Shown here: one piece after another, positions 1 to 64,000 of the stretch
Layout: the number at the start of each line of letters is the position of its first letter
Position numbering within the stretch: position 1 is the first letter of the stretch
NCBI GenBank assembly: GCA_044228445.1
Contig: JBGAUV010000001.1
Location: 250,495 to 314,494, forward strand
DNA length: 64,000 bases
Direction of reading: 5' to 3'
Origin: Minisyncoccia bacterium
GTDB taxonomy: Bacteria > Patescibacteriota > Minisyncoccia > Phycocordibacterales > PALSA-1337
Made by a program: the position numbers and the translations under genes
Notes under the pieces: model-generated
The model's database searches: none
Seen by the model: the letters and a program-made list of their open reading frames with translations, nothing else
What the model was told of the DNA's origin: nothing

Positions 1-2
1 CT

Positions 3-1052
3 TTATTCTATTTCTTTCCTAGTTTTGGAGTTACGCCAAAAACAACATTGTTTATATATATTGTTTTATCAACAGTATTTACTCTATTTTGGAGAATTCA
101 TAGTTATTCAATATTAAATTTGAGAAAGAAACAGCCGAGTTTAATAATAGGTAGTGGAAAAGAAGTTTCAGAATTGATCACTGAAATAAATCATAATCCA
201 CATATTCCAATATATTGTAAGGATAATGTTGATCCTTCACAGTCTGTTTCAGATATAAATAAATTATTTGAAAATGAGAATAACTATAGATTTATTGTAG
301 CAGATATTGATGATCCAAGAGTAAATAACTTTTTGCCCGAATTGTATAAAAATTTATTTCCAAATGCTTCAATTATAAACTTGCATGATTTATATGAAGA
401 TATATTTGATAAAATTCCTTTATCAAGAATTGATTATGCTTGGATTATGAGTCATGTTAGTTCAATATCTCCAAAAATATATGATATTGGGAAAAGATTT
501 GTAGATTTAGTATTGGCAAGTTTTGTAGCATTATTTGGTTTATTAATTTATCCTTTTGTAGCTATTGCAATAAAAATCGAAGACGGCGGTCCAGTATTAA
601 TAAGTCAATTTAGAATCGGTAAAGATAATCATGTTTTTCCAATATATAAATACAGAAGTATGACTCGTAGTGATAATGGTAAATGGTTGCCTGAAAGTGA
701 AAATAAAGTGACAAGAGTTGGTAAATTTATAAGAAAAACCAGAATTGATGAATTACCACAAGCATTGGCAATAATAAAAGGTGATATGTCTCTTATTGGT
801 CCAAGAGCAGATATTATTGATCTTGGTAAAAGATTGGAAAAAGAAATTCCATATTACACTATTCGTACAGTTATAAAACCTGGTCTTTCTGGTTGGGCAC
901 AAGTAAATCAAGAAAAACCACCTCAATCAATAGAAGAAACAAAGATTCGTCTATCTTATGATCTTTACTATATAAAGCATCGTTCTTTGAGTCTTGATTT
1001 ATTAATTGCTCTAAGAACTCTCAAGACTTTATTGTCTAGAGAGGGTATGTAA
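3..1052 (+). CDS. Polyprenyl-phosphate glycosyl-1-phosphate transferase (bacterial sugar transferase family, WbaP/ExoY-like); 5' end probably outside window
   Basis: Frame is open from the window edge to the listed TTG at 48. C-terminal motifs DELPQ, GDMSLIGPR and PGLSGWAQV are typical of this family. Confidence 0.8.
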   Translation, partial: LFYFFPSFGVTPKTTLFIYIVLSTVFTLFWRIHSYSILNLRKKQPSLIIGSGKEVSELITEINHNPHIPIYCKDNVDPSQSVSDINKLFENENNYRFIVADIDDPRVNNFLPELYKNLFPNASIINLHDLYEDIFDKIPLSRIDYAWIMSHVSSISPKIYDIGKRFVDLVLASFVALFGLLIYPFVAIAIKIEDGGPVLISQFRIGKDNHVFPIYKYRSMTRSDNGKWLPESENKVTRVGKFIRKTRIDELPQALAIIKGDMSLIGPRADIIDLGKRLEKEIPYYTIRTVIKPGLSGWAQVNQEKPPQSIEETKIRLSYDLYYIKHRSLSLDLLIALRTLKTLLSREGM

Positions 1053-1068
1053 TATATAATTCCAAAAT

Positions 1069-2130
1069 ATGAATACTATATTTATAACTGGTGGAGCAGG
1101 GTATGTTGGTGCAATGTTACTTGATATTTTTTCAAGACGTTCAGATGTTAATAAAATAATTGCACTAGATACTCAACCTTTTCCTGATTTCCTAAAAACA
1201 AGTGGTGCACAAATAGATAAGATAAAGTTTATAGTAGCAAATACCTCTGACAATACTTGGCAAGATGAAGTTGCAAGTTTTAAACCTAATATTGTAATAC
1301 ACACAGCTTGGCAAATAAGAGAAATGTATGGAAAGAAAAAAACACAATGGAAATGGAATATTACAGGAAGTGATAATGTATTTGATTTTGCTTTAAATAC
1401 ACCTTCAGTAGAAAAATTAATTCATTTCTCTACTGTAGCTTCTTATGGTGCTTTTAGTACAAATGAAATTACTCATTTATTTAAAGAAGATGAACCATTT
1501 AGAAAATCACCATATCTTTATGCAGAAGAGAAGAGAATTGCTGAAGAGCACCTTATAGAAAAATATAATAATGCAAAAAAGAATAATTCTAAAGTTAAGA
1601 TTGCAATTATAAGACCTGCCGCAATAACAGGTCCAAGAGGAAGATATATGAGAATAAGATTCGGTCTTCAATCTGCTTTATCTGGAAAATTAAAGGGATC
1701 ATTTATATACAATATTGTAAGTCTTCTTGTTTCTTTTGTGCCTATTACAAAAAAATGGTGCAGACAGTTTATACATGAAGATGATATTGTGGGAGTTGTA
1801 ACTACTTTAGCTTTTGATAATTTAAAGAATGATTTTGATATATTCAATGCTTGTCCATCAGGACCAGTTGTTACTGGTAATGATATGGCACAAGCAGTAG
1901 GTAAAAGATCAATTATGGTTAGTCCATATTTAATTAGGTTTGTATTCTTTTTAATGTGGAATTTAACTTTGGGTAAAATACCAACTTCAAAGGGAGGATG
2001 GAAATCGTATTCATATCCAATAGCTGTAGATGGTACCAGGATTACAAAAATTTATGGTTATAAATACAATTGGCAATCAAAAGAGGCATTTACAACCAAA
2101 AGTGGATATTATTCAAAATATGCTGTTTAA
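1069..2130 (+). CDS. NAD-dependent epimerase/dehydratase (extended SDR)
   Basis: N-terminal Rossmann motif IFITGGAGYVG; length and SYG/YxxxK-like region fit sugar-nucleotide epimerases. Confidence 0.7.
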   Translation: MNTIFITGGAGYVGAMLLDIFSRRSDVNKIIALDTQPFPDFLKTSGAQIDKIKFIVANTSDNTWQDEVASFKPNIVIHTAWQIREMYGKKKTQWKWNITGSDNVFDFALNTPSVEKLIHFSTVASYGAFSTNEITHLFKEDEPFRKSPYLYAEEKRIAEEHLIEKYNNAKKNNSKVKIAIIRPAAITGPRGRYMRIRFGLQSALSGKLKGSFIYNIVSLLVSFVPITKKWCRQFIHEDDIVGVVTTLAFDNLKNDFDIFNACPSGPVVTGNDMAQAVGKRSIMVSPYLIRFVFFLMWNLTLGKIPTSKGGWKSYSYPIAVDGTRITKIYGYKYNWQSKEAFTTKSGYYSKYAV

Positions 2131-2223
2131 TATGTTTTTTGTTGCAAAATAGCACCAAATACCTATAATAAACTCACAAGTTGATTCATTAATATTTAAG
2201 AGCTGTCAATAAAATAAAATTAT

Positions 2224-3129
2224 ATGTTTGTCGTAAAATACAGAAAATTTTTCTACGCACTATCAAGTATCCTAATTCTAGGTTCAGTTTTTTCAATGGT
2301 TTATTGGGGTTTCAATCTAGGTATAGATTTTAAAGGAGGATCAATACTTGAAGTAGAATATAAAGACGTAAGACCAGCTCAAACAGATTTAATAACAGCT
2401 ATTACTCCACTAAATTTAGATGCTTCTGTTAGGCCAACAGGGGATAAAGGTTTTATTATAAGAATGAAATCTATAAATCAGGATGAAAAGAAATCATTAG
2501 TTGAAGCTTTGGCTATACCAAAGGATGCAAAGTTTGAAGAAAAGAGATTTGATTCAATAGGTCCAGTTCTTGGTGTTGAGGCACTTAGAAAATCTCTTTC
2601 ATCAATTGCTCTAGTTCTTTTGGCAATAGTCCTATTTATTGCTTATGCATTCAGAAAAGTTTCAGAACCTATATCATCTTGGAAATACGGTTTTGTTGCT
2701 ATTATTGCTCTATTTCACGATGTAATAATTCCAACTGGAGTATTCTCTATACTAGGACATTTTAAGGGATATGAAATTGATACATTGTTTGTTACAGCAT
2801 TACTAGTTGTACTTGGTTTCTCTGTTCACGATACTATTGTGGTATTTGATAGAGTTAGAGAAAATCTTGGACATGCAAGTTCAAAAAAGCCTTTTATAGA
2901 AATAGTAGGAGAGAGTGTAAGTCAGACTTTTACACGTTCTATAAACACTTCACTTACGACACTACTTGCACTGATTGTTCTGTACTTTATTGGAGGTGAA
3001 TCAACACAACACTTTTCTTTAGCGCTGATAATAGGTATTGTTGCAGGAACATATTCTTCTATATTTATAGGTTCACCATTACTTGTAACTATTGAGAGAT
3101 GGCAATCAAAAAGAAAGAATAATAAATAA
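2224..3129 (+). CDS. secF: Protein translocase subunit SecF
   Basis: DFKGGSILEV N-terminal motif, HDTIVVFDRVREN, six predicted TM segments; no adjacent secD. Confidence 0.85.
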   Translation: MFVVKYRKFFYALSSILILGSVFSMVYWGFNLGIDFKGGSILEVEYKDVRPAQTDLITAITPLNLDASVRPTGDKGFIIRMKSINQDEKKSLVEALAIPKDAKFEEKRFDSIGPVLGVEALRKSLSSIALVLLAIVLFIAYAFRKVSEPISSWKYGFVAIIALFHDVIIPTGVFSILGHFKGYEIDTLFVTALLVVLGFSVHDTIVVFDRVRENLGHASSKKPFIEIVGESVSQTFTRSINTSLTTLLALIVLYFIGGESTQHFSLALIIGIVAGTYSSIFIGSPLLVTIERWQSKRKNNK

Positions 3130-3133
3130 TGCT

Positions 3134-3361
3134 ATGGCTAGTAAAGGTGGGGATGAAACAGTGGGAATTATAGGAGCGTTTAAAGGAATAATATTTGAGC
3201 TTATTTCTCTTATATTTGGTGCTATTAAAGATACTCTGGCTTTATTATGGGAATTTATATCGGGCGTTTGGAAGAATATTACTGATATTATAGCTGTTCC
3301 ATTTACGGATTTTGTTATAAATTTCGCAAAAATCACTGTAAAAGAACTAAAAGGTAAATAA
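3134..3361 (+). CDS. Hypothetical small hydrophobic protein (start moved to the ATG after the secF stop)
   Basis: ORF only; an internal ATG at 3134 avoids the overlap with secF; no recognisable motif. Confidence 0.3.
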   Translation: MASKGGDETVGIIGAFKGIIFELISLIFGAIKDTLALLWEFISGVWKNITDIIAVPFTDFVINFAKITVKELKGK

Positions 3362-3464
3362 GGTTTTATACCAAGTATTCAGGTATTTTTTATAGCATAT
3401 TTAACCCTAATCATAGCCTTATTTTGAATTGTATTGTTAAGTATTTTATATATATAGAAAAAGC

Positions 3465-3492
3465 TTGACTTTATTTTCTATATGAGTAGAAT
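3465..3492 (+). promoter_or_regulatory. Putative 16S rRNA promoter (TTGACT-N16-TAGAAT) with A/T-rich upstream region
   Basis: Read directly; lies ~235 nt upstream of the mature 16S 5' end. Confidence 0.45.
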
Positions 3493-3690
3493 GATATCCA
3501 CGCCTTAAGTAAGGCTGTGTTTATTGAAAATTTTAAGTTATGCATTAGAAAATTATGAGAACGTTTCTTAACAATAACATTGTTGAGAAGTCGAATTGAA
3601 AAGGTTCTTGTGAAGTCTAATGTCTATTTCAAATGATTCCTTAGAGCGGAATCAAACTCTATAGCAATTAAAAAGTGCTCAAAGTTTTAC

Positions 3691-3722
3691 ACTATACTGT
3701 GTTTTATTTTGTTCCATTCATT
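3691..3722 (+). other. 5' strand of the 16S processing stem
   Basis: TTATTTTGTTCCATTCAT is perfectly complementary (18 nt, extended by ACTGT) to 5409-5437. Confidence 0.6.
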
Positions 3723-5250
3723 TTAGTTAAGAGTTTGATCCTAGCTCAGGATGAACGCTGGCGGCGTGGATAAGGCATGCAAGTCAAACGGCTTAGCACT
3801 GTGCTCGCAAATTAATATTTGTTAGTAGAGTGCTAAGCAGTGGCAGACGAGGTAGTAATAAGCAGGTATCAACCTTCGAGTCAAGAATACCTCATCGAAA
3901 GATGAGTTAATACTTGATAGTCTCGAAAGAGTAAAGATTTATCGCTCGAAGATGAGCCTGTTCAGTATCAGCTAGTTGGTAGGGTAATGGCCTACCAAGG
4001 CTTCGACGCTTAGGGGAGGTGAGAGCCTGACCCCCACCGATGGAACTGAGACACGGTCCATACACCTACGGGTGGCCGCAGTCGAGAATCTTCCGCAATG
4101 GACGAAAGTCTGACGGAGCGACGCCGCGTGGATGATGAAGCACTTCGGTGCGTAAAATCCTTTTGCCAGGGAGAAAGTTTATTGATAGTACTTGGCGAAT
4201 AAGAGGTTGCTAAACTCGTGCCAGCAGCAGCGGTAATACGAGTGCCTCAAGCGTTATCCGGAATCATTGGGCGTAAAGGTTGTGTAGGTGGTTATATTAG
4301 TCTTTTGTTAAATTCTTCGGCTTAACCGGGGGCATGCAGAGGAAACGGTATAACTAGAGGATGCGAGGGGTTTCTGGAACTCATAGTGTAGCGGTAAAAT
4401 GCGTTGATATTATGGGGAACACCAAAAGCGAAGGCATGAAACTAGAGCACTCCTGACACTGAAACAAGAAAGCGTGGGTCGCGAATGGGATTAGATACCC
4501 CAGTAGTCCACGCCCTAAACGATCTTCTCTTGCTTTTCGGAGTATCGACCCTCCGAGAGGCGAAGCTAACGCGTTAAGAGAAGCGCCTGGGTAGTACGAC
4601 CGCAAGGTTAAAACTCAAAGGAATAGACGGGGACTTGCACAAGCGGTGGATCATGTGGCTCAATTCGACGGTAAACGAAGAACCTTACCAGGGTTTGAAA
4701 CCTAGCTGAATACTTTAGGAAACTAGAGTAGTCGCAAGACAGTTAGGCAGGTGATGCATGGCCGTCGTCAGTTCGTGGCTTGAGTTGTTCCCTTCAGTGG
4801 GGTAACGAACGCAACCCTCGTTGTCTGTTATATTTGTCAGGCGAGACTGCCCACGACATAGCGCATAAACTAAGTTTGTGCTCTGCGTCGTGGGAGGAAG
4901 GTGAGGATGACGCCAGGTCAGCATGTCCCTTTGATACCCTGGGCTGCACACGTGATACAATCGTATCTACAACAGGACGCAATACCGATAAAAGGTGGAG
5001 CAAATCCTTAGAAAAGATACGTCAGTTTGGATTGAGGTCTGCAACTCGACCTCATGAAACCGGAATCGCTAGTAATCGCAGATCAGCTATGCTGCGGTGA
5101 ATACGTTCTCAAGTCTTGTACTCACCGCCCGTCAACTCAAGGGAGTTGGGAGTACCCGAAGTCCGCGCTTGTCGCGGCCTAAGGTAAGCTCAATGACAGG
5201 GAGTAAGTCGTAACAAGGCACGGGTAGCGGAAGCTGCTCGTGGATTATTT
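3723..5250 (+). rRNA. rrs: 16S ribosomal RNA
   Basis: AGAGTTTGATCCTAGCTCAG at 3730; GTGCCAGCAGCAGCGGTAATACG (515 region, one mismatch to the universal primer); AAGTCGTAACAAGG at 5206; helix 45 with GGAA loop at 5221-5240. Confidence 0.95.
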
Positions 5251-5407
5251 CAAATTGAATCTTGATAATCCCTCAGGGATTATCTTACCGAGTCGATTTT
5301 TGTACTTAATTGTACAAACAAGGGATATTGTTCTACTACCTTACAGTGAACACTCAGTCTGCGAGAGAAAAGACAAAGATCGGTGTCCTCTATAGAGACA
5401 CTGATCG

Positions 5408-5437
5408 GATGAATGGAACAAAATAAAGTACAGTAAT
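5408..5437 (+). other. 3' strand of the 16S processing stem
   Basis: ATGAATGGAACAAAATAAA is complementary to 3701-3720. Confidence 0.6.
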
Positions 5438-5444
5438 ATGAAAG

Positions 5445-5475
5445 AACCGCTTAAAAGGCGGTTTTTTCTTTTTAT
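5445..5475 (+). terminator. Rho-independent terminator closing the 16S transcription unit
   Basis: AACCGC-TTAAAAG-GCGGTT followed by TTTTTCTTTTT. Confidence 0.7.
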
Positions 5476-5563
5476 AAATAATTATTTCCACATTTACTAT
5501 ATTTGATATGTGTGATATGTTTTTAGTGGAAATCTAGACATAGAGTCTAGTTAGAAAGGAGAT

Positions 5564-5722
5564 ATGAACAGACTTCAACTTGCTCGTAGGGTTGAGTATA
5601 GTCAACCCTCTGTTAAAGAACAAAAGCAATCAATCAGTGTTGGTTCATTTTTGCTTGCTTTGTTTATATTTATATTGGCTTTTGGGCCAATGGTAGTAGA
5701 AGGATTTCTTACAACATTTTAA
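5564..5722 (+). CDS. Small (52 aa) protein with a C-terminal TM helix
   Basis: AAAGGAGAT immediately 5' of the ATG; MNRLQLARRVEYSQPSVKEQKQSISVGSFLLALFIFILAFGPMVVEGFLTTF; below the ORF-track size cutoff. Confidence 0.4.
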   Translation: MNRLQLARRVEYSQPSVKEQKQSISVGSFLLALFIFILAFGPMVVEGFLTTF

Positions 5723-5799
5723 GGAGAGAAAGGAGATATGTTTCAATTTTTATAACCACGCGATTCTTTATGCGCGTGGTTTGTCATCTAGTTTAATAT

Positions 5800-6486
5800 A
5801 TGAAAATAAAATTTTTCAAAATAATAGTTTTAATAATAGCAATATTGTTCTCAAAACATGCTTTTGCAAAAGAAGTTATATGTCCTGAGGGGTATATTTG
5901 CTTACCAAAAAATGATCCACTTATACTTGCTTCAACAAGTCCTTGTTTTATAGGTTCAAGCATGACAACCTCTTTTAAGGATTTAGATTCAAAAGCTAAA
6001 TCAATAGGTGATAGTATTTCATTTAAATTATTAAATAAGAATAAAGATTACGCTGGTACTTGGGGAGTATTTAAAAGTGGAAGTGGATCAAGTCCTGATT
6101 ACAATAAAGATTGGGGTTTTGAACTAAGTCTAAATCTTTCAAAATTAAAAACCATAAAGTCTATTACAATTATAAACGATGATGGTAATGAAGGTTGGTC
6201 AACTAGTGCGGATGAAAAGTTATTTGGTAAAAAGCCTTATCCTCTTGTTGTTATAGATAAAAATGGAGAGCAATTAAATTATGAATATGAAGATACTATT
6301 TTTATACCAAAAGGTGAAAGTATTTTAAATCTATACGGTCAGATTGAATATAGTGACTTAAGAAATACGGAAATTGTTGTTATTTTCACTGATAATACTT
6401 ATTTGAATAGTAAGATTATTGAAAATGCTTCAACTCAAGCAAATAATAGTCTTTGGGCTAAGTTAAAATCTAAGTTTGGATTTTAA
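5800..6486 (+). CDS. Secreted protein of unknown function
   Basis: Signal peptide MKIKFFKIIVLIIAILFSKHAFA|KE; no recognisable domain. Confidence 0.6.
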   Translation: MKIKFFKIIVLIIAILFSKHAFAKEVICPEGYICLPKNDPLILASTSPCFIGSSMTTSFKDLDSKAKSIGDSISFKLLNKNKDYAGTWGVFKSGSGSSPDYNKDWGFELSLNLSKLKTIKSITIINDDGNEGWSTSADEKLFGKKPYPLVVIDKNGEQLNYEYEDTIFIPKGESILNLYGQIEYSDLRNTEIVVIFTDNTYLNSKIIENASTQANNSLWAKLKSKFGF

Positions 6487-6523
6487 TTGATGTTTAGTCG
6501 TATTTTTGGTATATTCAACAATG

Positions 6524-6555
6524 TTTTAAATGCGCGTATAGCTGACTTGGTAGGG
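6524..6555 (+). repeat. Degenerate duplicate of the tRNA-Ile 5' half plus its upstream flank
   Basis: ATGCGCGTATAGCTgacTTGGTAGgG versus ATGCGCGTATAGCTcagTTGGTAGaG at 6590-6615; diverges after the D-arm. Confidence 0.6.
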
Positions 6556-6591
6556 TTGAGTGTCACTTATACGTTTTGAGATTTTTACCAT

Positions 6592-6664
6592 GCGCGTATA
6601 GCTCAGTTGGTAGAGCACACCACTGATACTGGTGGGGTCCCTGGTTCGAGTCCAGGTACGCGCA
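6592..6664 (+). tRNA. tRNA-Ile (anticodon GAU), CCA not encoded
   Basis: Manual cloverleaf: acceptor GCGCGTA/TACGCGC, D-arm GCTC/GAGC, anticodon stem CACCA/TGGTG with loop CTGATAC, T-arm CCTGG-TTCGAGT-CCAGG. Confidence 0.9.
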
Positions 6665-6758
6665 CAAAGTTTTTATATTTCAAAAAATGTGGTAATGTAT
6701 TTGTGGAAAGGAGAAAAAATGACCGCATATACATTCGAAGGAAAAAAATAAAAAATCA

Positions 6759-6795
6759 AAAAGCGCGCCTCTTCAGGTGGCGCTTTTGTTTTATT
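6759..6795 (+). terminator. Rho-independent terminator after the tRNA
   Basis: AAAAGCGC...GCGCTTTTGTTTT hairpin. Confidence 0.55.
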
Positions 6796-6823
6796 TAAGT
6801 ACTTTTATTGTTAAAATACCTTT

Positions 6824-7354
6824 ATGCGTTCAAATAAGAACTATGTAAAGCTTTTGATTTCAGGACTACTCGCTTGGTATTTTATAGAATACGCTTTAGG
6901 AGAAAAAACAGAATTCAAATGGAATATACTTGATGGAGTAGATTTAATTATACATGAAGCAGGGCACACCATATTTATGTTTTTTGGAGAATTTATTCAT
7001 GTGCTCGGAGGATCATTTTTCCAAGTTTTTGTACCAGCAGTATTTGTATTTTATTTTCTATATTTCAGAAAAGAGTATTATTCAGGATCACTTTTATTAT
7101 TTTGGTTAGGACAAAGTGTATTAAATTTATCAGTATACGTAGGAGATTCAATAAGACAAGAATTACCACTTTTAGGTGGAGATAATTCAATACATGATTG
7201 GAATTATATATTATCCAAACTAGGACTTTTAAGACAGACTTATCATATAGCAACAGGTTTTTATGATATAGGGTTCTTTATAATCATTACAGCAATAGTG
7301 CTTTCATGCTATTTTGCTTGGTACGGAGAACTTTACACTACAACTGATAAATAA
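6824..7354 (+). CDS. Polytopic membrane protein with an HExxH motif (putative metalloprotease-like)
   Basis: IIHEAGHTIF motif; several hydrophobic segments. Confidence 0.5.
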   Translation: MRSNKNYVKLLISGLLAWYFIEYALGEKTEFKWNILDGVDLIIHEAGHTIFMFFGEFIHVLGGSFFQVFVPAVFVFYFLYFRKEYYSGSLLLFWLGQSVLNLSVYVGDSIRQELPLLGGDNSIHDWNYILSKLGLLRQTYHIATGFYDIGFFIIITAIVLSCYFAWYGELYTTTDK

Positions 7355-7426
7355 TCATATAACGTTGATTTTAAGCCTTATTTAATGTATAATCCCTCTA
7401 CATTTTTATAATTAAATAATAATTAA

Positions 7427-8842
7427 ATGAAACCAGTAAAGAAGACAAAGATAGTTTGTACTATAGGACCAGCAACAGAAAGTTATGAAAAACTCTCATC
7501 ATTAGTTGATGCAGGTATGAATGTAATGAGACTAAATTTTTCTCACGGTGATTTTGCTGAACATCAAAAGAGGGTAGATAATCTTAGAAAATTAACTGCA
7601 AAGACAGGTGATATAGTTACAATATTTCAAGATTTAGGTGGTCCAAAGATTCGTATTGGTGATTTTGAAAATGGAGCTATTATTCTAAAAGAAGGTGAAA
7701 CTTTTACTCTTACGACAGAAAAGATAATTGGAAATGAAAAGAAAGTTCATGTTAATTATCCATTATTACCAAAGGAAGTAAAAGTCGGAGGTTATATATT
7801 ACTTCACGATGGAAAGAAAAAATTACAAATTACTGGAATAAAAGGTAATGAAGTAATAACAAAGGTTATAGTAGGAGGAGAAATCAAAAATAGAAGAGGC
7901 GTAAATCTTCCTGGAGCTTATCTTTCAATAAGTTCAATAACAGAAAAAGACAGAAAAGATTTGGAATTTGGAATTAAAAATGAACTAGATTATATTGCTC
8001 TTTCTTTTGTAAGACGTCCAGCCGATGTAATTGAATTAAGAGAATTACTTAAAAAGGCAAAATCAAAAGCAGGAATAATATCAAAAATCGAGACACCAGA
8101 AGCACTGGAAAATATTGATGAAATTATAAAATTATCTGATGCAATTATGGTAGCAAGAGGGGATCTTGCGATTGAAATTCCAGCTGAAGATGTACCAATG
8201 GCTCAGAAAATGATTATAAGAAAATGTAATGCACTTGGAAAACCTGTTATTACAGCAACTCAAATGCTTGAATCTATGATAAAAAGTCCTGTTCCAACAA
8301 GAGCAGAAGTTTCTGATGTTGCTAATGCAATAATTGATGGTACTGATGCAATAATGTTGTCTGAAGAGACTACACTAGGAGATTTTCCAGTTGAAGCAGT
8401 TAGTATGATGACAAGGATAGCTAAGAGAATTGAAGGAGAAATATATACAAATAAAACAATATCAGAATATGACCATTCTCATGGTATTACTGATGTAGTT
8501 TCAAGATCAGCAGTCTTAACAGCACATGAGCTAGAAGCAAAGACAATAGTAGCTTTAACAGCAACAGGTAAAACTGCGCGTATGGTTTCTAGATATCACC
8601 CAGCTGAAATTATAACAGCTTTTACTACAGATGAAACTGTTGCAAGACAATTAAGTCTATCATTTGGTTGCTATCCAGTAGTTGTGCCATCATTTACATC
8701 AATAAATACAATTGTAAATACAATAAAGAAAATTGCTCCAAAAAAGGATATTGCAAAGAAAGGAGATAAAATTGTAATAGTAGCTGGTATGCCTTTTGCA
8801 AAAGGGCAAGAGACAAATACAATTCTAGTTGAATCAATATAG
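7427..8842 (+). CDS. pyk: Pyruvate kinase
   Basis: KTKIVCTIGPA, MNVMRLNFSHG, MVARGDLAIEIP motifs. Confidence 0.9.
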   Translation: MKPVKKTKIVCTIGPATESYEKLSSLVDAGMNVMRLNFSHGDFAEHQKRVDNLRKLTAKTGDIVTIFQDLGGPKIRIGDFENGAIILKEGETFTLTTEKIIGNEKKVHVNYPLLPKEVKVGGYILLHDGKKKLQITGIKGNEVITKVIVGGEIKNRRGVNLPGAYLSISSITEKDRKDLEFGIKNELDYIALSFVRRPADVIELRELLKKAKSKAGIISKIETPEALENIDEIIKLSDAIMVARGDLAIEIPAEDVPMAQKMIIRKCNALGKPVITATQMLESMIKSPVPTRAEVSDVANAIIDGTDAIMLSEETTLGDFPVEAVSMMTRIAKRIEGEIYTNKTISEYDHSHGITDVVSRSAVLTAHELEAKTIVALTATGKTARMVSRYHPAEIITAFTTDETVARQLSLSFGCYPVVVPSFTSINTIVNTIKKIAPKKDIAKKGDKIVIVAGMPFAKGQETNTILVESI

Positions 8843-8957
8843 TTATCCCCAAAAAACTATAAAAATAAGGTAGTTATCCACAAAAGATAAAATTTTGATA
8901 AAATTTTTATCTTTTCTGGTATTGTTTTAACAAAAGCGTGATTGCTATAATCACGTA

Positions 8958-9695
8958 ATGAAAACACAAACATATACACTAAAGGACAATAATCTATTTT
9001 TGGATGGATCGATAAGAGAATACGTATATAAAATTCGAGACTTACCACTAGATAGAAAACCTAGAGAAAAACTTATAAAACAAGGACCAGAATCATTGTC
9101 AGTCCAAGAGCTTTTGGCAGTGATTTTAAATGTTGGAAGTAAAAGTGAAGATGTTCTTGCTATGTCCAATAGGATAATGAGAGAGTATGGAGAGAGAAGT
9201 ATTATTGCAGAAAAGAATGCAGAAAAGCTCTCACTTGATTTAAACATACCTATCATAAAAGCTTGTCAGATTATTGCTTGTGGAGAAATAGGTAGAAGAT
9301 TTTATGAAAAAAATAAATCTGGTTTTACTGTAATAAGAAATGCACGTGATGTATATGAGTACCTTATTGATATGAGAAATTTACCGAAAGAGCATTTAAG
9401 AGGGCTATATTTAAATAGTCATAATAGAATAATTCATGATGAAGTAATATCTATAGGTACGATAAATACAAATATCGTTCACCCAAGAGAAATATTTAGA
9501 CCAGGAATAGAGTATACATGCGCAGCTGTTGTCTTGGCTCACAATCATCCTTCAGGCGTGTGTACTCCAAGTACTCAAGATATAGAAATTACAGAACAAA
9601 TAATCCAAGCAGGAAAAGTTGTAGGAATAAATGTCTTGGATCATGTGATTATTACAAAAGATAGTTTTGTAAGTATTAGTGCAAATTATAATTAA
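8958..9695 (+). CDS. radC: RadC-family JAB/MPN domain protein
   Basis: ELLAVIL N-terminal HhH region; C-terminal HNHPSG JAMM motif. Confidence 0.85.
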   Translation: MKTQTYTLKDNNLFLDGSIREYVYKIRDLPLDRKPREKLIKQGPESLSVQELLAVILNVGSKSEDVLAMSNRIMREYGERSIIAEKNAEKLSLDLNIPIIKACQIIACGEIGRRFYEKNKSGFTVIRNARDVYEYLIDMRNLPKEHLRGLYLNSHNRIIHDEVISIGTINTNIVHPREIFRPGIEYTCAAVVLAHNHPSGVCTPSTQDIEITEQIIQAGKVVGINVLDHVIITKDSFVSISANYN

Positions 9696-9704
9696 TAAAA
9701 ATAT

Positions 9705-10019
9705 ATGAGAACAATATACAATACACCACCAAATATATACGGAATTCTTTCTGATGATCATATGTTTTTCGAAGGAGTAAATAGGCCTAGTGAAATATAT
9801 AGCATTAGAGATGGAATAAATGAAAAAGATAATATTTTGATTTTAGAAAAATATTTAAATGATTTATACAATCTCTTTTTGAGAAAGATATCAACTTATG
9901 TAACTATACAAACCAATATTGTTGAAGATTCAATAAAACTCCAAGCATTATTACAAGAAATAATAAAGGTAAAAGATCTCATTGAAAAAGCTTCATCTCC
10001 GGATATAATGAAAGAGTGA
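9705..10019 (+). CDS. Hypothetical protein
   Basis: ORF with a GTGA stop/start overlap onto murD; no motif. Confidence 0.4.
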   Translation: MRTIYNTPPNIYGILSDDHMFFEGVNRPSEIYSIRDGINEKDNILILEKYLNDLYNLFLRKISTYVTIQTNIVEDSIKLQALLQEIIKVKDLIEKASSPDIMKE

Positions 10020-11353
10020 ACTATAAAGAATATTTCAAGGATAAAAACATAGCTATAGTGGGTTTGGGTCAATATGGTGAAATGATACCCGATATCAAGT
10101 TTTTAAAGGCTTTAAAGGCCAATATAACGATATATGACCCTAGAAGTGAGAGTAAGTTACGCTCTATAATATCAAAAATGGCTCCAAACCTTAAAAAACT
10201 GCTTTTAACAGGCAGTATTCCTAGTCAGGATCTTGCTTTAAAAGATCTCATAATACTATCTTCAGATATAAATTCTAAGTCCCTTTTTTTGAGAAAAGCT
10301 AGAGAAGCTGGTGTTCCAATAGAATATCAAGAGATTCTTTTCTTAAAATATTCACCAAATATTACTTTACTGGGTATTGCAGGTTCTTATGGAAAGACAT
10401 CTATATCAAAGATGTTAAATTCAATTTTTAAACAATCATTGTCACTAGATTCAAATCAAAGCTTATTTTATATCGATCATGAATCAAGTTCAGGTTATAT
10501 ATCAAATTTAAAAAAGATAAAACCAGGAGATATAGTATTGTCTGAAATACCTGAGCATATGATAAAAGAGTATAGAAAGGCTCGTATCAACCCACACATA
10601 GCAGTTATAACATCATTAACATCAACAGGAGAAGGTGGAGACAATGAAGTCTTTGGTTTACTTGAATATCAAACTTATAATAACTTTATTATTGCACCAG
10701 ATATTGTTATTGATAATTTAAGAAAAAGGGCAGGTTTTACAGCTAGAGCAAAAATATTTAGAACTAGAGTCGGTATAGTTCCAAATAATTGGAATTTATC
10801 AAAACATTCTCCACATGATTTAGAAAATTTATCCTTGGTATTACAAGTGTGTGAAATATTAAAAATTGAAAAAGATACTATTAGATTGGTTATTGAAAAA
10901 TTCAAAGGTATAAAAGGACATATGGAATATGTAAAGAATATTCGTGGTATAGATTTTTATAATGATGGTGCATCCATAAGCCCATATGCAACAGAAAATG
11001 CAATTATAAATATTTCAAATGGTAATGAAGAAAAAAATATAGTTCTTATACTTGGTGGAGCATATACAGGTTATGAATATGATAGGCTAATAAATATTGT
11101 GAAAATCAAGGTTAAAACAGTAATATGTTTACCTGGTAGTGGAACTGTTGGATTTAGAAATATGCTTTTAGATATTCAAGATTTAAATTTCAAGCAAGTA
11201 TTAAATATAGAAGAAGCAATAAAATATGTAAAAGATAGTGCTATAAAAGGGGATAAGGTAGTCTTTAGTCCAGCTTGTCTTGCTATTGGTTTATTTGAAA
11301 ATAGAATAGATAGGATTGAAAAATTTAATAAAATAATAAAGAGTTTTAAATAA
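10016..11353 (+). CDS. murD: UDP-N-acetylmuramoylalanine--D-glutamate ligase (Mur ligase family)
   Basis: N-terminal KNIAIVGLGQYG Rossmann-like motif; P-loop GIAGSYGKTS; MurD-like length. Confidence 0.7.
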   Translation: MNYKEYFKDKNIAIVGLGQYGEMIPDIKFLKALKANITIYDPRSESKLRSIISKMAPNLKKLLLTGSIPSQDLALKDLIILSSDINSKSLFLRKAREAGVPIEYQEILFLKYSPNITLLGIAGSYGKTSISKMLNSIFKQSLSLDSNQSLFYIDHESSSGYISNLKKIKPGDIVLSEIPEHMIKEYRKARINPHIAVITSLTSTGEGGDNEVFGLLEYQTYNNFIIAPDIVIDNLRKRAGFTARAKIFRTRVGIVPNNWNLSKHSPHDLENLSLVLQVCEILKIEKDTIRLVIEKFKGIKGHMEYVKNIRGIDFYNDGASISPYATENAIINISNGNEEKNIVLILGGAYTGYEYDRLINIVKIKVKTVICLPGSGTVGFRNMLLDIQDLNFKQVLNIEEAIKYVKDSAIKGDKVVFSPACLAIGLFENRIDRIEKFNKIIKSFK

Positions 11354-11354
11354 A

Positions 11355-12245
11355 CTAGTCACCACAAATGATACATACACTTATACCTGTTAAATCTCTT
11401 GTATAACTATCTTTCATAAGTCCAACTATCGATAAAGCACTATTTGTAGAAATATCTAAACCTGTATTATTTTTTACTAAAACAATAGCATTATTTATTT
11501 CTTCATTTGTAGCTATATATCCTTTTCCTCCAGTCTGTTTTATTAATTCAATAACCTTTTCTTTTCTAATTACTGTTTGATCGACTATTGCATCAGCTAC
11601 TGATATTTCATTTTTTGGTATGTCTTCTGTAATTTCATTTACCATAAAATGACAACTTGAAGTTTGTATAATATTTACTTCTATTTTATTTTTATTATTA
11701 ATAAAGTATTGTGCTAAAGCTTGTGCAGTAGTACCAGATGAAGTACCAATGTAAATCCTTTTTATATCTTTTATTTTTGATATTTCTTGAGCAAGACTCT
11801 CATAACCTAATAATGCTATATCATCTGTTGATTGTCTTAAGCTTTTTATATTTTGATCTTTTATTCTTTCAAATAATGATTGAAGAGGTTTTTCTACCTG
11901 ACTAATTCTTATATTTTCATCTTTTATTTTATAAAGTTTATTAAGTTTATTTTTATTTACTTTATTACCAATAAGAATTTCAAGTTTTATTTTTTCTTGG
12001 TTTTTATCATTTATTTCTTTTATATATAGAGCTGAAGCTAAACCTGCATTACCAGAAGAAGAAATAGCAAATTCCTTATAACCATGTTTAATATAATGAT
12101 CTATCATAAGAGGTAGAGATCGTCCCTTGTGAGAACCGTATGGGTGCATATCCTCCCTTTTTAATACTATACTCGCTCCTATTGCTAAGTTTAAGTCCTT
12201 GTATTCTTCATTTGGGGTGATGTTTTTTATTGATGACTTTTGCAT
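11355..12245 (-). CDS. Fold-type II PLP-dependent enzyme (Trp-synthase-beta / threonine-synthase-like)
   Basis: GSHKGRS resembles the S-x-K-D/G-R PLP-lysine motif; GTSSGTTAQ glycine-rich loop. Confidence 0.5.
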   Translation of the reverse strand: MQKSSIKNITPNEEYKDLNLAIGASIVLKREDMHPYGSHKGRSLPLMIDHYIKHGYKEFAISSSGNAGLASALYIKEINDKNQEKIKLEILIGNKVNKNKLNKLYKIKDENIRISQVEKPLQSLFERIKDQNIKSLRQSTDDIALLGYESLAQEISKIKDIKRIYIGTSSGTTAQALAQYFINNKNKIEVNIIQTSSCHFMVNEITEDIPKNEISVADAIVDQTVIRKEKVIELIKQTGGKGYIATNEEINNAIVLVKNNTGLDISTNSALSIVGLMKDSYTRDLTGISVCIICGD

Positions 12246-12293
12246 ATTGATATACTACACTCTTTTGTGTACTATTAGAAGACATAGAAATAT

Positions 12294-12458
12294 ATGAAAT
12301 CAATTTGTCCAGAATGTAAAAACAGTATCGACATTTCACGATATCCAAATATTAAAGAGGGTATGGTTATTGAGTGTAATCATTGTGGTATCACTCTTCT
12401 TGTAAAAAGTATAAAAGATAACAATATAGTTACAGATATAGTTGATGAAAGTAAATAA
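12294..12458 (+). CDS. 54-aa zinc-ribbon protein, LysW-like architecture
   Basis: MKSICPECKNSI...VIECNHCGITLLV...DIVDESK: two CxxC pairs and an acidic tail; not in the ORF track (<60 aa). Confidence 0.5.
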   Translation: MKSICPECKNSIDISRYPNIKEGMVIECNHCGITLLVKSIKDNNIVTDIVDESK

Positions 12459-12461
12459 TAT

Positions 12462-13841
12462 TTATTTACTTAGTCTCTTTACTGTTTCTTCTATCATACC
12501 TCTAAAACCGTGAGATCCTAAAAAGGCGATAATATCTCCTTTTTTTGTATTTAATAATAAGAAGTTTATTAATTCTTCATCATCTTCTATGTATAGGGTG
12601 TTTTTATGTGTATTTGAAATTACGTTAGCAAGTTCTTTTCCATCCATAGGCTTTTTATCTTCATTCTCATTGATTTTCAATTTTGATAATCTAGGTATTA
12701 TTACTATGTCTGAATCAATAAAAGCATTTTTATAACTTCCACTTGCATCAATCTCTCTTCCTCCAATATTTGGTTCGAATACCGTAATAATTTTGCCTTT
12801 ATATATAGATCTTAAACAATTCAAAACTGAAATTGCTTTTTCTCCAGAATGAGCAATATCATCTATTACTTTTATATCACCATCATATCTTTTTTCTAAT
12901 CTTCTTTTCATACCTTTGAATTTTTCTATAGATGATATTATTTTTTCTGGTGATAGTCCTATATTGTGTGCCATAGCAAAAGCGCCAGTAATATTCTCAG
13001 CTTGAAAACTTCCTAATAATTGAGATTTAATATCATATGTATTATCTTTATGTTTTATTTTAAATTCCAAACCATTTTCATTTTGAATTATGTCTTTATA
13101 AACATAGTCAGCATTTTCTTTACCATAAAATATTGCTTTATCTAGTATCTTTTTTATTCCAGAATTATCTTTATTGGCAACGATCACTCCATTTTCTGGA
13201 ATGCTATTTATTAAATTTTTAAATACATCAAAATAACTTTTTTCACTAGGGTAAAGATCAGCATGATCCCAAGACACGGCTGTAAGTATTAAATGACTTG
13301 GTTTATAGTAATAAAACTTCGGTTTATTATCCCAAATAGCTGTTTTATATTCATCTCCTTCAACAACACTTATATTTGAATCAGACAAACTACCAGATTT
13401 ATGTGAAAGGGAAACACCACCAGTAAAATAACTGGGCTTCATATTATTATCAAGTAAAATAAAAGATAAAAGGGAAGATATGGTAGTTTTTCCCCAAGTT
13501 CCTGTTACTACTATTGATGTATCTTTTACGATGTATCTACCTATTGCTTCAGCAAATGATAAAACTTCTATACCTTTTTCTTTAGCATACATTATTTCAG
13601 GATTTGAAAGACTTGTCCCACTTCCTCCTGCAATTATCACATTTGGCTCACCAATATTTTCAGGGTGCCAACCCGCATAAAAATACACACCATTTTTTTC
13701 AAGATCTGTTGAAACTGGCGGAAAAAACCCTTTATCAGAACCGGTAACTTTATATCCTTGATCTTTTAAAGCAATAGCAATGGCGCTAGTAGCTACACCG
13801 CAAATTCCTACTATATGAATATGAAATGGTCCTGTGGACAT
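12462..13841 (-). CDS. Mur ligase, MurC/Mpl family
   Basis: HIHIVGICGVATSAIAIALKDQGYKVTGSD closely resembles the Mpl/MurC N-terminus; P-loop TGTWGKTT. Confidence 0.8.
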   Translation of the reverse strand: MSTGPFHIHIVGICGVATSAIAIALKDQGYKVTGSDKGFFPPVSTDLEKNGVYFYAGWHPENIGEPNVIIAGGSGTSLSNPEIMYAKEKGIEVLSFAEAIGRYIVKDTSIVVTGTWGKTTISSLLSFILLDNNMKPSYFTGGVSLSHKSGSLSDSNISVVEGDEYKTAIWDNKPKFYYYKPSHLILTAVSWDHADLYPSEKSYFDVFKNLINSIPENGVIVANKDNSGIKKILDKAIFYGKENADYVYKDIIQNENGLEFKIKHKDNTYDIKSQLLGSFQAENITGAFAMAHNIGLSPEKIISSIEKFKGMKRRLEKRYDGDIKVIDDIAHSGEKAISVLNCLRSIYKGKIITVFEPNIGGREIDASGSYKNAFIDSDIVIIPRLSKLKINENEDKKPMDGKELANVISNTHKNTLYIEDDEELINFLLLNTKKGDIIAFLGSHGFRGMIEETVKRLSK

Positions 13842-13842
13842 A

Positions 13843-14502
13843 TTATTGTAAATTATTAAGTAAATCTTTTATTTGTTTTAAATCTTGTTTCCATTCTTTT
13901 CCATCGAACCATTCTATGCCTTCAAATTGAAGTTTATATACATCACTTGGTCTTTGTAGTGAACCTAGGTAAACATATTTTAATCCAATATTTTTTGCAT
14001 ATTCAATAGTCTTTGTCATCATTATTATACCCATATCTCTCGGAGATTTTTCTATATCGTAGAATGGATAACAATAATGTATAAAGTCACTGTTTTTATA
14101 ACATATAGCATAACCGCTATTGTTGAAATTTAATAATACATTAAAATTATGTTCTGTGGTAATTATTTCTTTTATTTTATTTGCAGAAAAAGCACCACCA
14201 GCTTTTTTATCATAAAAGTCTTTTGCAATTTTTCCTATCTGCCAAGAATAATTAGAATAGGGAATTGTTTCAATTTTCATATCAATGTTTTCACCTTTTC
14301 TAAGTATCCTTCTATTTTCACTAGTTAAATTAAATTTATTTAAATTAATTCTAACTGATCTAGTTTGTTGAATAGTGTCTTTTTGTATACGAGTAAATAC
14401 ATAACCGTTATTGTATAAACTAGTTATATCATCATCATGTTTTATATCCTTTTGATCCCAGTGTAAATATTCCATACTAGTGAAGTGCAAGCCAAACTCC
14501 AA
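13843..14502 (-). CDS. Ate/Bpt-family (aminoacyl-tRNA--protein transferase-like, GNAT fold) protein
   Basis: R-x-INLNKF-x-LTSENRRILRK and HYCYPFYD...MGIIMMTKTIEYAKNIGLKYVYLG...YKLQF match ATE_N/ATE_C signature patterns from memory. Confidence 0.5.
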   Translation of the reverse strand: MEFGLHFTSMEYLHWDQKDIKHDDDITSLYNNGYVFTRIQKDTIQQTRSVRINLNKFNLTSENRRILRKGENIDMKIETIPYSNYSWQIGKIAKDFYDKKAGGAFSANKIKEIITTEHNFNVLLNFNNSGYAICYKNSDFIHYCYPFYDIEKSPRDMGIIMMTKTIEYAKNIGLKYVYLGSLQRPSDVYKLQFEGIEWFDGKEWKQDLKQIKDLLNNLQ

Positions 14503-15604
14503 TTACAACAAAAATAAAATGTATAATCCAGAATCTCATTATTGTTTTTTCTTCACTCCAACCAGTCATTTCAAAATGATGGTGAATTGGTGCCATTTTA
14601 AATATTCTTTTACCAAATACATATTTACTAAATACTTGTATCAAAACTGATATTGCTTCTATGTAGAACATAAAACCTAAAAAGAATAATGCACTTATTT
14701 CTCCAATTGCCAAAGTATTTACAGCAAGTAAAGCTCCAAGCCCTAAAGATCCAACATCACCCATCATAAATCTAGCGGGTTTAATATTGAAATATGTATA
14801 TGATACAAGTGCTCCAACTACAGTAGAATTTAATACTGCAATTTCACCAAAACCATTTATCCAAGACATTAGTGTTAAAGCTGAAAAAGTGGGTATAAGC
14901 ATTCCACCAGCAAGTCCATCCATACCATCAGCAATATTTACTGCATTTGCAGTGAACATAACTATAAAAATAACAATTGGTATTATAAGCCAACCTGCAT
15001 ACCATTCGAAACCAAAAGGAAAATATATATTATGCCAAGCTGGACCTAGTTTGTCATAAACCCACCAAGCTGTAATTGAACCAGCAATAAACTGTAGTAC
15101 AAGTTTTTCATGAACTGCCACACCTCTTACTGTTCTTGATCCAATCCAAACTGAAGTTCTTTTAAATATAGTCCAAGGTAGAGTTACGGTATACCATAGT
15201 CTCATTTTAAATTCTTTATGAATTTTAATTAAATTTAAAACATGACTTAATTTTCTTGATCTTCTTTCACTACCAAATATATTCATTAAATCATCTATAC
15301 CACCAAGCATTGCAGAAAGTATCATTACTCCCACAGGTACCCATGTAAAACTTCTAGACCAATTAAAAAGTAAGGTCATAATTGCTACAACTATTATTAC
15401 TAAAAGACCTCCCATTATGGGCGTATTCTCTTTTCCAGTTCTTGAATCAAAACTAGTTAATTCAATTTTAGGTTGTTTGATAACTCTATACTTTTTTAAT
15501 ACATGTATAAGTAAAGGTGCACAAAGGAAAGCTATTAGACAGCTAAAAATAGAAAAACCTAGAATATAGCCAAGATCGGCCGTTCCTTCAAGTATGCTTA
15601 TCAT
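14477..15604 (-). CDS. mraY: Phospho-N-acetylmuramoyl-pentapeptide transferase
   Basis: NAVNIADGMDGLAGG, PIHHHFE motifs; 10 TM-like segments. Confidence 0.9.
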   Translation of the reverse strand: MISILEGTADLGYILGFSIFSCLIAFLCAPLLIHVLKKYRVIKQPKIELTSFDSRTGKENTPIMGGLLVIIVVAIMTLLFNWSRSFTWVPVGVMILSAMLGGIDDLMNIFGSERRSRKLSHVLNLIKIHKEFKMRLWYTVTLPWTIFKRTSVWIGSRTVRGVAVHEKLVLQFIAGSITAWWVYDKLGPAWHNIYFPFGFEWYAGWLIIPIVIFIVMFTANAVNIADGMDGLAGGMLIPTFSALTLMSWINGFGEIAVLNSTVVGALVSYTYFNIKPARFMMGDVGSLGLGALLAVNTLAIGEISALFFLGFMFYIEAISVLIQVFSKYVFGKRIFKMAPIHHHFEMTGWSEEKTIMRFWIIHFIFVVIGVWLALH

Positions 15605-15657
15605 ATTCTGTAATATTAGCCTAAAATAAGCCTTTTTTCAAACTTTATTTATGTGTA

Positions 15658-16437
15658 TTATTTAAAGAAATTTAACCTCAAAAGTTCAGTTGTAGAGTTC
15701 TTTGCGCCTATGTAAGTATAGTTATCTTCACCCGTTTTATCTGATTCTATCCATTTTTGTTCAATTAGACTTTTATTTATGTCAATGATTTCAATTATTC
15801 CATCATTTATACCATGACCATATTCTCCATGACTTGGCCAAGCTATGGAGTGTGTATAATGTATTTTTATAGGTATAAAGTTTTGATATTCCACTTGATA
15901 TACAACTAAAATATGATTTCTTTCTCCTGCTCCAGAATTTCTTTGCATAGTTATTATATCTCCAACTTTTACATCCTTTATTTCTATAGGGTGAGAATTT
16001 TCTTTTGATGCAAAAGTTTCAACATTGGTATTTTCAATTGGTCTCATCATTGATCTTATTTTTCCAATTATTCCTTTTGAAAAAGGAAAGGATAAATGTT
16101 TGTCTAAACTACCTTTACCCAAACTTATACTTTCAGCATTTAAAATATAATAAGCATAACCCGAACAATCTATTCCAATATTATGCATTACTAATATTTT
16201 TTTTAATTCTTCACTAGTAATATCTTTTATAGATATCTTTTCTTTCATTATTATTTGTTCAATCTCTTCAAATATTTCCTTTGGACTACCTTTACCATTT
16301 TCTACACGGAGTTTTGCTCTACCACCTGAGTGGCGATTGTTATAATAAGGTATAGAACAAATTGCATTACCAAGTTTGAAATTTTTATATTGATCAATTA
16401 TAGAAATAGCTTTTTCACTTAAAAATTTTGTATTCAT
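15658..16437 (-). CDS. NlpC/P60-like cysteine peptidase domain protein
   Basis: GIDCSGYAYYIL catalytic-Cys motif with downstream NHILVV His. Confidence 0.45.
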   Translation of the reverse strand: MNTKFLSEKAISIIDQYKNFKLGNAICSIPYYNNRHSGGRAKLRVENGKGSPKEIFEEIEQIIMKEKISIKDITSEELKKILVMHNIGIDCSGYAYYILNAESISLGKGSLDKHLSFPFSKGIIGKIRSMMRPIENTNVETFASKENSHPIEIKDVKVGDIITMQRNSGAGERNHILVVYQVEYQNFIPIKIHYTHSIAWPSHGEYGHGINDGIIEIIDINKSLIEQKWIESDKTGEDNYTYIGAKNSTTELLRLNFFK

Positions 16438-16443
16438 ATTGAG

Positions 16444-17568
16444 TTATATTATACATTCAAGTATAGACTTACCTCTTTTATTGAATTTATTATGTGTTTC
16501 CATTATACCCATAATACTTTGTATTCTAAACTCATCGCTATTTATCTTTGTATTATTATATTTAATTATATTATACCCATTCTCTTTTAAGGTATTTATA
16601 TCAATGGCAAAATCTTTTTTTGTTATTCTTTTAATAATTTGGGCTCCATCATTTATTTCAATAATATCTTCACTAATATCTTCATCTCTCAAAGCTTTTA
16701 TATGTGCTTCAAAAATTGTAATTCCTTTTATTCCTTCATTTCTATTCATCTTTTGAATTTCAGATTCATATGTAGTTGAAGCTGGTTGTCGAGCATTAAT
16801 CTCAATTAAAAATATTTTATCTCTCTGCTCATCATATATTACATCTATACCAAATAAGCCTTTCCATCCAGAATCTTTCATTTTTTGACCAATTTTATTT
16901 GCTATAGATTTTATTTCTTCAATTTGCAAATCTGTGAGTATGCTTGGCGGCACACTCCAATCATTACCAATTGTACTCATCATGTTTTCTGTAAAAGGTA
17001 ACATGCCGGTTATTTGATAACTTATATTTCCAAGTAGAATCTTATTTTTTCCAACAACAATGTTTAAAGTAAACATTGGCCCTTTTATGTATTCTGTAAC
17101 TCTTGCTTGTCTGTTTGGAAAGCTTGAAACTATAGTTTTTAATTCTTTCTCGCTATTTATTAGATATGTACCTTCACCAGTATGACTATGAGCCCATTGC
17201 AATATAAATGGTTTTTCTTTCCATACAATATCATTTCCTAATACTAAACTATGTTCCGGTAGTAAGTTTTCTAATTCTTTAAGCCAAGTAACTTGAGTTA
17301 TTTTATTTTCAATCATTTCTGATAATTCAGCTTTAGGGTTTAGTATTTCAAAATTATTCTCTTTAGCAATATTTTCTATTTGTATATTATTTTTAAATAC
17401 CAAAACCGAATATTTACCCTTTTTTATTTTATCGATATTTTTTTGATCCCTCAGTATATCAAGGGTGCTTTTTGTACCCTCAGAACTAAGTATTTCATAG
17501 GTATTATCTTGAGCCAGACTTTGAGCTCTTTCAGTATCTTTTGTTACATATAAGATTTTATTCTTCAT
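16444..17568 (-). CDS. ATP-grasp domain protein (not obviously Ddl)
   Basis: GLFGIDVIYDEQRDKIFLIEINARQPAST. Start moved to MKNKILYV, which lies downstream of a TGgTATAGT -10 element. Confidence 0.6.
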   Translation of the reverse strand: MKNKILYVTKDTERAQSLAQDNTYEILSSEGTKSTLDILRDQKNIDKIKKGKYSVLVFKNNIQIENIAKENNFEILNPKAELSEMIENKITQVTWLKELENLLPEHSLVLGNDIVWKEKPFILQWAHSHTGEGTYLINSEKELKTIVSSFPNRQARVTEYIKGPMFTLNIVVGKNKILLGNISYQITGMLPFTENMMSTIGNDWSVPPSILTDLQIEEIKSIANKIGQKMKDSGWKGLFGIDVIYDEQRDKIFLIEINARQPASTTYESEIQKMNRNEGIKGITIFEAHIKALRDEDISEDIIEINDGAQIIKRITKKDFAIDINTLKENGYNIIKYNNTKINSDEFRIQSIMGIMETHNKFNKRGKSILECII

Positions 17569-17640
17569 ATATTTCCACACTATACCATATATATAAAATA
17601 CCGTGTATAATGTCACTACATTAATTTAATATTAATTTTT

Positions 17641-17838
17641 ATGTCAAAAAGACAATTACTTTCTCTGATAGGTATATGGAATATATTCTTTTTATTTCTA
17701 GGAATTCCAGATACTTGGGATAAGATTATATCCGGAATTATGGGATTAATAATAATTTTAATTGCATACAAAATACCGCATGAATATAAAAAGACTGAAA
17801 TAAATAAAACCGATGGTGCATTTATAGAAAATAAATAG
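17641..17838 (+). CDS. Small membrane protein
   Basis: Two hydrophobic helices; ORF only. Confidence 0.4.
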   Translation: MSKRQLLSLIGIWNIFFLFLGIPDTWDKIISGIMGLIIILIAYKIPHEYKKTEINKTDGAFIENK

Positions 17839-17840
17839 TA

Positions 17841-19019
17841 ATGAGCTTTAAGGAAATTTATAAAAATAAGCTCTTATTAAATGGAACTGTATTCATAATA
17901 TTTCTTGTCGTCTCTGTAAAAATTTCTAACATACCTTTTATATATAATGCATATACTAGTTCAATAACTGATGCACTCGGTACAACAACAATACTTTTAA
18001 ATAAAAAGAAAATTGTTCATATACAAACCCCTGAACCAGTAAAAGCTGTTTATATGACTAGCTGGGTAGCGGGGAATATAAAATTAAGAAATAAAGTTAT
18101 TGATTTAATAGATAAGACAGAAATAAATTCCATTGTAATAGACATAAAGGATTATACAGGCAGAATAAGTTTTAAAGTTGATGATGAAAAATTAAAAGAA
18201 ATTGGTTCTGTAGAAGAAAGAATACCAGATATTGTTGGTTTGATTGATATGTTACATGAAAAAAATATTTATGTAATTGGTAGAATATCTAGTTTTCAAG
18301 ATTCATATTTTGTAAAGAAATTCCCTCAATATTCTGTAAAGACAAAGAGTGGGGAAGTTTGGAAGGATTATAAAGGAATAAGTTGGCTTGATGCTGGTGC
18401 CGAACCCGTATGGGATTATCTGGTTAATATAGGTAATGAAGCATATTCAAAAGGTTTTGATGAATTAAATTTTGACTACATACGTTTTCCTTCAGATGGA
18501 AACATGATAGATATTTCATATACTTTCGGTAAAGGTAGAAATAGAGTAGATGTAATGAAAGATTTTTATGCTTTTATTGATAAATCTTTTAGACCAAAAG
18601 GAATTCCAATTTCAGCAGATTTATTTGGTATGACAACTTCAAATAGTGATGACTTGGGAATAGGACAAATTCTTGGAAATGCACTTATGCATTTTGATTA
18701 TGTTGCGCCAATGATATATCCATCGCACTACCCACCAAACTTCAATGGTTGGCCAAATCCTGCAAAGAAACCATATGATGTTATCAAGTTTGCCCTTGAA
18801 AGGGGAGTGAATAAAGCTGCAATTGCTAGCACAAGTCCAAATAAACTACGTCCTTGGTTACAAGACTTTGGTATAAATGGTGTTCCATATACTCCAGATA
18901 TGGTTCGTGAACAAATTAAGGCTACATATGATGTTGGTCTTACGAGTTGGATGATGTGGAATGCTTCAAATAATTATTCTCTACCAGCATATGAAGTTGC
19001 AACTAGTACGGGAGTTTAG
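17841..19019 (+). CDS. Putative glycoside hydrolase (DUF4015-like TIM-barrel), membrane anchored
   Basis: GFDELNFDYIRFP motif; N-terminal TM anchor. Confidence 0.6.
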   Translation: MSFKEIYKNKLLLNGTVFIIFLVVSVKISNIPFIYNAYTSSITDALGTTTILLNKKKIVHIQTPEPVKAVYMTSWVAGNIKLRNKVIDLIDKTEINSIVIDIKDYTGRISFKVDDEKLKEIGSVEERIPDIVGLIDMLHEKNIYVIGRISSFQDSYFVKKFPQYSVKTKSGEVWKDYKGISWLDAGAEPVWDYLVNIGNEAYSKGFDELNFDYIRFPSDGNMIDISYTFGKGRNRVDVMKDFYAFIDKSFRPKGIPISADLFGMTTSNSDDLGIGQILGNALMHFDYVAPMIYPSHYPPNFNGWPNPAKKPYDVIKFALERGVNKAAIASTSPNKLRPWLQDFGINGVPYTPDMVREQIKATYDVGLTSWMMWNASNNYSLPAYEVATSTGV

Positions 19020-19023
19020 CTGT

Positions 19024-19053
19024 TGACAGAAAAGGTTGTTGCGTGCTAATATA
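19024..19053 (+). promoter_or_regulatory. Sigma70-type promoter TTGACA-N18-TAATAT with extended -10 (TGc)
   Basis: Read directly; immediately after the stop of the upstream gene. Confidence 0.55.
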
Positions 19054-19059
19054 TTTTTG

Positions 19060-19190
19060 CCACCCCAGAGGTATGAAATTGTTCCGTCGTCACCTCCTAG
19101 TGACCACAGGGTCATACCCCACGACGGGATGATCGATTACCTCTGAGGGTGGTATACGGCTTGCAGAATTTTTCTGCGGCCTTTTTTATT
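19060..19190 (+). ncRNA. Candidate structured small RNA (~130 nt), class unknown
   Basis: P1 CCACCC-c-AGAGGTA (19061-74) pairs with TACCTCT-ga-GGGTGG (19138-52). P2 is CCGTCGT/ACGACGG. Inner hairpin TGACC-ACAG-GGTCA. Own terminator GGC-GCAGAA-TTT-TTCTGC-GGCC plus a T6 run. Confidence 0.55.
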
Positions 19191-19344
19191 TATATTATAT
19201 TTATACACAATAAGTATTGCCTTTTTCATATATTAGATGTACTATATTTATCCGGATGCACTCTACCTCGGTTTACTACTAGGAGGTGGTAGACTCAATA
19301 GGGGTAAGGGGGAGCATTGAACCTAGTTAAGTTAGGAGGTCAAA

Positions 19345-19530
19345 GTGTCAAAGGAAAATCCTGTGACGTCATGGAGGGTGATCGGGAAGCCGGTAGTCCG
19401 AAGTGACGGACACAATATTGTCAAAGTCGATAATGGAGGAAAGAGGCCGAGAGAAGTCCTTGTACCAAAGGGCACTCCAGCCAAAAATTTCAACGCCTTT
19501 ATCAAGCAGGCATTGTATCCCACTTATTGA
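19345..19530 (+). CDS. Small (61 aa) protein of unknown function, GC-richer than flanks
   Basis: GTG start 4 nt after TAGGAGGT; followed by two hairpins including a GC-rich terminator. Confidence 0.55.
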   Translation: MSKENPVTSWRVIGKPVVRSDGHNIVKVDNGGKRPREVLVPKGTPAKNFNAFIKQALYPTY

Positions 19531-19565
19531 CATGACTGACACTTCCCCTACGGGGGAAAACTACA

Positions 19566-19596
19566 CCGCCGGGCCCAGTGGACCCGGCGGTTTTGC
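19566..19596 (+). terminator. Rho-independent terminator
   Basis: CCGCCGGG-CCCAGTGGA-CCCGGCGG-TTTTG. Confidence 0.75.
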
Positions 19597-19657
19597 ATAT
19601 GTGGATAAATATTTCACCAATATAAAATATGGTATAATAGTATGAGTATAAAATCTC

Positions 19658-21517
19658 ATGAATGAAGAAAGAATTACATATTTTGCTCAAACAGACGCTA
19701 GAAATAAAAAGGTTTCCTTTGGAATAAAAGCAAAGGATAGAACTCGTCATGTTTATGTAATAGGAAAAACAGGTATGGGTAAATCAACCCTACTTGAAAA
19801 CATGGCTGTACAAGACATAAAGAATGGTGAAGGAATGGCTTTTATAGATCCACACGGTAAAACAGCAGACTTACTTTTGGAATATGTACCAAAAGAAAGA
19901 ATAAAAGATGTAATATATTTTGCTCCTTTCGATCTAGATCACCCAATATCATTTAATGTGCTTGAAAAAGTAGATGCAGATAAAAGACATCTAGTAGTAT
20001 CAGGTTTGATGAGTACATTTAAAAAGATTTGGAAAGATGCTTGGTCAGCAAGAATGGAATATATTCTTACAAATACACTTTTAGCACTTCTTGAATATCC
20101 AGAAGCAACTTTGCTTGGTGTAAATAGAATGCTTTCAGATAAAGAGTATAGAAAAAAGGTTGTAGCTTCAGTAACTGATCCAGCAGTAAAAACATTTTGG
20201 GTAGAAGAATTTGCAAACTATACAGAACGTATGGCAGCAGAAGCAGTACCTGCAATACAAAATAAAATAGGACAGTTTACAGCAAATGCACTAATTAGAA
20301 ATATGATTGGTCAGCCAAAATCTTCTTTTGATATAAGAAAAGCAATGGATGAAAAGAAGATTATGATTATAAACCTATCAAAAGGTAGAATAGGAGAAAC
20401 AAATGCAAATCTATTGGGAGGTATGCTTATTACAAAAATATATCTAGCAGCACTTTCGCGAGCAGATGTACCTGATAGAGTATTAAAAACACTACCAAAC
20501 TTCTATTTATTCGTAGACGAGTTTCAATCTTTTGCAAATGAATCTTTTGCAGATATTCTATCAGAAGCAAGAAAGTATAAATTGAATCTAACAATAGCCC
20601 ATCAATACATTGAACAAATGGAAGAGGAAGTTAGAGCTGCTGTATTTGGAAACGTCGGAACAATGATTGTATTTCGTGTTGGTTCGTATGATGCTGAGGT
20701 TTTAGAAAAAGAATTTGCTCCGCAGTTTACAGCTGAAGATATTGTAAATCTTGGTTTTGCTCAAATATATTTAAAACTTATGATTGATGGAATAAGTTCA
20801 CTACCATTTTCTGCTACAACACTACCTCCAATTCCACAACCAGAGATTTCAAATGCAGATGAAGTTTTAGCTACTTCCAGAGCACAATTTGCAAAAAATA
20901 GAGATGAAGTTGAAAAGAATATTGCAGATTGGCATGCACCCATTACACCTCCACAAAAGAATAAAATACCAAAACCTCCAGAAAATACAAAAACAGATAA
21001 TTTACATAAAAATCAAGATAATAATCCAGCTCATAATATTCCGAAACCAATTCCTATACCAGTAAAACCACAAATGGAAGTAAATAATATTCCAAAACCT
21101 CATGTTGTTCAAAATCCAACAGTAAATCAAGCACAATTGGATAATAAAAATAACACACAAATACAAAATAACAATCATGGCAATATGGAAAATCATAAAG
21201 TTCATACTGAAGTTAATAATCACAAAACTGAAGAAAAAAAAGATGATTTTATTTCACTTGAAAGTTTAAAGAAACAGGTTACAAATACAGCTCCACAAAG
21301 TCAACACAAACCTCACGAAGTTCATGTAAAAAATGTAAAAGAACAAGATCCAAAAAATGTCAGTGAACTTAGAAATGCTTTAGCTTCAGTACTAAAGAAT
21401 AATAATTTACCTAAAAAAGACGAGGTAGATAAAAAAGAAAAAAATGAGGTAAAAAATGAGGTTCAAAAAGGTGAGGTTTCAGAGGATGTACTAAAACAGG
21501 TACTTAAGGTAGAGTAA
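19658..21517 (+). CDS. VirD4/TraG/TraD-like (T4SS coupling-protein-like) P-loop ATPase with a long low-complexity C-terminal tail
   Basis: Walker A GKTGMGKST, Walker B FYLFVDEFQSF, IAHQY; no N-terminal TM; tail rich in N/K/P/H/Q. Confidence 0.7.
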   Translation: MNEERITYFAQTDARNKKVSFGIKAKDRTRHVYVIGKTGMGKSTLLENMAVQDIKNGEGMAFIDPHGKTADLLLEYVPKERIKDVIYFAPFDLDHPISFNVLEKVDADKRHLVVSGLMSTFKKIWKDAWSARMEYILTNTLLALLEYPEATLLGVNRMLSDKEYRKKVVASVTDPAVKTFWVEEFANYTERMAAEAVPAIQNKIGQFTANALIRNMIGQPKSSFDIRKAMDEKKIMIINLSKGRIGETNANLLGGMLITKIYLAALSRADVPDRVLKTLPNFYLFVDEFQSFANESFADILSEARKYKLNLTIAHQYIEQMEEEVRAAVFGNVGTMIVFRVGSYDAEVLEKEFAPQFTAEDIVNLGFAQIYLKLMIDGISSLPFSATTLPPIPQPEISNADEVLATSRAQFAKNRDEVEKNIADWHAPITPPQKNKIPKPPENTKTDNLHKNQDNNPAHNIPKPIPIPVKPQMEVNNIPKPHVVQNPTVNQAQLDNKNNTQIQNNNHGNMENHKVHTEVNNHKTEEKKDDFISLESLKKQVTNTAPQSQHKPHEVHVKNVKEQDPKNVSELRNALASVLKNNNLPKKDEVDKKEKNEVKNEVQKGEVSEDVLKQVLKVE

Positions 21518-21521
21518 ATAC

Positions 21522-22727
21522 ATGGAAAAGGGGTTAAATACAGAGAAAAAGAGCAAAATACTGGTCTTTTCAGTAGCTTATTATCCTTATCTAATAGGAG
21601 GTGCCGAACTAGCGCTAAAAGAGATAACAGACAGAATCGGTGGAGATATGGATATTGATATGATTACTCTATATGCCGGAGAATCAAGATTGGAAAGAAT
21701 AGGGAATATAAATGTATATAGAGTTGGTCCAAAGATAAAATTAGTAAATGGAAAAATAACTCACATTCCTCTTTATGTGAAGTTATTGTATATGTTTTTT
21801 GCTTTCATAAAATCTTTATCACTCGAAAGACAAAAGAATTATGATTTTATTTGGTCTATGATGGCAAGTTTTTCTGGTTATGTTGCTTTATTTTTCAAAT
21901 TAATTAAACCAAAAAAGAAATTTTTATTAACACTACAGGAAGGTGACTCTCTTGAACATATAGAAAAAGCTATGGGTATTACATATCCAATTGCTAAACC
22001 TTTATATAGAAAAATATTTGAAAAAGCAGATATGATTCAAGCGATTTCAAAATTTCTCGGAGAATTTTCAAGAGATATGGGTTCAAAATGTCCAATTGAA
22101 ATAATTCCAAATGCAGTAGACTATAAACTTTTCTCAATGTCTCAACAGCAAGGTCAAATGAATGCACTTAGATCAGAACTAGGTTTAACAGAGAATGATA
22201 ATGTAATAATTACCACATCAAGATTGGTAATGAAAAATGCTATTGGAGATATTATAGATGCACTTACATATTTACCTTACAATACAAAGCTACTTATACT
22301 TGGTATTGGTTCTCAAGAAAAACTCTTAAAAGAAAAAGTTCAATTATTAAAACTTGATAATAGAGTACAGTTTATTGGTTATGTTCCATATAAAGAAATA
22401 CCACTATATTTAAGTATTTCAAATATATTTATTAGACCAAGTATATCAGAAGGTTTCGGTAATTCTTTTATTGAAGCAATGGCATCTGGAATACCAGTAA
22501 TAGCAACACCTGTAGGAGGAATAGTTGATTTTCTTTTTGATAATGAAACAGGTTTCTTTTGTAAGGTAAAAGATCCAAAAAGCATAGCTGATAAAATAGA
22601 CTATATAACTAACAATGTTGAAATAAGAGAAAAAGTAATAAAGAATGCAAAGAAAATGGTTAGTGAAAAATATGATTGGGATAAAATTGCTCAAGATATG
22701 AAGGTTAAAGTAATAGAAAAAATGTAA
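21522..22727 (+). CDS. Glycosyltransferase family 4 (GT-B)
   Basis: SISEGFGNSFIEAMASGIPVIATPVGG (E-x7-E region). Confidence 0.8.
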   Translation: MEKGLNTEKKSKILVFSVAYYPYLIGGAELALKEITDRIGGDMDIDMITLYAGESRLERIGNINVYRVGPKIKLVNGKITHIPLYVKLLYMFFAFIKSLSLERQKNYDFIWSMMASFSGYVALFFKLIKPKKKFLLTLQEGDSLEHIEKAMGITYPIAKPLYRKIFEKADMIQAISKFLGEFSRDMGSKCPIEIIPNAVDYKLFSMSQQQGQMNALRSELGLTENDNVIITTSRLVMKNAIGDIIDALTYLPYNTKLLILGIGSQEKLLKEKVQLLKLDNRVQFIGYVPYKEIPLYLSISNIFIRPSISEGFGNSFIEAMASGIPVIATPVGGIVDFLFDNETGFFCKVKDPKSIADKIDYITNNVEIREKVIKNAKKMVSEKYDWDKIAQDMKVKVIEKM

Positions 22728-23762
22728 ATGAAAATATTAATATCTACAGGTATATATCCACCAAAGACTTCCGGTCCAGCACAATATGCAAAAAACATGC
22801 ATGATATTTGGACTAGTTCTGGGTATGATGTAAAGGTAAAAACATACGATATAGAAAATAAACTACCAAGTGGTATAAGACATTTATATTATTTCTTTAA
22901 AATATTACCTAGTGTTATAAAATCAGACTTTGTATTTACACTTGATACTTTCAGTGTAGGTTTACCAACCGCAATGGCTTGTGCTTTATTCAATAAAAAA
23001 TTTATCATTCGTACAGGCGGAGATTTCCTATGGGAAGGATATGTTGAAAGGACAGGTGATCTTGTTTTATTAAAAGATTTCTATAAAACAAGAATAGATA
23101 ATTTAAATTTAAAAGAAAAAATAATATTTAATCTTACAAAATGGGTTTTAAATAAAACTGATATTCTAATATTCAGTACAGAATGGCAAAAAGATATATT
23201 TATGGAGCCATATGAACTTCAAAAGAAAGACAATGATGGAAAAATTAAAATTGTAGAAAATAGATATGGAGAAAAGGAAATAAATGATACACAGAGTTTT
23301 GATACAATAAAGAATTTTGATTTTATTGCTAGCACTAGAGTTTTGAAATGGAAGAATATAGATTTCTTAAAAAAAATATTTGATAGTGAAGAATTGAAAT
23401 CAAAAGGTGTAAGACTTATAACTCAAGAAATGAAATATGATGATTTTATGAATGCTATGAAAAAGTCATACGCAACTATACTTATATCTTTAGGTGATAT
23501 AAGTCCTCATATGATACTTGATTCTATTAGATTAAATAAACCTTTTATAATTACACAAGAAAACGGTCTCTTAAATAGAATAGAAAGAATTGCTTTAAAA
23601 GTTGATCCAAAGGATGAAAATGATATAAAAAATAAAATAAATTATTTATTAGATAAGACAAACTATGATCGCCAAGTTTCACTTATAAAATCTTTTGATT
23701 TCAAGAGAACTTGGGAAGAAATATCAAAAGAGATTTTAGAAATAGTAAAAAATATTAAATAA
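22728..23762 (+). CDS. Putative GT-B glycosyltransferase
   Basis: MKILISTGIYPPKTSGPAQY N-terminus typical of GT4-like enzymes; C-terminal half divergent. Confidence 0.5.
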   Translation: MKILISTGIYPPKTSGPAQYAKNMHDIWTSSGYDVKVKTYDIENKLPSGIRHLYYFFKILPSVIKSDFVFTLDTFSVGLPTAMACALFNKKFIIRTGGDFLWEGYVERTGDLVLLKDFYKTRIDNLNLKEKIIFNLTKWVLNKTDILIFSTEWQKDIFMEPYELQKKDNDGKIKIVENRYGEKEINDTQSFDTIKNFDFIASTRVLKWKNIDFLKKIFDSEELKSKGVRLITQEMKYDDFMNAMKKSYATILISLGDISPHMILDSIRLNKPFIITQENGLLNRIERIALKVDPKDENDIKNKINYLLDKTNYDRQVSLIKSFDFKRTWEEISKEILEIVKNIK

Positions 23763-23763
23763 T

Positions 23764-24744
23764 ATGAAGCTATTATCAATTTCAACAGATAGAAAAATAT
23801 TTGATAAAAATAGTGCAGTAGCATTAAGACAAATTGAATATGCAAAAAGTTATGAAGAAATGCATATTATTGTTTTTAGTGATAAAAGCTATAGTGAAAT
23901 ATCACTAGCACCAAATATTTGGGTTTATCCAAGTCATTCTAGCAATAGATGGATGTATATATTCGATGCTTTAAAACTCGGTAGATTTATCGTTGAAAAA
24001 AGAAATATTGATAATATAACTTGTCAGGATCCATTTGAAACAGGTTTGGTTGGAGCACTTATAAAAAGTCGACATAATGTAAAACTTGAAATTCAAATTC
24101 ATACTGATTTAGGAAATAAATATTTTAGAAATTTTAATACTTTAAATAAAATTAGATCAATTATTTCAAACTTTGTTTTACCTAGAGCAGATCATGTTAG
24201 GGTAGTATCAAATAGAATAAAGGATTACGTTAAGAGATATATTGATGAAACGAAGATAGAAATAAGACCTATTAAAGTCGATATAGATAAAATAGAAAAT
24301 ACTCCAATCAGTGTTGATTTACATAAAAAATATCCACAATTTGAGAAAATTGTTCTAATGGCTAGTAGAATAGAAAAAGAAAAAAATATAGATATGGCTA
24401 TTAGATCTTTTTCTGTATTATCAAAAATGCGACAAAATGTCGGTCTTATAATAGTTGGAAGTGGTAAAGAGAAAGAATACTTAAAAAATTTAGCAAAAGA
24501 ACTTTGTATAGAAAAACTTGTAATATTTGAAGATTGGAATGATGATATTGTATCTTACTATAAAACTTGTGATATATTTCTACTAACTTCATGGTATGAA
24601 GGGTATGGTATGTCACTAGTTGAAGCTCAAGCTTGCGGGGCAAAAGTAGTTTCAACTGATGTGGGTATTGCAAAAGAATTGGCAATAAAGACTGTTAAAT
24701 ATAATGAAGATTCTATAGCTTGGGGAATAATGGAATATCTTTAG
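23764..24744 (+). CDS. Glycosyltransferase family 4
   Basis: SWYEGYGMSLVEAQACGAKVVSTDVG. Confidence 0.75.
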   Translation: MKLLSISTDRKIFDKNSAVALRQIEYAKSYEEMHIIVFSDKSYSEISLAPNIWVYPSHSSNRWMYIFDALKLGRFIVEKRNIDNITCQDPFETGLVGALIKSRHNVKLEIQIHTDLGNKYFRNFNTLNKIRSIISNFVLPRADHVRVVSNRIKDYVKRYIDETKIEIRPIKVDIDKIENTPISVDLHKKYPQFEKIVLMASRIEKEKNIDMAIRSFSVLSKMRQNVGLIIVGSGKEKEYLKNLAKELCIEKLVIFEDWNDDIVSYYKTCDIFLLTSWYEGYGMSLVEAQACGAKVVSTDVGIAKELAIKTVKYNEDSIAWGIMEYL

Positions 24745-24763
24745 TTTTTTAGTATAAATTTTA

Positions 24764-26251
24764 ATGAAAAAAATACTGAATAATACAATAATTAAATATT
24801 TAATTTCAGGCAGTACATCTGCTTTTATTGACTTATTTATTTTACATTTACTTGATACATATACAGGATTTCATTATCTTATAAGTGTAAATATTGCTTT
24901 TCTTTGTGCATTTTTTATGAGTTTCTTTTTGCAAAAGTATTGGACTTTTAGTGATAAGACTCAAGGAAGAACAAAAGTGCAAATGATAATGTATTTTACA
25001 ATTTCTGTAATAAATGTTTTTGTAAATAGTTTTTTAATTCATGCAATATTAAATAATTTTTCAGTTCCAAGTATATTTTTATTAAGACCAGTTGTAATCG
25101 CTCAGATAATTGCAGCTTTCTTTGTTGCTACAGAGTCTTTCTTTATATATAGATATTTAATTTTCAAGAAAAAGCATGTATTTGAAAATAGTAAAAGAGA
25201 TAAAGATATATTAATAATTACTCAAAAAATAGATAAGAATGATAGTTATTTTGGTTTCTTCCATGATTGGGTAGTTGAATTTGCAAAGAATTGCAATAAG
25301 GTAAATATAATTTCTTTAGAAACATATAGTTACGATTTTCCTTCAAATGTTAGTGTATTTTCACTTGGTAAAGAAAATTATAAAAGTAAGTTTAATTATT
25401 TAAAAAATCTATATAAATATATTTATAAATATAGGGACAATTATGATGTAGTTCTATGTCATATGAGTCCACTTTATGTTATTGCTGGATATCCAGTTTG
25501 GAAATTATTAAATAAAAGAATTGTACTCTGGTATGTTCATAGATCGGTTGATTTAAAATTGAAAATTGCAAATATTTTAGTAGATAAAGTATTAACTGCT
25601 ACAAAAGAAAGTTATAGAATAAATAGTGAAAAAGTACATTATTTAGGTCAAGCAGTTAATATTGAACATTTCTCAAATAAAATAGGGGAGAGAAAGCCTG
25701 ATGGATATTTCAATATAATTACAGTTGGTAGAATAACTCCAATAAAAAGACTAGATATTTTAGTTGAAGCTATATCAATTCTTGATAAACAAAATGTACC
25801 TGTAAAGTTATTTATTGCAGGAGCTCCAACTGTACAAACTGATCTTGAATATGAAACAAAAATTCAGAAGAAAATAAAAGAATTAAATCTAGATGAAAAA
25901 ATAATATTCTTAGGTCCAGTACCATATATAGATATACCAAAGCATTATTGGAATAGTGATGTATGTGTAAACCTAGCACCAACTGGAGGCCTTGATAAAA
26001 CAGGTTTAGAGGCAATGATGGCAGGTATACCATTAATTACCTCAAATACAGCTTTTGAGGCCCATTTTGGGCAGTTTTCAAAGGATTTGATAGTAAATGA
26101 CCATGATCCACAAGATACAGCTTTTAAACTATTTAATCTATATAATTCAAAGAAATATACATTTATTGGTTTCACTTTGAGAAAAGAAGTTATAAAAAGA
26201 TCTAGTCTCGACAATTTAATAGCTAATATTGTAAAAGAACTTTATATATGA
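24764..26251 (+). CDS. GtrA-like membrane domain fused to a GT-B glycosyltransferase
   Basis: N-terminal ISGSTSAFIDLFILHLL...QKYWTF (GtrA family); C-terminal GGLDKTGLEAMMAGIPLITSN. Confidence 0.65.
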   Translation: MKKILNNTIIKYLISGSTSAFIDLFILHLLDTYTGFHYLISVNIAFLCAFFMSFFLQKYWTFSDKTQGRTKVQMIMYFTISVINVFVNSFLIHAILNNFSVPSIFLLRPVVIAQIIAAFFVATESFFIYRYLIFKKKHVFENSKRDKDILIITQKIDKNDSYFGFFHDWVVEFAKNCNKVNIISLETYSYDFPSNVSVFSLGKENYKSKFNYLKNLYKYIYKYRDNYDVVLCHMSPLYVIAGYPVWKLLNKRIVLWYVHRSVDLKLKIANILVDKVLTATKESYRINSEKVHYLGQAVNIEHFSNKIGERKPDGYFNIITVGRITPIKRLDILVEAISILDKQNVPVKLFIAGAPTVQTDLEYETKIQKKIKELNLDEKIIFLGPVPYIDIPKHYWNSDVCVNLAPTGGLDKTGLEAMMAGIPLITSNTAFEAHFGQFSKDLIVNDHDPQDTAFKLFNLYNSKKYTFIGFTLRKEVIKRSSLDNLIANIVKELYI

Positions 26252-27312
26252 AAAAGATATGTTTTTTTGGAATATTTGATGAAAATTATTCTAGAAATAG
26301 AGTCTTAATTAAAGGCTTTAAAGAAAATAATTTTGAAGTACATTTTTGTAAAATTGATCCAAATGTTCATAAGGGTTTAAAAAAGTTTTATGAACTATAT
26401 TTACAATATAAAAAGATAAATGAAAATAAATTCGATCATGTTTTAGTTGCTTTTCCGGGACATAGTGTTGTTTGGTTAGCTAGAATATTATTTGGAAAAA
26501 ATATAATATTTGATGCTTTTGTTTCTCTTTATAATTCAAACTATCAAGACAGAAGAAAGTATTTTAAACACTCATTATTTGCTTTCAAAGATAAAATATT
26601 GGATTGGTTTTCAATAAGACTATGTAAATACGTACTTCTAGATACAAATGCTCACATTGATTATTTTGTCGAAAATTATGGTTTAAAAAGAGAAAAAGCA
26701 AAAAGAGTTTTTGTGGGTACTGATGATAGTGTTATGTACCCTAGAAAAATAGAGAATAAAACAAAAGATTTTATCGTCCATTTCCATGGAAGCTTCATAC
26801 CACTTCAAGGAATTGAATATATAATTCACGCTTTTAATTTAATAATTAATAAATATGAAGTTAAAGATATAAAGTTGAGACTTATAGGTAAGGGTCAAGA
26901 AAGTGAAAAAATAAAAAGACTTATAAATAGTTTAAATTTATTCGATAATATTGAACAAATAGATAAGGTTAGTTATGAAACTCTGCCTGAATACATTTGT
27001 AATTCCGGTGTTGCACTAGGTATATTTGGTAAAAATATAAAATCAGATATGGTTATACCAAATAAAGTTTATGAAGCAATAGGTTGTGGTAAGATCTTGA
27101 TAACTTCAAATACAAAAGCTATTAGAGAATTATTAATTGATAAAGTTAATGCTGTATTAGTAGAACAAGGCAATGCAGTAGAATTAGCTCAAGCAATAAT
27201 AGATATAAAACGAAATAATTTAGACATTATAAATATACAAAAAAATGTAGAAATTTTGAGAAAAGAAATATATCCAAAAAATATTGTAAATAATTTAATT
27301 AAAACAATATGA
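26248..27312 (+). CDS. Putative GT-B glycosyltransferase
   Basis: KICFFGIFDENYSRNRVL N-terminus; C-terminal VYEAIGCGKILITS nucleotide-sugar-binding-like region. Confidence 0.55.
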   Translation: MKKICFFGIFDENYSRNRVLIKGFKENNFEVHFCKIDPNVHKGLKKFYELYLQYKKINENKFDHVLVAFPGHSVVWLARILFGKNIIFDAFVSLYNSNYQDRRKYFKHSLFAFKDKILDWFSIRLCKYVLLDTNAHIDYFVENYGLKREKAKRVFVGTDDSVMYPRKIENKTKDFIVHFHGSFIPLQGIEYIIHAFNLIINKYEVKDIKLRLIGKGQESEKIKRLINSLNLFDNIEQIDKVSYETLPEYICNSGVALGIFGKNIKSDMVIPNKVYEAIGCGKILITSNTKAIRELLIDKVNAVLVEQGNAVELAQAIIDIKRNNLDIINIQKNVEILRKEIYPKNIVNNLIKTI

Positions 27313-28289
27313 TAAAAATATCTTGCATAATTCCACAGATAAAAGACGATTATCTCGTAAATACAGTAATAGATGGACTATCAATTTTAGAACAAGAAAA
27401 TAAAATTGAATGGCTAGTTTCATCATTATCTTATAAGAATACATATATAAAGGAAAAAAATAGACCAAGTTCAATACAAGATTTTATTAATAAAGCTAAA
27501 CAAGCAGATATAATATTATTATTTTGGAGTAAGTCTGGAGTTGATTTAGATTTAATTAAACAAATTAATTGTTTTAATAAGACTATATTTATCGATGGTT
27601 CTGAACTGGGTAGAAATAAAAGATTGGATAAAGATATCGTTCAAAAATTAAATAATCTAACTTGGGAAGGGCAGGGTAAAATAGATCAAGATTTATTAAA
27701 TAAATGCGCTGGATATTTTAGAAGAGAAAAACCATATATAAATGGTATAAAGCCTTTTCCTTTTGGTATTGAAAGAAAATATATAGGTTGGAATAAAAAT
27801 ATAGTAAAGGATATAGACTTTGTATGTATATTTGGACAAGAGCAATATCCACCGCTTAGAAAAAAAGTTAGAAAAATATTGGAAAGTTTTTGTAAGAAAA
27901 ATGAATTAGTTTATGTAACAGAAAAAACTAAAACAAGAGATGAATTTTATAATATTTTAGCTAGAGCAAAAGTTGGAATATCTGTAAGTGGGGGAGGATA
28001 TGATACTGCTAGATTTTGGGAAATACTAGGTAATAATTGTATTTTATTAACTGAAAAGATCGATATATATAATGATGAAGATAAGAGATTGCAATATAAC
28101 AATATATATGAATTCAATAATGAAAATGATTTTGAAGATTTATTAATAAAAATCACTCAGTATTTACGAACTGATTATAATATAAATGATTTGAAAAAAG
28201 ATTATCAAAATATAATAAATAATCATTCAAGTAAAGCCAGAGTAAATGAAATAATTGATTATTGTAAAGATAAGGGTATTATTAAATGA
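27309..28289 (+). CDS. Hypothetical protein, possible CgeB-like glycosyltransferase
   Basis: GGGYDTARFWEILGNNCILLTE resembles the CgeB/DUF3880 C-terminus; weak. Confidence 0.4.
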   Translation: MIKISCIIPQIKDDYLVNTVIDGLSILEQENKIEWLVSSLSYKNTYIKEKNRPSSIQDFINKAKQADIILLFWSKSGVDLDLIKQINCFNKTIFIDGSELGRNKRLDKDIVQKLNNLTWEGQGKIDQDLLNKCAGYFRREKPYINGIKPFPFGIERKYIGWNKNIVKDIDFVCIFGQEQYPPLRKKVRKILESFCKKNELVYVTEKTKTRDEFYNILARAKVGISVSGGGYDTARFWEILGNNCILLTEKIDIYNDEDKRLQYNNIYEFNNENDFEDLLIKITQYLRTDYNINDLKKDYQNIINNHSSKARVNEIIDYCKDKGIIK

Positions 28290-29197
28290 TGGAAAATAAG
28301 TGTACAATATGCGGAAATATATCTAGTTTTCTTTTAAATAAAGACGGTTTTGATCTATATAAATGTAAAAAATGTAGTTTAGTCTTTGTACACCCACAAC
28401 CAAAACAAGATTTTCTAAAAAATGAAGTCTATTCTTTTGAATCAGGTTATCAATCAAATAAAGCCAAAGATCTTTCAAAAGTACCAATTACAAAATCATA
28501 TAAAAAAATATTTGATTATTTAAATAAAAATAATATTAAAGGAAGTATGTTGGATATTGGTTGTTCAAATGGAGAATTTTTATATCATGCAAAAAAATAT
28601 GGTTTTCAAGTTGCAGGAATAGAATTAAATAAACGTACAGCAGAAATAGCAATTCAAAATGGTATTGATATTTTTATAGGTACAATTGAAACAGTAAATT
28701 TAAATCAAAAATATGATTGTATATTTTTAGGAGATATTATTGAACACGTAACTGATCCACAATCTTTTCTAAATAAATGCGTAAGTTTATTAAATAATAA
28801 TAGCCATATAATAATATCTACACCAAATCTCGATTGCTTTTGGTCAAAATCAAGTTTTTTACTATATAAATTATTTAAAATACCTTGGTCTTCACTTACT
28901 CCACCTTATCATTTATTCCAATTTAGTCATGAAAATTTAATTAGTCTTGCTCAAAATAATGGATTAAATTATGTAGATTCTTGGTATACAGGTAGACCAA
29001 GACTTATGTATGAACTCGGTTCATTACATTTGGTCAAAAAGATTAAAAATTCAAAAGGGATTATGAAAGTTTTCTATTTTATTTATACAGTAAAATCTTT
29101 TTTACTTTATTCAATTCTATATTTTATTGCAGATATATTGAGTCTATTTAGGATAACTAAAAGGGATTTTGCTATGGTTATAGTATTTAAGAAATAA
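28286..29197 (+). CDS. Class I SAM-dependent methyltransferase with an N-terminal zinc ribbon
   Basis: CTICGN...CKKCSLVF; motif I MLDIGCSNGEFL. Confidence 0.75.
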   Translation: MMENKCTICGNISSFLLNKDGFDLYKCKKCSLVFVHPQPKQDFLKNEVYSFESGYQSNKAKDLSKVPITKSYKKIFDYLNKNNIKGSMLDIGCSNGEFLYHAKKYGFQVAGIELNKRTAEIAIQNGIDIFIGTIETVNLNQKYDCIFLGDIIEHVTDPQSFLNKCVSLLNNNSHIIISTPNLDCFWSKSSFLLYKLFKIPWSSLTPPYHLFQFSHENLISLAQNNGLNYVDSWYTGRPRLMYELGSLHLVKKIKNSKGIMKVFYFIYTVKSFLLYSILYFIADILSLFRITKRDFAMVIVFKK

Positions 29198-29198
29198 T

Positions 29199-30248
29199 AT
29201 GGAAAAGATTAAAGTATATATTGGAAAACCATTTGATAAATTACCAATAATAGAAGTTTTATCTGCGCCACCAAGGTTGGTAAAAGATAAAAATATATTT
29301 GAAGAGAAAGATCTATTTTCTTCAAGTGAAGGCTATGTTGAAATTGTAAATAATCCCGAAGAGTGTGAATATTTCCTATTACCACATTCATATAACTTTA
29401 TCTCAAATAATAAAAATTACATTAGGGACTTTGAAGATTTAGCAAATAAATATAATAAAAAGATTATAGTTTTTCTTTTAGGTGATTCAAATGAAAAAAT
29501 TTATTTTAAGTCTTCTATTATATTTAGAATGTCTCAATACAAGACAAGTTTAAATAAAAATGAGTTTATAATGCCTGCTTATGCTCAAGACTTGGGTGGT
29601 TTATATGGGGTAAATTATAAAGATAAGAGTGAAATACCCACAGTTGGCTTTTGTGGTTGGGCAGATGTACCAAGCCCTTATATGAATTTCAAATATAATT
29701 TAAAGTATTTATTTTGGAATATTTCAGGAAAATTTATAAATAAACTCGGCGCTAGAGTTCCAGGAGTTATTTTAAGAGAAAAATTAATTAAAATAATTAA
29801 TTCAAATAAAGATATTAATAAAAATATAATAATTAGAAGATCTTATGGTGGAAGTATAAAAACTATAGGTATACCACCAGTTCAAGCTAGAAAAGAATAT
29901 GTTGAATGTATAAAAAACTCAGATTATTTTCTTTGTCCTAAAGGTGATGGTAATTTTTCAGTTAGATTTTATGAAACTCTTAGTCTAGGTAGAATTCCAG
30001 TGCTTATAGATACTGATATAGAGCTACCTTATCCTGATCTTATTGATTACAATTCTTTTTTAATCAAAATAAATATGAAAGATATTAACAATATTGATAG
30101 TATCATTTTAAATTTTCATGAGGGAATAAATAAAGAACAATTTAAGTCAATACAGAATAAATGCAGACAAGCGTTTGACCAATACCTTAATATTCATGTA
30201 TTCTTTAGGAATGTTCTCAAAAGAGAGTTTTTGGCTAAGATTCACTAA
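29199..30248 (+). CDS. Exostosin-family (GT47-like) glycosyltransferase
   Basis: FLCPKGDGNFSVRFYETLSLGRIPVLIDTD. Confidence 0.65.
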   Translation: MEKIKVYIGKPFDKLPIIEVLSAPPRLVKDKNIFEEKDLFSSSEGYVEIVNNPEECEYFLLPHSYNFISNNKNYIRDFEDLANKYNKKIIVFLLGDSNEKIYFKSSIIFRMSQYKTSLNKNEFIMPAYAQDLGGLYGVNYKDKSEIPTVGFCGWADVPSPYMNFKYNLKYLFWNISGKFINKLGARVPGVILREKLIKIINSNKDINKNIIIRRSYGGSIKTIGIPPVQARKEYVECIKNSDYFLCPKGDGNFSVRFYETLSLGRIPVLIDTDIELPYPDLIDYNSFLIKINMKDINNIDSIILNFHEGINKEQFKSIQNKCRQAFDQYLNIHVFFRNVLKREFLAKIH

Positions 30249-31743
30249 ATATGCAATAAGCTCGGTATCTCTAATTCTTGCTTTCGCTTTTTTACTATAT
30301 TTTTCACTAAATAAGCTTATTGAAACTCCTCCTACATGGATGGATGAAGGTATAATAATAGAAACTGCTAGAAATATAGCTTCACATGGTAGTCCTAGTA
30401 TAAGAATTAGTCCAACAGAATTAGTCTCTGGTGGTTATGTTACAACAAGCTATCCTGTAACCTATCCAATAAGTATTTTATTTAAAAAATATGGAGTAAA
30501 TATATATTCAGCAAGAATTGTAATGGTTATATACTTGTTACTATTTGCTATTTCAAGTTTATTACTAACAATTAAAGTTGGAGAAAAGAGTAAATACTCA
30601 TACATATTATCTTTATTATTAATTGTAAGTTTTGCTCCACTGTATGGACATGGTAAAAATGTACTAGGTGAAGTCCCTGGTATGTTTTATTTATTTATTT
30701 CAATTATACTAATATCTTTTTTATCTGATATTTTAAATAGAACTGATATAAGAATAAGATATAAAATTTTATTAAATATATTAACAGGTGTATTTATAGG
30801 TTTAACTGTTGTTACAAAACCGATCTTTATTTTATTAATTCCATCAATAGTTCTAGGGTTAATTGTTTATCTTTTTGCTAGACATAAATATAGTAAGATG
30901 TTTGAAGTAAGGTATTTAGCACTAAAAAATTCTCTATATTTATACTTAGTATCGGGTCTATTATCTGTATTTTTACCCATATATATATGGTTTAAACACC
31001 AGTTCAATGGGGAAAGTCTTTCTTTTATACTGTCTGTTTATGCTAACCCGCATAAGAATGCTATTTTCGAATCAATTATTTCAAATTCATTAAGATTTTT
31101 TACAGAGTATCAACCAAGTTACATGCTAATACTATTTTCAGTATTTAGTTTGGCAATAATAGTTAAATTTAAAAAATATAAAGAATTAAATTTAGCTAAT
31201 ATTATTTTATGGTTTTTTTCCGGTTTAATACTATTGGCTTATGTTAGAACTCCAGGATATTATAGATACTTTTTTGAAGCACAAATAGTATGTTTAACAT
31301 TATTACCTGGAAATATAATATTTTTATTTAATCAAATTAATCCTAAGCTAAAGAAATTCGGTATATTAGTAGTTTTACTTTTACTTGCTATTCATATTAG
31401 ACAATTATTCTATGGAAGTTGGATAAATCAATATAAAGATAGTAAGAGATCTGAAATATTAATAAAAGAACTTTCAGATACACCATCTAGTAGTGAGGTG
31501 TTTATATATCAAGCACCTGAAGTTGCTACATTTATACCAAATGAAAATTATTCACAATATATCGAAATTACAAAAGATATTATACAAGGAACATCATCAC
31601 TACAAAGACTTGAAAAAGGAATTCCAGATATTGTCGTAACAAAGGATGATCAAGTTATACTTGATAAAGTTAAACTTTTAACAAAGAATAAGTATAAAAA
31701 TGTATATACTTTAGATAGGTATACTTTCTTAAGGAAAAAATAA
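30211..31743 (+). CDS. GT-C fold membrane glycosyltransferase (ArnT/PMT-like)
   Basis: About 12 TM segments; first-loop WMDEGII motif; start moved to an internal Met to reduce overlap. Confidence 0.6.
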   Translation: MFSKESFWLRFTKYAISSVSLILAFAFLLYFSLNKLIETPPTWMDEGIIIETARNIASHGSPSIRISPTELVSGGYVTTSYPVTYPISILFKKYGVNIYSARIVMVIYLLLFAISSLLLTIKVGEKSKYSYILSLLLIVSFAPLYGHGKNVLGEVPGMFYLFISIILISFLSDILNRTDIRIRYKILLNILTGVFIGLTVVTKPIFILLIPSIVLGLIVYLFARHKYSKMFEVRYLALKNSLYLYLVSGLLSVFLPIYIWFKHQFNGESLSFILSVYANPHKNAIFESIISNSLRFFTEYQPSYMLILFSVFSLAIIVKFKKYKELNLANIILWFFSGLILLAYVRTPGYYRYFFEAQIVCLTLLPGNIIFLFNQINPKLKKFGILVVLLLLAIHIRQLFYGSWINQYKDSKRSEILIKELSDTPSSSEVFIYQAPEVATFIPNENYSQYIEITKDIIQGTSSLQRLEKGIPDIVVTKDDQVILDKVKLLTKNKYKNVYTLDRYTFLRKK

Positions 31744-32886
31744 ATGGCTCTAATTTATATATCTCAAAATCGAATACCAAGTGATAAGGGATATGCAATT
31801 CAAATTATGAAAATGTGCGAAGCCTTTTCTATAATAGGTATTGATATAAAACTATTTGTTTTAAACTATAAAAGTGATAATAAGGATAAACAAAATATCT
31901 TTGATTATTTTAATATTAAAAAGACCTTTCCAATTATACAAATACAAAGTCCTTTTATTATTAAGTTGGGTAAAATTGGTTATATAATTCAAGGAATCTT
32001 TTTCTCAATTAAAACTTTATTAAATGGAAGGTTTGGTTTAGATGATAAAATTTATACAAGAGATTATATACCTGCAATTATATTTTCAATTCTTGGTTAT
32101 AAAGTATATTTTGAAATACATACTCATCATGGTTCTTTCGGAATAAAAATAGCTCAAAGGCTCGCAAAAGGAATAATTGTAATTTCAAAAGGTTTAAAAG
32201 ATTTCTATATTGAAAAGGGTTTTGATGAAAATAATATATTCATAGCACCAAGTGGGGTAGATATAGAAGAGTTTGATGAGCTAGGCCCAATAAAAGATAT
32301 TAGAAAAGTACTAGGTTTAAATGAACAAGTTAAAATTGCCTTGTATACAGGGCATTTATACAAATGGAAGGGAATAGATACACTTATAAAAGCTTCAAAA
32401 ATTATAAAAGATAATATTAAAATAGTTTGTATAGGCGGTACTGAATACGATTTAAATAATATTAGAAAAGATGAAGATTTAATTGATAATAAAAATATAT
32501 ATTTTATAGGTTCAAAACCTTTTAAGGATATTAGTTCATATATGAGATCAGCAGATGCATTTTTATTACCCAATTCAAATAAAAGTATAATTTCAGAGAG
32601 ATTTACCTCTCCATTAAAATTATTTTCATACATGGCTATAAAAAAACCTATAGTAGTTTCAGATCTTCCTTCGATGAGAGAAATACTTGATGAAAATATG
32701 GTTTATTTCTTTGAACCTGGTAGTGAAAAAGATTTAGTTGATAAGATAGAGCAAGTTTTTAAAGATAAAGCTTTATCAGATAAAAGAATACAAAATGCAT
32801 ATAAAAAAGTTCAAGATTTTTCTTGGATAAATAGAGCTAATAGACTTTTAAAATTTATCGGATATACTGAGGCAAATATTAAATAA
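31744..32886 (+). CDS. Glycosyltransferase family 4
   Basis: GT-B architecture; FTSPLKLFSYMAIKKPIVVSDLPSMREIL. Confidence 0.7.
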   Translation: MALIYISQNRIPSDKGYAIQIMKMCEAFSIIGIDIKLFVLNYKSDNKDKQNIFDYFNIKKTFPIIQIQSPFIIKLGKIGYIIQGIFFSIKTLLNGRFGLDDKIYTRDYIPAIIFSILGYKVYFEIHTHHGSFGIKIAQRLAKGIIVISKGLKDFYIEKGFDENNIFIAPSGVDIEEFDELGPIKDIRKVLGLNEQVKIALYTGHLYKWKGIDTLIKASKIIKDNIKIVCIGGTEYDLNNIRKDEDLIDNKNIYFIGSKPFKDISSYMRSADAFLLPNSNKSIISERFTSPLKLFSYMAIKKPIVVSDLPSMREILDENMVYFFEPGSEKDLVDKIEQVFKDKALSDKRIQNAYKKVQDFSWINRANRLLKFIGYTEANIK

Positions 32887-32887
32887 T

Positions 32888-33832
32888 ATGAAAAAAGTAT
32901 CAATAATCACTCCCATATATAATGAATCAAAAAGTCTCGGTATTTTGATTGATGAAATATCAAGTGTCTTAAATAATAATTTTGATTATGAAATAATTGC
33001 TGTAAATGATGGTTCAAAAGATGATACAGAAAAAGTGCTTACCGACATTGCTTCAAAAAATAAAAGACTTAAGGTCATAAATTTTAGTGTAAATAGAGGG
33101 CAAAGTTCAGCTCTTTCTGCTGGTATAGAGAAGGCAAGTGGGGATATTATTGTAACTATAGATAGTGATTTAGAAAATGATCCAAAAGATATTTTGACAC
33201 TAATAAAAAAAATGGATCAAGGTTTTGATGTTGTATCAGGTTGGAGGAAGGATAGATGGGAGGGTAATTTTATATCTAGAAAACTACCTTCAGTATTAGC
33301 AAATTCACTCATATCATTTATAACAGGAGTTTATTTACATGATTATGGCTGTACATTAAAGGCATATTCAAGAAAAGTCATAGATGGTTTAAAAATATAT
33401 GGAGAAATGCATAGATTTATTCCTGCTTATGCTTCATGGAATGGTGCTTCTGTTACTGAAGAAATAATTTCATTTAGACAAAGACGATTTGGAAAAAGTA
33501 ACTACGGAATATCTAGAACATTTAGAGTTGTACTTGATCTAATAACTATTAAATATTTTATTAAATATTTTAATAAGCCAATGCACTTTTTTGGAGGCAT
33601 AGGTTTTATTTCACTATCAGTTGGTATATTTGCAGGTTTATTTTCTATTATTTTAAAAATAACTCATATAAGAAACTTTGTTGCAACTCCTCTACCAATA
33701 TTTTCTGCTTTACTAATTATTGTTGGTATACAACTTATTACAATGGGTATTATTGCTGAAATACTCATGAGAACATATTATGAATCACAAGGTGGTAGAC
33801 CATATAATATTAAAAATACAATAAACTTCTAA
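32888..33832 (+). CDS. GT2 polyprenol-phosphate glycosyltransferase (GtrB/ArnC/DPM1-like) with 2 C-terminal TM helices
   Basis: VSIITPIYNES, VNDGSKDDT, DSDLENDP. Confidence 0.85.
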   Translation: MKKVSIITPIYNESKSLGILIDEISSVLNNNFDYEIIAVNDGSKDDTEKVLTDIASKNKRLKVINFSVNRGQSSALSAGIEKASGDIIVTIDSDLENDPKDILTLIKKMDQGFDVVSGWRKDRWEGNFISRKLPSVLANSLISFITGVYLHDYGCTLKAYSRKVIDGLKIYGEMHRFIPAYASWNGASVTEEIISFRQRRFGKSNYGISRTFRVVLDLITIKYFIKYFNKPMHFFGGIGFISLSVGIFAGLFSIILKITHIRNFVATPLPIFSALLIIVGIQLITMGIIAEILMRTYYESQGGRPYNIKNTINF

Positions 33833-33833
33833 A

Positions 33834-35717
33834 ATGTGTGGAATAGCTGGATTTAAAGGTCAAGGTAATATAGAAAATATAGAGAGTATGATAAATACTC
33901 TTAAGCATAGAGGACCAGATGATACTGGAATTAGTATTGATGGAGATATGTTCTTTGCTCAATCAAGACTGAGTATTTTGGATTTAAGTGCTTTAGGTCA
34001 TCAACCAATGTCTGATTCAAGTGAAAGCGTAAATATAATATTTAATGGGGAAATTTATAACTTTAAAGAAATAAGAAGAGAACTTGAAAATAAAAATTAT
34101 AAGTTTAAAAGTAATTCCGATACTGAAGTAATAATTTATAGTTATATTGAATATGGTTTGAAATGTTTTTCAATGTTTGAAGGTATGTTTGCAATTGCTA
34201 TACATGATAAAAGAAGTGGTGATTTGATTTTATCTAGAGATAGAATGGGTAAAAAACCACTATATTATTTTATTAAAAATAAAAATATTGTTTTTGGTTC
34301 AGAATTAAAAGCAATAAAAAAACACCCACTATTCATAAAAAAGATTTCTGATATAGGTTTAAAATTATATTTAAAACATGATTATATTCCTACACCTTTA
34401 ACAATATATGAAGATGTTTATAAACTTGAACCTGGATCATATCTTGTTTTTGATAAAGAAAATAAGGTACATACAGAAAAGTTTTGGGATTTAAATATAA
34501 AAGAAAATATAAATAAAGATAAAAACTTAAGACATTATGTTGAAGAATTTGATAATATTTTTTTGCAAAGTATAAAAAGAAGAATGATATCTGATGTTCC
34601 TTTGGGTATATTTTTAAGTGGAGGAATAGATAGCTCACTAATTGCACTTTATGCAATAAAATTGGTAAAAAACCCAAAAGATATAAAGACTTTTTCTATA
34701 GGATTTGAGAATAAGAGTTTTGATGAAACAAATTTTGCAAATGAAGTTGCTACAGTTTTAGGTACTGATCATTATTCAAGAATTGTAAAACAAGATGAGG
34801 TTATAAATATTATTGAAGAAGTCGGTGAAATATTTGATGAACCAGTAGCAGACGCTTCAGTTATTCCAACATATATATTATCCAAGTTTTCCAGAGAAAA
34901 AGTGACTGTTGCTTTAAGTGGTGATGGTGCAGATGAATTATTCTTAGGCTACCCTACATTTCAAGCAGATAAAGTTGTAAAATTATTTTTACCTATACTC
35001 TTATTTTTCAAGAAATTTTTAATAAAAATTATAAATATTTTACCATTCAGTACTGATAATTTTTCTTTTGCTTTTAAAGCCAGAAAGTTTATTGAAGGAA
35101 TACATACTGATGATTTTATAAGGCATAATAATTGGCTTGGAAGCTTTGATGATAAAACTATAAAAAATATTTTATCTAATAAATATAATGATAATGAAAA
35201 TGAATTTGAAAACTATTTAAATAGTAAGTATTCTAATTATAGGAAACTAGGAAAAAATAACAGTTTATCTAGTTTATATTTAAGAACATATTTAATGGAT
35301 CAGGTTATGGTAAAAGTCGATAGAGCAAGTATGAGGGCTAGTCTAGAAGCTAGAGCGCCATTTTTGGATTCAAAAATTGTGGATTTCGCCTTATCTTTAC
35401 CACATAGTCTAAAGATAAAAAAATTTAAGACAAAGTATATACTTAGACATATAGCAAGTAAGTTTTTTTCAAAAAATATATTTAAAAGACCTAAAAAAGG
35501 TTTTGGTTTACCTATATCAGAATGGTTAAGAAAAGATTTAAAACCAATACTAAATGAGTATTTGAGTAAAGAAAATATTGAAAAATACGAAATCTTTAAC
35601 TACGAAGAAATAAAGAGATTAATTGATGACCATGTGCAAGGTAAGATAGAAAGAAGGAAGGAGCTTTGGAATTTATTAACTTTGCATATTTGGCTTAAGA
35701 AAAATTTTGATAATTGA
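33834..35717 (+). CDS. asnB: Asparagine synthase (glutamine-hydrolysing) family amidotransferase
   Basis: MCGIAGF N-terminal nucleophile; FLSGGIDSS PP-loop. Confidence 0.85.
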   Translation: MCGIAGFKGQGNIENIESMINTLKHRGPDDTGISIDGDMFFAQSRLSILDLSALGHQPMSDSSESVNIIFNGEIYNFKEIRRELENKNYKFKSNSDTEVIIYSYIEYGLKCFSMFEGMFAIAIHDKRSGDLILSRDRMGKKPLYYFIKNKNIVFGSELKAIKKHPLFIKKISDIGLKLYLKHDYIPTPLTIYEDVYKLEPGSYLVFDKENKVHTEKFWDLNIKENINKDKNLRHYVEEFDNIFLQSIKRRMISDVPLGIFLSGGIDSSLIALYAIKLVKNPKDIKTFSIGFENKSFDETNFANEVATVLGTDHYSRIVKQDEVINIIEEVGEIFDEPVADASVIPTYILSKFSREKVTVALSGDGADELFLGYPTFQADKVVKLFLPILLFFKKFLIKIINILPFSTDNFSFAFKARKFIEGIHTDDFIRHNNWLGSFDDKTIKNILSNKYNDNENEFENYLNSKYSNYRKLGKNNSLSSLYLRTYLMDQVMVKVDRASMRASLEARAPFLDSKIVDFALSLPHSLKIKKFKTKYILRHIASKFFSKNIFKRPKKGFGLPISEWLRKDLKPILNEYLSKENIEKYEIFNYEEIKRLIDDHVQGKIERRKELWNLLTLHIWLKKNFDN

Positions 35718-35748
35718 TTAAATATTTCCTGAGTGATATATTTACCAT

Positions 35749-36519
35749 ATGGCTTCAACTGAGAGATTTGGATATGAATGGGATAAATATTCTTATATAG
35801 ATCAAAAATACGAAGATCAGCTAGAGAATTGGCTTGGACCAATTAAAAAAGAGTATTTTGAAGATAAAACTATTCTTGATGCAGGTTGTGGTATGGGTAG
35901 AAATAGCTATTGGTCACTAAAATGGGGAGCAAGAAAACTCACTGCTTTCGATTTTGATCATAGATCAGTAAATAGAGCAAAAGAAACGCTAAAAGAATTT
36001 GGAGATAAGGCTGAAGTTTTATACAAAAGTATATATGATATAAATTGGAAAAACAGTTTTGATATAGTTTTTAGTATTGGAGTTATACATCATTTAAAAG
36101 ACTATGAAAAAGCATTAAACAACCTTTATCAAAGTTTAAAACCGGGAGGAAAAATGATAGTTTGGGTATATGGTAGAGAAGGAAATGAATGGATAGTTAG
36201 ACTAGTAGATCCAATTAGAAAAAATATTACATCAAAACTTCCTTTACCTATAGTTCATTTTTTAAGCTATTTTTGTTCAATCCCACTTTATTTTTTTGTA
36301 AAAATATTTAGAGGTCCAAGTGGATATTTAAAACAAATTTCTAGTTTTAAATTTAAACATATACATAGTATTGTTTTTGATCAATTAATACCTGAAGTAG
36401 CAAACTACTGGCCAAAACAAGAGATAAATGAAATCTTTTCAAAAATAAATGGAATAAAAGATTTTTCTATAAATAGACCAAAGAATAATCTTGGTTGGAC
36501 TATTGTTTGTAATAAATAA
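35749..36519 (+). CDS. Class I SAM-dependent methyltransferase
   Basis: ILDAGCGMGRNS motif I. Confidence 0.75.
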   Translation: MASTERFGYEWDKYSYIDQKYEDQLENWLGPIKKEYFEDKTILDAGCGMGRNSYWSLKWGARKLTAFDFDHRSVNRAKETLKEFGDKAEVLYKSIYDINWKNSFDIVFSIGVIHHLKDYEKALNNLYQSLKPGGKMIVWVYGREGNEWIVRLVDPIRKNITSKLPLPIVHFLSYFCSIPLYFFVKIFRGPSGYLKQISSFKFKHIHSIVFDQLIPEVANYWPKQEINEIFSKINGIKDFSINRPKNNLGWTIVCNK

Positions 36520-36523
36520 TCTT

Positions 36524-38146
36524 ATGAATAATGATTTGAAACAAAGCATTGGCTGGGGTAAGTATAAAAATGTAATTGTAATTCCTACATATAATGAAAA
36601 GGATAATATTAAAGTAATAGTAAATAGTGTTTTAAATAATATTGATAATCAAACAAAAATCCTAGTTGTTGATGATAATTCTCCAGATGGTACAAAGTAT
36701 GTGGTTATGGATATGATGAAAGAAATACCAAATCTCTTTCTATATAATAGAGAAAAGAAACAAGGATTAGGTAAAGCATATACATCGACTTTTATATTTT
36801 TAATAGAGGATGAAAATATTGAAACCATAATAAGTATGGATGCTGATCTTTCTCACGATCCAATAAATATTCCTATAATGCTTGAGAAAAGAAAAAACTT
36901 TGATGTCGTAATAGGTTCAAGATATATAAAAGGAGGTAGTATTGAGGGTTGGGAATTATGGAGAAAATTATTGAGCTATGGAGGTAATTTTTATACTAGA
37001 AATATAGTTAGAGTTCCAATAAAGGATTTTACAAGCGGTTTTATGGCTATGTCAGCTGGTTCATTAAAACAAGTTGATTTAAATGCAATTGGAAGTTCTG
37101 GTTATGCCTTTTTAATTGAATTAAAACACGCTCTTTATTCACTTACACCTCGTATAAATGAAATACCAATAGTATTTAGAAATAGAGTGGAAGGTGAATC
37201 AAAGATATCAAATCATATAATTAAAGAGGGAATTAGAGCTCCTTGGAGATTGTTAATGAAGAAAAAAATAACAAATATTAATTGTCCAAGCTGTGGTACT
37301 GTAATTCATAAAAGAATAGGTAGTAAAAATTACTATCATTTCTATAAATGTTCAAATTGCAGTATGTATAGAATAAATCCTTTACCAAGTAATAATGCAG
37401 ACATTTACAGTGAGGATTATTTCTTTGGTGCAAATAAAGGTTTTGGCTATTCTGATTATGATAATAATAAAAAAGCTATGTACAATACTTTCCTTAAATA
37501 CATAGATATTATTAAAAATAATATTAAAAAGAATAAAAAAACAAAAATAAAATTACTTGATATAGGTTCTGCAACAGGTTATTTTCTAAATATTGCAAGT
37601 GAAAATGGTTTTGACGTTCAGGGTATAGAAATATCAAAGGATGCGAGTGAAATAGCAAATAATAAAGGTATAAAAACATACAATGGTATATTAAAAGATT
37701 TTAAAACAAAAGATAAATTTGATGTTATAACAATGCTTGATGTTATAGAGCATGTAAATGATCCAGTAAAAGATATAGAAATTGCTAATAAATTACTTGA
37801 TAACAATGGTTTACTTATAATAAATGCACCAGATTCAGGAAGTCTTATCGCTAGTACTTTAGGTAAAAACTGGCATTTAGTTGTACCACCAGAGCATGTT
37901 TTTTATTTTAATAAAAAATCTATTTCAGAAGTTTTAAAGAAAAATAATTTTGAGATAATAAATATTACAAATATAGGCAAGACATTTAAGATTGATTATA
38001 TATTTTTAATGTTATATAAATGGTTTAAGCTTAGTCCAATAAAATCTATTATAAATTTTTCAATGAATAATAAAGTTATAAACAAAATAAGTATACCTAT
38101 AAATTTAAGAGATAATATGTTTGTTATTGCTAGAAAAAATAAATGA
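36524..38146 (+). CDS. Fusion protein: GT2 (DPM1-like), zinc ribbon, SAM methyltransferase
   Basis: VIPTYNEKDNI, VVDDNSPDGT, MDADLSHDP; CPSCG...CSNCS; LLDIGSATGYF. Start moved to the ATG after the upstream stop. Confidence 0.75.
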   Translation: MNNDLKQSIGWGKYKNVIVIPTYNEKDNIKVIVNSVLNNIDNQTKILVVDDNSPDGTKYVVMDMMKEIPNLFLYNREKKQGLGKAYTSTFIFLIEDENIETIISMDADLSHDPINIPIMLEKRKNFDVVIGSRYIKGGSIEGWELWRKLLSYGGNFYTRNIVRVPIKDFTSGFMAMSAGSLKQVDLNAIGSSGYAFLIELKHALYSLTPRINEIPIVFRNRVEGESKISNHIIKEGIRAPWRLLMKKKITNINCPSCGTVIHKRIGSKNYYHFYKCSNCSMYRINPLPSNNADIYSEDYFFGANKGFGYSDYDNNKKAMYNTFLKYIDIIKNNIKKNKKTKIKLLDIGSATGYFLNIASENGFDVQGIEISKDASEIANNKGIKTYNGILKDFKTKDKFDVITMLDVIEHVNDPVKDIEIANKLLDNNGLLIINAPDSGSLIASTLGKNWHLVVPPEHVFYFNKKSISEVLKKNNFEIINITNIGKTFKIDYIFLMLYKWFKLSPIKSIINFSMNNKVINKISIPINLRDNMFVIARKNK

Positions 38147-38874
38147 AAATAGAACAATATAGAGATATATATGAATATGAATTAAATGGATTTTGGTACA
38201 GAGTAAGGAGAAGTATGATTCATTATTTTATAAAAAAGTATTTTCCTTTAAGAGAAAATATCACTATTTTAGACTTGGGTTGTGGTATGGGTGCTTTAAC
38301 AAAAGAGCTTATGGTTTATGGTGATGTATACGGTTTAGATTTTTCAGCAGAATCAATAAAGTTTTGTAAAGAAAGAGGATTAAATAATGTATTTCAAGGG
38401 GATGCTACAAATATACCTTTTGATGATAAAAAGTTTGATATCGTACTATCTTTAGATGTACTAGAACATATACAAGATCATGATAAAGCAGTAAAAGAAG
38501 TTAAAAGAGTATTAAAACAAGACGGACTATTTATAGCATTTGTACCTGCCTTTATGTCTTTGTGGAGTATTAATGATGATTTAAGCGAACATAAAAGGAG
38601 ATATACAAAAAGAGAATTAAATAATGTTTTATTAAATAATGCCTTCACAGTTAAAAGATCATCATATTTTAATACAGTATTGTTTATTCCAATATTTTTA
38701 ATTAGAAAGTTTAATAATATATTTAAAATAAAGGTTAAAAGTGAAATTAAAATGATTCCAAAATGGACTGATAAAATACTATATTCACTATTCTATTTTG
38801 AAAGTTTAATTTTAAGATATATAAACCTACCATTTGGTGTTTCATTATTTTCTATTTCAAATAAAAATAAATGA
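38143..38874 (+). CDS. Class I SAM-dependent methyltransferase with a C-terminal hydrophobic region
   Basis: ILDLGCGMGALT; FDIVLSLDVLEHI. Confidence 0.75.
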   Translation: MKIEQYRDIYEYELNGFWYRVRRSMIHYFIKKYFPLRENITILDLGCGMGALTKELMVYGDVYGLDFSAESIKFCKERGLNNVFQGDATNIPFDDKKFDIVLSLDVLEHIQDHDKAVKEVKRVLKQDGLFIAFVPAFMSLWSINDDLSEHKRRYTKRELNNVLLNNAFTVKRSSYFNTVLFIPIFLIRKFNNIFKIKVKSEIKMIPKWTDKILYSLFYFESLILRYINLPFGVSLFSISNKNK

Positions 38875-40037
38875 ATTATTTAAAAAACGTTGTATTAAAT
38901 TTATATAGAATAATTGAAGTCTATTTATATTTTATAAAAAGAGGTAATGCAAAAAACAAAGTTAATGATATAAAAACTATAGCCATAATACACAATGGGA
39001 AACTAGGTGATATGGTCTGTACAACACCTTTATTCATAGCAATTAATAAAAGTTTTCCAAATAGTAAAATCATACTATGTGGAAATAAAGTAAATAAAGA
39101 ATTAATGGAAAATGAGGCTTATATTGATCAATATATTGTTATTGATAAAAAAAATCCTAAAGATTTAATTAATAATTTAAAAAAACATAATATTGATATA
39201 GGTATACTCATAACTCCAGATTTTCTAGGAGCATATAGTTTATTTATGTCTAATGCTAAATATATAACTGTGCCCAAAATTTATAATGGTTTTAGTCCTT
39301 ATGAAACTATTTCATATAAAATCATTAGAAAGTTATTGAATACTGTACCACATGTTATGGGTGAATATGCACCTAGGCAATATATGAATTTCTTAACTGA
39401 TCTTATTGTATTGAATGAAAATGAAATAAATACAAAAAAGGCATTATCACAACCAAAACCTATTTCAATAGATAAGATTGATCAATTATTTATTGAAAAT
39501 AATATTAAAAAAGATAACTTTAATATTGTAATATCAAGTTCTGTTGCAAATAAAATTAAGAAATGGCCAAATAAAAAATGGGCAATGTTAATTGATAAAA
39601 TTTACGATAAATATAAAAGTAATATTATTTTAATAGGTATTAAAAATGATATACAAGATATTAATCATATTAAATCATTATTAAAACCTAGTACAAAAGT
39701 CTATGATTTTTGTGGTTTATTTAGTTTGGATGAATTAAAGGCTTTGATTTCAATTTCAAATCTATTCATAAGTGTTGATACAGGACCAATATATATTGCT
39801 GAAGCTTTTGATATACCGAGTATCGATATAATTGGTCCTATGGATGAAAATGAACAACCACCAAAAAGTGATAAAAATATGTTGGTAATACCTAAAAGAG
39901 AAAAACCCGAAATACATATAATGAATGCTAGACAATATGACAAAGATGAAGCCTTAAGACAAATAAATTCTATTGAAATTAGTGATGTTTATATTCAATT
40001 TGAAAAACTAATTGAAAGTGGTATCATCAAGCCATGA
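38871..40037 (+). CDS. Glycosyltransferase family 9 (heptosyltransferase-like)
   Basis: LGDMVCTTPLF; KKWP..KW; SVDTGPIYIAEAFDIPSI. Confidence 0.65.
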   Translation: MNYLKNVVLNLYRIIEVYLYFIKRGNAKNKVNDIKTIAIIHNGKLGDMVCTTPLFIAINKSFPNSKIILCGNKVNKELMENEAYIDQYIVIDKKNPKDLINNLKKHNIDIGILITPDFLGAYSLFMSNAKYITVPKIYNGFSPYETISYKIIRKLLNTVPHVMGEYAPRQYMNFLTDLIVLNENEINTKKALSQPKPISIDKIDQLFIENNIKKDNFNIVISSSVANKIKKWPNKKWAMLIDKIYDKYKSNIILIGIKNDIQDINHIKSLLKPSTKVYDFCGLFSLDELKALISISNLFISVDTGPIYIAEAFDIPSIDIIGPMDENEQPPKSDKNMLVIPKREKPEIHIMNARQYDKDEALRQINSIEISDVYIQFEKLIESGIIKP

Positions 40038-41065
40038 AAGATTTAAATGATATAGGTTTTGAGAATTATGAACCAGGTTTACCAGGTACTCCAGATCTTA
40101 CAAAGCTAAAGTCAAAACAGGGTGTAACTTGGCTTCAATTTAGAGAAACTCTAACTCCAAAATATCATATTGTATGGAGAGATGTGGCAATATGTTATTT
40201 TCTTATAATACTAGGAATAGTATTATCAATTTACACAGAGACAAAGTCCGGTCTATTTATAACTATTCCTGTAACAATTATTTCAGGATTATGGATAGGA
40301 TATTGGTTTCATTCACTTAGTCTGTTCTTACATGAAGCTGTTCATTATCTTATTCATAAAGATAAAAAAATGAATGATATATTAACTGATGTCATAATAT
40401 GTCCATTTATTTTTATTGATACAGCCGGATATAGAAAAATACACTGGCAACATCATACAAACTTGGGTACAACAAAGGATACTGAGAAATCATATTTTAA
40501 TGCTTTATCTCCAAGATTCATACTAGAATCTTTAACGGGTATACATGCTGTGAGAACTCTATTAGTTTATTTCTCTCCTGACAATCACACTGATCATAAA
40601 GAAAAAACATTATCAGAAAAAATAAAGGGTTTTGATTTTAAAAAAGCTCTAAGGTTAATAGTTAGTCAATCAATAGTATTATTGATACTTGTACTTTTCG
40701 GAAAATATTTTACAGCAATTGCTTGGATAATAGGTATTGTTATATTCTGGCCTTTCTTGGGTTCACTTAGACAAATTCTTAGACATAGAGGAGAGTATAC
40801 AAGTGTAAAAGTAGATTATTATAAGACTGATCAAGGAGCTTTCCTTAGAATGTTCGGTGATGATCTATTCTCAAAATCATTTGGTGCAGCAGGTTTTAAT
40901 AAGCATATGCTACATCACTGGGATCCACATGTTTCTTATACTAGACTCGATGATATGGAAAAGTTTATGTTATCAACTGAACTTGGACCTATTATAGATT
41001 CAGGTAGAACAAGTTATAAAAATATATTTTTTAAATTATTAAAACAAGGATTAGGCGATGAGTAA
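40034..41065 (+). CDS. Membrane fatty-acid desaturase/hydroxylase-like di-iron protein
   Basis: Three His boxes HEAVHYLIH, HWQHH, HMLHHW; TM segments. Confidence 0.7.
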   Translation: MKDLNDIGFENYEPGLPGTPDLTKLKSKQGVTWLQFRETLTPKYHIVWRDVAICYFLIILGIVLSIYTETKSGLFITIPVTIISGLWIGYWFHSLSLFLHEAVHYLIHKDKKMNDILTDVIICPFIFIDTAGYRKIHWQHHTNLGTTKDTEKSYFNALSPRFILESLTGIHAVRTLLVYFSPDNHTDHKEKTLSEKIKGFDFKKALRLIVSQSIVLLILVLFGKYFTAIAWIIGIVIFWPFLGSLRQILRHRGEYTSVKVDYYKTDQGAFLRMFGDDLFSKSFGAAGFNKHMLHHWDPHVSYTRLDDMEKFMLSTELGPIIDSGRTSYKNIFFKLLKQGLGDE

Positions 41066-41984
41066 CATATCGTTTAAAGATATATGTCCAATATGTGGTG
41101 ATAAGCCAGAGTTTTATACTAAAGCTCAGGATTTGGAATATAGAAGTTCTGATACATTTTTTACATATTTAAAATGTAAGAATTGCAAGTCTATATTTAT
41201 AAGTAATCCACCAAGTGAAGAGCTCGATATAATTTATCCAAAAAATTATTATTCTTTTTCTGAAAAGAGTAATAGTTTTATATATAAGATAAAGGATAAG
41301 ATTGAGGTTTTAATGTTTAAGAAAATAACCAAAAACATTAAAGGGAATGAACTTTCTGTACTCGATGTTGGTGGTGGTACAGGTTGGCTTATAAATACTC
41401 TAAAAAAGGCTGATAATAGATTTATTGATTGCAATATAGTTGATATAGATGAAAAAGCTAAAAAGATAGCTCAAGATAAAGGATATAATTTTTATCTTGG
41501 AAGAATCGAAGATGTAAATTTTAATAAGAAATTTGATCTTATTTTAATGCTAAATCTCATTGAACATGTTGTAGATCCATTAATAATATTAAAAAAAGCA
41601 AAAGAATTATTAAAAGATAATGGACTAATACTTATAAAGACACCAAATGTATCAAGTTTAGATTCAATTTTATTTAAAAATAATAATTGGGGAGGATTAC
41701 ATACACCAAGACATTTTATTTTATTTAATGCAAAATCTTTTGAATTATTATCAAAAAAATCTGGTCTAAATATAGTTAGTTTGAAATATACTCAAGGTGC
41801 ACCACAATGGACAACAAGTATAATGGGTTTATTGTATAAATATAAAATAATAAAAATTGATAAAAATATATCAATGCCAGAACATCCTTTGTATAAATAT
41901 ATATCTATAGTTTTTGCAGGTTTTGATTTTATTATTTCAATTTTTGCAAAAACATCACAAATGTTTATTATTCTTTCAAAATAG
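41058..41984 (+). CDS. Class I SAM-dependent methyltransferase with an N-terminal zinc ribbon
   Basis: CPICGD...CKNCKSIF; VLDVGGGTGW. Confidence 0.75.
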   Translation: MSNISFKDICPICGDKPEFYTKAQDLEYRSSDTFFTYLKCKNCKSIFISNPPSEELDIIYPKNYYSFSEKSNSFIYKIKDKIEVLMFKKITKNIKGNELSVLDVGGGTGWLINTLKKADNRFIDCNIVDIDEKAKKIAQDKGYNFYLGRIEDVNFNKKFDLILMLNLIEHVVDPLIILKKAKELLKDNGLILIKTPNVSSLDSILFKNNNWGGLHTPRHFILFNAKSFELLSKKSGLNIVSLKYTQGAPQWTTSIMGLLYKYKIIKIDKNISMPEHPLYKYISIVFAGFDFIISIFAKTSQMFIILSK

Positions 41985-41988
41985 TTAT

Positions 41989-44283
41989 ATGAATAAATTT
42001 GCTAAAATTACTTTATTTTTATTACCTATAACTCTATTATTTTTAATTTTCTTTAAGATAATTTTTGAAAAGGGTTTCTTTATGAATGGTGATAGTGTAT
42101 TTGGATATTTCACTTATTTTTATTATTTTGTTCATGATGGTCCTTTAGTTAGTCAAAATCTTCTATTGGGTTTTCCAGTTTTTTCTTCAAATACAGGTAC
42201 TTGGTTTTATCCTATAAATACTTTATTTTTTAATCTTTTTGGTGATGTTTCTGGTTATGTAAACTTAGTCATTATTAATATTATATTAACCTATATATTT
42301 TCTTTTTTATTTTTTAAAAAACATACAAAGAGCTTTATTGCTTCAGTATTGTTTGGTTTAGTCTTTTTATTCAATGGACAAAATATGCTTTGGATAGAGA
42401 CACTGGGTAATACAAATTATTATTTTGTTTTACCTTTAATACTCTATCTTTATGAATTTATAAAAAATGATAATAAGTATAAATGGATATTTAGAATACT
42501 TATAGGTATTTTCTTAGGAACTATATGGTTATCAGGACATGTGCAATATGTACTATATATACATACGATATATGCAATTTATGCTCTATTTATAAATGGT
42601 TTTAATTATAAAAAATATAAGCAATACGTAGGTGATATAGTTTTACCAAATATAATTTCTTTTATATTAGGTTATAGTCAAATAATTTCTATACTTAATT
42701 TTAAACCAAATTCAATAAGAGAAAGTGGGGTAATGATAAGTGATGTATTTTCTGGAGCTTATGGTTTTAATGATTTAATACACTTTGTATTACCTTTTTT
42801 TAGAACACCAATACTTTCTTGGAGTAGTCCAAGTTTATATATAGGAATACTCCCATTTTTACTGCTTATAACCTCTATAATTGCAATTAAGAATAATTGG
42901 CAGGATAAACTATATAGGTTCTCTTTTTTCACCTTTCTATTCTGTTTCATAGCATCATTTAAATATTCACCTATAGCATATTTATTACACTATTTACCTT
43001 TATTTAATTCACTTAGAGAAGGACCAAGAATAATGTTTATTGGTTTTATGTTCGGTGCAATTCTTATAGTTAAGACTATTATTAATGTTGAAAATAAAGA
43101 CTTTGAATTAAACATTTTAAATAAAGTAAATAATATATTTGGAAAGATTTTTCTTTTAATAGTATTACCACTAGTATCTATTTTTTCAATAGGCTATGGT
43201 TTTTTCTTCAATAAAATTTCAGATCTTATAAATAATTATTTTATTAATAATATTTATAATTCATCATATAAACTATCAAAAGAACATTATATAAATGTAT
43301 TAAATCAATATATAAAAGAATTGAATATATTTACCATATTCAATTATCAAATTGTGGTTTTTATTGTATTCTCTTTATTAACTTATATCTTTATTAAGAA
43401 TATAAATAAAATCAGAAACAGAATATTACCTATATCAATAGTTTTTATCTCATTAAATATATTATTTGTTTATATGTTTAATTTTAAGTCTATTCCAAGA
43501 GAGGAAATGTTAAAATTACCAAGTACAGCACAGTTTATTAAAGATAATGGTGGCAATATGCCATATAGAGTTTATTCAGTATTTCCTGGATTAAGTTTAT
43601 ACAATAAATACTCTGTAAACTGTAAGAATCATAATGATAGCGATGCTTTCTATATACAAAAAGAAATGATGGCACCAAATATAAACATGATATATGGAAT
43701 AGATATTATTGATGGTTATGATAACTTTATCCCAAAGATCTTATCAGATAAGCTTGCATATATAGGATCCGAAAATTCATTTTCAAAGAATAATATAATA
43801 AATAAAGATACATCTATACAAGAAAAAATAATTGAAATTCAAAATAATAAGGATTTATTAAAATTGATGAATGTTAAATATATTATTTCAATGTATAAAT
43901 TTAATGATATTGATTTTAAATTAGTTAAAACAAATGAATTGCCTTGTAATAATGAACTATATATTTATGAATTAAAATCATATTTACCAAGATATTTTTA
44001 TACCGATTCAATTGATAATATTAAAAAAGGTATAAATATAAATGAAATTAATCCCGATTATAAAAAAGAAGAGACCGTATTCAATTTTACTAGTGAAAAA
44101 GATGGATATGTATTTATCGGTAATACATATTTACCTAGTTATGAAATTTATATAAATAGTAAAAAAGAAAAACCAAGTATATATGAAAATTTATTTATGA
44201 TAATACCAATTAAAAAAGGTGAAAATAAAATCATAATAAAATATCCAATAAATCACAGTATTTTGGATATATTTAAAAAATAA
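41989..44283 (+). CDS. Large polytopic membrane protein, YfhO-like (GT-C-like glycan transferase candidate)
   Basis: More than 12 TM segments followed by a soluble C-terminal domain. Start moved to MNKFAKITLF after the upstream stop. Confidence 0.55.
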   Translation: MNKFAKITLFLLPITLLFLIFFKIIFEKGFFMNGDSVFGYFTYFYYFVHDGPLVSQNLLLGFPVFSSNTGTWFYPINTLFFNLFGDVSGYVNLVIINIILTYIFSFLFFKKHTKSFIASVLFGLVFLFNGQNMLWIETLGNTNYYFVLPLILYLYEFIKNDNKYKWIFRILIGIFLGTIWLSGHVQYVLYIHTIYAIYALFINGFNYKKYKQYVGDIVLPNIISFILGYSQIISILNFKPNSIRESGVMISDVFSGAYGFNDLIHFVLPFFRTPILSWSSPSLYIGILPFLLLITSIIAIKNNWQDKLYRFSFFTFLFCFIASFKYSPIAYLLHYLPLFNSLREGPRIMFIGFMFGAILIVKTIINVENKDFELNILNKVNNIFGKIFLLIVLPLVSIFSIGYGFFFNKISDLINNYFINNIYNSSYKLSKEHYINVLNQYIKELNIFTIFNYQIVVFIVFSLLTYIFIKNINKIRNRILPISIVFISLNILFVYMFNFKSIPREEMLKLPSTAQFIKDNGGNMPYRVYSVFPGLSLYNKYSVNCKNHNDSDAFYIQKEMMAPNINMIYGIDIIDGYDNFIPKILSDKLAYIGSENSFSKNNIINKDTSIQEKIIEIQNNKDLLKLMNVKYIISMYKFNDIDFKLVKTNELPCNNELYIYELKSYLPRYFYTDSIDNIKKGININEINPDYKKEETVFNFTSEKDGYVFIGNTYLPSYEIYINSKKEKPSIYENLFMIIPIKKGENKIIIKYPINHSILDIFKK

Positions 44284-44306
44284 GATTTTGTGCTATATTT
44301 TACTTA

Positions 44307-44954
44307 ATGACATATATATTTCAACCAGATAGATACCTACTTGTAGAGCAAATAAAGAAGAATTCACACTATATTAAAGGTAAGGTTTTGGATGTTGGTG
44401 CAGGACATTATTCTAGATATGAAAAGTTTTTTAAGGCTGAAAAATATATAAAAATGGATATTAACCATTCAGAGCATGTAGATATTGTAGGTAGTGTTGA
44501 TAATATCCCAATGGAAGATAATTCAGTCGATTCTATAGTTTGTACTCAAGTTTTTGAACATATTAGATATATCGATAAAAGTGCAAGTGAACTTTATAGA
44601 GTATTAAAAAAGGGAGGTCATGTAATATTAACTGTACCTCAATTGAATGAATTACATGAAGAGCCTCATGATTATTTTCGATATACAAAGTATGGTTTAA
44701 AAAGCGTTTTTGAAAACGTTGGTTTCAATATAGTAGAAATGGATCAAAGAGGAAGTTTCTTTTCTTCTACTGCTCAAATGATAATAAGGTTTTTATCAGA
44801 TTATTTTGATTTATATAATAGAAAAATCTTAGGTAAAATACTTGGTAAATTTATATATTTATTTGGTATGTTAAGTATCAAACTTGATAGTTTAGTAAAA
44901 CACAGTGCAAATAAAAAGCATGCAATAGGTTGGTGTTGTGTATTAAAGAAATAA
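44307..44954 (+). CDS. Class I SAM-dependent methyltransferase (type 11)
   Basis: VLDVGAGH; SVDSIVCTQVFEHI. Confidence 0.75.
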   Translation: MTYIFQPDRYLLVEQIKKNSHYIKGKVLDVGAGHYSRYEKFFKAEKYIKMDINHSEHVDIVGSVDNIPMEDNSVDSIVCTQVFEHIRYIDKSASELYRVLKKGGHVILTVPQLNELHEEPHDYFRYTKYGLKSVFENVGFNIVEMDQRGSFFSSTAQMIIRFLSDYFDLYNRKILGKILGKFIYLFGMLSIKLDSLVKHSANKKHAIGWCCVLKK

Positions 44955-44955
44955 T

Positions 44956-46125
44956 ATGAAAATATTAATACTATCTGATGATTTCCCCCCAAAAAGCTTC
45001 GGTGGAGCAGGAATTATAGCAAGTGTACAAGCACAAGAACTTCAAAAAAGAGGTCATGAAGTTAGGATTTTTACCATAACTGATGATGAAGATAAGATCG
45101 ATCCACGATTCAGATCATATTTAAGTTTATATAATATAAAAACTATAAAAAAGATTAGAAAAATCCTGAATGAATTTAAACCTGATATTGTTCATGCGCA
45201 CAATATTCATGAACATATATCATATGCTTCACTTTATTATGCAAAAAAGAGCGGAGCAAAAATCTTTATTACCTTGCATGATGCTATGAGTGTTTATTAC
45301 GGTAAAGTACCACAAAATTATATAAATACTGATAAACCTATTAGTTTAATAGATTGTTTTAAAACTTTTGGAATAAGAGTAAATCCTTTTAGAAATTTAA
45401 TAATTAGAAAATTATTTAATTATGCAGATAAAATATTTGTAGTTAGTGAGGCTCTAGGAAGATTTCTATCAAATAATGGAATAAAAAATACCATAGTAAT
45501 GCATAATGGTATAAATACAAATAATTGGAGAGTGCCAGATATTATTAAAAATGAATATAAAAAATCCTTAGGTATAAATAATGATACAAAGATAGTTATG
45601 ATTGCAGGTAGACTTAATAATATGAAAGGAGCTAAGGTTAGCTTAAAGGCTTTTGCTGAAGTGTTAAAGAAGTATAGGAATGTAGTTCTACTTATAGTTG
45701 GTAATAAACCTGAACAAAATAATGAGTTTAATTCAATAATTAATCAATTAAATATAGTCGATAAAGTAATATTTACTGGTTGGGTGAGATATGAAAATAT
45801 GCCAACAGTATATTCTATATCTGATATCGTCATTGTGCCTTCGTTATACTTGGATCCATTTCCAACGATTAACCTTGAAGCAATGGCTAGTAAAAAGCCT
45901 GTAATTGGTACAAAGTTTGGTGGTACTCCAGAAATAATTAAAAATGGTAATAATGGTTATATTATTGATCCAAATAATATTGAGCAATTTAAAAATAAAA
46001 TACTAGATTTATTAAATGATGAACAATTAACAATAAACATGGGTAAAAGAGGGTATGATATTGTTAATGATGAATTTAATTTAGATAAAAAGATTGACTA
46101 TCTTATATCATGTTATAATCATTAA
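44956..46125 (+). CDS. Glycosyltransferase family 4
   Basis: LSDDFPPKSFGGAG; LDPFPTINLEAMASKKPVIGTKFGGTPEII. Confidence 0.8.
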   Translation: MKILILSDDFPPKSFGGAGIIASVQAQELQKRGHEVRIFTITDDEDKIDPRFRSYLSLYNIKTIKKIRKILNEFKPDIVHAHNIHEHISYASLYYAKKSGAKIFITLHDAMSVYYGKVPQNYINTDKPISLIDCFKTFGIRVNPFRNLIIRKLFNYADKIFVVSEALGRFLSNNGIKNTIVMHNGINTNNWRVPDIIKNEYKKSLGINNDTKIVMIAGRLNNMKGAKVSLKAFAEVLKKYRNVVLLIVGNKPEQNNEFNSIINQLNIVDKVIFTGWVRYENMPTVYSISDIVIVPSLYLDPFPTINLEAMASKKPVIGTKFGGTPEIIKNGNNGYIIDPNNIEQFKNKILDLLNDEQLTINMGKRGYDIVNDEFNLDKKIDYLISCYNH

Positions 46126-46131
46126 AATAAA

Positions 46132-46887
46132 ATGACAAACGATATAAAACATAAAAATACCATTGTTGATTATTATAATAAAGAGAGTACTCAATATTCA
46201 AAAAAGAGATATGAGGGTAGTCTAAATACATATACCCAATATCTTTTTAGAAAAAGAATGAATATATATTTTAACTATATATTTTATGTTAAAAATGCAT
46301 TAAAACACCCAATTGACTTATTTGATATAGGTTGTGCTGATGGTGTAGTTTTATTTAATACTGAAGATAAATTTAGTGATTTTATAAAGTCATTTGATGC
46401 AGTCGATGTTTCAAGTTCTATGGTTGATATTGCAAATAAAAATAAAATAAATAATAAATTTAATTTTTATTTACGTGGTCAAGAACCAGATAAAAAATAT
46501 GACTTGGTTACTGAACTAGGTGTACATATATCTGATCCAGATTCAGAATATAAATACGTTAAAAATAAATTAAATAATAGTAATTCTTTTTATATATTTT
46601 CAGTTTCAAGTAAAAATTCTCTACATACAATATTTAAATTAAAGAATGATCCAAAAGCAAAACACTATACAGATTTAAAAACATTTAAACAGACTGAAGT
46701 TATATTAAATAGACATTTTAAAATTATAAAGAAGACACCATACGGTTTATTTATACCAAAACTATGGTCAATATCTATTTTGGGTTCATTATTTCAACCT
46801 ATAATTGATACTGTATTTAGTTTTATTACACCTAGTTTATTTCACGAGACTATATACCTTGTTTCTCCTTTGGATAAAAAAGAATAG
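46132..46887 (+). CDS. Putative SAM-dependent methyltransferase
   Basis: LFDIGCADGV motif-I-like; 3' end overlaps the convergent flippase gene by ~50 nt. Confidence 0.55.
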   Translation: MTNDIKHKNTIVDYYNKESTQYSKKRYEGSLNTYTQYLFRKRMNIYFNYIFYVKNALKHPIDLFDIGCADGVVLFNTEDKFSDFIKSFDAVDVSSSMVDIANKNKINNKFNFYLRGQEPDKKYDLVTELGVHISDPDSEYKYVKNKLNNSNSFYIFSVSSKNSLHTIFKLKNDPKAKHYTDLKTFKQTEVILNRHFKIIKKTPYGLFIPKLWSISILGSLFQPIIDTVFSFITPSLFHETIYLVSPLDKKE

Positions 46888-48108
46888 ATTGACTAAAAGC
46901 ATAAAGGTCCAAGATATTCCATTTTCAATAACAGCACCGAGTATTCCTAGTTTTGGGATCAAAATTAAACCAAATATTATAGTAGCAACATTACCAATAA
47001 TATTTAGCATATAAAGTGTCTTTGTATCTTTTATTATTTGGAAATAAGTAGCAAATAAAGATATTCCAGGGAAAGTTATAAGGCCTAGCATGTATATTTG
47101 TGAATAGAATATTGATTCCATATATTTTGGGAAAAATATCTTATAAATATATGGAGAAACAAAGTAATAAGCAATAACTATTAGAAATGATATTGCAGTA
47201 AGTCTAATTATTTTATCTGTTATACTTTTTCTTAATTTTATTTCTTCAAGTTCAGCAAACTTGGGAAAACCAATATTAAATATATTTTTAAAAAACGATC
47301 TAGCCTGCTCAGGTATAGCATTTGCAAAAGAATATACAGCAAGTGGAGCAGAACCTATAAAATGAAATAATAATATTTTATCTACTTGATTTGCTATAGT
47401 ACCTATAAAACCCATAATACTTAAATGATGTCCGTATTTTATCATTGAGCTATCATTTGTATTTGGATCAGGTTTATATAGTCTTATTACTCTAATATAG
47501 AAAATTATTGATAATATAAATGTACTACCGAAATAAGCTCCAATTAAAAGAATTATATTTGGATTGTATATCGCAACAATACTTATTGTTATTACATTGA
47601 TTAATTGAGTAATTATCCAATATATTGTACTTCTTTTAAAATCTTTCATTCCAGAAAGAAAAGCTCCATATAAACTAAAACTATTTGTAATAGGTAAGGT
47701 TAAACTAACTATTATAAAAGCAATTGCAAAATTTATATGATCATTTAAAAAATAGTATAGGGAAGCACCTAGTGATACTATACTCAATAAACTTCCCCAT
47801 ATTAATTGAGTTTTAAAAGATTCGTATACCGTTCCATTATTTCCTTTTGCTACTGCTTGAGTTAGACTCGAACCGAGTCCAGATAAAGATAATCCACCAA
47901 TTATTCCTGCTAAAGATAGTATAAATTTATAATCACCATAAAGTTCTTGTGATATTGTTCTTGCCAATACAATAGACAAAAATAGAGATGATAAAACTGC
48001 AATACCTTGACCAATAGTCATCCAGAAACTTCCTTTGGCAATGTATACCATATCAGTTTTTAGGTATTTTTCGCTAAAACGCAAAAACCTATAAATGACC
48101 TGTTTCAT
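46837..48108 (-). CDS. MOP-superfamily polysaccharide flippase (Wzx-like)
   Basis: About 12 TM segments; the only minus-strand gene in the cluster. Confidence 0.7.
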   Translation of the reverse strand: MKQVIYRFLRFSEKYLKTDMVYIAKGSFWMTIGQGIAVLSSLFLSIVLARTISQELYGDYKFILSLAGIIGGLSLSGLGSSLTQAVAKGNNGTVYESFKTQLIWGSLLSIVSLGASLYYFLNDHINFAIAFIIVSLTLPITNSFSLYGAFLSGMKDFKRSTIYWIITQLINVITISIVAIYNPNIILLIGAYFGSTFILSIIFYIRVIRLYKPDPNTNDSSMIKYGHHLSIMGFIGTIANQVDKILLFHFIGSAPLAVYSFANAIPEQARSFFKNIFNIGFPKFAELEEIKLRKSITDKIIRLTAISFLIVIAYYFVSPYIYKIFFPKYMESIFYSQIYMLGLITFPGISLFATYFQIIKDTKTLYMLNIIGNVATIIFGLILIPKLGILGAVIENGISWTFMLLVNLFFFIQRRNKVYSLVK

Positions 48109-48173
48109 ATAGACAAATCTACCATAATATTTGGTTTTTTACACTACATAATATTTTTACTTTATGCTATAGT

Positions 48174-50411
48174 TTGGCCACTATGAATTCAAAAACATTA
48201 GAGAGTATTTATAAATATATTACATTAACGGGTTTATTTGCTGTATTATTTCTGCCACTTTATATAGAAAATAGCTTTTTCTTTCCATTTATAACAGGTA
48301 AGGGTTTCGCTTTCAGAATAATTGTTGAAATAATATTTGCTTCATGGATATTATTATTTCTAAGAAACAATACTTATTTACCAAAATGGTCTAGTATACA
48401 AGTCTGTTTTACAATATTTACTGTTGTATTACTTATTGCAGATATATTAGGTGTAAGCTTTCTAAGAAGTTTTTGGTCAAACTTTGAACGTATGGATGGT
48501 TGGTTGACCTTAGTACATCTTTGGGGTTACTTTATGGTTTTGAGTTCAATGTTCTCTGTTAGAGAAGGAGATAGAAGAATGTGGAATAATTATTTTAATG
48601 TAAGTCTTTTTGTTGCTGGTATAGTAGGTATATATGGTTTTTCTCAATTATTTGGCTTTGCAAAAATTCACCAAGGTTCAGCTCGTATAGATGCTTCACT
48701 AGGAAATGCTATATATCTAGCTGTCTATATGATGTTCAATTCTCTTTTAGCTATTTATATGGCTTTTGATTCAGCAGAGAAGAAAAATAATGATACATCT
48801 CTATATGCTGTATCTCTATATAGTATATTAGCTATAGTATTTGCTTTCTTAATGTTTGAAACATCAACTAGAGGAGTTGTTCTAGGATATATTTTGGGAA
48901 TAATAGTTGGTCTTATTATGCTTGCAATATCAGGTAAGAATAAACAAACTAAGTTAATTTCAGTTGCATTAATTGCATCTATACTTATTGTTGGAGGAAT
49001 ATTCTGGTCAATTAAAGATACAAAGTTTGTGCAAAACAATCCAAATCTAAAACGTTTTGCTGAAATATCATTAAGCGATACAAAGACTCAAGCTAGAGGA
49101 TATATATGGCCAATGGCTGTAAAAGGTGTATTTAGTACGCCAAAAACATCAATAATCGGTTGGGGTCAAGAAAACTTTAACTATATATTCAATGCAAACT
49201 ATAACCCTGAAATGTGGAGACATGAACAATGGTTCGATAGAGCACACAATACTTATTTAGATTGGTTAGTTGCAGGTGGGGTAATAGGATTACTAGCATA
49301 TTTATCAATATTTATATTCACTCTAGTATCAATAGCTAAGAGTAATTTAAATATAAATGAAAAAGCTGTAATTGTAGCAATACTTATTGGTTATAGTGTC
49401 CAAAGTATATTTACTTTCGATAACCTTATAAGCTATATGTATTTATACATAGTTCTAGGTTTCATATCTGGTATTAGATCAAGTAAGGAACATGTTTGGA
49501 TAAAAAAGATAACTCTTCATAATTCAAAAAATTATCATATATATAGAGATTATTTCTATACTCCTGTAATTGCCATTGCTTTCATAGTTGTAATGTTCAG
49601 TGTAAATATTCGTCCAATACAAGCTAATACAAGTCTTATAGATGCTATGATTACATGTTCAGGAGGAAATCAACTACCTTCAGTTTCTGCTTTCCAGAAA
49701 GTTGTGGACTATGATAAATATATGGCAAGTCAAGAGGCTAGAGAACAGACTTTATCTTGTGCAACAAACGTCATAAATAGTGGTTTACCTCAAAATTTAA
49801 AGGTAGATTTTGCAAACCTTGCTGGAAGTCAAATTGATGCACAAATGAATGTAACACCAAATGATGCGAGAATATATTACCTAGGCGGAGTATTCATGAA
49901 CAATGCTGGTAGCTATAGTGCAGGAAAATTATTATTGGAAAAAGCAAATACACTATCTCCAAATAAACAATCTATAATACTTGAACTAGCTACAAATTAT
50001 GTAAACACAGGTGATGTAAAGGGCGCACTTGAAATAATAAAGAAAGCATATGAAGGTACACCAGATAATGATAATGTTAGATCTGCATATATGTCTTTAT
50101 TGATTTTAAATGGTGAAGAGTCAAAACTTAAAACTATATTTAAGGATAAATATGAAAATACATACTATGATGAAAAAATAGTTGGTGTATATATGAATAA
50201 AAAGCAATACAATAAAGCTATAGAAATATATAATTATCTAATAGGTAAGTATCCAAGTATGAGTAAATACTATCTTGGCATAGCTGGAGTTTATTATTCA
50301 AGTGGTGATAAATATAGTGCTATAAATGAATTAAAAATAGTTGGTGATAAATTCCCTGAGCTAAAAAAGCAAACAGAGGACGCTATAAAAGAAGTACAAA
50401 AAGTAAAATAG
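48174..50411 (+). CDS. O-antigen ligase-like (Wzy_C) membrane protein fused to C-terminal TPR repeats
   Basis: RAHNTYLDWLVAGGVIGL motif; C-terminal approx 230 aa are TPR-like. Confidence 0.7.
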   Translation: MATMNSKTLESIYKYITLTGLFAVLFLPLYIENSFFFPFITGKGFAFRIIVEIIFASWILLFLRNNTYLPKWSSIQVCFTIFTVVLLIADILGVSFLRSFWSNFERMDGWLTLVHLWGYFMVLSSMFSVREGDRRMWNNYFNVSLFVAGIVGIYGFSQLFGFAKIHQGSARIDASLGNAIYLAVYMMFNSLLAIYMAFDSAEKKNNDTSLYAVSLYSILAIVFAFLMFETSTRGVVLGYILGIIVGLIMLAISGKNKQTKLISVALIASILIVGGIFWSIKDTKFVQNNPNLKRFAEISLSDTKTQARGYIWPMAVKGVFSTPKTSIIGWGQENFNYIFNANYNPEMWRHEQWFDRAHNTYLDWLVAGGVIGLLAYLSIFIFTLVSIAKSNLNINEKAVIVAILIGYSVQSIFTFDNLISYMYLYIVLGFISGIRSSKEHVWIKKITLHNSKNYHIYRDYFYTPVIAIAFIVVMFSVNIRPIQANTSLIDAMITCSGGNQLPSVSAFQKVVDYDKYMASQEAREQTLSCATNVINSGLPQNLKVDFANLAGSQIDAQMNVTPNDARIYYLGGVFMNNAGSYSAGKLLLEKANTLSPNKQSIILELATNYVNTGDVKGALEIIKKAYEGTPDNDNVRSAYMSLLILNGEESKLKTIFKDKYENTYYDEKIVGVYMNKKQYNKAIEIYNYLIGKYPSMSKYYLGIAGVYYSSGDKYSAINELKIVGDKFPELKKQTEDAIKEVQKVK

Positions 50412-50500
50412 TTGCAATAGAAATATTGTTTGGTGTATAATATCTTGGTGTGAGTATCACAATTGTGTTGGTACTTTCCAAATAATATGTCTACGAAAGC

Positions 50501-50522
50501 TCCTGCCTTGGCAGGATTTTTC
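50501..50522 (+). terminator. Rho-independent terminator ending the glycan cluster
   Basis: TCCTGC-CTTG-GCAGGA-TTTTT. Confidence 0.6.
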
Positions 50523-50575
50523 GTTGCATAAAATCAATAAATGTTGTATAAATATAGTCGAAAAATAGTACACAT

Positions 50576-50782
50576 ATGGCGAAAAAAACGAAAAACGGCG
50601 CAGGTCCTAGAAGTCGGCTTGCTGAAACCAATATTCTACTTAAACAAAACCTCAACACATCTCCAGTAATGAAATATGGAAAGAATGGGGTTCCATTATC
50701 TAGAAATGGAACCCGTATCATTTCTTTCTCTGATAGGGAAAAGGTTGCACCACCTGACCCAAAAGGATGTCCGGTTGAGTAG
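50576..50782 (+). CDS. Small basic protein (68 aa), unknown function, GC-richer than flanks
   Basis: Own promoter-like TTGCAT-N17-TATAAA (50523-50551) and a strong terminator; no SD. Confidence 0.5.
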   Translation: MAKKTKNGAGPRSRLAETNILLKQNLNTSPVMKYGKNGVPLSRNGTRIISFSDREKVAPPDPKGCPVE

Positions 50783-50802
50783 ATGGAAGTTTTAACAAAG
50801 CA

Positions 50803-50832
50803 CGAGGGAAATTCCCTCGGCTTTTTTTATTT
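50803..50832 (+). terminator. Rho-independent terminator
   Basis: CGAGGG-AAATT-CCCTCG-GCTTTTTTTATTTT. Confidence 0.75.
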
Positions 50833-50880
50833 TAAAGTTATTAACATTTCAAAAACTATAAATTATGCTAAAATAATTCC

Positions 50881-50973
50881 GGATTGTTCCAAATGCTGGT
50901 GGTGGCTGTACTCACATATTAATTAGACATTATATTTGGAGCTAACACCCATCACCAACATTTGGCGCAATCC
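50881..50973 (+). other. ~93-nt long imperfect hairpin (inverted repeat) upstream of murB
   Basis: GGATTG-tt-CCAAATG-c-TGGTGgTGG pairs with CCCATCACCA-a-CATTTGG-cg-CAATCC. Confidence 0.6.
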
Positions 50974-50992
50974 CTAACATACACTTTTAAAA

Positions 50993-52021
50993 GTGAATAT
51001 AATTTCTGGTCTCAGTTTGAATAATTTGACAACTTTTCGTATCGGGGGCAAAGCCCGATTTTTTTGTATTATAAATAATATAAATGATGTTAAGGAGGGT
51101 ATAGATTTTGCAAAAAATAATAATTTAGATATTTTTATACTTGGTGGTGGTTCAAATATCTTAGTTTCTGATCAAGGTTTTGATGGTTTGGTAATGAAAA
51201 TGGAAATAAAAGGTATTGAACTAAACATAATTGATGAACAAGAAGTAATTGTTAAGGCTTATGCAGGGGAAAATTGGGATGATTTAGTAAAATATACAGT
51301 TGATAAAAATTTAAGAGGTTTAGAAAATTTATCATATATACCTGGAACAGTTGGTGCTAGCCCTATCCAAAATATAGGTGCTTATGGTAGTGAAGTAAAA
51401 GATAGTATCGATTTCGTTGAAGTATATGATATAGAAAATGATAAAATTTTAAAATTAAATAATTCTGATTGTGATTTTTCATATAGAAACAGCATATTTA
51501 AAAAGCAAAAAGGTAAGTATATTGTGATCTCAGTAGGATTTTTATTACATAGAGATAATAAATTTAATATTGAGTATAAGGACTTGAAGGATTATTTTTT
51601 AAAAAATAATGTAGGTATGTTAACAGTACAAAAGATTAGAGATGCTGTTGTTGATATTAGGAAAAATAAATTACCAGATATTAAAGATATAGGTACAGCA
51701 GGATCATATTTTAAAAATCCAATTGTAAGTATCGATAAAGCTCAAAGTTTAAAGAATAAATGGAGTGATTTACCGATCTATCCATATACATATGATAAAG
51801 TAAAACTGTCTCTAGCTTGGATAATTGATAAAGTTTGTGGTTTTAAAGGTGTATCTAGAGGTAATGTTGGAACATATAAGAATCAAGCTTTAGTGATTGT
51901 AAATAATGGTAATGCTAGCGCAAAACAAGTGTACGAATTTGCAAATGAAATAACAAAAGCAGTTAAAGAAAAAACCGATATAAATATTGAAACAGAAGTG
52001 GAATGGGTTGGAAAATTATGA
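50993..52021 (+). CDS. murB: UDP-N-acetylenolpyruvoylglucosamine reductase
   Basis: NLTTFRIGGKA, ILGGGSNILVSD, GTAGSYFKNP; GTG start. Confidence 0.85.
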   Translation: MNIISGLSLNNLTTFRIGGKARFFCIINNINDVKEGIDFAKNNNLDIFILGGGSNILVSDQGFDGLVMKMEIKGIELNIIDEQEVIVKAYAGENWDDLVKYTVDKNLRGLENLSYIPGTVGASPIQNIGAYGSEVKDSIDFVEVYDIENDKILKLNNSDCDFSYRNSIFKKQKGKYIVISVGFLLHRDNKFNIEYKDLKDYFLKNNVGMLTVQKIRDAVVDIRKNKLPDIKDIGTAGSYFKNPIVSIDKAQSLKNKWSDLPIYPYTYDKVKLSLAWIIDKVCGFKGVSRGNVGTYKNQALVIVNNGNASAKQVYEFANEITKAVKEKTDINIETEVEWVGKL

Positions 52022-52037
52022 TATAGTGGCCTGACAT

Positions 52038-54548
52038 ATGGCTTTTTCATTAAAGACAATTTTTGGGGATCGTAATACAAGCTTATTAAAGAAGTATTCA
52101 ATTATAGTACCTAAGGTAAATGCACTTGAAACAAGCATAAGTGCACTTTCTGATAAAGAATTAAAGGATAAAACTAAGTCTTTTAAGGATAGACTTCATG
52201 GAAAGACCCTTGATGAACAAAAAATTATTCTAGAAGAAATACTTCCTGAGGCTTTTGCTTTAGTTAGAGAAGCTTCAAAGAGAACACTGAAACAGAGACA
52301 TTTCGATGTTCAGCTTATAGGAGGAGCAATATTAAATGGAGGTAATATTGCAGAAATGAGAACAGGAGAAGGAAAAACTCTCGTTGCAACTTTACCAGCA
52401 TATTTAAATGCTCTTACAGGTCGTGGAGTACATATAGTTACTGTAAATGATTATCTATCAAGAAGAGATGCAGTGTGGATGGGACAAGTTTATGATTTAC
52501 TAGGTCTAACTACAGGTGTCATAAATCATGAATCTTCATATATTTACGATCCAGAACATAAAAATAAAGGTGATGATGCAGTTTTAGATGAAAAGAGAGA
52601 TGAAACTGGTTCATTTCATGTTGTTCATGAATATCTTCGTCCAGTAACTAGACGTGAGGCTTATTATGCAGATATAACTTACGGTACAAATAATGAATTT
52701 GGTTTTGATTATTTGCGTGACAATCTAGAATATGAACAATCAAAATTAAGACAAAGAGACTTTTATTATGCAATTGTAGATGAAATTGATTCAATTCTTA
52801 TAGATGAAGCTAGAACTCCACTTATCATATCTTCACCAACAGTTGATTCAGAAAAACTTTATACTTCATTTGCAGAATTAGTAAAAGATTTTGAAAAGGA
52901 TATTGATTTTACAGTTGATGAAAAACAAAGAAGCATATCACTTACACCAAAAGGAATAGAAAAAGCAGAAAAAAGATTAGGTGTTGAAAATATATACACA
53001 GAAAAGGGAATAAAGTTTGTTCATCATTTAGAAACTGCCGTAAGAGCAAAAGCGCTTTTCCATTTAAATAAAGAATATGTAGTTAAAGATGGAGAAATAG
53101 TAATAGTTGATGAATTTACAGGTAGACTCCAACCTGGAAGACGTTGGTCAGAAGGTCTTCATCAAGCGATTGAAGCAAAAGAAAAAGTAGAAATACAGAA
53201 AGAATCAAGAACATTTGCTTCTATTACTTTCCAAAACTATTTTAGACTTTATAAAAAACTATCCGGTATGACAGGTACAGCTATTACTTCTAGTGAAGAA
53301 TTTTATAAAGTATACGGTCTTGAAACAATAGTAGTTCCAACAAATAATCAAATAAAAAGAAAAGATCAAAATGATTTAATATTTCAAACAGAAATTGGAA
53401 AATATAAAGCAATTGCTAGAAAAGTAAAAGAAATACATTCAAAGGGTCAACCTGTCCTTATAGGTACAGTTTCAATTGAAAAAAACGAAGTATTATCACA
53501 ATTCTTAAAGGCAGAAGGAATACCACATGAAGTTTTGAATGCTAAAAATCATGAAAGAGAAGGAGAAATTGTTGCTCAAGCAGGTAAAAAAGGTGCAGTA
53601 ACAATAGCTACAAACATGGCTGGTAGAGGAGTAGATATAAAACTTGGAGGAAACCCAGGAAGTAAACAGGTTTATGAAGAAATAAAATCATTAGGAGGAC
53701 TATTTGTTTTAGGAACTGAAAGACATGAAGCAAGAAGAATAGACAATCAGTTGAGAGGTCGTTCAGGACGTCAGGGAGACCCAGGAGAAACACAATTCTT
53801 TGTTTCGCTCGAAGATTCACTTATGCGAGTATTTGCAGGTGATACAGTAAAGAGTCTTATGGGTAAGTTAAATCTTGCTGAAGATGAAGCAATAGAGAAT
53901 AGACTTATAACAAGATCACTTGAAAGTGCTCAAACAAAGATAGAAGGTTTCAATTTTGATTCAAGAAAACATGTTTTGGAATATGATGACATTCTAAATC
54001 AACAAAGAAAAGTAGTTTATGAAAGAAGAAGAGCAATTCTAACTGGTAGTTTGGATGAAATAGAGAAAAGACTCAATGAAATAATTGGTGATAATGAAGA
54101 TATAAAGAAAATAGTAAAAGAAAAGAACGATACAATGGGTCGTGAGAGATTCCTTATTACAGCAAGACAGCTCATGCTTCAGACTATAGATATGTTCTGG
54201 GTAGAACACTTAGAAGTAATGGATTATACACGTTCTAGCGTAAATCTACGTGCTTACGGTCAACGTGATCCACTAGTTGAATACAAAAAAGAAGGCGTAA
54301 GATTGTTTAAAGAAATGCAAAGTGCAGTAGAAAATCAAGTTATAAATCTATTGCCTCACATAGGCGCAGGTGTAGCCAACCCAGAAACAGTTAAATTAAA
54401 AGAAATACATGATGAAGCAAAAACAATAGGTGAAGGAGATGGAAATAAAAATACTAATAGTGGCACTATTTCAAAACCAGAAGTAGGAAGAAATGATCCT
54501 TGCCCTTGTGGAAGTGGTAAAAAGTATAAGAAGTGTCATGGGAAATAA
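52038..54548 (+). CDS. secA: Preprotein translocase ATPase SecA
   Basis: [32 protein letters not shown]-terminal zinc motif [14 protein letters not shown]. Confidence 0.95.
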
Positions 54549-54562
54549 GGTTTAAATTGTAT

Positions 54563-55072
54563 CTAAACCTTCATTCCTCTCTTTTTTCTATACCAATAAA
54601 CTATATAAATAATTGCTAATGAAATTATATTAGTAAAGAAAATAATTGGTGTAGACCAAGGTATACCATCTATAGGTGTAAAACTAAAAGGCCAAAGATA
54701 TGGAGTAGGGAAGAAGCTTGTTGAATGAGTAAATAAATCCAAGAAAATATGGAAAGCCCAAGCAAACATTTCCCATATGGGTTTTTTCATTATGAACCAT
54801 ACAATACCGAAGACTAAAGCAAATACAACAAAACTATGAGTGATATTATATAAAGTATGAACATAAGAATCGATTTCTATCATTCCAGGAGGACGCATGC
54901 TCCAGTGAACAGATTCAGGATCAAATATTGTCTGTATTAATCTAGAGCCCGTATAAATTCCGAAAGAAAAAAAGTCAGGAGCAATTCCAAGTAAAAAAGC
55001 TAACCAAAAACTCTTTTTATTTTTTCTACCGAAAGCAATGCTACCCCAAAGTCCATGTGAAACTATGTCCAT
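54563..55072 (-). CDS. Membrane-bound metal-dependent hydrolase-like protein (YdjM/DUF457-like)
   Basis: MDIVSHGLWG start, His-rich TM protein. Confidence 0.45.
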   Translation of the reverse strand: MDIVSHGLWGSIAFGRKNKKSFWLAFLLGIAPDFFSFGIYTGSRLIQTIFDPESVHWSMRPPGMIEIDSYVHTLYNITHSFVVFALVFGIVWFIMKKPIWEMFAWAFHIFLDLFTHSTSFFPTPYLWPFSFTPIDGIPWSTPIIFFTNIISLAIIYIVYWYRKKRGMKV

Positions 55073-55111
55073 ATACTGGTATAATACTACATATATTCAT
55101 TAATTAAAAAT

Positions 55112-55573
55112 ATGAGACCACTTTTATTTAAATTTGATATTTGGTTTATTAATTTATTAAGAAAAATAAGTATACCATTTTCTAGATTCGCATTATTTAC
55201 TGTATTTTTTTGGTTTGGAATATTAAAAATAATTGGAACAAGCCCAGCAAACCCTATGGTTTCTGATTTATTACACAGGACTATGCCTTTTATGTCTTTT
55301 GATGTATTTATATTGCTATTTTCAATTTATGAAATGATTATTGGTATAACATTTCTTATACCTAGATTAGAAAGACTAGCTATTGCTTTACTTATACCTC
55401 ATATGTTTATGACAATGATGCCTTTATTTTTATTAAAAGCTATGACATGGCAAGGGTTTCTTACACCAACACTTGAAGGTCAATATATAATAAAAAATCT
55501 AGTTATTATTGCTTTAGCAATGGGAATTGCTGGGCATTTAACACCTTTAGGTAAAAAGAATAATGAAAAATAA
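55112..55573 (+). CDS. Hypothetical membrane protein
   Basis: Four hydrophobic segments; no motif. Confidence 0.45.
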   Translation: MRPLLFKFDIWFINLLRKISIPFSRFALFTVFFWFGILKIIGTSPANPMVSDLLHRTMPFMSFDVFILLFSIYEMIIGITFLIPRLERLAIALLIPHMFMTMMPLFLLKAMTWQGFLTPTLEGQYIIKNLVIIALAMGIAGHLTPLGKKNNEK

Positions 55574-56006
55574 GGTTTTATTATATTTTTTATCTATACT
55601 TACTCTACTCATAATTGCATTTGTATTGTCTAAAAACTTTTACACAGGAAAAAGTGATATTGATTTAAAAAAATTTGATACAATACTTGCAGATAATTCT
55701 AATTTAAGGGATTTGGGTTTAGGTAAAAGAGATTCATTATCAGAAAATTCAATAATGCTTTTTGTATTTGATTATCCAAGCAATTATGCTTTTTGGATGA
55801 AGGATATGAAATTTAATATAGATATCATTTGGTTAGATGAGTCATATAGGGTCGTCTATATTTTAGAAAATATATCACCCAATACCTATCCTCAAGCCTT
55901 TTCACCAGATAAAAAAGCAAAATATGTAATAGAAGGTAATGCATTTTTTGCTCGAAAAAATAAAATTAAAATTGGTGATAAGGTTTTATTGAATAAAACT
56001 CAATAA
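55563..56006 (+). CDS. DUF192 family protein with an N-terminal anchor
   Basis: MLFVF...FWMKDMKFNIDIIWLD pattern. Confidence 0.6.
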   Translation: MKNKVLLYFLSILTLLIIAFVLSKNFYTGKSDIDLKKFDTILADNSNLRDLGLGKRDSLSENSIMLFVFDYPSNYAFWMKDMKFNIDIIWLDESYRVVYILENISPNTYPQAFSPDKKAKYVIEGNAFFARKNKIKIGDKVLLNKTQ

Positions 56007-56205
56007 ATTAGTTTTTGTTTTTTAATAATTTTAAAAATTTTCACGATAGTAAATACTTGTTTTAAATTTATATTATTGTCCAGTGATTTTTTTTGAAGTT
56101 ATCCACTTTTTTTCTTTGTTTGTGAGAAGTAAAATACTACTCACTGTGTGTAAAAGTTTTTGTAGAAATCTGTAATTATTAATTAATTTAAATTAACTAA
56201 ACTAT

Positions 56206-59121
56206 ATGAGTATATCAATAAGAAGAGCCGACGGTAGTCTAGCCCCATTTAATGCAGATAAAATAAATCGTTCTATAGAACGTGCATGTATTGGACTTAC
56301 AGATCCAATATCAATGGTTACTCAAATAGCTACAGAAACACAACTTACACTTCATGAAGGTATTACAACTGAAGAAATGGATAAAGCTACAATAAATGCC
56401 GCAGTACAAAATATAAAAGAGGATCCAGAATACGATAAGGTTGCAACTAGATTGCTTTTAAAGACTATATACAGAAAGGTTGTAGGAGAATACGATAAGG
56501 ATGATTATGAAGATTTAAAAAGAAAACATAGAGATGCATTTATAACTTATATAAAACAAGGGGTAAAAAACAAGACTCTTCATTCCAATATGGAAAGTCT
56601 TTTTGATCTTAATGCTTTAGCTGATACTTTAAATATAGATAGAGATGAATTATTCCTATACGCAGGATTAGATGGTTTGGCGCATAGATATATGATAAAA
56701 GATACTAAGGGTAATGTAATTGAAACACCACAGTATTTTTTTATGAGAGTAGCTATGGGTTTGTCTTATGTTGAGAAAAATCCTACAGAATACGCAAAGA
56801 AGTTTTATCATAAAATGTCAAAACATGAATATATCGCTGGAGGTTCAGCAAATCTCGGTGCAGGAACTCCAAGTTCTTCATTATCAAACTGTTTTTTACT
56901 AGAAGTTCATGATGATATGCAACATATAGCAAAGTCTGTATCAGATGTACTTCTACTTTCAAAGAGCTCAGGGGGGTTGGGAGTTTCTATAACAAAGTTA
57001 AGATCTTCCGGTTCACCACTAAAATCAGGTTTTGGAGGAAGTTCAAGCGGTCCTACACCTTTTGCAAAAATAATGGATACATCTATTCGTGCAGTTATGA
57101 GAGGTGGTAAAAAGGTAGGTGCATTGTGTTTCTATATGGAACCATGGCATTTGGATTTTACAGAATTCATAGATTGGAAGAACAATAGCGGAGATGATTA
57201 TGCTCGTATGAGAACAGCAAATACCGCTGTATACATTTCTGATGAATTCATGAAGAGATCTAGAGATGGAAAGGATTGGTATATGTTTGATCCAGCAGAA
57301 ACACCAGATTTAAATGAATTATACGGACAAGCTTTCAGTAAAAGATATATCGAATATGTAGACATGGCTGATAAAGGAATGATGAGAACATTCAAGAAAA
57401 TTCCTGCAAATGAATTATTTAGAAAAATTCTAGTATCAATGCAAACAACATCACATCCTTGGTTAGTTTGGAAAGATACCATAAATCTCCGTGCCTTGAA
57501 TAACAATACAGGAACAATACATATGTCTAATCTATGTACTGAAATATGTTTACCACAGGACAGAGAAAATGTTGCTGTATGTAACCTGGCATCAATAAAC
57601 TTAGCTGCTCACGTAAGCAATAAACAAGTAAACTGGGGAAAGCTAGAAGAAAGTGCAAGACTAGCAGTAAGACAACTCGACAATCTTATCGATATAAACA
57701 TGCTACCTATTCCAGAAGCAGTAAAATCAGATAAAGAAAATAGAGCAATGGGACTAGGGGTAATGGGTTTTGCAGATGTAATAGAAAAACTAGGTATGGC
57801 TTATGACAGTGAACATGCTTGGGATTTTGCAGATAGAATATTTGAATTTGTAAGCTATATGGCTATAGATGAAAGTGCAAATCTAGCTCAAGAAAGAGGT
57901 ATATATAAACATTTTGAAGGATCTATGTGGTCAAAGGGTAAGGTCCCAATAGATTCAATTGAAAATTTAGAAAGAGATAGAGGAATAAAAGTAAGTGTTA
58001 TTAGAGATAGTAAGCATCGTGGTTTAAACTGGAATTTACTTAGAGAAAAAGTTAAAAAAGGAATGAGAAATTCTACTTTAATGGCTGTGGCTCCAAATGC
58101 AAACATTGGTCTTGTTGCAGGTACCACTCCAGGAATAGATGCACGTTTTGCTCAAGTCTTTTCAAGAAATAAAATATCAGGAAAGTATATGGACCTAAAC
58201 CATAACCTAGTAAATGATTTGAAGAACATGGGTATATGGGAAAAAGTGAGAGATCAAATAATTGAAAATCAAGGCGATATTGCACATATAGAAGGAATTC
58301 CACAATATTTGAAGGATATATACAAAACTTCATTTACAACTTCACCTTATGCATATATAGAAGTTGCTGCTAGAGCTCAAAAGTGGGTTGATCAAGCACT
58401 TTCTAGAAATATGTATTTGGAAACAAGAGATCTAGATGAAACTATGGCTATATATGCTACAGCTTGGGAAAAGGGTTTGAAATCAACTTATTATTTACAC
58501 CTAAAACCTCGTCATACAGCAGAACAAAGTACAATAAGAGTAAATAAAGCAGAGAAAATGGGTAAGATAGGCTTTGCTGCTGTAGCAAAAGCAAAAACAG
58601 AGAGCCAATCTCCAATAGAAAAAGAAACAGAAGTAGCTTTCTCTATGCCAAAGCAAACAAGCATACCAGTTTCAAATATAATAGCTAAACCTACCAATAC
58701 CTTTAGCCCTTCAAATACATCTATGTATACTGGAGTACAAAATATTAATTCAAATAAGCCAGTTCAAAAAGATTCTGAACCAGTTGTTTCTATATATAAT
58801 GAACCAACAATATCAAATATAATGTCAGAAGTTCCAGCAAAGGTGCCTGCTATGGTTGGTTTCGGGGCAGTAAAAAAACAAGAAAATATAGAAGTTAAAA
58901 CAGAAGTTAAGAGTCCTCAAATAATAGAAAATGATATAAAACCTCAATTCACAGAAAATAATTTGAACACAAGTTTTACACAAAATAAATATTCAGATAT
59001 ATCATCAATTGGTATGATACAAGCAAAAGAACAAAATGTAGTTCAAAATAAGGTAAAGATGGCTCCCAAGGTTTGTCCAATAGACCCAGCAGAAAGAGCA
59101 CAGTGTGATAGTTGTCAGTAA
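56206..59121 (+). CDS. nrdA: Class I ribonucleoside-diphosphate reductase alpha subunit with ATP-cone and extended C-terminus
   Basis: N-terminal ATP-cone (RRADGSLAPFNADKINRSIERA); NLCTEI; terminal CPIDPAERAQCDSCQ. Confidence 0.9.
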   Translation: MSISIRRADGSLAPFNADKINRSIERACIGLTDPISMVTQIATETQLTLHEGITTEEMDKATINAAVQNIKEDPEYDKVATRLLLKTIYRKVVGEYDKDDYEDLKRKHRDAFITYIKQGVKNKTLHSNMESLFDLNALADTLNIDRDELFLYAGLDGLAHRYMIKDTKGNVIETPQYFFMRVAMGLSYVEKNPTEYAKKFYHKMSKHEYIAGGSANLGAGTPSSSLSNCFLLEVHDDMQHIAKSVSDVLLLSKSSGGLGVSITKLRSSGSPLKSGFGGSSSGPTPFAKIMDTSIRAVMRGGKKVGALCFYMEPWHLDFTEFIDWKNNSGDDYARMRTANTAVYISDEFMKRSRDGKDWYMFDPAETPDLNELYGQAFSKRYIEYVDMADKGMMRTFKKIPANELFRKILVSMQTTSHPWLVWKDTINLRALNNNTGTIHMSNLCTEICLPQDRENVAVCNLASINLAAHVSNKQVNWGKLEESARLAVRQLDNLIDINMLPIPEAVKSDKENRAMGLGVMGFADVIEKLGMAYDSEHAWDFADRIFEFVSYMAIDESANLAQERGIYKHFEGSMWSKGKVPIDSIENLERDRGIKVSVIRDSKHRGLNWNLLREKVKKGMRNSTLMAVAPNANIGLVAGTTPGIDARFAQVFSRNKISGKYMDLNHNLVNDLKNMGIWEKVRDQIIENQGDIAHIEGIPQYLKDIYKTSFTTSPYAYIEVAARAQKWVDQALSRNMYLETRDLDETMAIYATAWEKGLKSTYYLHLKPRHTAEQSTIRVNKAEKMGKIGFAAVAKAKTESQSPIEKETEVAFSMPKQTSIPVSNIIAKPTNTFSPSNTSMYTGVQNINSNKPVQKDSEPVVSIYNEPTISNIMSEVPAKVPAMVGFGAVKKQENIEVKTEVKSPQIIENDIKPQFTENNLNTSFTQNKYSDISSIGMIQAKEQNVVQNKVKMAPKVCPIDPAERAQCDSCQ

Positions 59122-59210
59122 TTAGTGTAAGTAAATTTACAATTAGTATTAAAAGAATATAAAGAATTCGAGTTTTTGTAGTCCAAATTATTATTTAATA
59201 AAATAAAATT

Positions 59211-60224
59211 ATGTTAATAGGAAAAGCATCACCAGAAGATACAAGTCTACACCCAATAAAGTATAAATGGGCTTATGATCTATACAATCAAGCAGTTAGA
59301 AATACTTGGTTTCCACATGAAATTACTCTAAAAGAGGATATGGATGATTGGAAGAAGATGACTGATGATGAAAGACATGCAGTTACATTCCTAATGGCAT
59401 TCTTTAACCCTGCAGAACTTATTGTAAATCGTTCAATTGCTTTAGGAATTTACCCTTATCTAAAGTCTCCAGAGTGCCATCTTTATCTAGCAAAACAAAT
59501 GTGGGAAGAGGCAAATCACTGTGTGGCTTTTGAATATGTTCTAGAAACATTTCCTTTTGATAGAGAAAAAATATATAACCTTCATCTTGAAGTTCCTTCA
59601 ATGAAAGCAAAAGAGGATTATATAAATAAATACATGAAGAGAATGACCGATGTTTCTCTAGATGTAAGTACTACAGAAGGTAAAAAAGATTTTATACGAA
59701 ATCTTGTTGCTACAAACATTGTGATGGAAGGAATATGGTTCTATTCAGGTTTTATGGTTGCTCTTTCATTCCGTCAGAGAAAACAACTTAGAAACTTCGG
59801 TTCTATGATTAACTGGGTTTTGAGAGATGAAAGTCTTCACTTAAAATTCGGTATGAACCTTATTCACAATATCTTGGAGGAAAATCATGATCTATTAACT
59901 GAAGATTTTGCAAATGAAATAAGAAATATAATCATAGAAGGAGTTGATAAAGAAGTTGATTATAATATGGATCTTTTCCCAAACGGTATTCTTGGTCTAA
60001 ATGCTGATTATGTTAATCAATACGTAAAGTATGTTACAGATCGTCGCCTAGAAGAACTAGGTTTTCCTCCACACTACAATGCTACAAACCCAGCAAAATG
60101 GATGTCTACTGCTACAGATGTTTATGAGCTTGTTAATTTCTTTGAAGCACAAAATACAAGTTATGAAGTAGATGTAAGAGCACATTCAGAAAAGAAAGAG
60201 GAGAAGAAAGAGGCGGGGGAGTAA
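59211..60224 (+). CDS. nrdB: Ribonucleotide reductase beta subunit, class Ic-like (R2c)
   Basis: Metal site EEANHCVAFEY has Phe at His+4, where class Ia has the radical Tyr; first ligand is Glu (NPAELIV). Confidence 0.85.
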   Translation: MLIGKASPEDTSLHPIKYKWAYDLYNQAVRNTWFPHEITLKEDMDDWKKMTDDERHAVTFLMAFFNPAELIVNRSIALGIYPYLKSPECHLYLAKQMWEEANHCVAFEYVLETFPFDREKIYNLHLEVPSMKAKEDYINKYMKRMTDVSLDVSTTEGKKDFIRNLVATNIVMEGIWFYSGFMVALSFRQRKQLRNFGSMINWVLRDESLHLKFGMNLIHNILEENHDLLTEDFANEIRNIIIEGVDKEVDYNMDLFPNGILGLNADYVNQYVKYVTDRRLEELGFPPHYNATNPAKWMSTATDVYELVNFFEAQNTSYEVDVRAHSEKKEEKKEAGE

Positions 60225-60226
60225 TT

Positions 60227-60646
60227 ATGTTAGTTGTTAAGACTAAAATTAAAAATAGTGAAATTGAAGGACTAGGTCTATTTGCTGATCAGTTTATACC
60301 TAAAGGTAGTGTAATTTGGAAATATGATCCAAGTTTTGATATTTATTTTGATCCTAAGGAGGTAGAAAAAATGTCAGAACCGCAAAAAGACCTGATAATA
60401 CATTTTGCTTATCTTTCAAAAAAAAGTGGTAAATATGTTTATTCAATAGATAATACAAGATTCACAAATCATTCAAATAAACCAAATACCGTAGAAGATG
60501 AAAATGTTTGTAGTGATGATTTAGAAATATGTACTATTGCTGTTAAGGATATTCAAATAGGGGAGGAAATTACTATTGATTATCGGGTAATTGACGCAGT
60601 GGATGAAGGTAGTAATGAGGAGTATTTGAAGACGGTAGTTCTATAG
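60227..60646 (+). CDS. SET-domain protein (putative lysine methyltransferase)
   Basis: GLGLFA, RFTNHSNKPN, GEEITIDY; starts 3 nt after the nrdB stop, preceded by GGGGGAG. Confidence 0.8.
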   Translation: MLVVKTKIKNSEIEGLGLFADQFIPKGSVIWKYDPSFDIYFDPKEVEKMSEPQKDLIIHFAYLSKKSGKYVYSIDNTRFTNHSNKPNTVEDENVCSDDLEICTIAVKDIQIGEEITIDYRVIDAVDEGSNEEYLKTVVL

Positions 60647-60663
60647 AGTTTTTATGGTTTAGG
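60628..60663 (+). repeat. Junction motif copy 1
   Basis: GAAGACGGTAGTTCTATAGAGTTTTTATGGTTTAGG; supplies the last 6 codons and the stop of the SET gene. Confidence 0.7.
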
Positions 60664-60703
60664 AATAAAAGTGGGCTCACCGAAACGAATTTCAGTGAGC
60701 CCA
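60660..60703 (-). terminator. Minus-strand terminator hairpin
   Basis: On the minus strand: TGGGCTCAC-N14-GTGAGCCCA followed by CTTTTATT. Confidence 0.5.
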
Positions 60704-60748
60704 GGGACAACCTTTTTCTCATGTTTCGCTCGCCACTACTTAGATACC

Positions 60749-60921
60749 TAAGATTTAGGCAAAAATTTACCCCACTTACATTTCCGTAAGTGGGGCGTAC
60801 CTAGGAATTTAGGATGACTTGAATCGTCTTGCGACGAATGATCAGAGCCATAAAAACCTAGATATATAAGATACTGACTTCTACATCACAGCAAACTACT
60901 ATAACTTTGTCAAGTGACAAA
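60749..60921 (+). repeat. 173-bp repeat, copy 1
   Basis: 172/173 identical to 62711-62883 by manual alignment (C/T difference at 60888 versus 62850). Confidence 0.9.
60758..60878 (-). ncRNA. Candidate sRNA A, copy 1 (~120 nt)
   Basis: Minus-strand promoter TTGACA-N17-TGTGAT (60885-60913); internal TCGTC-GCAA-GACGA hairpin; terminator CCCCACTTAC-GGAAAT-GTAAGTGGGG then TAAATTTTTG. Confidence 0.5.
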
Positions 60922-60937
60922 TGTGTGTACCTAAAAC

Positions 60938-60964
60938 AGTGGTCTCATAGAGTTTAAGGTCTAG
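60938..60964 (+). repeat. Junction motif copy 2
   Basis: AGTGGTCTCATAGAGTTTAAGGTCTAG. Confidence 0.7.
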
Positions 60965-60969
60965 CTATA

Positions 60970-60998
60970 TTGACATACTAAACTAAATGTGCTATTTT
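60970..60998 (+). promoter_or_regulatory. Promoter of cassette A: TTGACA-N17-TATTTT with extended -10 TG
   Basis: Read directly. Confidence 0.5.
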
Positions 60999-61017
60999 TG
61001 TATGTAATAGCACATTT
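60985..61017. promoter_or_regulatory. 11-bp perfect inverted repeat spanning the -10/TSS (operator-like)
   Basis: AAATGTGCTAT-N11-ATAGCACATTT. Confidence 0.55.
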
Positions 61018-61050
61018 CAACGATTTCAACCCAAAACCATTAGGAGAACC

Positions 61051-61425
61051 ATGAGCAAGCCTTCTTTCACCGTATTTGTTGGCATAAAGGGCGAATTCTC
61101 AGAAGAAGATTACGCCAAACTTCCGTCCGAGCTTCGAAAAGCATACTCGCCGTGTCCTGAATGGGATCTGGGAGAGGAAATCATTATCGACGGATTGGAA
61201 TTTGATTCCTTTGACCTTGGTCGCGATGACACTGCTGATCCGGGAGAATATGTGGGCTTCGGCGTCCATATCTTCGGTCAGTGGTATGACAGCGGAGCTA
61301 CTTGCTTCGCTCTTGATGAGCTTCAAACAATCGAATCTGTTCGTCAGAAGATGACAACTCTCTTCGATCAATGGAAGCTCGATGCCAAAGTCGAAGTGTT
61401 CTGCTTTGCAGGATACAATTCATAA
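61051..61425 (+). CDS. Island cassette A: acidic 124-aa protein, unknown function
   Basis: TAGGAGA-N5-ATG; GC-rich codon usage unlike the flanks; own terminator. Confidence 0.65.
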   Translation: MSKPSFTVFVGIKGEFSEEDYAKLPSELRKAYSPCPEWDLGEEIIIDGLEFDSFDLGRDDTADPGEYVGFGVHIFGQWYDSGATCFALDELQTIESVRQKMTTLFDQWKLDAKVEVFCFAGYNS

Positions 61426-61441
61426 CCCATCAACTCACTCC

Positions 61442-61480
61442 AGAAAACCCCTGTCGCGAGATGGTGGGTTTTCTGTTTTA
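61442..61480 (+). terminator. Rho-independent terminator of cassette A
   Basis: AGAAAACCC...GGGTTTTCT-GTTTTAT. Confidence 0.7.
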
Positions 61481-61654
61481 TAAAATTCCAATATGTTGAT
61501 ACTAACAGACTTGAACGGCATCCTAAATAGATGTCATTTATTGTTACTTGCTATATAAAAATCTCGTTGATATGTTGTTAGGTAAGACGAGCTTGAAATC
61601 AAAATAAAAACTAGAGCATCTTCTATGGGGAATTCAATCAGTATTTAACTCTGT

Positions 61655-61688
61655 GAAGACGGTAGTATTATAGAGTTTAAGGTTTAGA
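61655..61688 (+). repeat. Junction motif copy 3
   Basis: GAAGACGGTAGTATTATAGAGTTTAAGGTTTAGA; the upstream AGTATTT is also shared with copy 1. Confidence 0.7.
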
Positions 61689-61692
61689 CTAC

Positions 61693-61720
61693 TTGACATA
61701 TGACCATGTCGTGATATAAT
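61693..61720 (+). promoter_or_regulatory. Promoter of cassette B: TTGACA-N16-TATAAT with extended -10 (TGa)
   Basis: Near-consensus sigma70 promoter read directly. Confidence 0.7.
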
Positions 61721-61779
61721 TTAAAAGGACTAGGATTTTTCCTAATGCTGTCCAGCAAAATCATACTTGGAGGATAGAA

Positions 61780-62139
61780 ATGTACTCTGACGATAAAACT
61801 CTAAAAGAGTTCATGACTGTACTTGTAAGTACAGCTGCGGCTCGGAGAAACTACTTGGATGTCCCTAGCGATTTCATTTTGAGACATCCCTGGACACTGA
61901 AATACCTTTCCAATTTCGCTGAGGCTGACGATTTCATGCAGATCGCGAAAACGGAAGGAGTCCAGATTGTTTGCGAGGATGAACCCAAAAACATTCAAGA
62001 GTTTCGCCGGGACCATGGTCTCAAACCACAGGTTCGCTACAAAGTGTTTGTTCCAGCCGAAACAAAAATCAGAACAAAAGAACAGATCTTCAAGTTCGAA
62101 AGACAAGGAGATGGTTCATATGTTCCACTCAATGGCTGA
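61780..62139 (+). CDS. Island cassette B: 119-aa protein, unknown function
   Basis: TGGAGGA-N5-ATG; own terminator. Confidence 0.65.
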   Translation: MYSDDKTLKEFMTVLVSTAAARRNYLDVPSDFILRHPWTLKYLSNFAEADDFMQIAKTEGVQIVCEDEPKNIQEFRRDHGLKPQVRYKVFVPAETKIRTKEQIFKFERQGDGSYVPLNG

Positions 62140-62142
62140 ACC

Positions 62143-62187
62143 AAAACCCCATCTACGCTTTCATGAGAAGATGGGGTTTTGTCTTTT
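62143..62187 (+). terminator. Rho-independent terminator of cassette B
   Basis: AAAACCCCATCT-N14-AGATGGGGTTTT-GTCTTTT. Confidence 0.75.
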
Positions 62188-62188
62188 A

Positions 62189-62222
62189 GAAGATGGTGGT
62201 TTAATGTAGTTTAAAATTTAGA
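62189..62222 (+). repeat. Junction motif copy 4
   Basis: GAAGATGGTGGTTTAATGTAGTTTAAAATTTAGA. Confidence 0.6.
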
Positions 62223-62388
62223 TAAAAGAAAGCCGGCCAAACCTTATGGGTCTGGCCGGGAAAGTGATGGGTATGCGCCCATCTGCGGATCATTTACGAT
62301 CATTTTGCCAGTAAAATAAGGTTATTTCTGGTTACGTATCCCTGGTATTGTGTCCAGACACGTAACTTATGAATACTAACCTTATTCT
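62222..62388 (-). ncRNA. Candidate sRNA B (~165 nt), same promoter as sRNA A, different body
   Basis: Promoter TTGACA-N17-TATGAT (62395-62423, minus strand). Long hairpin AATAAGGTTA...TAACCTTATT enclosing GTTACGT/ACGTAAC. GATGGG-CGCATA-CCCATC hairpin. Terminator CCGGCCAGACC-CATAAGG-GGTTTGGCCGG then CTTTCTTTT. Confidence 0.5.
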
Positions 62389-62429
62389 TTTACCATCATA
62401 GCAAATTACTATAACTTTGTCAAGTATTC

Positions 62430-62462
62430 AAAGATGTCGGTGTTATGGAGTTCAAGTTCTAA
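62430..62462 (+). repeat. Junction motif copy 5
   Basis: AAAGATGTCGGTGTTATGGAGTTCAAGTTCTAA. Confidence 0.55.
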
Positions 62463-62478
62463 CCTCTATTGATATAAT
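62451..62478 (+). promoter_or_regulatory. Promoter of cassette C: extended -10 TGaTATAAT, weak -35 TTCAAG
   Basis: Read directly. Confidence 0.5.
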
Positions 62479-62522
62479 TAATCTAGAGTGTTAATCTTCT
62501 TTTTAAGAAAGGAGAGTACATC

Positions 62523-62720
62523 ATGATCAAAATTACTGTCCGTAAAGAAGGAGAGAGAACCTTTGCGGCCTATGTGGACGATGAAAATATGCGGCGCATA
62601 GGTGAGTCTCGAGGAGAAGCTGTTGGCAAAGTCGTATCTGATCTCATTGAACAAAGGTCAGTACGGTTGGAAGATTGTCAAGTGCATCAAATCGAGATTA
62701 AACAAAAATATAAGATTTAG
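62523..62720 (+). CDS. Island cassette C: 65-aa protein, faint HicB/DUF1902-like N-terminal pattern
   Basis: AAAGGAGAG-N6-ATG; MIKITVRKEGERTFAAYVDD...GESRGEAVGKVVSDLIE. Confidence 0.55.
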   Translation: MIKITVRKEGERTFAAYVDDENMRRIGESRGEAVGKVVSDLIEQRSVRLEDCQVHQIEIKQKYKI

Positions 62721-62883
62721 GCAAAAATTTACCCCACTTACATTTCCGTAAGTGGGGCGTACCTAGGAATTTAGGATGACTTGAATCGTCTTGCGACGAA
62801 TGATCAGAGCCATAAAAACCTAGATATATAAGATACTGACTTCTACATCATAGCAAACTACTATAACTTTGTCAAGTGACAAA
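62711..62883 (+). repeat. 173-bp repeat, copy 2
   Basis: See copy 1; begins inside the last codons of cassette C. Confidence 0.9.
62720..62840 (-). ncRNA. Candidate sRNA A, copy 2
   Basis: Promoter TTGACA-N17-TATGAT (62847-62875, minus strand); body identical to copy 1. Confidence 0.5.
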
Positions 62884-62910
62884 GATAGTGGTCTCATCGG
62901 GTTTAAAATA
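62881..62910 (+). repeat. Junction motif copy 6 (degenerate)
   Basis: AAAGATAGTGGTCTCATCGGGTTTAAAATA. Confidence 0.5.
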
Positions 62911-62917
62911 ACCAGTA

Positions 62918-62946
62918 TTTACAATTTGTATAATTTAGTATATAAA
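62918..62946 (+). promoter_or_regulatory. Promoter of cassette D: TTTACA-N17-TATAAA
   Basis: Read directly. Confidence 0.5.
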
Positions 62947-62981
62947 AAATGTAGACTTAATTTAACACTGAAAGGTGCATC

Positions 62982-63200
62982 ATGAGTATTCTAAGAGAAT
63001 TCCGTAACGCCAGCCCAAGTGAAAAAGACCCTGCAAAACTTATTTTATTCACAGTATTTGCTGACCTTAATGCTCGGCACGGCTTCGGGGATTTCTGGAG
63101 CGGTATTAACAATGATATAAAAGAAGAAATTTTGAAAACAAATCTCGAAAAGATAAGAGAAATACTGAAGAAAAAGACTCAAACCAAAAACAAAGATTGA
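62982..63200 (+). CDS. Island cassette D: 72-aa protein, unknown function
   Basis: AAAGGTG-N4-ATG; own terminator. Confidence 0.6.
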   Translation: MSILREFRNASPSEKDPAKLILFTVFADLNARHGFGDFWSGINNDIKEEILKTNLEKIREILKKKTQTKNKD

Positions 63201-63224
63201 AAAAAAGTGACTGAATCAATCCAG

Positions 63225-63268
63225 GCCTCGTGTATATACATAAAAGTAAACACGAGGCTTTGAATTTT
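63225..63268 (+). terminator. Rho-independent terminator of cassette D
   Basis: GCCTCGTG-N18-CACGAGGC-TTTGAATTTT. Confidence 0.75.
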
Positions 63269-63322
63269 ATATATCACACTTATATTTTAATAAATAACCA
63301 TTTGCCATAATATATTAAGATA

Positions 63323-63331
63323 TGGTATAAT
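63323..63331 (+). promoter_or_regulatory. Extended -10 (TGgTATAAT) of the rnpB promoter
   Basis: 6-7 nt upstream of the predicted RNase P RNA 5' end. Confidence 0.5.
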
Positions 63332-63336
63332 TATTA

Positions 63337-63672
63337 GGTACCAGACAGTTGCTATGATACGAAAGTATCGTAGAGGAAAGTCCGAACATTGGCCTGACGC
63401 AAGTTAGGCAGAAAGGTAGCGGGTAACGCCCGTCAGTCGAAGGACTAGAGGTGCGAACAGAGACGTCTTTATTGGAAACGATAAAGAGACCCTTCGGGGT
63501 TAGCTTGTATAGAAATATATGAGGTGCAACGGCAAAATCCTTACCCCAATGCAAGGCCGTGCTTTATAGGAAACTATAAAGAGTGCCGCTTGAGGTTAAT
63601 TGCAAAATTAATCCCAGATAAATGACTGTCGTTCGTTTTTAACGAATACAGAATTCGGCTTACAGGTACAAT
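63337..63672 (+). ncRNA. rnpB: RNase P RNA, bacterial type A
   Basis: ACCAGACAGTTGC, GAGGAAAGTCCG, GGTAACGCC, GCAAGGCC, GCCGCTTGAGG, AGATAAATGACTGTC, ACAGAATTCGGCTTA all align to the E. coli M1 RNA conserved blocks. Confidence 0.9.
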
Positions 63673-63680
63673 ATGAAAAA

Positions 63681-63706
63681 ACTCTCCTTAGCGGTGAGTT
63701 TTTTCA
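63681..63706 (+). terminator. Terminator after rnpB
   Basis: ACTCTCC-TTAGC-GGTGAGT followed by TTTTTT. Confidence 0.55.
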
Positions 63707-63813
63707 TTTATATAGCCAAAAAATACAACATATTATCAACAAAATTAACCTATTTTCGGGTGTATTTATCTGGTATAATCAAATTATATAAATTATATTT
63801 AAAATAGAAAAAA

Positions 63814-64000
63814 ATGAACCCAACAACACAAAATGCAACCTTTTTTGAAAGAGTCGAATCGATCTTGGTGTACACAACTACACTTTTGGTGATAATAGGT
63901 TTCATTCCTTCAAATATAATACCTTTTGATTCAGCAAAAACTGTATTTATTTCAATCGGTATGATATTGGCTTTTATCGCCTATATGATAGGTGTAGTAA
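63814..64000 (+). CDS. Membrane protein, 3'-partial (runs off the window)
   Basis: ATG at 63814, open to the window end; MNPTTQNATFFERVESILVYTTTLLVIIGF... is hydrophobic. Confidence 0.4.
   Translation, partial: MNPTTQNATFFERVESILVYTTTLLVIIGFIPSNIIPFDSAKTVFISIGMILAFIAYMIGVV

What the first reader, a model, noticed from the sequence alone, without database searches (positions are those of the whole stretch)
60749..62883. 173-bp direct repeat (172/173 identical) encoding a candidate 120-nt sRNA and bracketing cassettes A-C
Copies at 60749-60921 and 62711-62883 differ at one base. That base lies in the -10 hexamer of the minus-strand promoter (TGTGAT versus TATGAT). On the minus strand, each copy reads TTGACA-N17-TATGAT. 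About 120 nt follow, containing a GNRA-capped hairpin (TCGTC-GCAA-GACGA) and a 10-bp GC-rich terminator hairpin plus a U-tract. Near-identity in an otherwise unique region implies recent duplication or gene conversion. The direct orientation would allow recombinational excision or amplification of the 1.8 kb between the copies. Copy 2 starts inside the last codons of cassette C, so the sRNA terminator abuts that gene convergently.
Basis: seen in the sequence. Interest (0 to 1): 0.7.

Follow-up and report, generated by a model that had tools for sequence, protein, structure and literature searches.

The report
Duplicated small-RNA cassette in att-site array
The 173-base repeat is real, and it is one small self-contained unit (promoter, about 118 nt of folded RNA, terminator) that sits twice in a chain of mini gene cassettes, each bounded by a 32-base copy of the end of the ychF gene, which is also the attachment-site core of a phage integrase family in Patescibacteria.

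Summary
The copies lie at 60749-60921 and 62711-62883 and differ at one base (60889 C / 62851 T). That base is position 2 of the minus-strand -10 hexamer.

The region is not otherwise unique. It is an array of units 0.2-0.7 kb long, separated by a 32-nt direct repeat, AAGATGGTGGTnTCATAGAGTTTAAGATTTAG. This repeat equals the last 10 codons plus the stop of ychF ("KDGDVIEFKI*").

The same arrays occur in at least 10 unrelated Patescibacteria contigs, usually between ychF and leuS. The same core lies 320-400 nt downstream of a conserved Xer-like tyrosine integrase carried by phage-like elements.

In near-identical strains from other samples, each R copy is bounded by this core on both sides. In the window, both left cores are deleted, and both deletions end at exactly GAGTT|TAAGAT.

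R and a neighbouring 170-nt unit (62222-62430) share a conserved strong promoter. Both look non-coding. R folds well (z = -6.7). It has no Rfam match, no homolog in any fetched locus and no target above chance, so its function is unknown.

It is not an IS, a MITE or an integron cassette. I call it a new variant of att-site accretion or cassette arrays. Interest is moderate to high, mainly for the array system rather than for R itself.

The parts
60749..60921 (-). R copy 1: the 173-nt repeat, holding promoter, RNA body and terminator on the minus strand
62711..62883 (-). R copy 2, 172/173 identical to copy 1
60885..60913 (-). Promoter of copy 1: TTGACA-N17-TGTGAT. The -10 is weakened by G at position 2 (+ strand C at 60889).
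62847..62875 (-). Promoter of copy 2: TTGACA-N17-TATGAT with TG extension, 11 of 12 consensus positions
60761..60878 (-). Predicted RNA of about 118 nt from copy 1. Ends are inferred from the -10 hexamer and the U-tract. It has an outer stem, a GCAA-capped hairpin (60824-60837) and a 12-bp GAAA-capped terminator hairpin (60769-60796).
   Evidence: transcript ends are inferred
62723..62840 (-). Predicted RNA of about 118 nt from copy 2 (GCAA hairpin 62786-62799, terminator hairpin 62731-62758)
   Evidence: transcript ends are inferred
60629..60660 (+). Boundary repeat (ychF-type att core) copy 0. It is the most degenerate copy and overlaps the last codons and the stop of the SET-domain ORF.
60933..60964 (+). 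Boundary repeat copy between R1 and cassette A (AAAACAGTGGTCTCATAGAGTTTAAGGTCTAG)
61656..61687 (+). Boundary repeat copy upstream of cassette B
62190..62221 (+). Boundary repeat copy between cassette B and the second non-coding unit
62431..62462 (+). Boundary repeat copy upstream of cassette C
62882..62913 (+). Boundary repeat copy between R2 and cassette D
62222..62430 (-). Second non-coding cassette (S2). It has the same promoter as R (62395-62423), a different structured body of about 165 nt, and a terminator at 62233-62259.
60227..60646 (+). SET-domain ORF. It is itself a cassette gene. A 40%-identical homolog lies between the ychF end and the next core in L130, and it ends inside the core in the same frame.
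60672..60703 (-). Strong terminator-like hairpin in the short unit between SET and R1. It would act as a back-stop terminator for R1 read-through.
61051..61425 (+). Cassette A ORF (124 aa, no family, GC 0.47). Homologs lie between cores next to the integrase in L144 and, inverted, next to ychF in L145.
61423..61484 (+). Conserved 3' terminator module of plus-oriented cassettes, about 80% identical to modules in L118 (three copies), L126 and L113
61484..61654 (+). Conserved 170-nt non-coding element lying before a core. It is 68-70% identical to elements in the same position in L114 and L117.
61780..62139 (+). Cassette B ORF (119 aa, no family), with a 12/12 consensus promoter at 61693-61720
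62523..62720 (+). Cassette C ORF. It is 65 aa here and 62 aa with its own stop, terminator and core in related strains.
62982..63200 (+). Cassette D ORF (72 aa), the last unit before rnpB

Best explanation
R is a self-contained expression cassette of about 200 bp that lies twice in an array of mini-cassettes.

Shown:
- The stretch between nrdB and rnpB (60.2-63.3 kb) is a chain of units 0.2-0.7 kb long. Each unit has its own promoter and terminator, in either orientation. The units are separated by same-orientation copies of a 32-nt sequence.
- That 32-nt sequence is the last 10 codons plus the stop of ychF.
- Such arrays occur in many Patescibacteria, typically as ychF-array-leuS.
- The same core lies 320-400 nt downstream of a conserved Xer-like tyrosine integrase on phage-like elements. 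That arrangement is an int-attP or attR module.
- Cassette A and the SET gene recur between cores in other genomes.
- In near-identical strains, R has a core on both sides.

Inferred:
- The cores are integrase recombination sites.
- Cassettes are deposited, picked up, duplicated or lost when the integrase, or homologous recombination, uses alternative cores.
- R was duplicated as a [core + R] unit in this way.
- R's product is a structured non-coding RNA of about 118 nt, made from a strong promoter shared with other non-coding cassettes. Its target is unknown.
- The -10 base that differs between the copies lowers expression of copy 1.
For: Repeat, promoter, hairpins and fold.

The core is confined to 60.6-62.9 kb of the window.

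A metagenome scan with a 22-nt pattern returned 24 loci. About 20 of them carry the full 32-nt core, including bases the pattern did not specify. Many carry 2-5 copies spaced 200-700 nt apart.

The first copy is the true 3' end of a 365-385 aa YchF ORF in L109, L113, L115, L117, L119, L128 and L130 and in L145. Substitutions between copies follow codons.

leuS lies at the far end of the array in L109, L144 and L145.

Integrase link:
- Pfam Phage_integrase scores 1e-25 next to the core in L111 and L131.
- The integrase is 90-97% identical across L110, L111, L112, L126 and L131.
- Contigs chosen by the integrase alone also carry a core-like DGxVxEF[KR]I* sequence at the same offset. These are L136, L141, L142 and L143 and the IMG/VR phage contig L146.
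- The neighbouring genes are phage-like: tail fibre, SSB, ParB, RusA and endolysin-like.

R is flanked by the core in L001-L007.

Cassette A lies between cores in L144 and is inverted in L145. A SET homolog lies between cores in L130.

The promoter plus core is shared between R, S2 and an RNA cassette in L118, at 83-85% identity over 47-59 nt.

By inspection, R's only ORF (16 aa) has a weak AGGU Shine-Dalgarno buried in a stem, while ORFs A-C have AGGAG or GGAGG and D has AAGGTG.

Cassette GC is 0.37-0.47 against 0.29 for the window.
Against: - There is no integrase and no ychF in the 64-kb window. The array here lies after nrdB, so activity at this locus is not shown.
- The core has no dyad symmetry of the kind tyrosine recombinases usually bind. 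This is from inspection only.
- No circular or excised cassette form was observed.
- The R body has no homolog anywhere. There is therefore no covariation evidence and no evidence that it is expressed or functional.
- The two right-hand cores of the R copies differ from each other, while the R bodies are identical. The exact crossover that duplicated R is unresolved.
- The difference between cassette-borne cores (GGT or AGT at the third codon) and ychF ends (GAY) is partly biased by the search pattern.
Confidence: 0.6

Rival explanations
1. Ordinary segmental duplication or gene conversion of a chromosomal sRNA gene, unrelated to any site-specific system. The flanking 32-nt repeats would be irrelevant.
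For: The copies are 172/173 identical and in direct orientation. In the window itself the left cores are absent. No integrase lies in the window.
Against: In all five other samples, the duplicated segment starts exactly at the left edge of a core and stops 3-15 nt before the next core. The whole region is built of such units, and the same architecture recurs in unrelated genomes.
Confidence: 0.12
2. R has no function of its own. It would be debris left by two integrations of the same element (core plus the adjacent arm or end of the element), and its promoter-like and terminator-like features would be leftovers or chance matches.
For: R starts directly at the core. In L113 and L114 the sequence after the core also begins GCAAAAA followed by a hairpin. 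No homologs of R were found. The -10-weakening base is tolerated in part of the population.
Against: Both copies end at the same base just before the next core. Two independent decay events would not produce that. The promoter is a conserved module shared with other compact non-coding units in the window and in L118. The fold z-score is -6.7.
Confidence: 0.15
3. R encodes a 16-aa peptide (MALIIRRKTIQVILNS), for example a small membrane-active or toxic peptide, rather than acting as an RNA.
For: The ORF is present in both copies. It is hydrophobic and basic. Other minus-oriented cassettes in related arrays encode small proteins (L113 and L119).
Against: The Shine-Dalgarno is weak (AGGU), while the neighbouring cassette ORFs A-C have AGGAG or GGAGG. 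The start codon and the Shine-Dalgarno are paired in the predicted outer stem. S2, which has the same promoter, has no plausible ORF. No homologs exist to test coding conservation.
Confidence: 0.08
4. R is a MITE or a fragment of an insertion sequence.
For: It is a short, near-identical repeat in an AT-rich genome.
Against: No terminal inverted repeats join the ends of R. There is no target-site duplication (flanks ACC/TGT and ATA/GAT). There are only two copies in 64 kb. None occur in 145 fetched loci other than those of the same strain, and none in IMG/VR.
Confidence: 0.02
5. The repeat is an assembly artefact.
For: Short-read assemblies of related strains break at this repeat.
Against: Breaks exactly one k-mer inside the repeat are what a true two-copy repeat produces. 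L003 links SET-R-A. L004 links C-core-R. L132 and L133 link R-D.
Confidence: 0.02

Closest known systems
Tandem arrays of integrative elements at the 3' end of a conserved gene (tRNA, tmRNA or icd islands; SCCmec composites at orfX/rlmH)
   Same: Direct repeats reproduce the 3' end of the target gene. The repeat is the core of a tyrosine-integrase att site. Successive insertions build an array. Some units lack their own recombinase.
   Different: The units here are 0.2-0.7 kb with a single gene or a single RNA, not islands of 5-60 kb. The target is ychF. The window's array lies away from ychF and away from any integrase.
Integron cassette arrays and CALINs (clusters of attC sites lacking an integron-integrase)
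   Same: They are arrays of small, mostly unknown-function cassettes bounded by a repeated recombination site. A tyrosine recombinase acts in trans. Cassettes are shared between genomes. Arrays without an adjacent integrase exist. Duplicated cassettes occur within arrays.
   Different: The recombinase is not an IntI. The site is a 32-nt non-palindromic direct repeat rather than a folded attC. Most cassettes carry their own promoter and terminator and occur in both orientations.
Phage morons
   Same: They are autonomous promoter-gene-terminator units, differ in GC from their surroundings, and are associated with temperate phages near att.
   Different: Here they are chained, each is delimited by an att core, and they are found in the chromosome without the phage.
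PeSL promoter-stem-loop modules of T4-type phages
   Same: They are short repeated regulatory modules that flank novel ORFs in hyperplastic regions, and they are proposed to drive modular shuffling.
   Different: PeSLs act by homologous recombination in lytic phage genomes. The repeat here is derived from a gene's 3' end and is linked to an integrase.
Xer-dependent elements (IMEX, Acinetobacter pdif modules)
   Same: They are small modules bounded by sites for a Xer-type recombinase supplied in trans.
   Different: The core does not have the dif-like layout of 11-6-11 inverted arms. The recombinase here is encoded by a phage.

Membership tests
Bacterial trans-acting sRNA gene | Own promoter and intrinsic terminator delimiting a short transcript | tested here: met
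   Copy 2 is TTGACA-N17-TATGAT with a TG extension. A 12-bp hairpin is followed by a U-tract three bases later. These are consensus matches only.
Bacterial trans-acting sRNA gene | Structure conserved, with covariation, in homologs | tested here: inconclusive
   The fold z-score is -6.7. No homolog was found by blastn, by covariance model, in Rfam or by IMG/VR scan, so covariation cannot be assessed.
Bacterial trans-acting sRNA gene | Complementarity to a target mRNA | tested here: not met
   The longest exact complement in the window is 12 nt. Shuffled R gives 10-14 nt. Only this 64-kb window was searched.
Bacterial trans-acting sRNA gene | Detectable transcript | not testable with these tools
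   No expression data are available.
IS / MITE | Terminal inverted repeats and target-site duplication | tested here: not met
   The only inverted repeat in R is the terminator hairpin. The flanks are ACC/TGT and ATA/GAT.
IS / MITE | Multiple dispersed copies | tested here: not met
   There are two copies in the window, both inside the array.
Integron gene cassette | IntI-type integrase | tested here: not met
   The recombinase linked to the core scores 52 bits against TIGR02249, whose cut-off is 265. Its best matches are XerA, XerD and XerC, all below their cut-offs.
Integron gene cassette | attC site: imperfect palindrome with R''-L''/L'-R' boxes and a GTTRRRY core | tested here: not met
   The boundary repeat is a 32-nt direct repeat without dyad symmetry. 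Its GAGTTTAAG does not fit GTTRRRY (and inspection).
Integron gene cassette | Array of small mobile cassettes bounded by the recombination site | tested here: met
   Cassette A recurs between cores in L144 and L145.
att-site accretion array at the 3' end of a conserved gene | The repeats reproduce the 3' end of the target gene | tested here: met
   The core equals the last 10 codons plus the stop of ychF in 8 loci.
att-site accretion array at the 3' end of a conserved gene | An integrase-bearing element carries the same core next to int | tested here: met
   The core lies next to int in L110, L111, L112, L126, L131, L136, L141, L142, L143, L144 and L146.
att-site accretion array at the 3' end of a conserved gene | The array abuts the target gene | tested here: not met
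   It is met in other genomes. In the window the array follows nrdB and SET, and there is no ychF in the 64 kb.
att-site accretion array at the 3' end of a conserved gene | The integrase actually recombines these cores | not testable with these tools
   This needs biochemistry or detection of excision products.
Xer/dif-dependent modules (IMEX, pdif) | dif-like site: two inverted arms of about 11 bp around a 6-8 bp spacer | tested here: not met
   The arms AAGATGGTGGT and GTTTAAGATTT are not inverted repeats of each other (inspection of the consensus).

The most novel reading that the evidence does not exclude
Patescibacteria may have a phage-integrase-driven cassette shuttle that works like an integron but is built differently.

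- Single-gene or single-RNA units of 0.2-0.7 kb, each carrying a 32-nt att core that mimics the ychF 3' end, would be deposited in the chromosome and picked up from it when the integrase uses alternative cores.
- This would create exchangeable arrays at ychF and at secondary loci such as nrdB-rnpB.
- R would be a non-coding RNA cargo whose copy number and promoter strength vary within a natural population.
- The two window-specific deletions that both end at GAGTT|TAAGAT would mark the integrase cleavage point.
Probability: 0.35. Interest if true: 0.8.

Novelty: new variant of a known kind. Interest (0 to 1): 0.6.

Why it matters
Patescibacteria (also called CPR bacteria) have tiny genomes and no genetic tools, and little is known about how they acquire genes. 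A widespread array of exchangeable mini-cassettes tied to one conserved integrase and one 32-nt site would give three things.

- A concrete mechanism for accessory-gene flux in this phylum.
- A defined site and enzyme pair that could be tested and possibly used for genetic engineering.
- A catalogue of small proteins and non-coding RNAs, R among them, that are apparently worth carrying.

For R itself, the within-population polymorphism in its -10 hexamer and its two-copy state make it a natural dosage experiment, once expression can be measured.

Tried and rejected
- **Rfam.** The island gave only noise at E <= 10. Rfam gathering-threshold and tRNA scans of 15 array loci found nothing.
- **Closest genomes.** blastn and a motif regex against 80 nrdB loci from GTDB found no island, no motif and no SET or A-D homologs there. 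The nrdB-rnpB gap is 58 nt to 4.2 kb and holds unrelated content.
- **IMG/VR scans.** Scans for the promoter, the R hairpin, the R body and the core gave only chance coding matches (GGVIEFK) or nothing.
- **Covariance model of R.** A search over about 375 kb of fetched loci gave no hit better than E = 0.39.
- **Target search.** The RNAduplex version timed out. An exact-complement search was at chance level.
- **Cassette proteins.** Pfam, PHROGs, NCBIfam and PADLOC on ORFs A-D found no family.
- **Integron reading.** Rejected: the recombinase is not an IntI and the site is not an attC.
- **dif/IMEX reading.** Rejected: the core lacks dif-like arms, and the integrase sits in phage contigs.
- **Target-site-duplication model, as in CRISPR repeats or casposons.** Disfavoured. 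Cassette-borne cores share GGT or AGT where all 7 classified ychF ends have GAY. The search pattern biases this comparison.
- **Resident integron-like platform.** I considered this because int neighbours are syntenic but only 43-82% identical. It became less likely once endolysin-like, tail-fibre and replication genes were found around int.
- **GC skew.** No terminus signal is visible in the window.
- **Literature.** Searches found ychF used as attB by pneumococcal prophages (PMC6375853) and tandem genomic-island arrays (PMC9580842). Nothing was found on these Patescibacteria arrays.
Full report
**1. The observation**

The window is a Patescibacteria chromosome segment. It holds a 16S rRNA gene, secA, nrdA and nrdB, and RNase P RNA. 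NrdB is 90-91% identical to that of Paceibacteria or Parcubacteria MAGs.

The repeat finder confirms a 173-nt direct repeat at 60749-60921 and 62711-62883. The single mismatch is 60889 C versus 62851 T on the + strand.

On the minus strand each copy reads TTGACA-N17-T(G/A)TGAT preceded by TG. About 118 nt follow. They contain a UCGUC-GCAA-GACGA hairpin and a 12-bp GAAA-capped hairpin followed by AAAUUUUUG.

The minus strand folds at -47.9 kcal/mol, with z = -6.7 against shuffled sequence. The plus strand gives z = -3.9.

**2. The region is not unique: it is a cassette array**

A third copy of the same 30-nt promoter lies at 62395-62423. It drives a different structured body of about 165 nt, with its own terminator at 62233-62259. 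I call this unit S2.

A motif of about 32 nt, consensus AAGATGGTGGTnTCATAGAGTTTAAGATTTAG, occurs six times in one orientation between 60629 and 62913. It occurs nowhere else in the 64 kb. It cuts the region into the following units.

| Unit | Content |
|---|---|
| SET | SET-domain ORF; its last codons lie inside the motif |
| short unit | terminator-like hairpin only |
| R | first copy |
| A | ORF A, followed by a conserved 170-nt element |
| B | ORF B |
| S2 | second non-coding unit |
| C | ORF C |
| R | second copy |
| D | ORF D |

- Plus-oriented units have a promoter about 20 nt downstream of the motif, a strong Shine-Dalgarno, an ORF with no known family, and a terminator.
- Minus-oriented units (R, S2) have their -35 hexamer within 3-20 nt of the next motif.
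- Cassette GC is 0.37-0.47, against 0.29 for the window.

**3. Near-identical strains show that R is bounded by the motif**

Exact-protein look-ups returned contigs that are 99.5-99.9% identical to the window. They come from at least six other samples.

In all of them R is preceded by a full motif copy, AAAAGATGGTGGTCTCA(C/T)AGAGTT|TAAGATTTAGG. The duplicated segment there runs from the left edge of that motif to 3-15 nt before the next motif.

The window lacks 45-49 nt before R1. It also lacks 79-83 nt before R2, a stretch that holds C's stop codon, C's terminator and the motif. Both deletions end at the same nucleotide, GAGTT|TAAGAT. This is why copy 2 'starts inside' ORF C. The window's 65-aa form of C is not on record elsewhere. 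I cannot explain two deletions with identical right ends. They may mark a cleavage point.

The differing -10 base is polymorphic in the copy upstream of A: A in L004 and L007, G in L003 and L005.

One contig (L002) joins SET-core-R-core-D. Another contig from the same sample (L004) holds A-B-C-core-R, with ends exactly 55 nt (one k-mer) inside the repeat. L003 joins SET-R-A. At about 3x coverage, a real deletion variant and an assembler skipping a loop cannot be told apart.

**4. What the motif is**

A metagenome scan with a 22-nt degenerate pattern gave 24 loci. About 20 carry the whole 32-nt motif, including bases the pattern did not specify. Many carry 2-5 copies spaced 200-700 nt apart.

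Reading the motif in one frame gives (K/E)DG(D/G)V(I/M)EFK(I/V)*. In L109, L113, L115, L117, L119, L128, L130 and L145, the first copy is the true end of a 365-385 aa ORF that ends ...GKEY(I/V)VKDGDVIEFKI*. That ORF is YchF.

Downstream copies are not part of long ORFs. They still vary in a codon-like way, for example GGT/GGC/GGA, TTT/TTC and TAG/TAA/TGA.

The arrays usually end at leuS. No recombinase lies beside them.

The cassettes in these arrays have their own promoters and terminators and lie in either orientation. Some encode small proteins. Some look non-coding, for example units in L118 and L115. A terminator module of about 55 nt and the 170-nt element at 61484-61654 recur at 68-81% identity in other arrays.

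**5. Link to an integrase**

In L110, L111, L112, L120, L126 and L131 the motif lies about 400 nt downstream of a gene. In L111 and L131 that gene is a Pfam Phage_integrase protein of 305-324 aa. It is 90-97% identical across L110, L111, L112, L126 and L131, and L120 holds its last 25 residues. The gene is followed by a small basic or HTH-like protein and a conserved region with hairpins.

The protein is Xer-like. It scores below the cut-offs for XerA, XerC and XerD and far below the cut-off for integron integrases. Its nearest solved structure is XerA.

The family has 314 clusters at E <= 1e-30. Those that carry names are all Patescibacteria.

Contigs chosen by the integrase alone carry a core-like DGxVxEF(K/R)I* sequence at the same offset. 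These are L136, L141, L142 and L143, L144 and the IMG/VR viral contig L146. The genes around them are phage-like:
- SSB, ParB, a methylase and AAA_24 in L142;
- DnaA_C and RusA in L136;
- a RepO-like protein in L111;
- PG_binding_1 proteins in L141 and L143;
- a tail-fibre protein in L146.

More distant integrases (55-59% identity) showed no recognisable core.

I read this as the int-attP (or attR) module of a family of temperate elements that target the 3' end of ychF. The conserved region between int and the core would then be the arm region. The 10-mer TTATCCACAG recurs in it; this is by eye only.

**6. Cassettes are discrete, shared modules**

Cassette A has ten homolog clusters at 63-83% identity.
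- In L144 the order is int, core, promoter, A homolog (79%), terminator module, core, and further on leuS.
- In L145 the order is the ychF end, a minus-oriented cassette, a core, and then the A homolog (69%) inverted, followed by a degenerate core.
- A SET homolog (40% identity) lies directly after ychF in L130. It ends inside the next core in the same frame as in the window.

In the closest GTDB species, nrdB and rnpB are 58 nt to 4.2 kb apart with unrelated content. The window's array is therefore a lineage-specific insertion at a variable spot. It is away from ychF and from any integrase, neither of which is in the window.

**7. What R does**

R and S2 share a promoter that, together with the adjacent core, is 83-85% identical to that of a non-coding cassette in L118.

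R's only ORF encodes 16 aa. It has a weak AGGU Shine-Dalgarno that is paired in the predicted outer stem. ORFs A-C have AGGAG or GGAGG, and D has AAGGTG. A structured RNA is the better reading.

The R body has no Rfam match. It has no blastn or covariance-model hit in about 375 kb of related loci. It has no IMG/VR match. It has no complementarity above chance in the window. Function is therefore unknown.

I commit to 'non-coding RNA cargo of a mobile cassette', with about even odds that the RNA is functional. The mechanism of its duplication, recombination at the cores, is inferred and not shown.

**8. Comparison and verdict**

The array works like an integron array or a CALIN, and like a tandem att-site accretion array such as those at icd, tmRNA or SCCmec/orfX.
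- It fails integron membership on both the integrase and attC.
- It fails dif/IMEX membership on site architecture.
- It meets most criteria of an att-accretion array, except that this particular array is not at the target gene and its units are miniature.
- R is not an IS or a MITE.

Literature searches found ychF used as attB by pneumococcal prophages and found tandem island arrays. They found no description of these Patescibacteria mini-cassette arrays. The library searched is partial.

I rate this a new variant of a known kind, with interest 0.6. The repeat itself is modest. The system it belongs to is the notable result.

Noticed in passing
window 60745-60752 and 62707-62714, compared with L002 1529-1577 and L004 1845-1927: Relative to five or more near-identical strains, the window lacks 45-49 nt before R1 and 79-83 nt before R2. 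Both deletions end at exactly the same base inside the boundary repeat (GAGTT|TAAGAT), and their left ends are unrelated. The second deletion fuses ORF C to R (C is 65 aa here instead of 62). This may mark a recombinase cleavage point. It is unexplained.
   Followed up: partly
L110:4472-4656, L111:2135-2319(-), L112:271-455(-), L120:833-1017(-), L126:687-871(-), L131:8242-8426: A conserved region of about 150 nt lies between the integrase operon and the core. It has its own promoter-like CGCTTGGTATAAT and three hairpins, with a few compensatory or G-U changes. It could be an attP arm with protein-binding sites or a small RNA. The 10-mer TTATCCACAG recurs in the corresponding regions of L136, L141, L142, L143 and L146.
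   Followed up: partly
L113 about 740-900 (minus strand): One cassette holds a promoter like R's, followed by a sequence with a perfect tRNA-like T-arm and acceptor 3' half (GATGGGTTCAAATCCCGTCGTCGGCA) and then a terminator. ARAGORN and Rfam do not call a tRNA there.
   Followed up: partly
window 60224-63333; L008, L009, L011: The nrdB-rnpB interval is a variable spot in this clade. It is 58 nt in L008. It holds one 329-aa protein in L009, one 1363-aa surface-type protein in L011, and the 3.1-kb cassette array in the window.
   Followed up: yes
window 3723-6665: The 16S rRNA gene (3723-5255) is followed by a 228-aa ORF (5800-6486) and tRNA-Ile (6592-6665). No 23S or 5S gene was found anywhere in the 64 kb, so the rRNA genes appear to be unlinked or interrupted.
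   Followed up: no
window 60227-60646: The SET-domain protein lies 2 nt after nrdB with no promoter of its own. In L130 its homolog lies 16 nt after ychF. It therefore behaves like a promoterless cassette read from the upstream gene. It has a weak NCBIfam match to the SET domain of the Legionella effector AnkI/LegAS4.
   Followed up: partly
L085 8524-8903: A group I intron (RF00028, 59.9 bits) lies about 1.5 kb downstream of nrdB in a related MAG.
   Followed up: no
L141 757-1590 and L146 1973-2803: The phage-like contigs carry a second, shorter tyrosine recombinase (276-277 aa, MrpR_C_cat or phrog_1) about 3-4 kb upstream of the att-proximal integrase.
   Followed up: no
L130 and L126 (ERZ724505 NODE_79149 and NODE_35634): These two contigs come from the same sample as the window's near-identical strain and have similar coverage (2.5-2.7x against 2.9-3.6x). 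One carries a ychF-proximal array and the other an integrase-proximal array. They may belong to the same genome, which would then hold three arrays.
   Followed up: no

What the first reader, a model, noticed from the sequence alone, without database searches (positions are those of the whole stretch)
61036..62984. Translation-signal mismatch: island genes carry textbook SDs in a genome whose 16S has no anti-SD
The island start sites read TAGGAGA-N5-ATG (61051), TGGAGGA-N5-ATG (61780), AAAGGAGAG-N6-ATG (62523) and AAAGGTG-N4-ATG (62982). Elsewhere there are TAGGAGGT-N4-GTG (19345) and AAAGGAGAT-ATG (5564). Core genes have none of these. One explanation is very recent acquisition from an SD-using donor such as the host bacterium or its phage. 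Another is expression in a different cell or by a different ribosome population. A third is use of the purine tract as an RNA-RNA regulatory handle, as in the anti-SD-like loop at 19092.
Basis: partly seen in the sequence, partly recalled or inferred. Interest (0 to 1): 0.6.

Follow-up and report, generated by a model that had tools for sequence, protein, structure and literature searches.

The report
Shine-Dalgarno gene cassettes, anti-SD-less host
Four small genes with textbook ribosome-binding sites sit in a mobile cassette array inside a candidate-phyla-radiation bacterium whose ribosomal RNA cannot pair with such sites, so these signals most likely arrived with the mobile DNA and are not matched to this host's ribosome.

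Summary
The 16S rRNA (3723-5255) ends GGAUUAUUUCAAAU instead of GGAUCACCUCCUUA, and two relatives also lack CCUCC. Loss of the anti-SD in a Parcubacteria subgroup is already published. Core genes have A/T-rich, often leaderless-like starts without SD. The four ORFs at 61051, 61780, 62523 and 62982 each have a sigma-70 promoter, a 38-53 nt leader, an SD 4-8 nt before ATG, and mostly a terminator. Their sites pair with a canonical anti-SD at -7.3 to -9.3 kcal/mol, but with the real tail only at background level.

The genes are foreign in composition (GC3 0.34-0.46 against 0.154 for core). They lie in a cassette array inserted between nrdB/SET and rnpB. The array is bounded by six same-orientation copies of a 25-nt repeat that mimics the 3' end of ychF. 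The same repeat bounds cassette arrays downstream of ychF, or next to a conserved Xer-like integrase, in about 50 CPR-like metagenome contigs. None were found in phage or plasmid collections.

My best reading is that the SDs were carried in with a CPR-internal mobile gene pool. SDs vary among homologues, but they are conserved in an integrase-linked gene, so a function without 16S pairing is not excluded. Interest is moderate.

The parts
3723..5255 (+). 16S rRNA gene. The 3' tail at 5242-5255 reads GGATTATTTCAAAT where the canonical sequence is GGATCACCTCCTTA, so there is no anti-SD core.
   Evidence: Rfam RF00177, 1341 bits, model positions 1-1533. Sequence read. Relatives L024 and L035 have GGATTAACTCAATTG and GGATTCATTCAAAAATTG.
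60227..60646 (+). SET-domain gene. Its last codons and stop lie inside the first copy of the boundary repeat. Its composition is host-like (GC3 0.17). Homologous SET genes are cassettes in ychF-linked arrays elsewhere.
   Evidence: Pfam PF00856, E = 9e-16. GC3. Homologues in L133, L110, L115 and L126 lie next to repeat copies.
60629..60653 (+). Boundary (att-like) repeat, copy 1: AAGACGGTAGTTCTATAGAGTTTTT.
   Evidence: Fuzzy match to AAGAYGGTRGTNNNATRGAGTTTAA with 2 mismatches. Repeat family D4/D2.
60672..60703 (-). Minus-strand terminator-like hairpin (14 bp) in a short cassette remnant.
   Evidence: The same hairpin follows repeat copies in L093 and L094.
60749..60921 (-). Small-RNA cassette A, copy 1. 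On the minus strand it has TTGACA-17-TGTGAT, a structured transcript of about 110 nt, and the terminator 60796-60769. It begins with a truncated repeat (AAGATTTAGG).
   Evidence: 173-nt direct repeat, 99% identical to 62711-62883. Promoter and terminator. Fold of copy 2 gives z = -7.2.
60933..60957 (+). Boundary repeat, copy 2.
   Evidence: 2 mismatches.
60970..61014 (+). Promoter TTGACA-17-TATTTT of the 124-aa gene, overlapped by the palindrome TGTGCTATT-N9-AATAGCACA (60988-61014). The palindrome is a probable operator or 5'-UTR hairpin.
   Evidence: The -35 box and the TAGCACA half-site are conserved in homologues from seven contigs.
61041..61047 (+). SD TAGGAGA. GGAG lies 4 nt before the ATG at 61051.
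   Evidence: -7.3 kcal/mol against the canonical anti-SD, -1.9 against the real tail. AGGAG is kept in 5 of 7 homologues.
61051..61425 (+). 124-aa cassette gene of unknown function, GC3 0.46. It is followed by the terminator at 61450-61468.
61656..61680 (+). Boundary repeat, copy 3 (perfect match).
61693..61720 (+). Consensus promoter TTGACA-16-TATAAT (12 of 12 positions) of the 119-aa gene.
61768..61774 (+). SD TGGAGGA, 5 nt before the ATG at 61780.
   Evidence: -9.3 against -2.9 kcal/mol. It is absent from the homologues in L142 and L143.
61780..62139 (+). 119-aa cassette gene of unknown function, GC3 0.44. A terminator hairpin lies at 62143-62187.
   Evidence: The hairpin was read.
62190..62214 (+). 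Boundary repeat, copy 4.
   Evidence: 1 mismatch.
62233..62423 (-). Small-RNA cassette B. On the minus strand it has TTGACA-17-TATGAT, a structured RNA of about 155 nt, and the terminator 62259-62233.
   Evidence: Fold z = -6.8.
62431..62455 (+). Boundary repeat, copy 5.
   Evidence: 3 mismatches.
62508..62516 (+). SD AAAGGAGAG. GGAG lies 8 nt before the ATG at 62523. A -10 TATAAT box lies at 62473-62478.
   Evidence: -9.2 against -1.9 kcal/mol.
62523..62720 (+). 65-aa cassette gene. Its last codons run into a truncated repeat. Strain variants encode 60-62 aa followed by a full repeat.
62711..62883 (-). Small-RNA cassette A, copy 2.
62882..62906 (+). Boundary repeat, copy 6.
   Evidence: 3 mismatches.
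62971..62977 (+). SD-like AAAGGTG, 4 nt before the ATG at 62982. A -10 TATAAT box lies at 62929-62934.
   Evidence: -7.9 against -3.2 kcal/mol.
62982..63200 (+). 72-aa cassette gene, GC3 0.34. A terminator-like inverted repeat lies at 63220-63263.
   Evidence: (I6).
63333..63678 (+). RNase P RNA. It marks the right-hand core flank of the insertion.
   Evidence: Rfam RF00010, 120 bits. In relatives it lies 60-180 nt after nrdB.

Best explanation
The four SD-led ORFs are self-contained expression cassettes. Each has its own sigma-70 promoter, a 38-53 nt leader, an SD and, for most, an intrinsic terminator. They belong to a site-specific-recombination cassette array that accreted between nrdB/SET and rnpB in a Paceibacteria (CPR) genome. 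Every cassette is bounded by the same-orientation repeat AAGAYGGTRGTNNNATAGAGTTTAA(GATTTAG). Elsewhere this repeat is the 3' end of ychF (...KDGDVIEFK*), the usual attachment point, or it lies about 350 nt downstream of a conserved Xer-like tyrosine integrase.

The host ribosome has lost the anti-SD, as have its relatives, and the host's own genes start leaderless or in A/T-rich contexts without SD. The SDs are therefore signals inherited with genes of a CPR-internal mobile pool, not signals matched to this ribosome. In this host they cannot form an SD:anti-SD helix, so the cassettes must be translated by the same SD-independent route as internal cistrons of host operons, or be translated poorly.

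Shown: the missing anti-SD, the SD contrast, the foreign composition, the repeat-bounded array, its relatives and the strain variation. Inferred: recombinase-mediated insertion, the CPR-internal origin, and SD-independent translation.
For: 1. The 16S tail lacks CCUCC in the window and in two relatives. Loss of the anti-SD in a Parcubacteria subgroup is published (PMC9297842).
2. Island sites pair at -7.3 to -9.3 kcal/mol with a canonical tail and at background level with the real tail. Upstream regions of core genes pair with the canonical tail more weakly than in-gene background.
3. Island GC3 is 0.34-0.46 against core 0.154 +/- 0.027.
4. In relatives, rnpB follows nrdB directly.
5. Six repeat copies in one orientation bound all cassettes. 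Strain contigs differ by whole cassettes.
6. An exact-motif scan found 48 metagenome stretches. In more than 20 of them the first, degenerate copy is the ychF 3' end, and in 12-13 the repeat follows an integrase that is 88-100% identical across contigs.
7. SD presence varies among homologues, as expected if it is not required everywhere. It is kept in 5 of 7 members of the 124-aa family and lost in 2. It is absent from both 119-aa homologues. Only 22% of distinct cassette ORFs have dG <= -6.
8. Core genes on array-bearing contigs are SD-free.
Against: The GGAGGT before the integrase-linked 340-aa gene is conserved in 5 of 6 contigs, down to 46% protein identity. The AGGAG of the 124-aa family is more conserved than most of its leader. 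This looks like purifying selection, so the SD works in at least some hosts of this pool, and all contigs seen look SD-free in their core genes. Whether those hosts retain an anti-SD is unknown.

No integrase or ychF lies in the window, so the insertion mechanism at this site is inferred. A second 16S allele outside the 64-kb window cannot be excluded.
Confidence: 0.62

Rival explanations
1. The purine tracts are functional in this anti-SD-less host, not for 16S pairing but as handles for trans-acting RNAs that carry a CCUCC loop. An example is the structured RNA at 19058-19155, whose internal loop UCACCUCCUA copies the canonical anti-SD. Pairing would gate translation or stability of SD-led mobile genes.
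For: The RNA at 19058-19155 has a sigma-70 promoter and a terminator and folds with z = -8.5, leaving UCACCUCCUA unpaired. It is complementary to CUAGGAGGUG (19281-19290, -21 kcal/mol) and to the RBS UAGGAGGU of the 61-aa ORF at 19345. In a sister strain its stems carry compensatory changes while the loop and both targets are unchanged. A 15-nt segment centred on that loop (CGUCACCUCCUAGUG, which also takes in flanking nucleotides that are paired in the predicted fold) could pair with the 124-aa RBS at -13 kcal/mol. SDs appear selected in some mobile genes.
Against: Any CCUCC sequence pairs with any SD, so complementarity to the island sites is not specific. The full-length duplex test gave z between -1.7 and +0.8. 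The island's own small RNAs A and B show no above-chance complementarity to the island leaders. The 19058 RNA and its 61-aa neighbour were found only in this species. SDs are missing from several homologues.
Confidence: 0.15
2. The SDs are read by a second ribosome population. This could be a second 16S allele with CCUCC elsewhere in the genome, or expression in another cell after transfer.
For: Only 64 kb of a contig of at least 371 kb was available. SD conservation in the integrase-linked gene suggests the SD is used somewhere.
Against: Two relatives (81% and 77% 16S identity, one from a 56% GC genome) also lack CCUCC at the same position, so the loss is lineage-wide. This agrees with the literature. 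All homologues lie in CPR-like contexts such as LeuRS-NUDIX, DUF5671, ychF, rpoBC and GrpE. No phage or plasmid matches were found. From general knowledge, CPR genomes usually have one rRNA operon.
Confidence: 0.1
3. The motifs are chance purine runs in more G+C-rich DNA and carry no translational meaning in any host.
For: The island is richer in G+C, so GGAG-like words are more frequent there. In-frame SD-plus-start combinations also occur inside island genes (61252, 61855, 61967, 62623).
Against: All four first start codons have the motif at 4-8 nt spacing, against 4 of 50 for other genes (p = 2e-4). The motif is conserved across homologues from different contigs. Many other cassettes have AAAGGAGG at the same spacing.
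Confidence: 0.05

Closest known systems
Anti-SD loss in a subgroup of Parcubacteria (Tsurumaki et al. 2022, RNA 28:1041, PMC9297842)
   Same: The window's 16S and two relatives lack CCUCCU at the 3' end. The organism is a Parcubacteria/Paceibacteria-type CPR bacterium.
   Different: In the passages I searched for SD and anti-SD terms, the paper describes only the rRNA. I did not read the whole paper. Those passages do not report that mobile or accessory genes in such genomes carry canonical SDs.
Bacteroidota/Flavobacteriia translation, where the anti-SD is sequestered, SD is rare, and a few SD-bearing genes are regulated through it (Jha et al. 2021 NAR, cited; the rest is my own knowledge)
   Same: Genome-wide SD-independent initiation coexists with a small minority of genes that keep strong SDs.
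   Different: In Bacteroidota the anti-SD sequence is still present and can be liberated. Here the sequence itself is gone, so that mechanism cannot apply.
Accretion of integrative elements and cis-mobilisable elements (CIMEs) at the 3' end of a conserved gene (streptococcal ICE/CIME literature; my own knowledge)
   Same: There are direct repeats identical in orientation that mimic, and in the ychF reading frame would restore, the 3' end of the target gene. Elements are stacked in tandem. A tyrosine integrase is present in some copies and absent from others.
   Different: The units here are tiny (150-720 bp), each carrying a single promoter-gene-terminator or a small-RNA gene. The array in the window is not at ychF and has no integrase nearby.
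Integrons
   Same: Arrays of single-gene cassettes are separated by a recombination-type repeat. In some contigs a tyrosine recombinase sits directly next to the first repeat. Cassette content varies at strain level.
   Different: The repeat is a 25-35 nt direct repeat without attC-type inverted symmetry. The cassettes carry their own promoters. The recombinase is Xer-like and scores far below the integron-integrase cut-off (56 against 265 bits).
Phage 'morons' (autonomous promoter-gene-terminator units)
   Same: Each gene has its own promoter and terminator, and its composition differs from its surroundings.
   Different: There is no prophage context and no match in phage collections.

Membership tests
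Canonical SD-led translation initiation | A purine-rich GGAGG-like motif lies 4-9 nt upstream of the start codon. | tested here: met
   GGAG, GGAGG or AAGGTG lies 4-8 nt before all four ATGs.
Canonical SD-led translation initiation | A complementary CCUCC is present in the 3' tail of the cell's 16S rRNA. | tested here: not met
   The tail is GGAUUAUUUCAAAU. Duplex energies with the island sites are -1.9 to -3.2 kcal/mol, which equals background. A second 16S outside the window was not testable.
Anti-SD-lacking Parcubacteria (CPR) | The CCUCCU motif is absent at the 16S 3' end. | tested here: met
   Literature.
Anti-SD-lacking Parcubacteria (CPR) | The organism has Parcubacteria/Paceibacteria affiliation. 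| tested here: met
   NrdB is 78-91% identical to MAGs named Parcubacteria, Paceibacterota, Nomurabacteria, Zambryskiibacteria and Staskawiczbacteria. The 16S is 81% identical to a Nomurabacteria MAG. No formal phylogeny was made.
Integron | An IntI-type integrase lies adjacent to the array. | tested here: not met
   No integrase homologue is in the window (tblastn). The integrase of related contigs scores 56 bits against an integron-integrase cut-off of 265, and its best hits are Xer families.
Integron | Cassettes are separated by attC sites, which are imperfect inverted repeats that fold as hairpins. | tested here: not met
   The boundary element is a direct repeat with no inverted symmetry. 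None of the inverted repeats reported spans it.
Integron | Cassettes are mostly promoterless and expressed from a common Pc promoter. | tested here: not met
   Each cassette has its own sigma-70-like promoter, including a 12/12 consensus match.
Accreted integrative elements / CIME-type arrays | Direct repeats flanking each unit correspond to the 3' end of a conserved target gene. | tested here: met
   In more than 20 contigs the first repeat copy is the end of ychF (..KDGDVIEFK*). Later copies keep that reading frame as KDGGVIEFKI*. In the window the first copy is the end of the SET gene instead.
Accreted integrative elements / CIME-type arrays | A cognate tyrosine integrase is associated with the repeat. 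| tested here: inconclusive
   This holds in 12-13 related contigs, where the integrase is 88-100% identical and the repeat lies about 350 nt downstream. It is absent from the window.
Accreted integrative elements / CIME-type arrays | Units excise or integrate by recombination between the repeats. | not testable with these tools
   The only indirect evidence is strain contigs that differ by whole units, or by the 1.96-kb segment between the two 173-nt repeats. Assembly artefacts at repeats are not excluded.
Xer/dif-type modules (IMEX, pdif) | The site is 28 bp with two partly palindromic 11-bp arms around a 6-8 bp spacer. | tested here: not met
   By inspection of the consensus, no dyad symmetry is present.

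The most novel reading that the evidence does not exclude
In anti-SD-less Paceibacteria, canonical SD motifs survive under selection specifically on mobile genes because something other than the 16S tail reads them. One candidate is a trans-acting RNA that displays the lost anti-SD sequence, such as the UCACCUCCUA-loop RNA at 19058-19155. SD:anti-SD pairing would then be repurposed as a private regulatory or silencing channel for mobile genes.
Probability: 0.12. Interest if true: 0.85.

Novelty: new variant of a known kind. Interest (0 to 1): 0.5.

Why it matters
Anti-SD loss is rare in bacteria, and its consequences for gene flow have not been studied. This locus shows that a lineage whose ribosome cannot form the SD helix still takes up and keeps SD-led genes, and that these genes mark the mobile or accessory fraction of the genome.

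This gives three practical leads:
- In such genomes, an SD upstream of a gene is a simple flag for foreign genes.
- The leaders, with and without GGAG, can be assayed on ribosomes carrying this 16S tail. That tests how anti-SD-less ribosomes treat SD-led leaders, and whether the conserved SDs on the integrase-linked gene are read by anything.
- The locus exposes an apparently undescribed system in CPR bacteria, which are known for small, stable genomes. It consists of miniature cassette arrays (single small genes or small RNAs) bounded by a ychF-3'-end mimic and associated with a highly conserved Xer-like integrase.

Tried and rejected
- **Protein families.** Pfam, PHROGs and NCBIfam scans of the four island proteins gave no hits.
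- **Wider searches for the 124-aa family.** Nothing was found in GTDB species representatives or IMG/VR.
- **Boundary repeat and island DNA.** The repeat was not found in IMG/VR. The island DNA and protein gave no match in phage or plasmid collections.
- **Known RNA families.** Rfam at E <= 1 found nothing in the island or at 19058.
- **A new RBS matched to the real 16S tail.** Core upstream regions are not enriched for complementarity to the real tail (p = 0.97), so I rejected this idea.
- **A downstream CCCUC as a hidden anti-SD.** The sequence at 5272-5276 lies in a hairpin and is not conserved in L024 or L035, so I rejected it.
- **Island small RNAs as antisense regulators of the island leaders.** Duplex energies were no better than for shuffled leaders. 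The test is crude, because RNAduplex allows long loops. An earlier run of the same test timed out.
- **Wider homologues of the 61-aa ORF at 19345.** Only the same species was found.
- **Source assembly.** The accession could not be recovered.
- **SD enrichment across all cassettes.** The enrichment is modest, 22% against 12% of core ORFs. ORF calling in short cassettes is noisy.
Full report
**Observation.** The window is A/T-rich (25-30% GC over most of its length). It carries a full-length bacterial 16S gene at 3723-5255, a class A RNase P RNA at 63333-63678 and one tRNA-Ile. The 16S has a normal helix 45 (CACGGGTAGC-GGAA-GCTGCTCGTG) and then reads GGATTATTTCAAAT, where E. coli-type rRNAs read GGATCACCTCCTTA, so the CCUCC core is missing. 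There are two small corrections. The first site has 3 nt, not 5, after TAGGAGA. The site at 5564 has its GGAG only 2 nt from the ATG.

**Is it more than chance?** I took 50 long ORFs outside the island, plus the four island ORFs, and computed the best duplex of the 20 nt upstream of each start with a canonical tail and with the real tail.
- Island sites give -7.3, -9.3, -9.2 and -7.9 kcal/mol with the canonical tail. With the real tail they give only -1.9 to -3.2 kcal/mol, the same as random in-gene 20-mers (-2.4).
- The other genes average -1.5 kcal/mol with the canonical tail, which is weaker than the in-gene background of -3.0. SD-like words are therefore depleted before core starts.
- At a threshold of dG <= -6 the count is 4/4 island genes against 4/50 others (Fisher p = 2e-4).
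- The one strong non-island site (GGGGGAG before the SET gene at 60227) is the coding 3' end of nrdB.
- Core upstream regions are not enriched for complementarity to the real tail (p = 0.97), so no replacement SD is evident.
- Core starts are often leaderless-like. A strict TATAAT lies within 22 nt of the start in 7 of 49 genes, against 2% of random 22-mers.
- The island genes have leaders of 38-53 nt, measured from promoter positions.

**Host and the missing anti-SD.** NrdB (59211-60224) is 78-91% identical to proteins of MAGs labelled Parcubacteria, Paceibacterota, Nomurabacteria and similar names. Two of the fetched relatives happen to carry 16S genes. Their tails are GGATTAACTCAATTG (a Nomurabacteria MAG) and GGATTCATTCAAAAATTG (a 56% GC Paceibacterota MAG), and neither has CCUCC. 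The loss is therefore lineage-wide and is not an artefact or an effect of A/T pressure. It is already published. Tsurumaki et al. 2022 found the anti-SD motif in only 48% of Parcubacteria and concluded that SD helices do not form in the others (PMC9297842). A crude SD scan of the Paceibacteria-like relatives' loci gives SD frequencies at background level.

**What the island is.** The four ORFs have GC3 of 0.34-0.46 against 0.154 +/- 0.027 for core genes, a z-score of 7-12. In relatives L010, L012, L017 and L024, RNase P RNA follows nrdB within 60-180 nt. Two other relatives have a different single gene there. The window has the SET gene plus 2.65 kb at that position.

The 2.65 kb is organised by six same-orientation copies of a 25-nt repeat, AAGAYGGTRGTNNNATRGAGTTTAA, usually continued by GATTTAG. 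The copies start at 60629, 60933, 61656, 62190, 62431 and 62882. Each interval between copies holds one of two kinds of unit.
- A plus-strand unit contains a promoter, an SD, a small ORF and a terminator. One promoter is a 12/12 consensus match.
- A minus-strand unit contains TTGACA-17-TATGAT, a structured RNA and a terminator. The two RNA types fold with z = -7.2 and -6.8.

RNA cassette A is present twice as a 173-nt repeat at 99% identity. Near-identical metagenome contigs differ by whole units. L001 has a complete repeat where the window has a truncated one. L002 and L004 have a full repeat after a 60-62-aa version of the 65-aa gene. L149 joins 60752 to 62711 and so lacks the 1.96 kb between the two 173-nt repeats. 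Assembly collapse at repeats cannot be excluded for the L149 variant.

**Relatives of the array.** An exact-match scan with the repeat found 48 stretches in JGI/ENA metagenomes and none in IMG/VR.
- In more than 20 stretches the first, more degenerate copy is the 3' end of a gene ending ..Y(V/I)VKDGDV(I/M)EFK*. This gene is YchF by Pfam in L007 and by tblastn elsewhere. Later copies would encode KDGGVIEFKI* in the same frame. The repeat is therefore an att-type site that mimics the ychF 3' end and, if recombination occurs within it, would preserve the ychF reading frame.
- In 12-13 other stretches, and in L006 next to a homologue of the 124-aa gene, the repeat is preceded by CCNCTTGTTGRG. It lies about 350 nt downstream of a 305-aa tyrosine recombinase that is 88-100% identical across contigs. 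Its best matches are Xer families, below all curated cut-offs.
- Upstream of the integrase lies a 333-340-aa gene with a weak phosphoribosyltransferase match.
- SET-domain genes homologous to 60227-60646 are themselves cassettes in such arrays (L133, L110, L115, L126). The window's SET gene ends inside repeat copy 1. My inference is that the SET cassette, now host-like in composition, brought the att site to the nrdB-rnpB junction and later cassettes were added at it.
- I found no paper describing this system.

**What the SDs mean.** The pool is heterogeneous. Some cassettes elsewhere have AAAGGAGG at canonical spacing (L131, L132, L136). Others have TATAAT a few nt before the ATG and so look leaderless (L099, L100, L102). 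Many appear non-coding. Among distinct cassette ORFs, 22% have dG <= -6 against 12% of core ORFs on the same contigs (MWU p = 0.012). The strongest sites in the core set belong to the integrase-linked 340-aa gene.

Within families the SD comes and goes. AGGAG is kept in 5 of 7 leaders of the 124-aa family but reads GGAT in L008 and AGTAG in L140, while the -35 box and operator half-site stay intact. Neither homologue of the 119-aa gene has an SD. This variation fits signals that are not required in every host.

Against pure neutrality, GGAGGT before the 340-aa gene is conserved in 5 of 6 contigs, down to 46% protein identity. Core genes on all these contigs are SD-free. Whether those hosts retain an anti-SD could not be determined. 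About half of Parcubacteria retain it, and that is the simplest way to reconcile the two observations.

**Donor.** All homologues sit among CPR-typical genes: LeuRS with a NUDIX insert, DUF5671, YchF, RpoBC and GrpE. Nothing matched in phage, plasmid or viral-contig collections. The evidence points to a CPR-internal mobile pool.

**The RNA-handle idea.** At 19058-19155 there is a promoter- and terminator-flanked RNA that folds with z = -8.5 and leaves UCACCUCCUA unpaired. That loop is complementary to CUAGGAGGUG at 19281-19290 (-21 kcal/mol) and to the UAGGAGGU RBS of a 61-aa ORF at 19345. A sister strain shows compensatory stem changes, with the loop and both targets unchanged. This is good evidence for an RNA-RNA pair at that locus. 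It is striking that the RNA displays exactly the sequence the ribosome has lost. For the island, however, complementarity to this loop follows automatically from being an SD. The island's own RNAs show no specific pairing with the leaders in a crude test. I give this reading 0.15 for the island.

**Verdict.** The missing anti-SD is known biology for this lineage. The SD-led genes are cassettes of a mobile, repeat-bounded array, and their SDs are best read as signals carried in with the mobile pool (confidence about 0.6). Selection on some SDs in apparently SD-free hosts remains unexplained and keeps a more novel reading alive. The cassette system itself and the anti-SD-mimic RNA are the more original things found here.

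Noticed in passing
window 19023-19190 (RNA about 19058-19155) and 19281-19347: A structured small RNA with promoter TTGACA-17-TAATAT and its own terminator folds with z = -8.5. Its internal loop, UCACCUCCUA, reproduces the canonical anti-SD that the 16S lacks. The loop is complementary to CUAGGAGGUG at 19281-19290 and to the RBS UAGGAGGU of a 61-aa GTG-start ORF (19345-19530, GC3 0.50). A sister strain (L144) has compensatory stem changes with the loop unchanged. No Rfam match was found, and the RNA was seen only in this species.
   Followed up: partly
L006 7213-9925; also L091, L095, L107, L117, L137: A conserved mobile module was found in several contigs. It contains a 333-340-aa gene with a weak PRTase-like match and a conserved AAGGAGGT SD, then a Xer-like tyrosine integrase (88-100% identical across contigs). 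Next comes a leaderless-looking, lysine-rich ORF of about 46 aa that starts 6 nt after a TATAAT box, then a structured non-coding stretch ending in a hairpin, then CCNCTTGTTGRG and the att-like repeat.
   Followed up: partly
L090-L137 (for example L097 235-1583, L106 5558-7579, L102 7224-7729): Arrays of 150-700-bp cassettes lie downstream of ychF in many CPR-like metagenome contigs. Many cassettes are minus-strand units whose -35 TTGACA box sits 5-6 nt from the repeat, and whose terminator (hairpin followed by UUUUUGCCUAAAUC) abuts the next repeat. This suggests a standardised cassette architecture.
   Followed up: partly
window 5256-6603: The 16S and tRNA-Ile genes are separated by about 1.3 kb. 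This stretch holds a 52-aa membrane-like ORF (5564-5722) preceded by GAAAGGAGATATG, a second copy of GAAAGGAGATATG at 5728-5740, and a 228-aa ORF. It also holds a decayed duplicate of the tRNA-Ile 5' half, whose first 14 nt ATGCGCGTATAGCT (6530-6543) exactly repeat 6590-6603. The arrangement looks like the scar of an element integrated at tRNA-Ile.
   Followed up: no
window 6700-6795: Just after tRNA-Ile there is an SD-led mini-ORF (GGAAAGGAGAAAAAATG, 10 codons) followed by a terminator-like hairpin (GCGCGCCTCTTCAGGTGGCGC plus a T-run).
   Followed up: no
window, core genes (for example 8958, 10016, 15658-16437 on the minus strand, 19658, 46132, 52038): Many core genes have a TATAAT-like box 3-13 nt before the start codon (14 of 49 with relaxed hexamers, 7 of 49 with strict TATAAT, against a 2% background). 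This suggests widespread leaderless or very short-leader mRNAs in this anti-SD-less genome.
   Followed up: partly
window 4850-4894 (inside the 16S): An inverted repeat (cccacgac...gtcgtggg) lies inside the 16S gene. It looks like an extra hairpin or insertion relative to standard 16S, as is often reported for CPR rRNAs.
   Followed up: no
L011 11020-12009; L013 10988-15079; L025 5171-7133: The nrdB-rnpB junction varies among relatives. In some the two genes are directly adjacent. In others a 329-aa or a 1363-aa gene is inserted. L025 has small accessory genes there, one of them preceded by TAGGAGT, in an otherwise SD-free contig.
   Followed up: partly
window 60878-60769 and 62840-62731 (minus strand): Small RNA A contains a possible 16-codon ORF (AUG GCU CUG AUC AUU CGU CGC AAG ACG AUU CAA GUC AUC CUA AAU UCC UAG, encoding MALIIRRKTIQVILNS) with no SD. 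I did not resolve whether the unit is coding or non-coding.
   Followed up: no

What the first reader, a model, noticed from the sequence alone, without database searches (positions are those of the whole stretch)
62222..62423. Third sRNA candidate uses the same conserved promoter block but has an unrelated, highly structured body
The 32-nt block CATCATAGCAAAtTACTATAACTTTGTCAAGT (62394-62425) matches the promoter end of the 173-bp repeat with one mismatch. The ~165 nt transcribed leftward share no similarity with sRNA A. They fold into a ~90-nt irregular hairpin, two short hairpins and a GC-rich terminator. A portable promoter driving different RNA payloads suggests modular, co-regulated riboregulators.
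Basis: seen in the sequence. Interest (0 to 1): 0.6.

Follow-up and report, generated by a model that had tools for sequence, protein, structure and literature searches.

The report
Orphan small-RNA cassette sharing a portable promoter
A roughly 165-base, strongly folded, non-coding unit with a near-perfect promoter and a clean terminator sits in a strain-variable array of tiny foreign gene cassettes in an uncultured Saccharibacteria-type genome; its promoter is shared with two unrelated RNA bodies, but nothing shows yet that the RNA is made or has a function.

Summary
The 32-nt block occurs three times in 64 kb against 0 expected. On the minus strand it reads TTGACA-17-TGnTATGAT. It is followed by about 165 nt with no credible ORF, a 76-nt irregular hairpin, two short hairpins and an intrinsic terminator (fold z = -6.2). 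The body is unrelated to sRNA A and matches no Rfam family.

A sister genome has the same block at the equivalent position, upstream of the same 65-aa gene, driving a third unrelated body (RNA D). The promoter is therefore portable.

The context changes the reading. The unit is one cassette in a 2.7-kb array between nrdB and rnpB. The array cassettes are 36-47% GC (RNA C 42.5%); the rest of the window is 28%. Single transcription units are separated by a 33-nt junction motif (J) derived from the 3' end of ychF. Related arrays abut ychF in three other genomes, and one lies next to an integrase. Homology between strains breaks at J and at the promoter block. This resembles the PeSL promoter/terminator cassettes that shuffle ORFans in T4-type phages.

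All copies of RNA C found are 100% identical, so covariation cannot be tested. No target was found. 'Modular' is supported; 'co-regulated riboregulators' is untested.

The parts
62394..62425 (-). Conserved promoter block. -35 TTGACA at 62423-62418, 17-nt spacer, TG at 62403-62402, -10 TATGAT at 62400-62395.
62387..62390 (-). Inferred transcription start, about 7 nt downstream of the -10. Not mapped experimentally.
   Evidence: inference and the sequence
62313..62388 (-). 5' irregular hairpin of 76 nt, beginning at the inferred start.
   Evidence: (positions 3-78 of the folded 173-mer)
62302..62312 (-). Single-stranded linker UUUUACUGGCA. It is a candidate interaction site, by inference only.
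62288..62301 (-). Short hairpin 2 (GAUC / GAUC stem).
62266..62283 (-). Short hairpin 3 (GAUGGG / CCCAUC stem).
62223..62259 (-). Intrinsic terminator. Stem-loop at 62259-62233 (11 pairs, 8 G-C), then U-tract at 62232-62223. One G-U pair becomes an A-C mismatch on the plus strand, and there is no T-run on the plus side.
62190..62222 (+). Junction motif J4 (AAGATGGTGGTTTAATGTAGTTTAAAATTTAGA). It abuts the U-tract and forms the left boundary of the RNA C cassette.
62431..62463 (+). Junction motif J5, the copy most like the native ychF 3' end. It forms the right boundary of the cassette and lies upstream of the ORF65 promoter.
60884..60915 (-). Copy of the promoter block in front of sRNA A copy 1. 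Its -10 is TGTGAT.
62846..62877 (-). Copy of the promoter block in front of sRNA A copy 2.

Best explanation
RNA C is a stand-alone transcription unit for a non-coding, highly structured RNA of about 165 nt. A near-consensus extended -10 sigma-70-type promoter starts transcription near 62388. The RNA folds from its first bases into a 76-nt hairpin and ends at an intrinsic terminator near 62223.

The unit is one cassette of a horizontally acquired, strain-variable array. In this array, single transcription units are separated by a 33-nt junction motif derived from the 3' end of ychF. Small orphan protein genes lie on the plus strand and structured RNAs on the minus strand.

The RNA cassettes share both ends. 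At the 5' end they share the promoter block. At the 3' end the U-tract abuts CCTAAA, the end of J. Different bodies are exchanged between these two handles by recombination, as PeSL cassettes are in T4-type phages.

Shown: the sequence signals, the fold, the cassette boundaries and the payload swap. Inferred: that the RNA is transcribed, that it is stable, and that it acts in trans as an accessory RNA, binding a protein or base-pairing. Its target is unknown.
For: Promoter, terminator and fold. The only other TG-extended sites scoring 11/12 or better in 64 kb are the copy-2 sRNA A promoter, the ORF119 promoter and the rnpB promoter, which serves as a positive control.

Coding: no ORF of at least 20 codons lies inside the unit. 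The best is a 19-codon ORF with no Shine-Dalgarno sequence.

Payload swap: the same block at the same position drives a different body in L001 and L010-L019.

Shared 3' end: all minus-strand units (A, C, D, F, E and a truncated remnant) end with a U-tract directly on the J end.

J derives from the ychF 3' end.

Cassette mobility: the ORF124 cassette is homologous from J to its terminator in a different genome, next to an integrase.

Foreign origin: cassette GC is 41-47% against 28% for the rest of the window.
Against: There are no expression data.

RNA C was found only as 100% identical copies in 7 short metagenome contigs. RNA D is likewise invariant. There is therefore no covariation and no evidence of purifying selection.

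The fold is nearly as stable on the plus strand (z = -4.6, 4 G-U pairs on each strand). The structure alone does not show selection at the RNA level.

RNA D is only weakly structured (z = -2.3).

No target complementarity above chance was found. No Rfam family matches.
Confidence: 0.55

Rival explanations
1. Transcribed junk or an insulator. The body is a decayed or arbitrary filler caught between a retained portable promoter and a retained terminator/J end. It is transcribed but has no function of its own. At most it serves as a convergent terminator plus divergent promoter that insulates the neighbouring cassettes ORF119 and ORF65.
For: The distribution is strain-level only, with identical copies. 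The payloads are unrelated to one another, and D is weakly structured. The array carries other debris: a promoterless truncated minus-strand unit at 60672-60748 and a 5'-truncated ORF72 in L001. No targets were found.
Against: The fold of C (z = -6.2) and of A (z = -6.4) is far beyond shuffles. The GC-rich body has been kept in a 28% GC genome. The promoter and terminator are intact.
Confidence: 0.25
2. A DNA-level element. The imperfect palindromes and the conserved block would be recombination or structured-DNA sites of the cassette system (attC-like), and the promoter resemblance would be incidental.
For: Both strands fold almost equally well. Homology breakpoints coincide with the block and with J. 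Two deletions in the window end at the same J-internal position.
Against: The block scores 11/12 against the consensus, with correct 17-nt spacing and an extended -10. It is paired with a strand-specific terminator carrying a U-tract on the same strand. A diverged copy of the block in L030 drives a small ORF. No attC-type R''/R' cores are visible in the sequence, and no integrase is present in the window.
Confidence: 0.1
3. A locus-internal regulator. RNA C would be an antitoxin-like or antisense RNA controlling the divergent ORF65 or the convergent ORF119, as in type I or type III toxin-antitoxin systems.
For: The arrangement pairs a small orphan ORF with a divergent or convergent small RNA. 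ORF65 keeps an RNA unit upstream in two lineages: C in the window and D in L001.
Against: There is no overlap with either mRNA. Duplex energies with the 5' and 3' regions of ORF124, ORF119, ORF65 and ORF72 fall within shuffles, with z from -1.3 to +1.7. The partner RNA of ORF65 differs completely between lineages (C versus D), and in L020 ORF62 has no upstream RNA at all. The neighbouring proteins are hydrophilic. There are no tandem RNA repeats.
Confidence: 0.07
4. A small-protein gene. The unit would encode the 19-aa peptide MIVNDPQMGAYPSLSRPDP, starting at 62303.
For: The ORF exists. In L030 a block-like promoter drives a 43-aa ORF.
Against: There is no Shine-Dalgarno sequence. The start lies 85 nt into the transcript, after a stable hairpin, and the stop lies in the terminator loop. 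RNA D has no AUG-initiated ORF, by direct reading of the sequence.
Confidence: 0.03

Closest known systems
PeSL (promoter-early stem-loop) mobile regulatory cassettes of T4-type phages (Arbiol et al. 2010, PMC2839356; Comeau et al. 2014, PMC4122927)
   Same: Both have repeated composite motifs made of a strong sigma-70-like promoter and a stem-loop terminator. The motifs flank small ORFan genes in a hyperplastic region. Indels and replacements between close relatives are bounded by the motifs (for PeSLs; here).
   Different: The array here lies in a cellular, Saccharibacteria-type chromosome between nrdB and rnpB and has no phage match. The repeat includes a gene-3'-end-derived 33-nt motif. 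Some cassettes carry non-coding RNA bodies rather than ORFs. Mini-circles were not tested.
Integron gene-cassette arrays
   Same: Both are arrays of small, mostly orphan, strain-variable cassettes separated by a recurring site. Non-coding cassettes exist in both.
   Different: There is no IntI, attI or Pc here. J is 33 nt and is not an attC-type imperfect palindrome. Each cassette has its own promoter and terminator.
Integrative elements that target the 3' end of a conserved gene and duplicate it as att sites
   Same: J is a repeated copy of the last 33 nt of ychF. Arrays abut ychF in L020, L029 and L030, and a tyrosine integrase lies beside a J-flanked cassette in L026.
   Different: The cassettes are only 200-700 bp and carry no integrase. 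The array in the window is not next to ychF, and no integrase lies within the 64 kb.
Generic bacterial trans-acting sRNA genes (own promoter, 5' stem-loop, Rho-independent terminator)
   Same: The anatomy is the same: promoter, structured body, terminator and no ORF.
   Different: There is no family assignment, no conservation beyond clonal copies, no predicted target and no expression data.

Membership tests
Any Rfam 15 RNA family | The covariance-model score reaches the family's gathering threshold. | tested here: not met
   The best hit on the unit scores 19.9 bits against a threshold of 100. All hits have E > 0.06 and lie far below gathering scores.
Bacterial stand-alone sRNA gene | Its own promoter and Rho-independent terminator on the same strand, with no ORF. 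| tested here: met
Bacterial stand-alone sRNA gene | A discrete transcript is detected. | not testable with these tools
   No transcriptome data are available.
Bacterial stand-alone sRNA gene | Structure conserved with covariation in homologues. | tested here: inconclusive
   Only 100% identical copies were found. No divergent homologue turned up via pattern scans or neighbouring-gene homologues.
Bacterial stand-alone sRNA gene | Complementarity to a target mRNA. | tested here: not met
   Only the 64-kb window and neighbouring mRNAs could be tested, so this covers a small part of the genome.
PeSL-type mobile regulatory cassettes | Repeated strong promoter plus stem-loop composite flanking ORFans in a hyperplastic region, with inter-strain indels bounded by the repeats. 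| tested here: met
PeSL-type mobile regulatory cassettes | Located in a T4-type phage genome. | tested here: not met
   The window carries 16S rRNA, nrdAB and rnpB. No phage, IMG/VR or plasmid match was found.
PeSL-type mobile regulatory cassettes | Circular excision products (mini-circles). | not testable with these tools
   Contig L002 starts and ends inside sRNA A. That fits a tandem arrangement as well as a circle.
Integron | An IntI tyrosine recombinase with adjacent attI and Pc. | tested here: not met
   A box II regex search and tblastn with the L026 integrase both found nothing in the window. Both are weak tests.
Integron | attC sites: imperfect palindromes with RYYYAAC / GTTRRRY cores between promoterless cassettes. 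| tested here: not met
   J is 33 nt and non-palindromic. The cassettes have their own promoters.
Type I / type III toxin-antitoxin RNA | Antisense overlap or complementarity with the toxin mRNA (type I), or tandem RNA repeats upstream of the toxin on the same strand (type III). | tested here: not met
Gene-3'-end-targeting integrative element | Repeated copies of the target gene's 3' end at element boundaries. | tested here: met
   J aligns without gaps to the last 33 nt of ychF.
Gene-3'-end-targeting integrative element | A cognate integrase in or beside the element. | tested here: inconclusive
   A PF00589 gene lies beside the J-flanked cassette in L026. None is present in the window.

The most novel reading that the evidence does not exclude
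Saccharibacteria-type genomes may carry a previously undescribed cassette system. In it, a 33-nt site derived from the ychF 3' end delimits and mobilises single transcription units. These include non-coding RNA cassettes that share a standard promoter and a standard 3' end, in effect a natural expression vector for interchangeable structured RNAs. The units would be moved by site-specific recombination with a crossover inside J at GAGTT|TAAGAT.
Probability: 0.2. Interest if true: 0.75.

Novelty: new variant of a known kind. Interest (0 to 1): 0.45.

Why it matters
Almost nothing is known about small RNAs or about gene-flow mechanisms in Saccharibacteria and other CPR bacteria. If RNA C, A and D are real RNAs, they would be the first examples there of accessory RNA genes traded as cassettes under a common promoter. 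The J-bounded array would extend PeSL-like modular shuffling from T4-type phages to a reduced cellular genome. If they are not expressed, the locus is still a clean example of a recombination hot spot that accumulates foreign DNA of higher GC.

Tried and rejected
Rfam at gathering and at permissive thresholds gave nothing.

Exact-pattern scans were run for the promoter block, J and the RNA C hairpin.
- GTDB representative genomes: the block occurs once.
- JGI metagenomes: the block occurs on 2 contigs.
- IMG/VR: no hit for any of the three patterns.

blastn of the array against the phage and plasmid collections gave no match.

I looked for divergent RNA C homologues through homologues of ORF65, ORF119 and ORF124 and their contigs. 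I found the cassettes in other contexts but never RNA C.

Covariation analysis is impossible. All C copies and all D copies are identical.

The target search by blastn-short and RNAduplex stayed at chance level. A first, larger scan timed out.

Neighbour function remains unknown.
- Pfam and PHROGs identify only the SET-domain gene.
- The AlphaFold model of ORF119 is confident (pLDDT 89) but has no PDB fold match.
- The ORF65 model is too poor to use (pLDDT 64.5). My impression that ORF65 looks HicB-like is unsupported.

A search for an integrase in the window found none.

Literature searches for Saccharibacteria sRNAs and for CPR integrons returned nothing relevant. In one search, one of the three search terms was a project accession I had guessed. 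Its hits are irrelevant and are not used.

Rejected readings: integron attC, type I/III toxin-antitoxin, MITE (the unit is single-copy with no terminal inverted repeats or target-site duplication), and a coding gene.

Full report
**What the window is.** The 64 kb are a low-GC bacterial chromosome, 27.9% GC outside the rRNA. It carries a 16S rRNA gene, tRNA-Ile, nrdA/nrdB and a class A RNase P RNA at 63333-63678. The only species-representative genome that contains the promoter block is a MAG deposited as 'uncultured Candidatus Saccharibacteria bacterium' (CAZFXF010000001.1, locus L001). Its nrdAB and rnpB are near-identical to the window's, but the content between them differs.

**Check of the observation.** The 32-nt block is at 62394-62425. 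It has two more copies, at 62846-62877 (1 mismatch) and 60884-60915 (2 mismatches), against 0 expected by chance.
- On the minus strand the block is TTGACA, 17 nt, then TG-n-TATGAT, scoring 11 of 12.
- Sites scoring 11/12 or better are rare. There are five in 64 kb, four of them in 61.7-63.3 kb, and one of those is the rnpB promoter. That shows this promoter type precedes a real RNA gene in this organism.
- Downstream on the same strand lies an intrinsic terminator at 62259-62233, followed by CUUUCUUUUA.
- The 173-nt minus-strand stretch folds into a 76-nt irregular hairpin (62388-62313), two short hairpins (62301-62288 and 62283-62266) and the terminator. MFE is -59.9 kcal/mol and z = -6.2.
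- The body has no match longer than 7 nt to sRNA A or RNA D.
- There is no ORF beyond a 19-codon frame that lacks a ribosome-binding site.
- No Rfam hit comes near threshold.

The description is therefore correct, except that the long hairpin is 76 nt rather than about 90.

**The promoter is portable.** In L001, and in ten further contigs from JGI, NCBI and Logan assemblies (L010-L019), the same block sits upstream of the same small gene. That gene is ORF65 in the window and a 62-aa protein of 97% identity there. In those contigs the block drives a third, unrelated 127-nt body (RNA D) with its own terminator.
- Nucleotide homology between the window and L001 starts exactly at the block (window 62398-62710 aligns to L001 5608-5897). 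To the left of it, C and D are unrelated.
- The non-consensus spacer is conserved among A, C and D. The identity therefore comes from descent or recombination, not from convergence on a consensus.
- A diverged copy, ACTTGACATTCTTATAAATTTTGCTATAAT, occurs in L030. There it drives a 43-aa Cys-rich ORF.

**The context: a cassette array.** Between the SET-domain gene after nrdB and rnpB, every transcription unit is separated by a 33-nt junction motif, J (consensus AAGATGGTGGTCTCATAGAGTTTAAGATTTAGG). J copies start at 60627, 60933, 61656, 62190, 62431 and 62882 and occur nowhere else in the window.
- For plus-strand orphan ORFs (ORF124, ORF119, ORF65, ORF72; no informative family), the -35 element typically lies five bases after the TTTAG end of J (clear for ORF124 and ORF119; J5 and J6 are degenerate here).
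- For minus-strand units, the terminator U-tract abuts that same end.
- RNA C is the cassette between J4 (62190-62222) and J5 (62431-62463).
- The RNA cassettes thus share both a 5' handle (the promoter block) and a 3' handle (U-tract plus CCTAAA), with a variable body between them.

**Origin of J.** In contig L020 the array starts at the end of a gene whose last 20 residues, IRTEGKEYIVKDGDVMEFKV, match the YchF C-terminus (E = 4e-4).
- The last 33 nt of that gene align without gaps to J.
- ychF also abuts related arrays in L029 and L030.
- In L026, a genome of 41% GC, the ORF124 cassette is flanked by J on both sides and lies about 350 nt from a tyrosine integrase gene.
- Its homology to the window begins inside J and ends at the terminator.
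- Array cassettes range from 36 to 47% GC (RNA C 42.5%) in a 28% GC genome, which points to foreign origin.
- The window has no ychF and no detectable integrase.

**Strain variation.**
- The L001-type haplotype has a different cassette set at the same locus.
- Contig L003 shows the locus with a single sRNA A and without the 1962-bp unit that contains RNA C. L003 and L002 come from the same assembly, where the two A copies are identical, so L003 may be a repeat-collapsed path rather than a true haplotype.
- Relative to L004/L003 and L002, the window lacks about 49 nt and 79 nt to the left of the two sRNA A copies. Both gaps end at the same J-internal position, GAGTT|TAAGATTTAGG (and direct reading). 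I cannot explain this.

**What could not be shown.**
- All seven contigs carrying RNA C are 100% identical over 62180-62470, and RNA D is also invariant. Covariation cannot be tested.
- Pattern scans of GTDB genomes, JGI metagenomes and IMG/VR, blastn against phages and plasmids, and walks through homologues of ORF65, ORF119 and ORF124 found no divergent RNA C.
- The fold is nearly as good on the plus strand (z = -4.6, equal G-U counts). The strand assignment therefore rests on the promoter and terminator, not on the structure.
- No complementarity above chance was found to neighbouring mRNAs or to the window.
- The structure prediction for ORF119 is confident but matches no known fold. The ORF65 model is poor.

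**Interpretation.** The best-supported reading is a real, independently transcribed accessory non-coding RNA carried as a mobile cassette (confidence 0.55).
- The shared promoter reflects the modular build of these cassettes and would make A, C and D equally and strongly transcribed. That is a weak, trivial form of co-regulation.
- The closest known system is the PeSL promoter/terminator cassette that mediates modular shuffling of ORFans in T4-type phages (PMC2839356, PMC4122927). It differs by lying in a cellular genome, by using a gene-3'-end-derived junction, and by carrying RNA payloads.
- Rival readings are transcribed filler or an insulator (0.25), DNA-level recombination structures (0.10), a locus-internal antitoxin-like regulator (0.07) and a micro-ORF (0.03).

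**Verdict.** The finding is moderately interesting. It is a plausible but unvalidated orphan RNA gene whose context, a ychF-derived J-bounded cassette array in a CPR genome, is more notable than the RNA itself.

Noticed in passing
window 60627-62914 (J copies starting at 60627, 60933, 61656, 62190, 62431, 62882); also L001, L002, L003, L020, L025, L026, L029: A 33-nt junction motif derived from the 3' end of ychF separates every transcription unit of the array. In most ORF cassettes it lies exactly 5 nt upstream of the -35 element.
   Followed up: yes
window 60748/60749 and 62710/62711: Compared with metagenome haplotypes L004/L003 and L002, the window lacks about 49 nt and 79 nt. Both gaps end at the same position inside J (GAGTT|TAAGATTTAGG), which is also where the 173-bp repeat starts. 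This could be a crossover point, gene conversion or an assembly artefact.
   Followed up: partly
window 60672-60748, minus strand: A good intrinsic terminator (60703-60672) followed by about 45 nt, with no promoter, lies between J1 and sRNA A copy 1. It looks like a truncated further minus-strand RNA cassette.
   Followed up: no
window 60227-60646: A SET-domain protein gene (Pfam E = 9e-16) overlaps the nrdB stop codon and takes its last six codons and its stop from junction motif J1. It is absent from the sister genome L001, where J follows nrdB directly.
   Followed up: partly
window 3723-6665: The 16S rRNA gene and tRNA-Ile are separated by 1.3 kb containing a 228-aa ORF (5800-6486). No 23S rRNA gene lies anywhere in the 64 kb, so the rRNA genes are unlinked.
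   Followed up: no
L001 5988-6215, minus strand: A further J-adjacent minus-strand unit (RNA F, about 190 nt) has a different consensus promoter (TTGACA-17-TAGTAT) and a terminator. It contains a 44-codon basic ORF without a ribosome-binding site. It replaces the 5' end of the ORF72 homologue.
   Followed up: no
L020 400-612: A 210-nt non-coding segment lies between two J copies downstream of ychF and ORF62. It is strongly structured on the minus strand (z = -4.0), and its closing stem is followed by a U-tract. No clear promoter was found.
   Followed up: partly
L030 1880-2125, minus strand: A diverged copy of the promoter block drives a 43-aa Cys-rich ORF that starts about 10 nt after the -10 element, so the mRNA may be leaderless. 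A terminator follows. The unit is convergent with the ORF124 homologue downstream of ychF.
   Followed up: partly
L026 4616-6470: A tyrosine integrase gene is followed by a small plus-strand promoter/terminator unit, then J, an ORF124 homologue, J' and a Bro-N domain gene. This is a mobile-element context for the same cassette in a 41% GC genome.
   Followed up: partly
window 62166-62202; 61455-61480: The 3' arms of the plus-strand ORF terminators (GATGGGG / GATGGTGG followed by a T-run) resemble the 5' half of J (AAGATGGTGG). Terminators and J may share an origin.
   Followed up: no
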